30,383 nt of DNA from a virus (Duplodnaviria > Caudoviricetes): positions 1 to 30,383 of the IMG/VR virus record IMGVR_UViG_3300025608_000066. The stretch is one strand, 5' to 3'. The notes under the pieces were generated by a model, which searched no databases, had not been told where the DNA came from, and worked only from the letters and a program-made list of their open reading frames with translations. This document shows, piece after piece, positions 1 to 30,383 of the stretch (the first letter of the stretch is position 1; every line of letters starts with the position of its first letter). Made by a program: the position numbers and the translations under genes.

Positions 1-671
1 GTAATTCAGGTAAGTATCTTACTACAGACGGAACAAATGAATCTTGGGCAACCATAGCATCATCACAATGGACAACAACAGGTTCTGACATATATTACAC
101 AACAGGTGGAGTAAGCGTAGGAACTACTGCAAACTTTGGTAGTTTATCAGTAGAAGGTCAAGGTCGTATTATAACTATTGGTGATAGTGGAATTGCAAAC
201 ATTCCACAAATCATGGCAACCAATAATACCAATACTGGATACGCATTCTTACAGATGAAGTCATATGACTTGAGAATACATACAGGTTCAACGCCATCGT
301 TACAAGCACAAATAGATGTTAATGGTAATATGAGATTCAATTCAGGTTATGGTTCTGTAGCAACTGCATATGGTTGTCGTGTATGGTTAAGTATTAATAC
401 AAAAACATTTGGTATTAAAGGAAGTGCAAATGTCAGCAGTGTCACCGATAGAGGAACTGGAAGATTTAGACCTAACTTTTCAACTGCTATGCCTGATGCA
501 AATTATAGCGTTAGCGGAATTGCAATGGTAGGAAGTGGTTTTAATAATGGTGATGGTATGTCTGTTGGTGCTTTTGGATACACAACAACATATTTTGAAG
601 GACAAACAACAGATGCGACTGCAAATAGTGCATACGATTGTGATAACTTAACAATTATGGTTATTAGATAA
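1..671 (+). CDS. Tail fibre protein, C-terminal part (5' truncated)
   Basis: Frame is open from base 3 (NSGKYLTTDGTNESW...) through the 213 ORF. It ends in a fibre-tip-like domain (AYGCRVW...NVSSVTDRGTG...FSTAMPDANYSV). Confidence 0.75.
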   Translation, partial: NSGKYLTTDGTNESWATIASSQWTTTGSDIYYTTGGVSVGTTANFGSLSVEGQGRIITIGDSGIANIPQIMATNNTNTGYAFLQMKSYDLRIHTGSTPSLQAQIDVNGNMRFNSGYGSVATAYGCRVWLSINTKTFGIKGSANVSSVTDRGTGRFRPNFSTAMPDANYSVSGIAMVGSGFNNGDGMSVGAFGYTTTYFEGQTTDATANSAYDCDNLTIMVIR

Positions 672-679
672 GGAATAAT

Positions 680-946
680 ATGAAAATAATATATCAAACA
701 GAAGAAGGATTAGCAGTAGTAGTTCCTACTGGTGAATTAGATATAAACGAAGTGGCTCGTAAAGATGTTTCTTCAGGAGTAGACTATTGGATAGTAGAAG
801 ATAGCGAAGTTCCAAGTGATAGAACATTTAGAAACGCATGGGAATTAGATGCTAGTATTGGAACACCTGATGGTCAAGGTATAGGTGCAGACGCATGGTT
901 TGCAGAACAAGCAGAAAAGGAAGTGACAGATGAAAATCCAAGTTAA
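680..946 (+). CDS. Tail fibre-associated protein (assembly chaperone-like, N-terminal half)
   Basis: RBS AAGGA. Motif VPSDRTFRNAW, typical of small genes that follow marine phage fibres. Confidence 0.55.
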   Translation: MKIIYQTEEGLAVVVPTGELDINEVARKDVSSGVDYWIVEDSEVPSDRTFRNAWELDASIGTPDGQGIGADAWFAEQAEKEVTDENPS

Positions 947-1154
947 TATCAATAAAGCAAAAGAAATAACAAAAGAAAAACTTCGTGCAGAAAGAAAACC
1001 TTTGTTAGAAGCACAAGATGTTGCATTTCAACGAGCATTAGAAACAGGTGCAGACACATCTGCAATCGTTGCAGAAAAACAAAGATTAAGAGATATTACC
1101 AATCAGGTAGACACTATGACTACTGTTGAAGAGTTAAAAACAGCATCAGTTTAA
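930..1154 (+). CDS. Tail fibre assembly chaperone-like protein
   Basis: LRAERKPLL...QRLRDIT resembles the RxxRxxLL...RQxLRD(I/L)(P/T) chaperone motif. Confidence 0.6.
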   Translation: MKIQVNINKAKEITKEKLRAERKPLLEAQDVAFQRALETGADTSAIVAEKQRLRDITNQVDTMTTVEELKTASV

Positions 1155-1163
1155 GGATAATTA

Positions 1164-2477
1164 ATGGCAAAGATCACAATTAAAGGCGATACTAGCGGTG
1201 AAGTAGATATAGTAGCACCTGCCGTTGCAGGAACGACTACTTACAATTTATCTACAGCAGGTGGTGATATCCTTGCAACTGGTGATATTGGAGTAACAGT
1301 TCAGGGGCATGATGCTACAATATTAAAAAGTGCAGATATTGGAACATCTGTACAAGCACATGATGCAAATATTGCAAAATATAATGATCCAGTTGCAAAT
1401 TTTACTGGCACATTTCAGCATAATGGAAATCCAGTTGCAACACAATCTTATGTAGATTCAGGACTTTCTGGTGTTTCAGTTACGCCAGATGCTATTTCAG
1501 ATCAAAATAACACATCTACAGGTTATTTTAAATTACCCACAGGAACAGCGTCACAAAGACCTTCATCTCCAGTTACTGGTCAAACAAGATATAACACAGA
1601 ATTAGAATCAATCGAGTTTTACAATGGATCTGAATGGAGAAGGGTGAAAGATTCTACAGGATCTGTATATATGTTTGGCGGTGTAGTTTTTGAAGCAGAT
1701 GGATATAAATACCATCAATTTACATCATCAGGCACATTAAATGTTTCATTTGCAGATAATGCTTCAGTTGAATACTTAATTGTTGCAGGTGGTGGTTCTG
1801 GCGGAAACCAGAGTGGAGCTCATTATGGCCCTGGCGGAGGTGGTGCAGGAGGAATGAGAACAGGGACTACAACTGTTAATACTGGAAGTGTTTTCACTAT
1901 TACTGTAGGTGCAGGTGGAGCTGCTATTCCACAAACTAACTCAAGCGGAAACAATGGTTCTAATTCTGTTGCTCTAGGAATTACATCAACTGGAGGAGGC
2001 GGTGGTGGAGGCCCAAGCGGTACTTCAAGAAATGGTGGTTCTGGTGGTGGTGGTTGTGCAGTAGGACCTAACCCAGGCTCTGGTACTTCTGGACAAGGAA
2101 ATTCGGGAGGTAATGCTTATATTGGATCAACAAATAACCGAGGTGGTGGTGGAGGCGGTGGTAAATCCGCAGTTGGTTCAAATGCTGTTAATGGTCCTCA
2201 AGCAGGTAATGGTGGTTCTGGTGCATTAGCATTTGACGGAAATTATTATGCAGGCGGTGGAGGTGGTGCAACATCTAATAGTACTGCTGGATTTGGTAAC
2301 GGTGCAGGTGGTATTGGTGGTGGCGGATCAGGACAAAACAATATTACATTAAATGCAGTTTCTGGAGCTACTAACACAGGAGGAGGTGGTGGAGCCCATG
2401 GTAACCAAAATGGTACTGGTGGATCATCATCTGGAGCAGGTGGATCAGGAATGGTTATTATTAGATACCCAATTTAA
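1164..2477 (+). CDS. Glycine-rich tail fibre/adhesin
   Basis: LPTGTASQRPSSP-TG-RYN motif. C-terminal Gly-rich domain bounded by EYLIVAGGG and GSGMVIIRY. Confidence 0.75.
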   Translation: MAKITIKGDTSGEVDIVAPAVAGTTTYNLSTAGGDILATGDIGVTVQGHDATILKSADIGTSVQAHDANIAKYNDPVANFTGTFQHNGNPVATQSYVDSGLSGVSVTPDAISDQNNTSTGYFKLPTGTASQRPSSPVTGQTRYNTELESIEFYNGSEWRRVKDSTGSVYMFGGVVFEADGYKYHQFTSSGTLNVSFADNASVEYLIVAGGGSGGNQSGAHYGPGGGGAGGMRTGTTTVNTGSVFTITVGAGGAAIPQTNSSGNNGSNSVALGITSTGGGGGGGPSGTSRNGGSGGGGCAVGPNPGSGTSGQGNSGGNAYIGSTNNRGGGGGGGKSAVGSNAVNGPQAGNGGSGALAFDGNYYAGGGGGATSNSTAGFGNGAGGIGGGGSGQNNITLNAVSGATNTGGGGGAHGNQNGTGGSSSGAGGSGMVIIRYPI

Positions 2478-2489
2478 TTAAGGAACAAA

Positions 2490-4025
2490 ATGGCAACAAT
2501 AATTAACGGCACAACAGGTATTGATAAAATACAAGATGAAGTAGTCATTACTGGTACTGGTGGGGTTACTGTGCCTTCTGGTACAACTGCTGAGAGACCA
2601 TCAAGTCCATCAACTGGGATGTTGAGATTTAATACCGATAAGAACATTTTAGAGCAATATAATGGAACAGTATGGAGAGAAGGTTATTCTCCTGCTCCAG
2701 AAATTACATCTGTATCACCTACTGACTTTGATGGTGAATCTGGAACTACTATTACAATTAATGGCAATTATTTTAGTTCAGGTGCAGTAGTACAATTTAA
2801 GAAAACTGGCGGAAGTTATGCAAATGGTACAAACATATCATTTGTAAACTCAAACCAAATAACTGCAGATACTCCAGAAGATTACGATCTAACAGAATCT
2901 CCAGTATCAGTAAAAATTGTTCAAGATTCAGGTAGTGATGAATCAGTAGATGCAATTACAATGGGTGCTGCTCCTGCATGGTCAACTGCATCAGGTAACT
3001 TAGTTACAGTTAATGAAGGTTCTGCAGTAAGCACATCTGTAACAGCAACAGATGATGGTTCTATTGCATCTTATACAGTAACATCAGGTGCATTACCAAG
3101 CGGAGTTACATTAAATACATCAACAGGGGCGATAACAGGAACTGCTCCTGCAGTTGCATCTAATACACAATATGATTTTACAATTACTGCTACAGATAAT
3201 GTAGGTAACACAACTGCTAGAGATTTTAATATTATTGTTAACAACATCAACTATACTGCAGAAGCAATTATTGTTGCAGGCGGAGGTGGAGGTGGTTCTG
3301 GTGACGGAGGTGGCGGAGGAGCAGGCGGATTCCGTTATACATCAACATTAGTTACTGTTGGTTCTGGTTATTCTGTTGTTGTTGGTGGAGGTGGGACAGG
3401 CGGGGTTGGTGAAGGCCCAACTGTAACATCTACTAATGGTGCAAACAGTTCTGCATTAAGTATTACATCTACTGGTGGTGGTCGTGGTGGTCAAGAAAAC
3501 AATCGTAACGGCGGATCAGGTGGATCAGGTGGTGGAGGTGGTGGTGTAAACGCCTCTGGTGCAGGAGGCTCAGGAACATCAGGACAAGGATTTGCAGGAT
3601 CTGCAAACTCTACACCTAATAAATGTGGTGGTGGGGGTGGAGCATCACAAGCAGGTGCATTATCTGGTGGCGGTAATGGAAATAACACATATTCTGCATG
3701 GGCAACTGCAACATCTTCTGGTGCAAGTGGATATTATGCAGGAGGAGGTGGCGGTTCATCTCGTGATGGCGGTGATACAGGAGGTGGTTTAGGTGGCGGA
3801 GGTAACGCACCTAACTCTTATGGAGGTAATGGTACTTCTGGTACTGTTAATACAGGCGGTGGAGGTGGGGGTTCAGGTGACCAAAACACAACTGCAGGTG
3901 GCGGTGGTAGTGGTATTGTAATTATTAGAACTCCTGACACAGCAAGTGGTTCAGGTGGAACTGTCTATGTTTCAGGTGGATATAGATATCATAAATTTAC
4001 AAGTTCAGGAACATTTACAGCATAA
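2490..4025 (+). CDS. Glycine-rich adhesin with IPT/TIG and putative Ig-like domains
   Basis: PEITSVSP...ITINGNYF (IPT/TIG). GALPSGVTLNTSTGAITGT (He_PIG-like). Gly-rich C-terminal domain. Confidence 0.75.
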   Translation: MATIINGTTGIDKIQDEVVITGTGGVTVPSGTTAERPSSPSTGMLRFNTDKNILEQYNGTVWREGYSPAPEITSVSPTDFDGESGTTITINGNYFSSGAVVQFKKTGGSYANGTNISFVNSNQITADTPEDYDLTESPVSVKIVQDSGSDESVDAITMGAAPAWSTASGNLVTVNEGSAVSTSVTATDDGSIASYTVTSGALPSGVTLNTSTGAITGTAPAVASNTQYDFTITATDNVGNTTARDFNIIVNNINYTAEAIIVAGGGGGGSGDGGGGGAGGFRYTSTLVTVGSGYSVVVGGGGTGGVGEGPTVTSTNGANSSALSITSTGGGRGGQENNRNGGSGGSGGGGGGVNASGAGGSGTSGQGFAGSANSTPNKCGGGGGASQAGALSGGGNGNNTYSAWATATSSGASGYYAGGGGGSSRDGGDTGGGLGGGGNAPNSYGGNGTSGTVNTGGGGGGSGDQNTTAGGGGSGIVIIRTPDTASGSGGTVYVSGGYRYHKFTSSGTFTA

Positions 4026-4033
4026 GGATATAT

Positions 4034-4420
4034 ATGGCACATTTTGCAAAAGTAGTAGATGGTTTAGTAACTAAAGTTATAGTTGCAGAACCAGAATTTT
4101 TTGAAACATTTGTTGATGATTCAGCAGGTGAATGGATACAAACATCTTACAATACATATGGTGGTAAACATTATACAGAACAAGAAGATGGTACAAGAGT
4201 GGAGTCAGCAGACCAAACTAAAGCATTAAGAAAAAATTATGCAGGTATTGGTTTTACATATGACCACGAAAAAGATGCGTTTATCCCTCCAAAACCTTTT
4301 GCGTCATGGGTATTAAATGAAGACACTTGTTGGTGGGAAGCACCAGTTGCAATGCCTGATGACGATCAACATTATCTATGGAATGAAGAAAACCAAAACT
4401 GGACATTGGTAACTGAATAA
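4034..4420 (+). CDS. Conserved phage protein accompanying Gly-rich adhesins
   Basis: MAHFAK...WIQTSYN...RKNYAGIG.TYD...DAFIPPKPF.SW pattern. RBS AAGGA. Confidence 0.6.
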   Translation: MAHFAKVVDGLVTKVIVAEPEFFETFVDDSAGEWIQTSYNTYGGKHYTEQEDGTRVESADQTKALRKNYAGIGFTYDHEKDAFIPPKPFASWVLNEDTCWWEAPVAMPDDDQHYLWNEENQNWTLVTE

Positions 4421-5073
4421 TGTTTGGATTAGCCTCATTTTCACAAGCACCTTTATCATCACTAGGTAGTTCTACAAAATTTGGTGTAGGTAATGTAAAT
4501 GCACTAGCATCTACAACTGCATCATGTAATAGAATTAGAACATTTGATGGTTCAATATCTGCAAACGGTATTGTATCGTCTAATGCAATTAGAGTCAGAA
4601 CATCTAACGGTAATATTAATGGTGTTGGAAATGCAGATGTTACATACATCAGGATCAGAGATCATAATGCTTCTATTAATGGTACTGCATTTGTAAGAAC
4701 TGATGGTTTATCACTTGCATTTGCATCAGGAGCATTATTTGGTAATGTTTCAGTTACTACCGATGGAACAAGAGTACGAACATCAACAGGACCAATAAAC
4801 GGACAAGCAGATGTTAGTGCATTAGGTGGTCTAATTTATTCTGGTGACGGTCAAGTTCATGCAACAGGAAAAGTGGTGGCATTGCCTAGTGCAGTATGGT
4901 GGGTTAATGCTGATACAGATGGTAACGCAACAACAACTGCATCAGGTGTAGTATTGGGTGAAGAATGGGGTGATAGTTCTGTAGGAGCTGAAACTTGGAC
5001 AGAATCATCTACAGGCAGTGAAATATGGGTGGAAGATCCACCTGAATCAAATACATGGTTAAGACAAGGATAA
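4420..5073 (+). CDS. Structural protein with ~20-aa beta repeats
   Basis: Periodic RxRT...G.I.G repeats and a Trp every 10 aa in the C-terminal tail. Confidence 0.5.
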   Translation: MFGLASFSQAPLSSLGSSTKFGVGNVNALASTTASCNRIRTFDGSISANGIVSSNAIRVRTSNGNINGVGNADVTYIRIRDHNASINGTAFVRTDGLSLAFASGALFGNVSVTTDGTRVRTSTGPINGQADVSALGGLIYSGDGQVHATGKVVALPSAVWWVNADTDGNATTTASGVVLGEEWGDSSVGAETWTESSTGSEIWVEDPPESNTWLRQG

Positions 5074-5076
5074 AAA

Positions 5077-5871
5077 ATGGCAAAAACAAAGCTCTCAGAA
5101 TATAACTCTACCTCTACTAACAATACTGATATAGACGGTATTAATATCAACGAAGGTTGTACGCCTTCTGGTATTAATAATGCTATTCGTGAGGTCATGG
5201 CACACCTTAAAGACTTTCAAGCAGGTACAGTTACTGGTAACTCACTAGCAGTTGCATCTGGTGGTACAGGTGCAGAAAATGCAACTAATGCTCGTACTAA
5301 TCTTGGAGTTGCTAAATCTGGTGCTAATTCTGACATTACATCTTTAACAGGCTTAACAACTGCATTATCTCCTGCACAAGGCGGTACAGGTGTAACCAGT
5401 ATATCTGCGTTAGTAACATCATTAGGTTTAGATACAGCTGCAGATGCACAGTTTGATTCATTAGGTATCGGTACAACTGCATCAGGAACAACTGGTGAGA
5501 TTCGTGCAACTAACAACATTACTGCATACTATTCTGATGACAGACTAAAAACTAAACATGGAAATATTGAAGATGCGTTGAAAAAGATCAATACATTAAA
5601 TGGTTTCTATTATAGTGCAAATCAAACAGCACAAGACTTAGGCTATGTTCCTAAGAAAGAAGTAGGGGTATCTGCACAGGAAGTTAATGCAATTATGCCT
5701 GAAGTTATTGCTCCTGCACCTATCGATGAACAATATATGACAGTTCATTACGATAGACTTGTCCCATTATTAATTGAAGGAATTAAAGAATTAACTACTA
5801 AGGTTAGACATTTAGAAAAAGAGATAGAAGCTCACAAAATGGTCGATCATTGTTCTTGCGAGGGTAAGTGA
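5077..5871 (+). CDS. Tail fibre with C-terminal peptidase S74 intramolecular chaperone
   Basis: YYSDDRLK...GVSAQEV...PE...V.YDRLVPLLIEGIKEL followed by a coiled coil. N-terminal anchor INEGC.PSGINNAIR. Confidence 0.85.
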   Translation: MAKTKLSEYNSTSTNNTDIDGININEGCTPSGINNAIREVMAHLKDFQAGTVTGNSLAVASGGTGAENATNARTNLGVAKSGANSDITSLTGLTTALSPAQGGTGVTSISALVTSLGLDTAADAQFDSLGIGTTASGTTGEIRATNNITAYYSDDRLKTKHGNIEDALKKINTLNGFYYSANQTAQDLGYVPKKEVGVSAQEVNAIMPEVIAPAPIDEQYMTVHYDRLVPLLIEGIKELTTKVRHLEKEIEAHKMVDHCSCEGK

Positions 5872-5872
5872 T

Positions 5873-7057
5873 ATGACAATGCAAAGTAGCGGAACAATTA
5901 GTCTTAATGATGTTAATTTAGAGCTAAGAAATTCTTCACTTACAGCAATTAACATTAATGATGCAAGTGTCAGAGGTCTAGCAAATAAAACTAGTGGTGC
6001 AGTATCATTTACTAACTTTTATGGTAGAAATTTTGACCTTAGAGGTCAACAAGCGTTTACTACAACTGGATTACACTCATGGGTTTGCCCATCTAAAGTA
6101 AACACAGTACACGCAGTATGTGTTGGTGGTGGCGGAGGTGGTGCTGGTTCTGGTGACGGTGGTAACGGTGGAGGCGGTGGAGGTCTTGGTTGGAAAAACA
6201 ACATCTCAGTAACTGCAGGTCAAACATACTATGTCTATGTTGGTATAGGCGGTAGTCCTAATAGTTTAGTAGATGGTGTAGGTAGTTTATTTATTACTAC
6301 AGATGCTTTTACCATTTCATCATTCTCTGTTAGCTCTAATGTAGTTACTGTTAATACAGGATCTAATCACAGTTTTGAAACAGGAGATACTGTATCTGTA
6401 GACTGTTCGTTTAGAGAAATTAATGGAACATTTACTATTACTAAAGTAGATGCTAATACATTTACATACAGTAAAACATTTCAAAACTACTCTCAATTAT
6501 CTGTTACTGGTATATGCTTTGCAGGAAGTATTATTGTTAGAGGTGGTGGTGGTGATTCAGGCTTAGGAGTAGATGGTGGATTTTCATCACCTGCAAACAC
6601 TATGGTTGGTGGTACATTTACTGGTGATGGTGGCGGTAATGGTTCTACACAAGCTGGTAGAGATGCTTCTACTGCAGGTGGCGGTGGCGGAGCAGGTGGT
6701 TACGATGGTAACGGTGGCTCTCAAACTGGAGGTTGTGGCGGTAATGGTGCGGCTTCTAACTATCGTGGAGGCGGTGGTGGAGGTGTAGGTATTTACGGTG
6801 AAGGTGCATCAGGTGCTAATGTCGGTGCATATGCAGGTGGTGGTTACGGTGGATCAGGTGGTGGTAGAGGTGGAACACATGACTGTAACACAGGAACTTG
6901 TGGATTAGGTGGTTCATATGGCGGAGGTGGCGGTGGTCACGATTCATATAGTGCAGCTTCTGGTTATCAAGGTGCAGTAAGACTTATTTGGGGTGAAACA
7001 AGAGCGTTCCCTATAACACAAACAGCAGATGTTACAGCAGGTGAGGTATATAGTTAA
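5873..7057 (+). CDS. Glycine-rich fibre-tip adhesin with an inserted beta domain
   Basis: N-terminal SSG.ISL...NFYG cap. Gly-rich domain (VCVGGGGGG...GAVRLIW) interrupted by HSFETGDTV...INGTFTIT..D.NTFTY. Confidence 0.7.
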   Translation: MTMQSSGTISLNDVNLELRNSSLTAININDASVRGLANKTSGAVSFTNFYGRNFDLRGQQAFTTTGLHSWVCPSKVNTVHAVCVGGGGGGAGSGDGGNGGGGGGLGWKNNISVTAGQTYYVYVGIGGSPNSLVDGVGSLFITTDAFTISSFSVSSNVVTVNTGSNHSFETGDTVSVDCSFREINGTFTITKVDANTFTYSKTFQNYSQLSVTGICFAGSIIVRGGGGDSGLGVDGGFSSPANTMVGGTFTGDGGGNGSTQAGRDASTAGGGGGAGGYDGNGGSQTGGCGGNGAASNYRGGGGGGVGIYGEGASGANVGAYAGGGYGGSGGGRGGTHDCNTGTCGLGGSYGGGGGGHDSYSAASGYQGAVRLIWGETRAFPITQTADVTAGEVYS

Positions 7058-8484
7058 TGGCAAACACACGATTACAGTTCCAAGAATGGTTACCAGATCA
7101 ACCAGCAATTTCAGGACAGTTATTAGAAGCTAAAAATGTATACCCAGTATCTGTTGGGTACGCACCTTTTAATAGTGCTGAAAACTATTCTAATGCAGCT
7201 AGTGAAAACCTTAATTCTGTATTTGTAGGTAAATTTGGTGATGAAGTAAAACTATTCGCAGGCGGTGAAACTAAGTTATTTCAATTTGATTCTACAAACT
7301 TAAATATGATTGATGTATCTAAAACAGGTGGATACTCTAGCGTACATTACTGGAAGTACACTCAATTTGGTAACACCGTATTAGCAACTAATAATTCACA
7401 ACCCATACAATCATGGACTATAGGTACATCTTCTGCATTTTCAGATTTATCTGCATCAGCACCAACTGCTAAATATATTACAGTAGTTAGAGATTTTGTA
7501 GTTGCAGCTAACATAGGTAGCTCAGATCCATCAAAAGTTCAATGGAGCGATATAAACGACGAAACAAATTGGCTGTCAGGATCTACATCTCAATCAGATT
7601 ATCAGCTTATTCCTGATGGCGGAAATATTACTGGACTCACAGGGGGAGAGTTTGGTTTAATTTTCCTAGAAAAGTCTATAGCAAGAATGACATATGCAGG
7701 ATCGCCTTTATTTTTCCAATTTGATGTAATTTCAAGAGGATTAGGTTGCTTTGCAGGTAATAGTATTGCACAGTATGGTGCAACATCATTCTTTCTTGCA
7801 GATGATGGTTTTTATATGTGCGATGGTAATACTGTAACAGGTATCGGTGTAGAAAAAATAGATAGATACTTTTTTAATGACTGTGATCTTACAGATCTAG
7901 ATACTATGTCTGCAGCTATAGATCCTATTAAAAAATTAGTAGTATGGAACTATTCTAATGTTGATGGTGGTAGAAGTATTCTTATATATAACTTTAAACT
8001 AAATAAATGGTCTAGAGTAGACACAGATACAACTGTAGTAGGTAATGCAGCTACATCTGGTACAACATTAGAAGGATTAGCATCATTATATCCAAACATA
8101 GAAAGTATCCCTGCGTCATTAGATGATCGACTATGGGTTGGTGGTAAGTTCTTGTTTGCTGGTGCAAAAGATGATCGTATTGTGACATTTACAGGAAATA
8201 CCTACAACTCAGAAATTATTACATCTGATATAGAAACTGGATATAACTCAGTAGTTAGTTTAGTTAGACCACAAATCGACAATGGTTCTGCAGATATTTC
8301 AGTTGCATCTCGAAGAGAGCTAAATAGCAATATACAGTTTGGATCTGTAGTATCTACAACACAAGAAGGTCGTGCAAACTTTAGAAGTGCAGGTCGTTAT
8401 CATAGGTTTAAAATACAGCCTACAGGTAACTGGACTAATGCAATAAGTATTGATGTTGATGTAAAACCACAAGGTAACCGATAA
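7057..8484 (+). CDS. Podovirus tail nozzle / DNA stabilisation protein (P22 gp10-like, beta-propeller)
   Basis: 475 aa, beta-rich, with motifs EWLPDQP, VQWS, RGLGC and DDGFY. Lies upstream of the ejection genes. Confidence 0.65.
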   Translation: MANTRLQFQEWLPDQPAISGQLLEAKNVYPVSVGYAPFNSAENYSNAASENLNSVFVGKFGDEVKLFAGGETKLFQFDSTNLNMIDVSKTGGYSSVHYWKYTQFGNTVLATNNSQPIQSWTIGTSSAFSDLSASAPTAKYITVVRDFVVAANIGSSDPSKVQWSDINDETNWLSGSTSQSDYQLIPDGGNITGLTGGEFGLIFLEKSIARMTYAGSPLFFQFDVISRGLGCFAGNSIAQYGATSFFLADDGFYMCDGNTVTGIGVEKIDRYFFNDCDLTDLDTMSAAIDPIKKLVVWNYSNVDGGRSILIYNFKLNKWSRVDTDTTVVGNAATSGTTLEGLASLYPNIESIPASLDDRLWVGGKFLFAGAKDDRIVTFTGNTYNSEIITSDIETGYNSVVSLVRPQIDNGSADISVASRRELNSNIQFGSVVSTTQEGRANFRSAGRYHRFKIQPTGNWTNAISIDVDVKPQGNR

Positions 8485-8819
8485 TGGGCGTTAGTAGATA
8501 TAGACGATTACAACCACAATATGCTGATACTCGTGAAATTGCAGAAATTACCAACCAGATATTAAGTGGTAAAACTAACAACACAGGTGAAGTAACATTA
8601 CCACATGGTTCAGGTGGCGGTGGTGGTAGTGCAACATATACAGTTAATGATGAACGAGCAGGGTTTAATTCAGTAATCTTGTTTATGCCACTATCTAACA
8701 CATCTGCTGGTAAACTCGCTAGTATTTATGTTAGCACAAGAAATAAAGGTAGTTTTGTTATTACATATAATGACAGTGGCTCTACTGATATTGAATTAGC
8801 ATATGTTATAATAGGGTAG
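8484..8819 (+). CDS. Hypothetical virion protein (tail needle/plug-like position)
   Basis: Translationally coupled (TAATG) to the nozzle gene. Motif GKTNNTG.VTL. Confidence 0.5.
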   Translation: MGVSRYRRLQPQYADTREIAEITNQILSGKTNNTGEVTLPHGSGGGGGSATYTVNDERAGFNSVILFMPLSNTSAGKLASIYVSTRNKGSFVITYNDSGSTDIELAYVIIG

Positions 8820-8822
8820 ATT

Positions 8823-8975
8823 ATGGATAATATTGTACAGTATTTTACAAGAGAAAATAAAGACGGTCAGTTGGTTATCACTAGAAATACAACTGATGGG
8901 GTTTCTTATACTTTCAATGTTGAAAATGATCCTGATGAATACCAAAAGTATTTGGAATGGCAAACAAAACAATAA
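8823..8975 (+). CDS. Small hypothetical protein, 50 aa (not in ORF track)
   Basis: MDNIVQYF...DPDEYQKYLEWQTKQ. Fills the gap between two genes. A YQxYLEW ending is common in phage tail-region microproteins. Confidence 0.6.
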   Translation: MDNIVQYFTRENKDGQLVITRNTTDGVSYTFNVENDPDEYQKYLEWQTKQ

Positions 8976-9442
8976 TAGATAACTTTTTAAGTCATGGTGA
9001 TTTTGAGGCCATGAAGATGTTATTTACTGACAACCCGTACTTTTCTTGGTTTTATCAGAATGGTAAAGAGTATGCAAATGATGATTTCTTTCAGTTTACG
9101 CATATCTTTTATAGTAACCACAATCCTAATAGTCAGCAATACAAAGAACTAAAACCTTTTTTAGATAAGTTGCAAGTCAACGCACTAATTAGAATAAAGG
9201 CTAATCTAACTGGTAGAGAAAATAGTATAAGGTTAGGTGAATTTCATACAGACTCATTATTTAAATGCAATACTGCAATATGGTATCTAAATACCAATAA
9301 TGGAAAAACTGTATTTGAAGATGGCGATGAGGTTGAAAGTGTAGAAAACAGAATGGTGATATTTCCTTCTAAAGAAAAACATACTGCAACTACACATACA
9401 GATACAAAGACTAGGATTGTAATTAACTTTAATTACCTATGA
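8957..9442 (+). CDS. 2OG-Fe(II) oxygenase family protein
   Basis: HxD (FHTD), distal His (KHTA) and Arg (RIVINFNY). YLNTNNG.T.F and ENR.VIF motifs. Confidence 0.85.
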   Translation: MANKTIIDNFLSHGDFEAMKMLFTDNPYFSWFYQNGKEYANDDFFQFTHIFYSNHNPNSQQYKELKPFLDKLQVNALIRIKANLTGRENSIRLGEFHTDSLFKCNTAIWYLNTNNGKTVFEDGDEVESVENRMVIFPSKEKHTATTHTDTKTRIVINFNYL

Positions 9443-9855
9443 CAGACACTAACCTATTTATTGTACCAACGAACCATATTCATCAATTTTGGCATCTAGC
9501 TGAAAAACATTTACAACGAGCAATAGATGAAGGTAACGGTGAATTTACTATAGACCAGTTACGACAGTTCGTATCACAAGGACAGTCAGACTTATTATTA
9601 ATTATGGATAAAGATAAGCAGTGTCACTGTGCATTTACCGTACAGTGGATTAACTATCCTAATGACAGAGTTGCTTATATTACATATCTAGGCGGTAGGA
9701 CAAACCCTACTGCATGGGAACAATTTGTAATATGGGTAAAGAATAACGGTGGAACTAGAATACAAGGTTCTACTGCTAAAGAATCAATCGTCAGATTATG
9801 GCGAATGAAATGGGGCATGAAACCTAAATATACACTAATGGAGCTTGAATTATGA
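9439..9855 (+). CDS. Virion assembly protein, possible GNAT-like fold
   Basis: Directly precedes the ejection genes, as P22 gp14 and T7 gp13 do. Alpha/beta pattern. Function inferred from position. Confidence 0.4.
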   Translation: MTDTNLFIVPTNHIHQFWHLAEKHLQRAIDEGNGEFTIDQLRQFVSQGQSDLLLIMDKDKQCHCAFTVQWINYPNDRVAYITYLGGRTNPTAWEQFVIWVKNNGGTRIQGSTAKESIVRLWRMKWGMKPKYTLMELEL

Positions 9856-10649
9856 CTTTTTTGAAAATCTTTAAAACCTTGTTTGGACTAAATCCAGATG
9901 CGTTTACTTTTTATGGTGGTGGTGGTGGAGGTGGTAGTAAAACTGAAACCAAGCAACAGCTAGACCCTACTGTTAGACCTTTTGTTGAGTACGGTTTACA
10001 AGAAGCTAAACAGTTATATCAAACAGATACTCCATCTTATTATCCTTATCAAACTTATGTAGACCCAAGCCAACAAACACAGTCTGCATTACAGGCAGCA
10101 CAAAATAGAGCTATGGCAGGTAGTCCATTAGTACCAGCCGCTCAACAACAACAGTTGTCTACGATACAAGGTCAAAATTTAGGTCTGAATCCATTCTTTT
10201 CTAACGCATTGCAAGGTGCTGCAGGTGTAGCTACAACACAGTTCCAAGACGCTCTAAAAGACATTGCATCACAAAGCTCACAAGCTGGTCGTTACGGATC
10301 TGGTGCTATGGCAGACTTACAGTCTCGTGCATCTAAAAATTTAGCTGATACTCTTACAAATAAAGCTGGCGAACTTGCTTATCAAAACTATGCTGCTGAA
10401 AGAGGTGCTCAAGAAAGAGCTATTGCAAGTGCTCCACAAATGGCACAGGCCGACTACGCAGATATTCAACAGTTACTCAATGTAGGGCAAACAGCAGAGG
10501 ATTATCAAAAACAAGCACTGGAGTCAGATATTGCTAGATTTGAGTTTGAGGAAAACAAACCTTACACTAAACTACAGTCTTACTTATCTGCTGCATACGG
10601 TGCTCCTATGGGTCAAGTGACTACAAGTAAATCGTCAGGAGGGAAGTAA
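9852..10649 (+). CDS. Internal virion / DNA ejection protein
   Basis: Gln/Ala-rich helical protein with a short leader followed by poly-Gly. Ends in GGK. Confidence 0.6.
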   Translation: MTFLKIFKTLFGLNPDAFTFYGGGGGGGSKTETKQQLDPTVRPFVEYGLQEAKQLYQTDTPSYYPYQTYVDPSQQTQSALQAAQNRAMAGSPLVPAAQQQQLSTIQGQNLGLNPFFSNALQGAAGVATTQFQDALKDIASQSSQAGRYGSGAMADLQSRASKNLADTLTNKAGELAYQNYAAERGAQERAIASAPQMAQADYADIQQLLNVGQTAEDYQKQALESDIARFEFEENKPYTKLQSYLSAAYGAPMGQVTTSKSSGGK

Positions 10650-11401
10650 TGGGTGCTCCAGTATTAATAGGTGCAGGTATAGGTGCTGCTACATCTTTAG
10701 CTTCAGGTGGCAATCCATTACAAGGTGCTTTATTAGGTGGTATTGGTGGTGGTACATTTGGTGGATCAGGTGCATTAGGATCTGGTTTTACAGAAGGCGG
10801 TTTATTTAGTTTAGGTTCTGGTTTAACAGGTGCAGGAACTGTAGCAACATCAACTCCAACATTAGGTGGTTTAGCATTAGAAGGGGCTACAACTGGTGCT
10901 GTAGGTGGTGCATTATCAGGTGGTGGTGCAGGTGCTGTTTCAGGTGCTACAGCTAGCCCATACGCTTTTGGTAATAACGCACTAGAAGTAACAGGCAATA
11001 CAGTTAATCCTGCTTTAATTGGATCATCTGCTGGCGGTCAAATACCATTTACTGGTGTAGATAAAGCAATAGATGCAGTAACACCTAGTGGCGGATTTGA
11101 TCCAGATGGTAACTTTTTAACTGATATGTTTAGAAGAGACCCAGTAGGATCATCAATGTTAGGTATGTCTGCAGCACAAAACATAATGAATCCTACAGGT
11201 GCAGGAGTGCCACAACCAAATGTTGGTTCTATTCGTGCAGGATCAATTGATCCAACACCTGACAAGCCAGTCAATGTATTGAGTCCAGCAGACTACGGTA
11301 CAGATTTGGCAACAGATGAAATTGGTGTGACAGGCGATATATATTCAGTATTTCCAGAACGACTAAAAGGTTTTGGTGGTCGTGGAATGTTTTATAGATA
11401 A
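10649..11401 (+). CDS. Internal virion / DNA ejection (pilot) protein
   Basis: Gly/Ala hydrophobic N-terminus with glycine-zipper-like pattern. Coupled to the previous gene. Confidence 0.55.
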   Translation: MGAPVLIGAGIGAATSLASGGNPLQGALLGGIGGGTFGGSGALGSGFTEGGLFSLGSGLTGAGTVATSTPTLGGLALEGATTGAVGGALSGGGAGAVSGATASPYAFGNNALEVTGNTVNPALIGSSAGGQIPFTGVDKAIDAVTPSGGFDPDGNFLTDMFRRDPVGSSMLGMSAAQNIMNPTGAGVPQPNVGSIRAGSIDPTPDKPVNVLSPADYGTDLATDEIGVTGDIYSVFPERLKGFGGRGMFYR

Positions 11402-11411
11402 GGAAAAAAAT

Positions 11412-12563
11412 ATGTTATACGGATTATTAGATGATGATTTTAATCTTTTTGGTGGCGGTATTGCTAATTCTTTACTTACACCAGATCAAGCATCACAGCT
11501 TAAAAATCAAGCATTAAAAACAGCAGGTTTAACTACAGCATTAAGTTATTTAGCACAGCCTAAAAATAGAAATGTTGGTAGTGTTATTCCTTATGCTGCA
11601 CAAGCTGGATTACAAGGTTTTGGTGCTGGTCAAAATATGTACAATATGGGATTAGGTTCCGTATTACGAAACAAAACATTACAAGCAGCATTAGGTAGCA
11701 AAATTGATCCATTTTCTAAAGTTGATTTAAAAGACATTGATAGATCACGAACAACTCCTGAAGATATTAGTTATGCTAGAACAACAGGGGATATTTCAAA
11801 ACTTAAATTTAAAGACCAAATTAAAAATCTTTATCAAACTAGCCCAACGGAATTAGCTGATGGCAGTCAAGTTTTTTTACCCACACCAGAAGGAATGGCT
11901 CAAGGTAAAGTGCCGTTAACAACATCTAATCAACCTTATACTAAAGAAATTAAAGTTAAACCAAAAGCATTGACTGCTGACCAATCTGATTCTTTAGGTT
12001 TTGCTTCTAAAATGCAACTTGCTAACAATTCTTTTGAAAATCTTGTTAAGGAAGATGGGTCATTAAGTTACAGTCCTGCTCGTACAAACTTTAAAGGAGT
12101 TGTTGAAAAAGTCTGGGTAGTAGGAGATGCTGGTGCTGCTGCTCTTAACAAACTTAATTTAAGTGATGAAGATAAATTAGCAGTTCAATCACAAAGAAAC
12201 TTTATTAACTCAGTGTTGAGGAAAGAATCTGGTGCAGCTATTGCAGCTCATGAATTTACAAATGCACAGAGACAGTATTTTCCTGAAGTAGGCGATACAC
12301 CTCCAGTATTAAAACAAAAAGCCGATAATAGAAAAATTGCTATTGCTACTATGCAAGCTGCTGCTGGACAAGATCCTGAAGCAATGGACAAATTAAATGC
12401 ACTACAAACACAATTAACAACTAAAGTAGAAGATTCTCCATCTACAGCAAAAGAAGTAGAACAACAAACTGCTCAATCACAAACCGCCTATATTGGCAAT
12501 AGAAAAATTATTGTAAAAGACAATCAATGGGTATTTGCAGATACAGGTGAATCAGTAAATTAA
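11412..12563 (+). CDS. Internal virion / DNA ejection protein
   Basis: ATG at 11412 follows RBS AAGGA. Motif FINSVLRKESGAAI..EF..A..QYFP..GD. Confidence 0.6.
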   Translation: MLYGLLDDDFNLFGGGIANSLLTPDQASQLKNQALKTAGLTTALSYLAQPKNRNVGSVIPYAAQAGLQGFGAGQNMYNMGLGSVLRNKTLQAALGSKIDPFSKVDLKDIDRSRTTPEDISYARTTGDISKLKFKDQIKNLYQTSPTELADGSQVFLPTPEGMAQGKVPLTTSNQPYTKEIKVKPKALTADQSDSLGFASKMQLANNSFENLVKEDGSLSYSPARTNFKGVVEKVWVVGDAGAAALNKLNLSDEDKLAVQSQRNFINSVLRKESGAAIAAHEFTNAQRQYFPEVGDTPPVLKQKADNRKIAIATMQAAAGQDPEAMDKLNALQTQLTTKVEDSPSTAKEVEQQTAQSQTAYIGNRKIIVKDNQWVFADTGESVN

Positions 12564-12576
12564 TAAAGGAATATTG

Positions 12577-14649
12577 ATGACATTAAAACTTCCAGAAGGT
12601 GCAACACTTGAGCCTATAAATCCAACTGGCATTGCATTACCAGAAGGTGCAACATTACAACCTCAAACATCTATGTTAAGAGAAGGCCGTAGGCAGTTAG
12701 GATTAACAGGCAGGTATTTAGCAGAAGGTGCAGGTAGTATATTTGATCTACTAGCATCTCCTGTCAGGTCAGGTCTTAATGTTGCATTGCCAGAAAATAT
12801 GCAAATTCCTGAAATGTCTATTGGAAAATATGCTTCTGATGTTGTTGGGTTGCCAGAACCAAAAACTGGCTTAGAAAGAGTTGTTGGTGAAGCATCAAGG
12901 GGTTTGACTTCTGTTGGTACTACTGGCGGATTAGGAGCACTATTTAGACCACAATCTGTAACAGGGGGTGCTATAAAAAAAGCATTTACTGAAAGTATGC
13001 CAACTCAATTAGTTGCTGGTTCTGGAGCAGGTGCTACATCTCAGTTAGCAGAAGAGGCTGGTGCAGGTACTGGAGGGCAATTACTTGCAGGTTTAGCAGG
13101 GGGTCTGTCTGCACCGAGTATAGCAAGAAAATTACAAAAACCTACTAGCTCTATCAATAAAACAATATCGAATGTTATTAATAAATCTAACAGCCCTGTT
13201 GAAGTAAATCAAGCTGTTGATAATGTTCTAGAAAATACATTGAAAAACAATAATATTAAGTTTAGTGAATTAACTGATGATGTTATATCAACGGTTCGTG
13301 AAGATATTAAAAATGCTACTAAGGTAAACCCTAAAGTATCTAATGATGCACTTAAAAGATTAGTTGATTATAGAATTACTGGTGCAACACCAAAACAAGG
13401 TACTATTACTTTAGACCCAGCTAAAATAACACAAGAAAAAAATCTTGCTAAATTAGGAGCAAATAGTCAAGATCCAAATGCTCAAAGATTATCTCAAATA
13501 GAAGCTGAAAATAATGCTATTTTAGTTAGAAACATGAATGAGTTAGGTGCAAAAAATGCTGTTGAGCCACAACAAGCTAGTGCCATACTATATAATAAAT
13601 TTCAAAATATAGCAGATAACAACAAGCAAATTATTAGTGACTTATACAATAAAGTCAAAGACAATCAAGGAAGATTTGCAAAGTTTGATAGTAACACTTT
13701 TGTAAGTAAAACTCGAAAAGATTTAATTGATCAAGCAGAAGAATTAAATGTACCAGCTTATTTTACACAGAGAATTAAACAAATTGAAGATGGAGTGTTT
13801 GATCTAAATGTGTCAACATCTGCTCAATTAAAAAGTCAAGCAGCAAAAATCTTAAGAAGCGATGCAGACGGCAATACAAAAAAAGCAGTAAGTATTATTA
13901 GGCAAAATTTAGATGATGCAACTTTATTACCAAATCAAGGGCTTGGCAAAGAAGCACTAGAAGCAGAAAAAGCCGCACGAAAATATACATATCAATATAA
14001 ACAACTTGAAGATTCAGTGCCTGCATTAAAATACATAGCAGATAAAAAATCTATTGATACATTTTTTAACAAAAATATTTTAAATGTTGATACAGCACAA
14101 TTAAAAAGAACATTAGAGCAATCTGATAATGCAACACGACGGGTAATTAAAAACAATGTATTAGGTCACCTAAAATCTAAAGCGACTAATAATGCACCAG
14201 ATGAGGTTGCATTAATTAGTGGTGCAAATTTAGATAAAGCATTAAAATCATTAGGAACAGATAAATTAAAATTATTATTTAATAAAAAAGAAATTGCACA
14301 ATTAAAAGCTGTTGCAAATGTTTCTAGATATGAACAATTCATACCAAGAGGTGCTGCTGTTAATGTATCAAATACTGCTTCTGGTTTGTATAATATATTA
14401 GAAAGAGCAGGACAGTCAGCATTGCTAGGTAAAATACCATTAGGCAGGTCTTTAGTTGGTGAGCCAGCACAAAATATTGTTTTATCTAATCAAGCAAGAC
14501 AAGCACAAGATGTTAGTAAGTCATTAGGATTAGCATCAGAATTACCTACAACTAAAACAAGAAGTTTGTTATCACCTTACACAGTTCCTTTAATGTCAGA
14601 AGAAGAAATACCTACTATCAATATTGTCGGTGGACAATACCCTAGATGA
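12577..14649 (+). CDS. Large internal virion / DNA ejection protein
   Basis: 690 aa, helical, with Gly/Ala hydrophobic segments and a duplicated LPEGATL at the N-terminus. Last gene of the structural block. Confidence 0.6.
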   Translation: MTLKLPEGATLEPINPTGIALPEGATLQPQTSMLREGRRQLGLTGRYLAEGAGSIFDLLASPVRSGLNVALPENMQIPEMSIGKYASDVVGLPEPKTGLERVVGEASRGLTSVGTTGGLGALFRPQSVTGGAIKKAFTESMPTQLVAGSGAGATSQLAEEAGAGTGGQLLAGLAGGLSAPSIARKLQKPTSSINKTISNVINKSNSPVEVNQAVDNVLENTLKNNNIKFSELTDDVISTVREDIKNATKVNPKVSNDALKRLVDYRITGATPKQGTITLDPAKITQEKNLAKLGANSQDPNAQRLSQIEAENNAILVRNMNELGAKNAVEPQQASAILYNKFQNIADNNKQIISDLYNKVKDNQGRFAKFDSNTFVSKTRKDLIDQAEELNVPAYFTQRIKQIEDGVFDLNVSTSAQLKSQAAKILRSDADGNTKKAVSIIRQNLDDATLLPNQGLGKEALEAEKAARKYTYQYKQLEDSVPALKYIADKKSIDTFFNKNILNVDTAQLKRTLEQSDNATRRVIKNNVLGHLKSKATNNAPDEVALISGANLDKALKSLGTDKLKLLFNKKEIAQLKAVANVSRYEQFIPRGAAVNVSNTASGLYNILERAGQSALLGKIPLGRSLVGEPAQNIVLSNQARQAQDVSKSLGLASELPTTKTRSLLSPYTVPLMSEEEIPTINIVGGQYPR

Positions 14650-14709
14650 TATGGCACGAACTAAAACTACCACCTATAAACTTGTACAACGCACCAAGAA
14701 AGGAAACAA

Positions 14710-14874
14710 ATGGAAGTAGATCACACCGAAGCTAGGCTCAACACGCATGAAGCCATATGCAAAGAAAGATACGAGTCTATCTGTGCCAGACTATCACGAT
14801 TAGAAAAAATAATGATAGCTATGACAGGTGGTATTCTGTTTGTTCTTATTCACATTGCATTAAAAATGGCATGA
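14710..14874 (+). CDS. Small membrane protein, XhlA/holin-like, 54 aa (not in ORF track)
   Basis: RBS AAGGA. MEVDHTEARLNTHEAICKERYESICARLSRLEK followed by one C-terminal TM helix. Confidence 0.65.
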   Translation: MEVDHTEARLNTHEAICKERYESICARLSRLEKIMIAMTGGILFVLIHIALKMA

Positions 14875-15344
14875 ATAGATTAAGTGCATTAATCGTTTCT
14901 GTATTACTTGTATTACTATTCTTTGTACATTATGGATATGCTGCGGATACGACTATCAGATATTCTGGAATGCCTGTTGCCTCAAGTATGGCACCAAGCA
15001 TAAGTGCTTTTAGTAATGACATGTGTAAGTCTGGCGTTTCAGGTGGAGCTAATACAGGCGTTATTTCTATCAGTGGCGGAGCTACTATAACCGATGAGAA
15101 CTGTGAGCGTATTAAGCTATCTAAAGTATTAAATGATTTAGGCTTAAAAGTTGCAGCCGTAGGCGTTTTGTGCCAAGATGAACGAGTATTTGAAGCAATG
15201 TTACAGGCAGGAAGTGCTTGTCCTATAAATGGTGCTATCGGTGATGCTGCAATGATGGCATGGTTTGAACTTAAACCTGAGATATTTGCGAGGTTATATG
15301 GCAAGGATTGGACTCCTCCTACTATCACTTATCCTATGGAGTAA
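14871..15344 (+). CDS. Exported protein with signal peptide and 4 Cys
   Basis: True start is probably MNRLSALIV (ATGA overlap). Hydrophobic signal ends GYA/A. Confidence 0.65.
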   Translation: MNRLSALIVSVLLVLLFFVHYGYAADTTIRYSGMPVASSMAPSISAFSNDMCKSGVSGGANTGVISISGGATITDENCERIKLSKVLNDLGLKVAAVGVLCQDERVFEAMLQAGSACPINGAIGDAAMMAWFELKPEIFARLYGKDWTPPTITYPME

Positions 15345-16317
15345 TGCGTATGCGTGGTATTGTAATTACACACCTGACTCAAATGGTTTTATGGTTGAAG
15401 ACTCGCTTGTATGCAATGGCATTGACAATGAAACAGCTGTTAAAGATTTTTGGTGCGTATCTTATAGACCAGATGACCCTATTTGTACACAGTTTATCGA
15501 ACCTATTTGTGTGGATAGTATCGAATATATTACTGAAACTTGTCCCCCAAATCATTCAGGTGGAATACAAAAGGCTAGAACTTTTATTTGTCAACAAGCA
15601 AGCTGGACAGATTGGCAAGTTACTTCTAATAACTGTACCCCTAACCCTCCTACTTGTATTAGTTCATCTGATTCTAGGAATATGGCGTGTCCTAGTGGCT
15701 ATGATGGTCAAATTATTGAAACGAGGATAGGTAATTGTCCAGACCCTTACGGAGAAATACAGTTTACCGAATGGTTAGAAAGTACAAATACTTGCGTGCA
15801 AAGCACAACGGATCCTATATCGCCAATATCAGTAACGAGTCCTACAAACCCTGTATCACCAATCCAAATAGAGTCTGTAACTGTACCGATAATAGATGTA
15901 CCGCAGACGAATAACGAGCCTACTATAGAATCACTCGTCAGCGAAGAACTCAACGATAGCGTTGAGGAAGTCAAGGATGTGAGTACAGAGGATAGTCAGT
16001 CCACCGACAGCAAAGATAAGCAAGATGACAACGGGAAGAACGATAACGGAAAGAATAGGAAAGATACACCTATCGATAGTCCTAAAGAAATTGTTCATGG
16101 ATTTGGCCTTGTCCTTTCACTAGAAATATTAAATAAACCAATGGAGTTTTATCAACCTCCACTAGAAGACCTATTTACTATCATACAGGAGTTTCCAGTA
16201 AATGCAGATACCAGAGAGTTTCAACTTGACCTTCTCAAGCAAGACCATATCCAAAATTATTATGATTCTATTTCCAATCATACTTGGGAGCGGATACGGA
16301 GCCGTAGTATTTATTGA
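15298..16317 (+). CDS. Exported Cys-rich repeat protein
   Basis: RBS GAGG. Signal MARIGLLLLSLILWSNAYA, 12 Cys, two tandem 4-Cys repeats and an acidic linker. Confidence 0.7.
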   Translation: MARIGLLLLSLILWSNAYAWYCNYTPDSNGFMVEDSLVCNGIDNETAVKDFWCVSYRPDDPICTQFIEPICVDSIEYITETCPPNHSGGIQKARTFICQQASWTDWQVTSNNCTPNPPTCISSSDSRNMACPSGYDGQIIETRIGNCPDPYGEIQFTEWLESTNTCVQSTTDPISPISVTSPTNPVSPIQIESVTVPIIDVPQTNNEPTIESLVSEELNDSVEEVKDVSTEDSQSTDSKDKQDDNGKNDNGKNRKDTPIDSPKEIVHGFGLVLSLEILNKPMEFYQPPLEDLFTIIQEFPVNADTREFQLDLLKQDHIQNYYDSISNHTWERIRSRSIY

Positions 16318-16630
16318 GAAGATGAATAAAACAATAGCTGCTACAGGAAAGTTTACGGTTATTGAAGATGATATTAGCTCATTAAAATTACAATTAAATA
16401 CTATAAAAGAAAGACAGTTAGAAGGATTAGATGCAAACATTAGATTACAAAACAAGGCAAGTGATGCTTATGTGCTATCAAAAGAAGCTAGTGCAATTAG
16501 TAAATCAACGCAAAGAGAGCTTGAAGCTTCCACTGCAAACATGAAATCAGAAGTAGATACTGCATTAAAAGCAGTCAATGAAAAATTAGATGTTATTAAA
16601 AGAGCAACAACTAATCCACTAGGGAGATAA
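16202..16630 (+). CDS. Membrane-anchored coiled-coil protein (i-spanin-like topology)
   Basis: RBS AGGAG. N-terminal TM IIMILFPIILGSGYGAVVFI, then a long heptad helix ending NPLGR. Confidence 0.55.
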   Translation: MQIPESFNLTFSSKTISKIIMILFPIILGSGYGAVVFIEKMNKTIAATGKFTVIEDDISSLKLQLNTIKERQLEGLDANIRLQNKASDAYVLSKEASAISKSTQRELEASTANMKSEVDTALKAVNEKLDVIKRATTNPLGR

Positions 16631-16631
16631 A

Positions 16632-17030
16632 ATGGTTTGGACAGCATTAATTGGCCCAGTAGCAGGGTTACTAGATAAGTTTATTGAAGACAAAGATCAG
16701 AAGAATAAGTTAGCACATGAGATTGCTACAATTTCTGAGAAACACGCACAGGAACTAGCTAAAGGCCAGCTAGAAGTTAACAAGGTAGAAGCTGCACATC
16801 GTTCACCTTTGGTTGCTGGTTGGAGACCTTTTATAGGATGGGTTTGTGGTATTGCATTGGCATGGCACTTTGTATTATCGCCTGTTATAATATTCATAGC
16901 AGCGTTGTGCAATATAACATTACCTGCATTACCAGAATTTGATATGGGATCTTTAATGACTGTATTAATGGGAATGTTAGGTCTAGGAGGTTTGAGAAGC
17001 TTTGAGAAGGCTAAAGGATTAACTAAATGA
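16632..17030 (+). CDS. Holin, GTA-type 3TM family
   Basis: AGWRPFIGWVCG and MLGLGGLRSFEK.KG signature. Directly upstream of the endolysin. Confidence 0.85.
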   Translation: MVWTALIGPVAGLLDKFIEDKDQKNKLAHEIATISEKHAQELAKGQLEVNKVEAAHRSPLVAGWRPFIGWVCGIALAWHFVLSPVIIFIAALCNITLPALPEFDMGSLMTVLMGMLGLGGLRSFEKAKGLTK

Positions 17031-17455
17031 GATTATCCCCACATTTCAGCTTGGAAGAGCTGACACATTCCGATACAGCTACAAGATTAGGTATTGATAA
17101 TACACCTACAGCAGAAATAATTGATAACTTAACTTTTTTAGCGAAAGAATTAGAATATGTTCGAGATATACTTAATACTCCTATGCTTATTAGCAGTGGC
17201 TTCCGTTGCTATGCTCTCAACGATCATTTGGGAAGCAAGCGAACTTCTAGCCACACGAAAGGTTTGGCGGTTGATTTTATCAGCCCTAGTTTTGGCAATC
17301 CCCGCAGCATTTGCGATGCTATCATCTTAGCTAATATCAACTATGATCAATTAATATTAGAATATGATAGGTGGGTTCATTTGTCATTCAGGCAAGAAGA
17401 CCCAAGAAAAGAAGCTTTAATTATTAATAAACAAGGAACACAGTTGTTTAAATAG
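17027..17455 (+). CDS. Endolysin, peptidase M15A family
   Basis: LSPHFSLEE, ISSGFRC, SSHTKGLAVD and WVHLS Zn-peptidase motifs. Confidence 0.9.
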   Translation: MRLSPHFSLEELTHSDTATRLGIDNTPTAEIIDNLTFLAKELEYVRDILNTPMLISSGFRCYALNDHLGSKRTSSHTKGLAVDFISPSFGNPRSICDAIILANINYDQLILEYDRWVHLSFRQEDPRKEALIINKQGTQLFK

Positions 17456-17457
17456 TT

Positions 17458-18159
17458 ATGAATAACTCAGTATTAGTAATATCTGATTTACATATACCGT
17501 ATCATCACCAAGATGCTTTTGATTTCTTAAAAGCGTTAAAGAAGAAGTATAAATTTGATATGGTTGTAAATATTGGTGATGAATGTGATCAGCACGCAAT
17601 TAGTATGCATGAACATAATCCAGATCTAATGTCAGCAGGTGATGAGCTTAGGAAGTCTAAACAATACATTCAAGATTTAGAAAAGATATTTCCTAGGATG
17701 ACCCTAGTACATTCCAATCACTCATCATTAGTTTATCGCAGAGCGTTAAAGTATGGTCTACCTAAAGACTATCTAAAATCTTACAACGAGTTTTTAGGTG
17801 TAGGTAAAGGATGGGAGTGGGTAGATGATTTAACTATTACATTATCCGATGGATCAAAATGTTTCTTTACTCATGGGATGTCAGCCGATGTACTAAAAGT
17901 TGCACAACAATACGGCATGAATACGGTTCAGGGCCATTATCATACTAAATTCAACATAGGTTACTACTCTAACCCAGAGTCTTTAATTTGGGGGATGCAA
18001 GTAGGATGTCTCATTAATCAAAAGTCTATGGCATTTGACTACGCCAAAAACTTTAAGTCTAGGTTTATTGTTGGCTGTGGAATAATTATTAATGGCCAGC
18101 CAAAATTAGTTCCAATGATCTTGGATAGAAATGGTCGCTGGAATCAGAAGATTTTATAA
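17458..18159 (+). CDS. Calcineurin-like metallophosphoesterase
   Basis: DLH, GDECD, SNH, THG and GHYH motifs. Confidence 0.85.
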   Translation: MNNSVLVISDLHIPYHHQDAFDFLKALKKKYKFDMVVNIGDECDQHAISMHEHNPDLMSAGDELRKSKQYIQDLEKIFPRMTLVHSNHSSLVYRRALKYGLPKDYLKSYNEFLGVGKGWEWVDDLTITLSDGSKCFFTHGMSADVLKVAQQYGMNTVQGHYHTKFNIGYYSNPESLIWGMQVGCLINQKSMAFDYAKNFKSRFIVGCGIIINGQPKLVPMILDRNGRWNQKIL

Positions 18160-18175
18160 TACAACAAGGGCTGCT

Positions 18176-18337
18176 ATGGAAATAGATGAGATAGGTGAAT
18201 TAATGGTTGGTAAAACCATTGAGGAAGTAAATATTGTGTACGGTGAGGATGTATTGGTTATTTACCTAAGCTGTGGATCTTCAATAGAAATAGTAGTAGA
18301 TTCTATATACGCTGACATTCCAGATCTAGATGATTAA
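18176..18337 (+). CDS. Small acidic hypothetical protein
   Basis: Probable start MEIDEIG. Overlaps the next gene. Confidence 0.5.
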   Translation: MEIDEIGELMVGKTIEEVNIVYGEDVLVIYLSCGSSIEIVVDSIYADIPDLDD

Positions 18338-18539
18338 AAATAAGCGTGTCATGACGCTGCCTGACGGCTTTGAGTGCGATAATTACTCTCAGGAATACCA
18401 AAGGTACTGTGAAGCATTAAACCTCTCTAAAAAGCCCTTAAATAAGCGACAAGAATGGCTATTAAAACTAAAAGATAACGAAAGGGTAGAGCAATTAAAA
18501 TACTGGCTGCAAATCATCTGGGGAAAAAAGAACAACTAG
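18330..18539 (+). CDS. Hypothetical protein
   Basis: SQEYQRYCEA...RQEWL. Last gene of the rightward block. Confidence 0.55.
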   Translation: MIKNKRVMTLPDGFECDNYSQEYQRYCEALNLSKKPLNKRQEWLLKLKDNERVEQLKYWLQIIWGKKNN

Positions 18540-18645
18540 ATATAAATCCACTAACTTTTGTTAATGCAATTATTGGAACAACTTTACCCATATACTTTTA
18601 TTACACAAGCGAAATACTATGTTTTTTTATGTGTTTATTTCACCA

Positions 18646-18708
18646 CTAACCTAGCAACAACATAATAAGAAAACATATACCAACTGCAATAGCTTCTTCT
18701 AAGTTCAT
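18646..18708 (-). CDS. 20-aa hydrophobic micropeptide (putative)
   Basis: MNLEEAIAVGICFLIMLLLG. RBS GAGGA, starting right after the upstream stop. Confidence 0.35.
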   Translation of the reverse strand: MNLEEAIAVGICFLIMLLLG

Positions 18709-18709
18709 A

Positions 18710-18862
18710 TTATTCCTCAAAAATAATTTTATTATCTGGAAACATCTTATATGGTTTTAATGTAATAGAGTCTATTACCTCAATACGGATACTGCCATCA
18801 CCTTCTTTAAATACAGATAGGTCATAGTGGGTTCCATCAATTATCAGTTTTCTTGTTTTCAT
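18710..18862 (-). CDS. Small hypothetical protein, 50 aa
   Basis: MKTRKLIIDGTHYDLSVFKEGDGSIRIEV... Tiles the leftward operon. Confidence 0.55.
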   Translation of the reverse strand: MKTRKLIIDGTHYDLSVFKEGDGSIRIEVIDSITLKPYKMFPDNKIIFEE

Positions 18863-18995
18863 TGCAATATCCATGTGCTGCTAAGTTAATGTGGCACCAC
18901 CACTTTTGACGATCATAAAACTTTGCTGGCTTGCCACAGCTTGAGCAAACTTGGCCAAAAGTATTTTGGGTGGTGTATTTTTTTTTAGTCTTCAT
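18837..18995 (-). CDS. Small Zn-finger-like protein, 52 aa
   Basis: CSSCGKPA...WWC...H..C. Confidence 0.55.
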   Translation of the reverse strand: MKTKKKYTTQNTFGQVCSSCGKPAKFYDRQKWWCHINLAAHGYCNENKKTDN

Positions 18996-19257
18996 CGTGA
19001 AGTGGATCTTCTACCCACTCAGTTGGCATTACTGGAGATGACTTCTTCTTATCTAATTCATCAGCTAGGTCTAGTGCATACCAAGCAATCTTACGAAGCT
19101 CTTGAGACCAAGCATCTTTATTACCTAGTCGTTCTGAATACTTCATTAAATTTCCTTTAACATAAAACTTGTAATTGTCACCAAGCTTTGCTTTAATCAC
19201 ATCTATAGTTTCTATCCCACCCACTTTATAGTGATCAGGATTTATCATATCACTCAT
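18985..19257 (-). CDS. DUF3310 family protein
   Basis: INPDHY..GGIETID...GN.MKY..R...K...L.KI.WY. Confidence 0.85.
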   Translation of the reverse strand: MSDMINPDHYKVGGIETIDVIKAKLGDNYKFYVKGNLMKYSERLGNKDAWSQELRKIAWYALDLADELDKKKSSPVMPTEWVEDPLHDED

Positions 19258-19481
19258 GACTGCTCCTCAATAATTAACATACCTTTATCATAATCACAGG
19301 AAAATTTCTTAATTCGTGTATAAACAAATCCTTCATCTTTAACCTGTGCTAATAATTTACCTTTATGGCAAACTAACTCTTTAGGCTCAACTGGTAAAGC
19401 CATATAATACTGTAATAATATACCAATAATTAAAAATACCACAATTATCAGTAAAACATAACTCCAGATTTTACTTAACAT
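19254..19481 (-). CDS. Small membrane-anchored protein
   Basis: N-terminal TM helix, 2 Cys, RBS GAGGA. Confidence 0.6.
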   Translation of the reverse strand: MLSKIWSYVLLIIVVFLIIGILLQYYMALPVEPKELVCHKGKLLAQVKDEGFVYTRIKKFSCDYDKGMLIIEEQS

Positions 19482-19500
19482 AAAATAATTCCTCGTTGTC

Positions 19501-19533
19501 TTGTAGTTTTGAGCTTATCTGTATAATTATAAT
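19501..19533 (+). promoter_or_regulatory. Putative sigma70 promoter for pqqA
   Basis: Tandem TATAAT at 19522-19527 and 19528-19533. -35 candidates (TTGTAG, TTGAGC) have non-ideal spacing. Confidence 0.45.
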
Positions 19534-19565
19534 TGTAATGCAATTTATTTAGAAAGGATAACATT

Positions 19566-19637
19566 ATGTGGACAAAACCATCAGCAACAGAAATGAGATT
19601 TGGCTTTGAAGTAACAATGTATGTTTGTAACAAGTAA
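19566..19637 (+). CDS. pqqA: Pyrroloquinoline quinone precursor peptide PqqA, 23 aa (not in ORF track)
   Basis: MWTKPSATEMRFGFEVTMYVCNK, with MWTKP, RFGFEVTMY and the E-x3-Y pair. RBS AAAGGA upstream. Confidence 0.96.
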   Translation: MWTKPSATEMRFGFEVTMYVCNK

Positions 19638-19640
19638 AGT

Positions 19641-19671
19641 TTAACGGGGAGCATTAAACCCTCCCCATTAA
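19641..19671. terminator. Hairpin directly after pqqA (possible terminator)
   Basis: TTAAcGGGGAG-9nt-CTCCCCaTTAA. U-tails are weak on both strands. Confidence 0.55.
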
Positions 19672-19836
19672 TCTTTCATACATTACTGTATTATTCTTTA
19701 TCCACCTAAAAGGTATTTCAACCTTTAACATTCCAACATGATGTCCTGACCTGTGATGCCATAATACTTGTGCTTGGTCAGGTAACATATGCCTATTTTC
19801 TTTAGGTATAAACCTAATAACACTAGAAGGGAACAT
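19654..19836 (-). CDS. Hypothetical protein, 60 aa
   Basis: Probable start MFPSSVIRF overlaps the end of the upstream gene. Its stop lies in the pqqA hairpin loop. Confidence 0.45.
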   Translation of the reverse strand: MFPSSVIRFIPKENRHMLPDQAQVLWHHRSGHHVGMLKVEIPFRWIKNNTVMYERLMGRV

Positions 19837-20107
19837 CTTCCACCAGTTCTTGCTGAGGTGCTGATGCTTCACTTGCTGAGTCGCTATGGAATACTCTAAC
19901 ATTTCCAAGTATAGGTGTCTGGACACCAGCTTCTCTTTCTTCTTTTGTAACTGACTGGCTAATAAATCCATTGTTGTCATATTGATCTTTATTATCAGTA
20001 TCAATAAAAGTTGTTAGATCAAGATATGTACCTTTAGAACCCTTGTACAATTTTTCTTTATCAATCTTAGTTACATCTATTCTTACGCTTACGCCTAATC
20101 TGGCCAT
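19823..20107 (-). CDS. Putative single-stranded DNA-binding protein
   Basis: Short beta-rich protein with the acidic SSB-like tail VEDVPF. Lies in the recombination operon. Confidence 0.55.
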   Translation of the reverse strand: MARLGVSVRIDVTKIDKEKLYKGSKGTYLDLTTFIDTDNKDQYDNNGFISQSVTKEEREAGVQTPILGNVRVFHSDSASEASAPQQELVEDVPF

Positions 20108-20118
20108 ATTATTTCTCC

Positions 20119-20841
20119 TTAAAAAAATCTTACTTTGTTACTCTTACTTCTTTTGAAATTATAAATATCTTCAATCAAAATAAGGTAACCTTTAACATCT
20201 GTACAGTCCTGAAGTTTTACCGACTGGAAAGACAGCTTATTCAAAAACTCAACATGACTATAGTCTGAATTTTCAAATAATTCCAACATTGCATAAACAA
20301 AATACCTACGCTTATAACCTTCGTAGTATTCTCTAACCATGCAAATTTTTTCTGCATTTTTAACAGCTAGATCATAATCTTTAATCTTAAACACACCGTC
20401 ATTAAAATCGGTATTTTTTGATCCAGACATTCTAGCCCTATTAGTTAAAATAGCATTTGTTTCATTGTGACCAAAGCCATAATTTCTTTTAAAGTTACGA
20501 TAAGTTAAATAATCTTTTAAACCTAATTCGCAATAACCTTGCATATATTCTTCAGCAGTCCAGTTCTTAGAATTAGTATTTAATCGATGTACATCATCAA
20601 GGTTAAGGTTTCTAACCTTAATATAATACACATATTTTCCTAACTCTTTTGCAGCCTCGAATCGGTGCTGTCCATCTATAATTTCATAGTGTTGGTTTAC
20701 AATGATTGGAACTTCTATATATTTTTCTGACATAGACTCAGTAAGTCTTTTTAAATGCAGTTTATTTATATTTCTATTTCCATTCATATGCTTAAACATA
20801 GAATAATCATTGGTCTTTAAGACTTGATTTACTTCTTTCAT
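20119..20841 (-). CDS. ParB/Srx-like N-terminal domain protein
   Basis: GNR...PIIV...IIDGQHR..A motif. Confidence 0.7.
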   Translation of the reverse strand: MKEVNQVLKTNDYSMFKHMNGNRNINKLHLKRLTESMSEKYIEVPIIVNQHYEIIDGQHRFEAAKELGKYVYYIKVRNLNLDDVHRLNTNSKNWTAEEYMQGYCELGLKDYLTYRNFKRNYGFGHNETNAILTNRARMSGSKNTDFNDGVFKIKDYDLAVKNAEKICMVREYYEGYKRRYFVYAMLELFENSDYSHVEFLNKLSFQSVKLQDCTDVKGYLILIEDIYNFKRSKSNKVRFF

Positions 20842-20843
20842 AC

Positions 20844-21419
20844 TTATTTCTCCTTAGTATATTTAGGTTTCCTCTTGTAACGAGGGGGTTCAACATCATC
20901 GTTCACAAATTGGATAAACTCTTCCATCTTCGGTAAATACCAATCCATAAACTTACTATCATATGGAACATACTCACGATGAGTTTCATGAGGTGTCCAT
21001 ACATAAAACCAGCCACCAACAGTCCCTGATACAAAACACTGCATCTGTATCTGAAACCAATAGCGTTCTGGAATCTCTGGGTATATCTTTTGGGTAAACG
21101 GGCATTTTATTTCAACAGGAATCCATTGATCATAAGCCTGATAAAATATGAACGCATCAGCCGATGCTCCGCAAGGCAAAAAGTTATGGACAAGTAATTT
21201 ATTACCTGCTTTGCATATTTGATCCATCTCATCTTCAAACGCTGCAAGAGCAATAGGCTCGTTATCGAGACCCCACTGAGTCATAATATTGCCAGAAAAT
21301 GGTTCTGCACGACCAGTCTTTTCCCTCCATAACTTTTGTCTTTCGTAAACAGCCGACCATGCTTGGCTGGCTGTCACGATAGAATTACGAAGTTTTTTAT
21401 TACTAAGATGCGAACTCAT
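20844..21419 (-). CDS. YqaJ/lambda-exonuclease family recombination nuclease
   Basis: TAS, WG..NE, GASAD, EIKCP and Y..QIQ.Q motifs. Confidence 0.88.
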   Translation of the reverse strand: MSSHLSNKKLRNSIVTASQAWSAVYERQKLWREKTGRAEPFSGNIMTQWGLDNEPIALAAFEDEMDQICKAGNKLLVHNFLPCGASADAFIFYQAYDQWIPVEIKCPFTQKIYPEIPERYWFQIQMQCFVSGTVGGWFYVWTPHETHREYVPYDSKFMDWYLPKMEEFIQFVNDDVEPPRYKRKPKYTKEK

Positions 21420-21939
21420 CAGTTTTCTCTCTAATTTGATTTCTAGTTTCTGGTTTTAATTTATACCAGTATTTTAATTTACCATCTTTTGAGAGTTCTT
21501 TTAAAATACTAATGTGATCGTCAATACTTCTAATATCTTCTTTAGGCTGAGGCTTAGCTTCAGGTCGATCAATCTCATCTTCTGAATAGATAAAACCATG
21601 CAGGCCTAACAGTTTAAGAACAGCTCGATCAACTGCTCGTTTTTCTGCCATTGCAACTGTATAGCTGTTTTTACAATTGTGAGGTGCTGCTTCACCATAT
21701 GTAGTCACAGTTTGATCTTTTAATTTTGCTACACATTTAATTACAGCAATTTTATTTTTAGTATCAAACTCTACTTCATGTAACTCATACTGGATATTTT
21801 TTTGTGCTGCAGCAATCTCAATCCACTTGTGATACATAACCCAAGTGCCATGACAATCCCACAAACATTCTTTCCAGTCGAAGCCTTGCTTTTGCAAGAC
21901 TTCTTTTACTCTATCATCTATTTTTTTCTTAGCGGCCAT
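21403..21939 (-). CDS. Putative single-strand annealing recombinase (SSAP)
   Basis: GEA...AMAEKRAVDRAVL motif, adjacent to the exonuclease. Start MAAKKK follows RBS GGAG. Confidence 0.6.
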   Translation of the reverse strand: MAAKKKIDDRVKEVLQKQGFDWKECLWDCHGTWVMYHKWIEIAAAQKNIQYELHEVEFDTKNKIAVIKCVAKLKDQTVTTYGEAAPHNCKNSYTVAMAEKRAVDRAVLKLLGLHGFIYSEDEIDRPEAKPQPKEDIRSIDDHISILKELSKDGKLKYWYKLKPETRNQIREKTDEFAS

Positions 21940-22072
21940 CGTTTTGCTCCAGTTCTTCTTGTTCTTGTTGTTGTCTTTCTCGGTCATCCATTCTAGCACC
22001 AAGCTCTATTAACTCGTTAGTAAGTGACTGGATCTCCCAAGTGATATATTCAAATTTTTCTTTTTGGTTCAT
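21929..22072 (-). CDS. Small helical protein, 47 aa
   Basis: MNQKEKFEYITWEIQSL... ATGA overlap with the upstream gene. Confidence 0.5.
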   Translation of the reverse strand: MNQKEKFEYITWEIQSLTNELIELGARMDDRERQQQEQEELEQNDGR

Positions 22073-22329
22073 ACTGATCTCCTTACAGCTTCATCTTTAA
22101 GATACTCAATAGTATCGCTGTCAAGTCTTGATAATACACTTAACCCATTTGAGAATGGTGTGATATCACTTTGATCGTCAACTTCTACATCTTCTAAGTC
22201 AACAATAAGTTCGGTAGGATAACCTATTTCTTTTATTTCTGATATGTTTGCAAACACTTGGATGCCCAAATCAAACTCACGATATTTGTCTTCTACTGTG
22301 ATTTCTGTGTTAAATATTACTTGTTCCAT
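22069..22329 (-). CDS. Acidic hypothetical early protein
   Basis: First gene of the leftward operon, RBS AAGGAG. Very rich in D and E. Confidence 0.65.
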   Translation of the reverse strand: MEQVIFNTEITVEDKYREFDLGIQVFANISEIKEIGYPTELIVDLEDVEVDDQSDITPFSNGLSVLSRLDSDTIEYLKDEAVRRSV

Positions 22330-22366
22330 AAATTTCTCCTTTGTTAAAATAAATGTTACATATACG

Positions 22367-22396
22367 ACTATACACTATATTTTATTTTTGTGTAAA
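22367..22396 (-). promoter_or_regulatory. Leftward sigma70 promoter
   Basis: TTTACA-18 nt-TATAGT. Confidence 0.55.
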
Positions 22397-22418
22397 ATTA
22401 TTTTGTATATAAAATTAG

Positions 22419-22447
22419 TTGACTCTACATCTATAAACTGATAAATT
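22419..22447 (+). promoter_or_regulatory. Rightward sigma70 promoter
   Basis: TTGACT-17 nt-TAAATT with TGn extension. Confidence 0.6.
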
Positions 22448-22487
22448 CTCAAAAGGTAAAAACTTTTTTAACTTATTTGGAGACAAC

Positions 22488-22652
22488 ATGAATTACCAAG
22501 AAGCAATAAATAGGTTTGATGGAAACATTAGTGCAATGGCGCGAGCTTTAGATGTATCCAGACAAACCATATACAATTGGGCCAGCGAAGGCGAGTTACC
22601 AAAACATAGGGCAATGCAACTTGAATACTATCTACAGACTACAAGCGTTTAG
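22488..22652 (+). CDS. Cro-like HTH regulator, 54 aa (not in ORF track)
   Basis: ISAMARALDVSRQTIYNW...GELP..RA.QL. RBS GGAG. First rightward gene. Confidence 0.85.
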   Translation: MNYQEAINRFDGNISAMARALDVSRQTIYNWASEGELPKHRAMQLEYYLQTTSV

Positions 22653-22797
22653 TCACGAAATAGTTGATCGGGAAGGTTTTTCTCTTCGCAGATTCTATAG
22701 CTATAGAGATGCCAAGGAATATATATACAATAAACCTGATTACAAGGTGCAAAAAATTAAGATTGATTTAACTAAAATTGAGGAGTGTTTATTTTGA
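22621..22797 (+). CDS. Small hypothetical protein (start uncertain)
   Basis: HEIVDREGFSLRRF...A...EECLF. Fills the gap between Cro and the initiator. Confidence 0.45.
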   Translation: MNTIYRLQAFSHEIVDREGFSLRRFYSYRDAKEYIYNKPDYKVQKIKIDLTKIEECLF

Positions 22798-23429
22798 GAA
22801 TTAGAAATTGGGACAAATTCCAACACTATAAGCCTATGCACAGTAAATATAAAAAACAAATGACATGGTTGAAATTATATGGTGGAGATATACTTAATGA
22901 TATTGATTGGTTTAAGTTATCTGACACAAGTAAAGCAATATATATTGAACTACTTTGTCTTTCTTCACAAAACCATGGAAACTTACCAGATATGGAAACT
23001 ATTGCTTTTAGGTTAAGACGATCAGAGGAAGATCTAGAAAGGGCTATAGAGGAATTAAGTCATTGGATTGAAGATGGTATATACAGTGTATATACAATGC
23101 CTATACCAGAAGAAGAAAAAGAAGAAGAAGAAGAAGAAGAAAAGAGTAAGCAGAAAAAGGATTATTTGACAGATACAAATTTTCAAAAGTTTTGGGATGC
23201 TTATGATTATAAAGTTGGTATAGTTGATGCCTACAAAGTTTGGCAAAAACATAAATGCCAAAAAGATTTAGATAAAATATTGTCGCATATAAAACATTAC
23301 AATGATTCTAAAGATGTTAAAGATGGATTTAAGAAACATCCAAGAACATATTTAAATCAAAAAATGTACTTAGATCCAATTACTAAATCTAAATCTAAAG
23401 TTAAATATGATTGGGAGGGTGCTAAATGA
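22785..23429 (+). CDS. Replication initiator / replisome organiser
   Basis: I.NWDKFQHY, WLKLY, G.LP...IAFRLR, a charged linker, and FQKFWDAY...KHPRTYLNQ C-terminal domain. Upstream of the helicase. Confidence 0.75.
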   Translation: MFILRIRNWDKFQHYKPMHSKYKKQMTWLKLYGGDILNDIDWFKLSDTSKAIYIELLCLSSQNHGNLPDMETIAFRLRRSEEDLERAIEELSHWIEDGIYSVYTMPIPEEEKEEEEEEEKSKQKKDYLTDTNFQKFWDAYDYKVGIVDAYKVWQKHKCQKDLDKILSHIKHYNDSKDVKDGFKKHPRTYLNQKMYLDPITKSKSKVKYDWEGAK

Positions 23430-24355
23430 AAACAGTCGGAGAGGTAATGGATCAACTAACCATTACAAAAGAAGAGGTACATGGATATGAAAGTGAATAT
23501 GTAGAAGATTTTTTAATTAAAGATACATCTAGCTTTGCTGATGCTGTAGTAGATTATTACTACAAAGAAATGAACTCTGGTAAAAGTTTAGGTCTTCCAA
23601 AAATGAATGAAGGTTTTGTGGCAAGACCAGCCGAACTGACATTAGTTACTGGAATCTCATCTCATGGAAAAACTCAGATGTTAATGCAATGGATAAATCA
23701 ATTATCTAAAGATTCAAAATGTTTGGTTATGTCAATGGAAATGAGGCCAGAGATAACTCTTGCCAGATTATGTAAGATTGATCTTGGTCGAAACTCTACA
23801 GGAGCACCACCAACTGAAAAATTTATTAGGGATTATTGCAATGAGAAAAAGGAACAGATTTATATTTACGATCAGCAGCAAGAGACAACCTCTGCAGATA
23901 TTTTTGCTAGTCTCATTTACGCTAAAGAAGTGTTGGATTGTAAATTTGCTGTAATTGATTCTTTGATGACTATAAGTGATGTTGGAGAATCTGATCAAGG
24001 CTATAATGAGCAGAAAAAATTTATCAATAAACTATCTGTTTTGTGCAAGGCATTAGATATACATATTTTTTTAGTAGCTCACTTAAGAAAAGTAGCTGAC
24101 GAATTACAAGCACCAGATGCTCAAGCTATTTACGGATCAAGTAACATTAGAAATCTTACTGATAATATTCTTATGGTTTATAGAAATAAGCTGAAAGAAA
24201 AATGGGCAATGGACGGAGAAAAGACTGAAGATGAATTACGGTCAATACCAGATGCTATGGTTTATATTCAGAAGCAAAGAAATTACCCATTTGAAGGCAA
24301 GTTTGGTTTTTATTTTAATAAACATAGTTTAACTTATCAGGAGGTGCCAGTATGA
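23426..24355 (+). CDS. DnaB-like (SF4) replicative helicase
   Basis: Walker A TGISSHGKT, SMEM, VIDSL, LVAHLRK, GS..I...DN and KQR motifs. Confidence 0.9.
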   Translation: MKTVGEVMDQLTITKEEVHGYESEYVEDFLIKDTSSFADAVVDYYYKEMNSGKSLGLPKMNEGFVARPAELTLVTGISSHGKTQMLMQWINQLSKDSKCLVMSMEMRPEITLARLCKIDLGRNSTGAPPTEKFIRDYCNEKKEQIYIYDQQQETTSADIFASLIYAKEVLDCKFAVIDSLMTISDVGESDQGYNEQKKFINKLSVLCKALDIHIFLVAHLRKVADELQAPDAQAIYGSSNIRNLTDNILMVYRNKLKEKWAMDGEKTEDELRSIPDAMVYIQKQRNYPFEGKFGFYFNKHSLTYQEVPV

Positions 24356-24495
24356 GTGTTAATGAATTTATAAAAATGATTAAAAAAAGTTTTCCAGATG
24401 CGGTATACAAAGCCACATCTAAAGATGGTATAGTATTTAAATCGAAAGGATGGGATGACTATGAGATTCAGTCTAACAAAACACAATCTAAATAG
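24352..24495 (+). CDS. Small hypothetical protein, 47 aa
   Basis: RBS GGAGG, ATGA overlap. MSVNEFIKMIKKSFPDAVYKATSKDG... Confidence 0.55.
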   Translation: MSVNEFIKMIKKSFPDAVYKATSKDGIVFKSKGWDDYEIQSNKTQSK

Positions 24496-24832
24496 TCTGG
24501 TTCAAAAACTACAAGGATTAGACTTTAGTAAGATGTGGAAGATCGAGATTAAAGAAGGTAAGTACAATAGATCAATAGATCAAAATAAATATCTCTGGCA
24601 TTTATACAGAATTCTCGGAGATCATTTAGGGTATGATCCAGAAGAATTGCATGAGTTATTAACTTACAGATATTTAAGGGAAGAGAAAACAATTAAGAAT
24701 GAGAAAGTAATTGTCATAACTAGAACATCAACTTTAAATACTCAAGAATTTAATGACTATGTAAAACAGGTAAAATTTTTTGCATCTGAGTACGGATGTA
24801 GATTACCAGATATAAAAGATGTATCGCTCTAA
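24455..24832 (+). CDS. NinB-like recombination protein
   Basis: RSIDQNKYLW and RTSTLNTQEF..Y...V..FA.E.G motifs. Confidence 0.75.
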   Translation: MTMRFSLTKHNLNSLVQKLQGLDFSKMWKIEIKEGKYNRSIDQNKYLWHLYRILGDHLGYDPEELHELLTYRYLREEKTIKNEKVIVITRTSTLNTQEFNDYVKQVKFFASEYGCRLPDIKDVSL

Positions 24833-25094
24833 GAAGTTATTAGTATTACTTAGAGAATTGCCTTGTATGCATTGTGGTGCAATGGACGGTACAGTTTGTG
24901 CGGCTCATAGAAATCAAGGCAAGGGAATGGGAATGAAGCAGAGTGACGCCCTTGTAGCAGCATTATGTCATATATGTCACTTTGAGTTAGATAATGGTAA
25001 AGACTTATCGAAAGAGGAACGAAGAGAACTTTGGGATCAGGCTTACATAAACACCATGCAATATTTAATTGAGACTGGGAGGTTGAAATGCTAG
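24819..25094 (+). CDS. Zn-binding HNH-like protein (DUF1364/DUF968-like)
   Basis: PCMHCG...AAH...GMGMK.SD...LCHICH..LD. Confidence 0.7.
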   Translation: MYRSKKLLVLLRELPCMHCGAMDGTVCAAHRNQGKGMGMKQSDALVAALCHICHFELDNGKDLSKEERRELWDQAYINTMQYLIETGRLKC

Positions 25095-25288
25095 AGTATT
25101 GCCTAGTAGTTTACTTAACAATGGAAGATCCTAAATACATAGGCCACTTCCAAAATTGTGCAATAGCAAACAATTATGTCCAAGAGTATTATTATGATGC
25201 TCCGTACACAATCTGTCTTCACGAAGACTATATTAATTTACCACCAACAATTATTAAAAAGGAAGTGCATTATGGGAAAGGGGAGTAG
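25088..25288 (+). CDS. Hypothetical protein
   Basis: RBS GGAGG. Tiles the operon. Confidence 0.5.
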   Translation: MLEYCLVVYLTMEDPKYIGHFQNCAIANNYVQEYYYDAPYTICLHEDYINLPPTIIKKEVHYGKGE

Positions 25289-25424
25289 CAGGCGATTAGA
25301 AGATGTAAAAAAAATAGAATCTAATCCATTCTGGGAAAATACTACATTCGCTAAAACACAAAAGGAAAAAGAAAATGGCAGGGATGTCACCGACTCAGTT
25401 AAGCCTGAGAAAACTAAAAAGTGA
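25272..25424 (+). CDS. Small hypothetical protein
   Basis: Probable start MGKGSSRR, a common phage microprotein N-terminus. Confidence 0.45.
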   Translation: MGKGSSRRLEDVKKIESNPFWENTTFAKTQKEKENGRDVTDSVKPEKTKK

Positions 25425-25698
25425 AGGGTATGAGACCGTACAGGTCGTTGAGGTCTGGATACCTTTTAGTCGTACTCGTAGGGATCTTTTTGGAGCATGG
25501 GATATATTGGCAGTTAAAGATGGAGAAACCGTTGCCATACAGGTTACTTCCAAATCGAATATGTCAGCTCGAATCAAAAAAATTTCCGAGAACGCTCATG
25601 TTAACAATTTAAGGAAAGCCAACTGGACATTATTAGTTCATGGTTGGTTTAAAAATAAGTCTAACCGCTGGGAGGTAAAAGAAACTGATGTCAGCTAA
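25375..25698 (+). CDS. PD-(D/E)xK nuclease, resolvase-like
   Basis: L..EGY...RRDLFGAWDILAV...AIQVTS. Confidence 0.65.
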   Translation: MAGMSPTQLSLRKLKSEGYETVQVVEVWIPFSRTRRDLFGAWDILAVKDGETVAIQVTSKSNMSARIKKISENAHVNNLRKANWTLLVHGWFKNKSNRWEVKETDVS

Positions 25699-26113
25699 AA
25701 ATAAATACGATAACTATAATTATGACTATATAGTAAACGGTCAAAAGTATAAAAGAAAACAAGTTATAGATATGATCTTAGATCAACTGGACAGAGAAAA
25801 CATGACTATTCTTGAGATATCAAAAGCAACAGGCATTAGTGAAAAATACATGAGCAACTTAATGCAGGTTCTTAGAGATCAAGATTTAATTATAAATACT
25901 AAACAAAGAAGAGATGGCCATTATTTATATAAAAGCTACAATGAATGTTTATTGGCTGAAATGCTTTACCCTTCAGTTCAGGAAGTTGAAAACAAATTTA
26001 CGGTAAAGAATAGGATTGTTAGAACAGTTCATGATGGAACTAGTAAGTCTAGCGGATCTAAACAATCCATAACTTATGGTAGCAGCTATTACGATTCAGT
26101 AAACTGGGAGTAA
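25688..26113 (+). CDS. Winged-HTH DNA-binding protein
   Basis: MTILEISKATGISEKYMSNLMQVLRDQDLI. Confidence 0.6.
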   Translation: MSAKNKYDNYNYDYIVNGQKYKRKQVIDMILDQLDRENMTILEISKATGISEKYMSNLMQVLRDQDLIINTKQRRDGHYLYKSYNECLLAEMLYPSVQEVENKFTVKNRIVRTVHDGTSKSSGSKQSITYGSSYYDSVNWE

Positions 26114-26115
26114 TC

Positions 26116-26433
26116 ATGCATAAAGATTTATTTTTAGAGTATATGCAAAATTGGGCTAGATGGATGAAGTCTGAAGATCATAAGCTTGGCTTTCCTCAAA
26201 GAAGTATTGGTATGGCTGGAGCATCATCCACAAGCTTTGACGATATGATTGAAGAGGCAGATTCTGAGATAGTTAGAACTATAAACTCATGCATTGATTC
26301 TTTAGGAAGCGAAGAGGTTAATGCAATCTGGGCCAGATACATAGGAACTAAGAAGCCAATGTACTATGAGATGAAGTTACAAATAGGTCTGGATAAGTTA
26401 CAAAGCATGGTAGAAGCTAGGGTACAGATATAA
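26116..26433 (+). CDS. Putative late antiterminator/activator (Q-like)
   Basis: NWARW...INSCIDSL...AIWARY pattern. Last gene of the nin-like operon. Confidence 0.5.
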   Translation: MHKDLFLEYMQNWARWMKSEDHKLGFPQRSIGMAGASSTSFDDMIEEADSEIVRTINSCIDSLGSEEVNAIWARYIGTKKPMYYEMKLQIGLDKLQSMVEARVQI

Positions 26434-26456
26434 AAAAGGGCTACCGAAGCAGCCCT
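26432..26456 (-). terminator. Rho-independent terminator for the leftward early genes
   Basis: Minus strand AGGGCTGC-TTCG-GTAGCCCT followed by a T run. Confidence 0.85.
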
Positions 26457-26484
26457 GTATGGAGATTTCTATAAGATCCTCCCT

Positions 26485-26667
26485 TCATTTAGCAAGCATT
26501 TTTTTATACTTTGCTAATTCTTTATTGTACACCTCAGCAAGTGCTTCTAGCTTTTTTTTATTAATCATAATTTCTGCATATAAACCTTCACACTTATGCT
26601 TTTGATCCAGAACATCTTGCACTTCTTTATCTACATTATCTAAAATATTTTTAATTTCTGTACTCAT
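26485..26667 (-). CDS. Small coiled-coil early protein
   Basis: RBS AAGGAG. Helical, 60 aa. Confidence 0.6.
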   Translation of the reverse strand: MSTEIKNILDNVDKEVQDVLDQKHKCEGLYAEIMINKKKLEALAEVYNKELAKYKKMLAK

Positions 26668-26695
26668 TATTTTTCTCCTTTGTTAAACCTAGAAC

Positions 26696-26983
26696 TTATC
26701 GCTCTAGGTTATATTCGTTAAAAATTCCTTTTACTAATACCCATGACTTACTATGAGTATTACGGAACATCTCGCTTGGTATATCAGCCCATGATCCGTC
26801 ACCAACTGGTTGCCATATATCTTCAACACTTAAGCTAAACTTTTCACCATTATCAACAAACAAAAAGTTTTTAGTAATGCGAGCAACTTTACCAATATGT
26901 CTGCAATCACCATTCCAACCTGATGAAACATCATCACCTACTTTGAAACTATGTTTTTTAATATCTACCATGTCAATCTCCAT
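26696..26983 (-). CDS. Hypothetical early protein (SH3-like beta barrel)
   Basis: FKVGDDVS..WNGD...G.V.RITK. The true start may be the second Met, after GGAG. Confidence 0.6.
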   Translation of the reverse strand: MEIDMVDIKKHSFKVGDDVSSGWNGDCRHIGKVARITKNFLFVDNGEKFSLSVEDIWQPVGDGSWADIPSEMFRNTHSKSWVLVKGIFNEYNLER

Positions 26984-27000
26984 ATAATTAAGTTAGTAAA

Positions 27001-27030
27001 GATATTATTGTCTATTTTGATATTATTGTC
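27001..27030. repeat. 12-bp direct repeat GATATTATTGTC x2
   Basis: Exact copies at 27001-27012 and 27019-27030. Confidence 0.85.
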
Positions 27031-27032
27031 AA
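27004..27032 (-). promoter_or_regulatory. Strong leftward sigma70 promoter
   Basis: TTGACA-17 nt-AATAAT. Confidence 0.75.
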
Positions 27033-27122
27033 CATATTGGACACTATTAGATTAAATTAATTAAAAAAAGTTAAAAACATACTAAATATTGTGGTCTGGG
27101 TATCGGAAGACACCTAATTATT

Positions 27123-27131
27123 TGATATAAT
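27123..27131 (+). promoter_or_regulatory. Extended -10 late promoter
   Basis: Perfect TGaTATAAT with no good -35. Confidence 0.65.
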
Positions 27132-27181
27132 AATGGGGTAGGGGGAAGTACGCCCAATTTACTCCCTCTATCCTCCTTTGT

Positions 27182-27208
27182 AAGGCTCATTTCGGTGGGC
27201 CTTTTTTT
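27182..27208 (+). terminator. Rho-independent terminator in the late leader
   Basis: AAGGCTCAT-TTCG-GTGGGCCTT followed by a T run. Confidence 0.88.
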
Positions 27209-27231
27209 ATACCTAAATATAGGAATCAATC

Positions 27232-27288
27232 ATGGCAGGCAAATGTAAATCAAAAGGCAGAAAAGGCTACGGAAAGAAAGGGAAGTAA
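27232..27288 (+). CDS. 18-aa basic micropeptide
   Basis: MAGKCKSKGRKGYGKKGK. RBS AGGA. Stop lies 2 nt before the next ATG. Confidence 0.55.
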   Translation: MAGKCKSKGRKGYGKKGK

Positions 27289-27290
27289 TA

Positions 27291-27659
27291 ATGACTCCAG
27301 AAGAACAAGCTTATTTATTATCTATCATGGGTAATGATGCAGATGCTGGCATATTCAATGATCCAGAATACCAGTTCAGAAATATGAGAACACCTAACTC
27401 TGTTGTAGACCCTAAGACTGGACAATACTTAGGCGAGTATGAAATGATGCCACAAAGTTTATTAGGTGCTAATCCTGCAAGTGCTCCTGCAATACAAGGA
27501 AGTATGCAAACGATTCCTAGTGGAAACAATCTCGGTGGAGTTACTACAAACCAAGGCATGAGAATGATTGAACAAAATATGGTTAACAGTGGTAACCAAA
27601 TCATTGATCAAAGCAGATTAAATCTAGGTGCGTTACTTAGAAGACTTGGAATGCAGTAA
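27291..27659 (+). CDS. Hypothetical protein
   Basis: 122 aa, rich in M, Q, G and N. Coupled to the next gene. Confidence 0.55.
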   Translation: MTPEEQAYLLSIMGNDADAGIFNDPEYQFRNMRTPNSVVDPKTGQYLGEYEMMPQSLLGANPASAPAIQGSMQTIPSGNNLGGVTTNQGMRMIEQNMVNSGNQIIDQSRLNLGALLRRLGMQ

Positions 27660-27838
27660 TGTCTTTATATGACAACATCCGCAAAAAACGAGACAGAATC
27701 AAAGCAGGTTCAGGGGAAAAAATGCGTGGAAAAAATGACCCAAAAAGACCAACAGCCAAAGACTTCAAAAACGCAGCAAAAACAGCAAAAAACACAACAA
27801 AGAAAAAAACTAAGCGAACTACTAAAAAGCGTGGGTGA
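27659..27838 (+). CDS. Basic K/R-rich protein, 59 aa (not in ORF track)
   Basis: MSLYDNIRKKRDRIKAGSGEKMR...PTAKDFKNAAKTAK, a motif familiar from aquatic phages. Confidence 0.7.
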   Translation: MSLYDNIRKKRDRIKAGSGEKMRGKNDPKRPTAKDFKNAAKTAKNTTKKKTKRTTKKRG

Positions 27839-27847
27839 TTGTATCTA

Positions 27848-27982
27848 ATGTGGAGCTGGCATATATACTTAGGATTTAATTTTGGATTTGAAGCCTACGA
27901 AGGTGAGGTTGATGGTGATCCTGTAGACTATTTTCTTATCAACATAGGATGTATTAGAATCCAACGAGCGGAGTGGGCATAA
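27848..27982 (+). CDS. Small hypothetical protein, 44 aa
   Basis: MWSWHIYLGFNFGFEAYE... TAATG coupling to the next gene. Confidence 0.5.
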   Translation: MWSWHIYLGFNFGFEAYEGEVDGDPVDYFLINIGCIRIQRAEWA

Positions 27983-28236
27983 TGGCAGTTAAAAAGAAAA
28001 AAGTTAATCTGTCAGTTGGTCGAGGTGAAAAGTTACCAGCAAGTCGAGGCGGTGGGCTAACAGCCAAAGGTAGAGCTAAATATAATAAAGCAACAGGAAG
28101 TAAGCTAAAAGCACCAGTCACTGGTAAAGTGAAAGCAGGATCTAAGGATGCAAAGAGAAGGAAGTCATTCTGTGCTAGATCAGCAGGTTGGACAGGTGAA
28201 AGAGGTAAGGCTGCAAGGAAAAGATGGAAGTGTTAG
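27982..28236 (+). CDS. Basic protein, DUF6321-like
   Basis: GGLTAKGR..YN..TGSKLKAP...RRKSFCAR...RWKC. Confidence 0.7.
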   Translation: MAVKKKKVNLSVGRGEKLPASRGGGLTAKGRAKYNKATGSKLKAPVTGKVKAGSKDAKRRKSFCARSAGWTGERGKAARKRWKC

Positions 28237-28457
28237 AAGATAGTCCATGTAATGGTATTTGCCGTATGGAGAAAGTTAATGGACAATATAGATGTGAGTC
28301 TTGTTATAGAGACTACGATGACTTAGCTCAGTGGTTATATATGACTAAGGAAGATAGATTAGAAAGAATGGAACAACTTAAACAAGTAATGACCCATAAT
28401 GGAGTTACAAATGGAAAGAAGCGAATCACAAAAAAAACAACTGGAAGAAGCTCGTAA
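28224..28457 (+). CDS. DUF1289-like Cys-cluster protein
   Basis: SPCNGICRM...CESCYR...W..MT..R. Confidence 0.7.
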   Translation: MEVLEDSPCNGICRMEKVNGQYRCESCYRDYDDLAQWLYMTKEDRLERMEQLKQVMTHNGVTNGKKRITKKTTGRSS

Positions 28458-28722
28458 AAAAGCTGCTGAGAAGAATAAGGGAAATACCCATTCTAGTAAA
28501 AAAAATAGAATATGGGGTGATATTATTCGTAAATTAGCCGTTCAGGAAGATTACAAACGGTTACATGAAATTGCTCATGCTTTATATACAAAAGCATCAG
28601 AGGGAGACATGACAGCAATTAAAGAGCTTGGTGACAGACTAGATGGAAGAGCCGTACAAGAATTAAAAGGTGACTCTGAAAGTCCAGTTATAATTAAAGT
28701 GAATACTGGTATAGAAGACTAA
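28411..28722 (+). CDS. Probable terminase small subunit
   Basis: L..KA.EGDM.AIKELGDRLDGRAVQ. Upstream of TerL. Confidence 0.65.
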   Translation: MERSESQKKQLEEARKKAAEKNKGNTHSSKKNRIWGDIIRKLAVQEDYKRLHEIAHALYTKASEGDMTAIKELGDRLDGRAVQELKGDSESPVIIKVNTGIED

Positions 28723-29174
28723 TGTTATTTTATACATACGCTCACTACAATAAAGACAATAAGCCTATATATATTGGTAAAGGAACTGGAGACAGAGCAT
28801 ATACCAAACGAGATTATGGCGAAGAATATATTGTCAAAATTATAGATGATAATTTATATGAAGCAACAGCATTAGAATTAGAATCATTTTTAATTGAGCA
28901 AATTGGTATAGATAATCTTTATAATAAAGTTGATAACGGTAACAAAGGCAGACAGTTTTTTAAAATAGATTATAAAAATCCATATGATTTTTTAAACACT
29001 ATTGATAAATCAGATACCAGATTAACTCATAACATTATTAAACAATTTTATAGAGATGCTTATCGTGGCAATGTAGATGCGATATTGTTTATATTTAACA
29101 ATTTGCCATCTTACGAACAACCTAAAATCAATGACTTACTTCAGTCATACTCTGGAAAGTCATGGAAGAAATAG
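28722..29174 (+). CDS. GIY-YIG-like endonuclease
   Basis: FYTYAH...PIYIGKG...R...A.ELE..LI...LYN. Confidence 0.75.
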   Translation: MLFYTYAHYNKDNKPIYIGKGTGDRAYTKRDYGEEYIVKIIDDNLYEATALELESFLIEQIGIDNLYNKVDNGNKGRQFFKIDYKNPYDFLNTIDKSDTRLTHNIIKQFYRDAYRGNVDAILFIFNNLPSYEQPKINDLLQSYSGKSWKK

Positions 29175-30383
29175 ATATTGAAATAGGTTACGAACCAAGA
29201 GGTCCGCAAACTTTAATTCACAAAGCAGTTAAAAATACTAGATTTAATGTAGTCGTTGCTCATCGCAGGATGGGTAAAACGGTGAGTGCTATCAATCAGT
29301 TAATACATAGTGCATTAAGATGTGACAAACCTAAGCCTAGATTTGCTTACATTGCACCTACATACAATCAAGCAAAACGAGTGGCATGGGATTATCTGAC
29401 AGAATATACGAGACCATTAGATGCTAAAGCTAATATTGCAGAACTTAGAGTTGATTTTCATGATAGGCGTATATCTTTATACGGTGCTGATAATGTCGAT
29501 TCTTTGCGTGGCATCTATCTTGATGGTGTAGTGATTGACGAGATTGGTGATGTTAATCCTAATCTATTCACAGAAGTAATACGACCAGCTCTGGCTGACC
29601 GAAAAGGTTGGGCAATGTTTATTGGTACACCTAAAGGTGCTAACCACTTTAAAACATTAAGAGATAAAGCTGAAAAGAAAGATGATGGCTGGAACTTATT
29701 AGAGTTTAAAGCTAGTGAAACAAAGATATTAGACCAAGAAGAGTTAGATGCTGCATTCAAAGCAATGGGCGAATCTAAATTCTTACAAGAGTTTGAGTGT
29801 TCATTTGCTGCACCAGTTGAAGGTGCTTACTACGGAACATTAATAAACGACTTATACATAAAAGGTCAGGTAGGTAATGTTCAGCACGATAACATTGCTA
29901 AGACATTCACTGGCTGGGACTTAGGTATGGGTGATTCAACAGCGATCTGGGTAGCTCAGGTTGTTGGTAAAGAGATACATCTTATAGACTTTGTAGAGAA
30001 TCACGGTGTAGGTCTTGATTACTATGTTAACTGGATCAGGGATAACGGTTACACACATGCCGAACACTTATTACCACACGATGTACAAGTAAGAGAGTTA
30101 GGAACAGGTAAATCTCGTAAGGAGATGTTAGAAGAGTCAGGATTAGCAATAACAGTAGTAGCTAAACTAGCAGTTGATGATGGTATACAGGCGGTAAGAC
30201 GGTTGTTACCTAGATGCTGGTTTGATGTAAAAACAAAACAAGGCTTAGATGCTCTGCAAAACTATCGTAGAACTTACGATGATAAAAGAGATGTATTTTT
30301 TGATAAGCCTATACACGATTGGTGTTCCCATGCTTCTGATGCTTTTAGATACCTTGCAGTTGGGTTAGATGAAGGCACAAGTG
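29162..30383 (+). CDS. terL: Terminase large subunit (3' truncated; not in ORF track)
   Basis: HRRMGKT Walker A, LRG..LDGVVIDE Walker B, GTPKG, WDLG..DST and HDWCSHASDAFRY. Open to the window end. Confidence 0.95.
   Translation, partial: MEEIDIEIGYEPRGPQTLIHKAVKNTRFNVVVAHRRMGKTVSAINQLIHSALRCDKPKPRFAYIAPTYNQAKRVAWDYLTEYTRPLDAKANIAELRVDFHDRRISLYGADNVDSLRGIYLDGVVIDEIGDVNPNLFTEVIRPALADRKGWAMFIGTPKGANHFKTLRDKAEKKDDGWNLLEFKASETKILDQEELDAAFKAMGESKFLQEFECSFAAPVEGAYYGTLINDLYIKGQVGNVQHDNIAKTFTGWDLGMGDSTAIWVAQVVGKEIHLIDFVENHGVGLDYYVNWIRDNGYTHAEHLLPHDVQVRELGTGKSRKEMLEESGLAITVVAKLAVDDGIQAVRRLLPRCWFDVKTKQGLDALQNYRRTYDDKRDVFFDKPIHDWCSHASDAFRYLAVGLDEGTS

Follow-up and report, generated by a model that had tools for sequence, protein, structure and literature searches.

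The pqqA locus and its phage

The window, which is the whole stretch of 30,383 bases that was analysed, carries a pqqA gene at 19566..19637 on the + strand, where 72 bases encode a 23-aa PQQ precursor peptide recognised by family profiles. The gene and its peptide were exactly as given in the original prediction, and the ORF scored above the curated cut-offs of both PF08042 PqqA (E 3.2e-11, 43.3 bits; Pfam cut-off 21.1) and TIGR02107 (E 7.9e-12, 44.7 bits; NCBIfam cut-off 20). PHROGs had no family for the peptide. The Glu-x3-Tyr core was intact near the C-terminus (Glu15, codon 19608-19610, and Tyr19, codon 19620-19622, of 23 residues) and the peptide was 95.7% identical to the Venkman copy. 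The resemblance to Methylophilaceae PqqA was borne out by the profiles and by the phage and host sequence matches, and the ORF was confirmed by its sequence as a true, intact pqqA. The Glu and Tyr of PqqA are joined by PqqE with PqqD, after which PqqF/G, PqqB and PqqC finish PQQ (PMC10906245), so that one PqqA peptide is spent per PQQ.

The leftward ORFs around pqqA spanned 18710-22329 (3.6 kb, first noted as 3.7 kb) and pqqA lies antisense in this early block. As had been predicted, it was the sole convincing + strand gene there, since the other + ORFs of at least 50 aa in 18710-22329 were two TTG-started shadow frames. The predicted lack of pqqBCDE also held, with no tblastn match to PqqB, PqqC, PqqD or PqqE within the 30,383-base window, and the gene is a stand-alone copy and not a full pqqABCDE operon. 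A 60-aa leftward ORF (19654..19836, - strand), with homologues 35-50% identical in relatives, converges on pqqA and is followed by a 94-aa gene with an acidic tail (19823..20107, - strand) that is labelled SSB-like by inference, with no Pfam match, and that served as an anchor of the unbiased search described below. On the other side, the next leftward gene (19254..19481, - strand; 75 aa, no family) diverges from the pqqA promoter. The wider viral flanks were holin, M15 endolysin and phosphoesterase on one side, and YqaJ, Cro and helicase on the other. The gene is therefore a host-type metabolic gene with viral genes on both sides, also in cultured isolates, which is the context of an AMG.

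By protein similarity, the window contig is a Venkman/MEP301-like phage. Its stabilisation protein had its best match in Venkman, a cultured OM43 phage (63%), its helicase had top matches in an uncultured virus (49.7%) and Venkman (43.8%), and its phosphoesterase was 79% identical to that of MEP301. The contig ends inside the terminase, and the portal, capsid and surroundings lie beyond its end. A Cro-like gene (22488-22652, + strand) diverges from the leftward recombination block (22069-22652) in a lambda-like layout, and neither CI nor an integrase was found among the window ORFs scanned (30 ORFs for integrase). Other features of the contig were a 150-aa ORF just before the terminase (28722-29174) with low GC and weak matches to GIY-YIG/homing endonuclease, three glycine-rich tail-fibre-like ORFs (1164-4025 and 5873-7057) with related repeated C-terminal parts, and a 2OG-Fe(II) oxygenase-like gene (8957-9442) within the structural module.

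An assembly chimera, named in the original prediction as a way in which it could fail, was contradicted by 13 other contigs that share the same junctions, and two RNA-library contigs that run from pqqA into the adjoining gene also count against it. Small parts of the window were contained in five RNA libraries, as contigs without strand. Those covering pqqA were 19521-19711 (X1, 3 differences) and 19536-19734 (X3, no differences), and both may be DNA. The pieces of X1 and X2 lie across much of 20 kb at low depth and so may be DNA, and in X3 the pqqA piece stood alone in 20 kb, but that run had been chosen by that stretch. Host-type pqqA contigs were far deeper than the phage pieces (2,181 vs 2-3 in X2), which gives no hint of a shortage of host message, depth being a poor measure. 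RNA runs with a small share are no evidence of habitat. The X1 and X2 contigs left the window at 10858 and 22083 with the same loose ends, which suggests variant alleles in close relatives.

Distribution and conservation of pqqA in phages

A search of 50,697 phage records gave 12 matches, namely Venkman, MEP301, MEP401, MEP402, P19250A, four Melnitz, one uncultured virus and two 'Acinetobacter phage' contigs. The same query found 56-65% identical PqqA on plasmids and is thus not blind to other PqqA types. None of the matching cultured-phage records had pqqA annotated, though the gene was present; the expectation that gene callers miss it therefore proved right for all six identified cultured Methylophilaceae phages, beside which other isolates may exist. 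The known OM43 isolates are given as Venkman, MEP301, Melnitz and MEP401-402 (PMC13037479, 2026), and all five as well as the freshwater phage P19250A carry pqqA. The PqqA of these cultured phages was 72-96% identical to that of the window, whose position 21 is Cys and not Met, a feature shared with some small-genome host copies. In Venkman and MEP301, pqqA is antisense among leftward recombination genes, as in the window. In Melnitz-1 and the uncultured virus (records MZ577095.1 and MW202481.1), an opposite-strand hypothetical CDS, or antisense shadow frame, was annotated over pqqA. One of the two 'Acinetobacter phage' contigs was opened (CAKLQF020000010.1, 'Acinetobacter phage MD-2021a') and showed a chromosomal pqqABCDE operon beside ppk, which looks bacterial.

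The Methylophilaceae-type motif was present in an estimated 2,300 or so IMG/VR stretches, as judged from a partial scan. A full IMG/VR scan for the Leu-Arg pattern gave 37 loci, with Phe next in 33 and Leu next in 4; none had the Ile of the Acinetobacter peptide and none lay beside pqqB-E. These 37 viral loci (L454-L490) thus have other PqqA types, with Leu-Arg-Phe or Leu-Arg-Leu before GFE, and their hosts may be other methylotrophs or methanotrophs.

Neighbouring genes were used as search anchors so that the presence of pqqA was not selected for. With the phosphoesterase as anchor, pqqA was found in 53 of 80 loci, in 40 of the 41 with at least 3.5 kb downstream and in all 37 that reached the replication genes beyond the site. 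All 53 copies were on the lysis-gene strand, 1.4-5.5 kb from the phosphoesterase, and the genes between therefore turn over. With the SSB-like gene as anchor, the raw count was 13 of 80 loci, which corresponds to 13 of 17 true relatives; the remaining four related loci end 114-563 bases past the anchor, and the 63 loci set aside were unrelated higher-GC phages without pqqA that share the SSB with or without holin or DUF3310. The anchored loci are related and partly redundant, and one (L254/L538) is nearly identical to the window. The comparison of related phages that had been proposed thus gave the same position and orientation in 37/37 spanning loci, which makes pqqA a core gene of the group amid neighbours that turn over.

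The Glu-x3-Tyr core was intact in 119/119 viral copies, which had been found by their first ten residues alone, with one truncated locus dropped. Among 108 distinct DNA sequences there was synonymous variation at most codons, and residues 13-15, 17, 19 and 22 and the stop were invariant with varied codons. This pattern points to purifying selection on viral pqqA.

Regulatory features of the cassette

A ribosome-binding site, AAAGGA, was located at 19553..19558 (+ strand), 7 bases before the ATG and in a stretch that is purine-rich in aligned relatives, in agreement with the predicted RBS. Of the two TATAAT boxes in the original prediction only one was upheld. The box at 19522..19527 (+ strand), a likely sigma-70 -10 element without a consensus -35, was invariant in 9/9 aligned loci, whereas the second at 19528-19533 varied among them. 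An exact TATAAT was found 18-70 bases before the start in 49/50 group loci (shuffle mean 5.6) and, in the same span, in 132/296 viral vs 0/169 host loci. A promoter scan called none at the cassette, where there is no -35. The hexamer was rejected as a phage-wide promoter signature, as its 33 sites in the window were mostly within genes and patternless. On the - strand of the window, 19531-19526 could be a divergent -10 of the next leftward gene that overlaps the box, but it was variable among relatives.

Host pqqA upstream regions share a 16-bp dyad with the consensus TCATGAAAATCATTAG. A degenerate copy, likely an activator site, lies at 19463..19478 in the window, 59 bases before the TATAAT and overlapping the first codons of the next leftward gene. 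The cassette had been predicted to span 19490..19675, and the gene does lie within these bounds; the upstream limit was set too short, as the cassette reaches back to 19463. The dyad matrix was trained on host DNA only, so that the host loci, of which 112/168 reached at least 9 bits, are its training set, and viral loci were scored independently, with 88/298 at that score (shuffles 0.7). The window dyad scored 1.1 bits, which 0.035% of window 16-mers reach, at the modal offset, and 13 of its 16 bases agree with a common host form. Among cultured phages the score was 22.4 in Melnitz, 12.0 in P19250A, 9.8 in MEP301, 7.7 in Venkman and -5.5 in MEP402, which is without the dyad, and only 10/52 group loci reached 9 bits.

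In hosts, a TAnnnT hexamer follows the dyad at 60 (35/96) or 59 (10) bases. The viral dyad to TATAAT offset was 59-61 in 49/134 loci and 37-38 in 17/134, the latter equal to the host's second half-site, and no further offset in the range 30 to 79 had two cases. Activator-dependent promoters have such a layout, in which a dyad near -65 and a half-site near -40 occur without a -35. Relatives differ in where the next leftward gene starts, yet keep the motif in place, which argues for a constraint at the DNA level. In relatives whose peptide has a Met-Asn-Lys tail (L572-L617), the box was at the proximal offset of 37, not 59.

Within 41 host genomes, 47 of 82 exact dyad sites were at most 260 bases from a pqqA, and the remaining 35 were about as many as in a reversed-pattern control (31). 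The host dyad lies ahead of pqqA, and has a half-site 23-24 bases beyond it, in Methylophilaceae, Methylophaga and some Burkholderiales (for example G002:C1:416025, 457622 and 1186146; G006:C1:359407 and 1193478), and it is near background elsewhere in OM43-like genomes. A shared methanol regulon of pqqA with the dehydrogenase was rejected: no dyad was found at 8 bits upstream of xoxF in five loci, which leaves co-regulation with the dehydrogenase unsupported. The ORFs listed for 8 host loci showed no evident regulator gene beside pqqA. The literature searched gave no description of a promoter motif for pqqA in Methylophilaceae, although further papers may have one; Ge et al. 2015 is said to be a study on MP688 pqqA promoters. 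The regulation of dehydrogenases, not the dyad motif, is the subject treated in PMC11845868.

A hairpin (19636..19676, core 19646-19666) lies between pqqA and the convergent leftward gene, the last codons of which are inside it, and is a likely terminator, possibly in both directions. The predicted downstream hairpin was recovered in that it folds on both strands (core z -3.0 on + and -5.1 on -), but the terminator scan did not call it, as its U-tails are weak. It beat all 30 shuffles in 41/42 group loci, with differing stem sequences. Among the relatives with the Met-Asn-Lys tail, its sequence often comes from the final codons for the acidic tail of the convergent gene.

A putative 59-codon antisense 'bridge' ORF (19475..19654, - strand) starts in the hairpin loop over the upstream stop and ends over the ATG of the next gene. 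In 90 viral loci pqqA was embedded between leftward genes, 32 of them with and 57 without an in-frame bridge ATG, and the bridge frame was open to the next gene in 19/32 with the ATG (7 and 2 for the other frames) vs 5/57 without it. After clustering, these became about 9/19 vs 2/23 (p 0.011), and the bridge frame gave p 0.023 against both alternative frames pooled and 0.17, not significant, against the better one. Across pqqA itself the frame is open trivially, because third positions coincide. The coupled form was absent from all 167 host loci, and Venkman, unlike the window, is missing the bridge ATG. There is thus modest support for an antisense ORF that spans the cassette in a subset of relatives including the window. 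As a conserved protein the ORF was rejected, with a C-terminal part that is not conserved and the p of 0.17 against one alternative frame after clustering. It could possibly act as a ribosome bridge over the inserted unit, which is less likely than not.

Overall, the window has the features by which a stand-alone pqqA transcription unit was defined in this analysis, namely a dyad about 60 bases before the -10, here degenerate, an RBS and a downstream hairpin. The stand-alone pqqA copies on Methylophilaceae chromosomes are alike in peptide type, in the order RBS, gene and hairpin, in their distance from pqqB-E and in a dyad 59-60 bases before the -10. The phage copies differ from them in the exact TATAAT, the more degenerate dyad, the AGA codons and the antisense position in a viral operon.

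Host, proposed role and alternatives

Among 80 titled loci, the cells carrying the peptide motif were mostly Methylophilaceae and Methylophaga, alongside a number of Burkholderiales and other MAGs. One Nitrosomonadales genus, taken as OM43-like, was represented by 41 small genomes (0.7-1.4 Mb), of which 39 had pqqA, 25 of them in three copies, and some copies end Cys-Asn-Lys like that of the window. The hosts of its relatives, the distribution of the peptide motif in cells and these Cys-Asn-Lys copies make an OM43-type host likely; the predicted Methylophilaceae host thus finds support in the kinship with Venkman and MEP301 and in the small-genome copies. PqqE was above cut-off in 4/5 host genomes and a PQQ alcohol dehydrogenase in 5/5. 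In OM43, xoxF is the top transcript (PMC5120137).

The phage pqqA probably adds the consumed precursor under a host-type promoter and so sustains PQQ for XoxF in an infected OM43-type host. The dyad would bind a host activator, after which host sigma-70 polymerase would transcribe the phage pqqA as it does host copies, and the consensus -10 and genome replication would raise its output. The phage peptide would then feed the host PqqB-G and give extra PQQ, and methanol oxidation by XoxF would be kept up during infection. Methylophilaceae have 3-12 pqqA per genome and usually one pqqB-G set (PMC4109929); as hosts keep this many pqqA against one pqqB-E, PqqA is seen as the one dose-sensitive part, and its 72 bases are proposed as the least costly means of acting on the main energy enzyme of the host. 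Several points count against this role. PQQ is a reusable cofactor and a gain within one lytic cycle is therefore not obvious. In Acetobacter, PQQ rose by only 29% with extra pqqAB but eightfold with the whole operon (PMC7936290), and overexpression of the whole operon in Methylovorus gave a limited PQQ gain (cited in PMC9851590). The low score of the dyad in the window, its lack in MEP402 and upstream of xoxF, and the deep host-type pqqA contigs of the RNA libraries weigh the same way.

A broader reading, which is tentative and somewhat short of an even chance, is that nearly all Methylophilaceae phages, in at least four unrelated lineages, would have pqqA as a core gene. It would be carried as a portable promoter-gene-terminator unit that keeps a pqqA-specific host activator site at host spacing together with a perfected -10, and that taps a host PQQ-demand signal, to be amplified as phage genomes multiply. 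The early operon of the marine clade would read across the unit by way of a translated antisense ORF that starts in the terminator loop.

PQQ made from the phage peptide may instead serve redox protection of the infected cell or a different PQQ enzyme, or be released to nearby cells that will become hosts, which is unlikely. The sequence evidence for a processed substrate fits this just as well, additional PQQ-family dehydrogenases occur in some hosts, OM43 medium was supplemented with PQQ (PMC9004378) and the dyad is not common to xoxF; however, three OM43-like genomes had a single PQQ alcohol dehydrogenase above cut-off and the gene occurs almost only in methylotroph phages, not in those of other PQQ makers. 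It is quite unlikely that the cassette is a sink, in which PqqD/PqqE, the PqqF/G protease or SAM would be sequestered by excess peptide, or the activator would be drawn off by the replicated dyad, so that host PQQ synthesis is shut down or redirected. The consensus TATAAT of the phages, absent from hosts, would suit such a sink, as would a dyad that multiplies with the phage genome, but an inhibitor would be expected to lose the Glu-x3-Tyr core in at least one lineage, the most frequent peptides are the same in viruses and hosts, and the dyad is weaker, not stronger, in phages. Highly improbable is a cis-regulatory unit in which antisense RNA and hairpin tune the early operon and the bridge ORF carries ribosomes across: the antisense orientation fixed in the group, the stronger hairpin on the leftward strand and the frame more often open in loci with the bridge ATG are in line with it, but in P19250A, MEP402 and Melnitz pqqA points the same way as its neighbours, amino acids and not bases are conserved, and most embedded loci (57/90) are without the bridge ATG. 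Finally, it is hardly credible that pqqA arose as an attachment-site duplicate, came in recently as a passenger or is host contamination, a reading already largely refuted, for while tiny conserved multi-copy host genes may be plausible integration targets and 5/296 viral genes were identical to a host gene base for base, the window pqqA matched its best host copy in 64/72 bases (longest exact run 23) and Arg was encoded by AGA in 83/296 viral vs 0/169 host copies, both of which point to long residence in phages, pqqB-E adjoined pqqA in 0/80 wide viral vs 21/80 host loci, no integrase was present in the 30 ORFs of the incomplete window contig or the 70 annotated genes of Venkman, and cultured isolates have the gene.

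The earlier report of viral pqqA mentioned in the original prediction is real (Lake Baikal, Coutinho et al. 2020, PMC7678222). That study likewise described a viral PqqA, in the T4-like VP_266 with a predicted Methylophilaceae host, and proposed a boost to methanol oxidation. VP_266 is a single T4-like population, uncultured, in which methanol dehydrogenase is encoded as well, whereas the present contig is a small Venkman-like phage that has pqqA as a core gene, alone in the part seen. P19250A is described there as having none of the putative AMGs of that study, whereas pqqA was found in it here; one supplement of PMC7678222 made no mention of pqqA. Viral PqqA is also among the viral genes of PMC13188868, on one 2.5-kb contig (Table S4). 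The main text of the isolate papers PMC8163748, PMC10580990 and PMC8024684 contained no 'pqq', and PMC9004378 names PQQ as a medium component only, with none in 3 supplements. The global AMG survey PMC11360552 and PMC12361551 had no pqqA, although supplementary tables could list more viral copies. Viral pqqA with a methanol-oxidation proposal has therefore been known since 2020, and its core status in a phage group and the retained host promoter motif are new.

In cyanophages, psbA is likewise a small or high-turnover host part kept by unrelated phage lineages. A further example is nblA (PMC12695635). Both are of the enzyme or adaptor type, whereas PqqA is a consumed substrate, and the phage pqqA offers a testable case of a virus that supplies a consumed peptide substrate instead of an enzyme, for which the cultured phage and host pairs Venkman/H5P1 and MEP301/HTCC2181 are at hand. 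The upstream dyad is a lead to the regulator of pqqA in Methylophilaceae, and the PqqA motif can serve in practice to mark the host of thousands of unassigned viral contigs. Among methanol oxidisers of coasts and lakes, OM43 and Methylopumilus are abundant, and a 72-base gene that is unannotated yet fixed across the cultured phages of the family points to a limiting supply of PQQ in infected cells.
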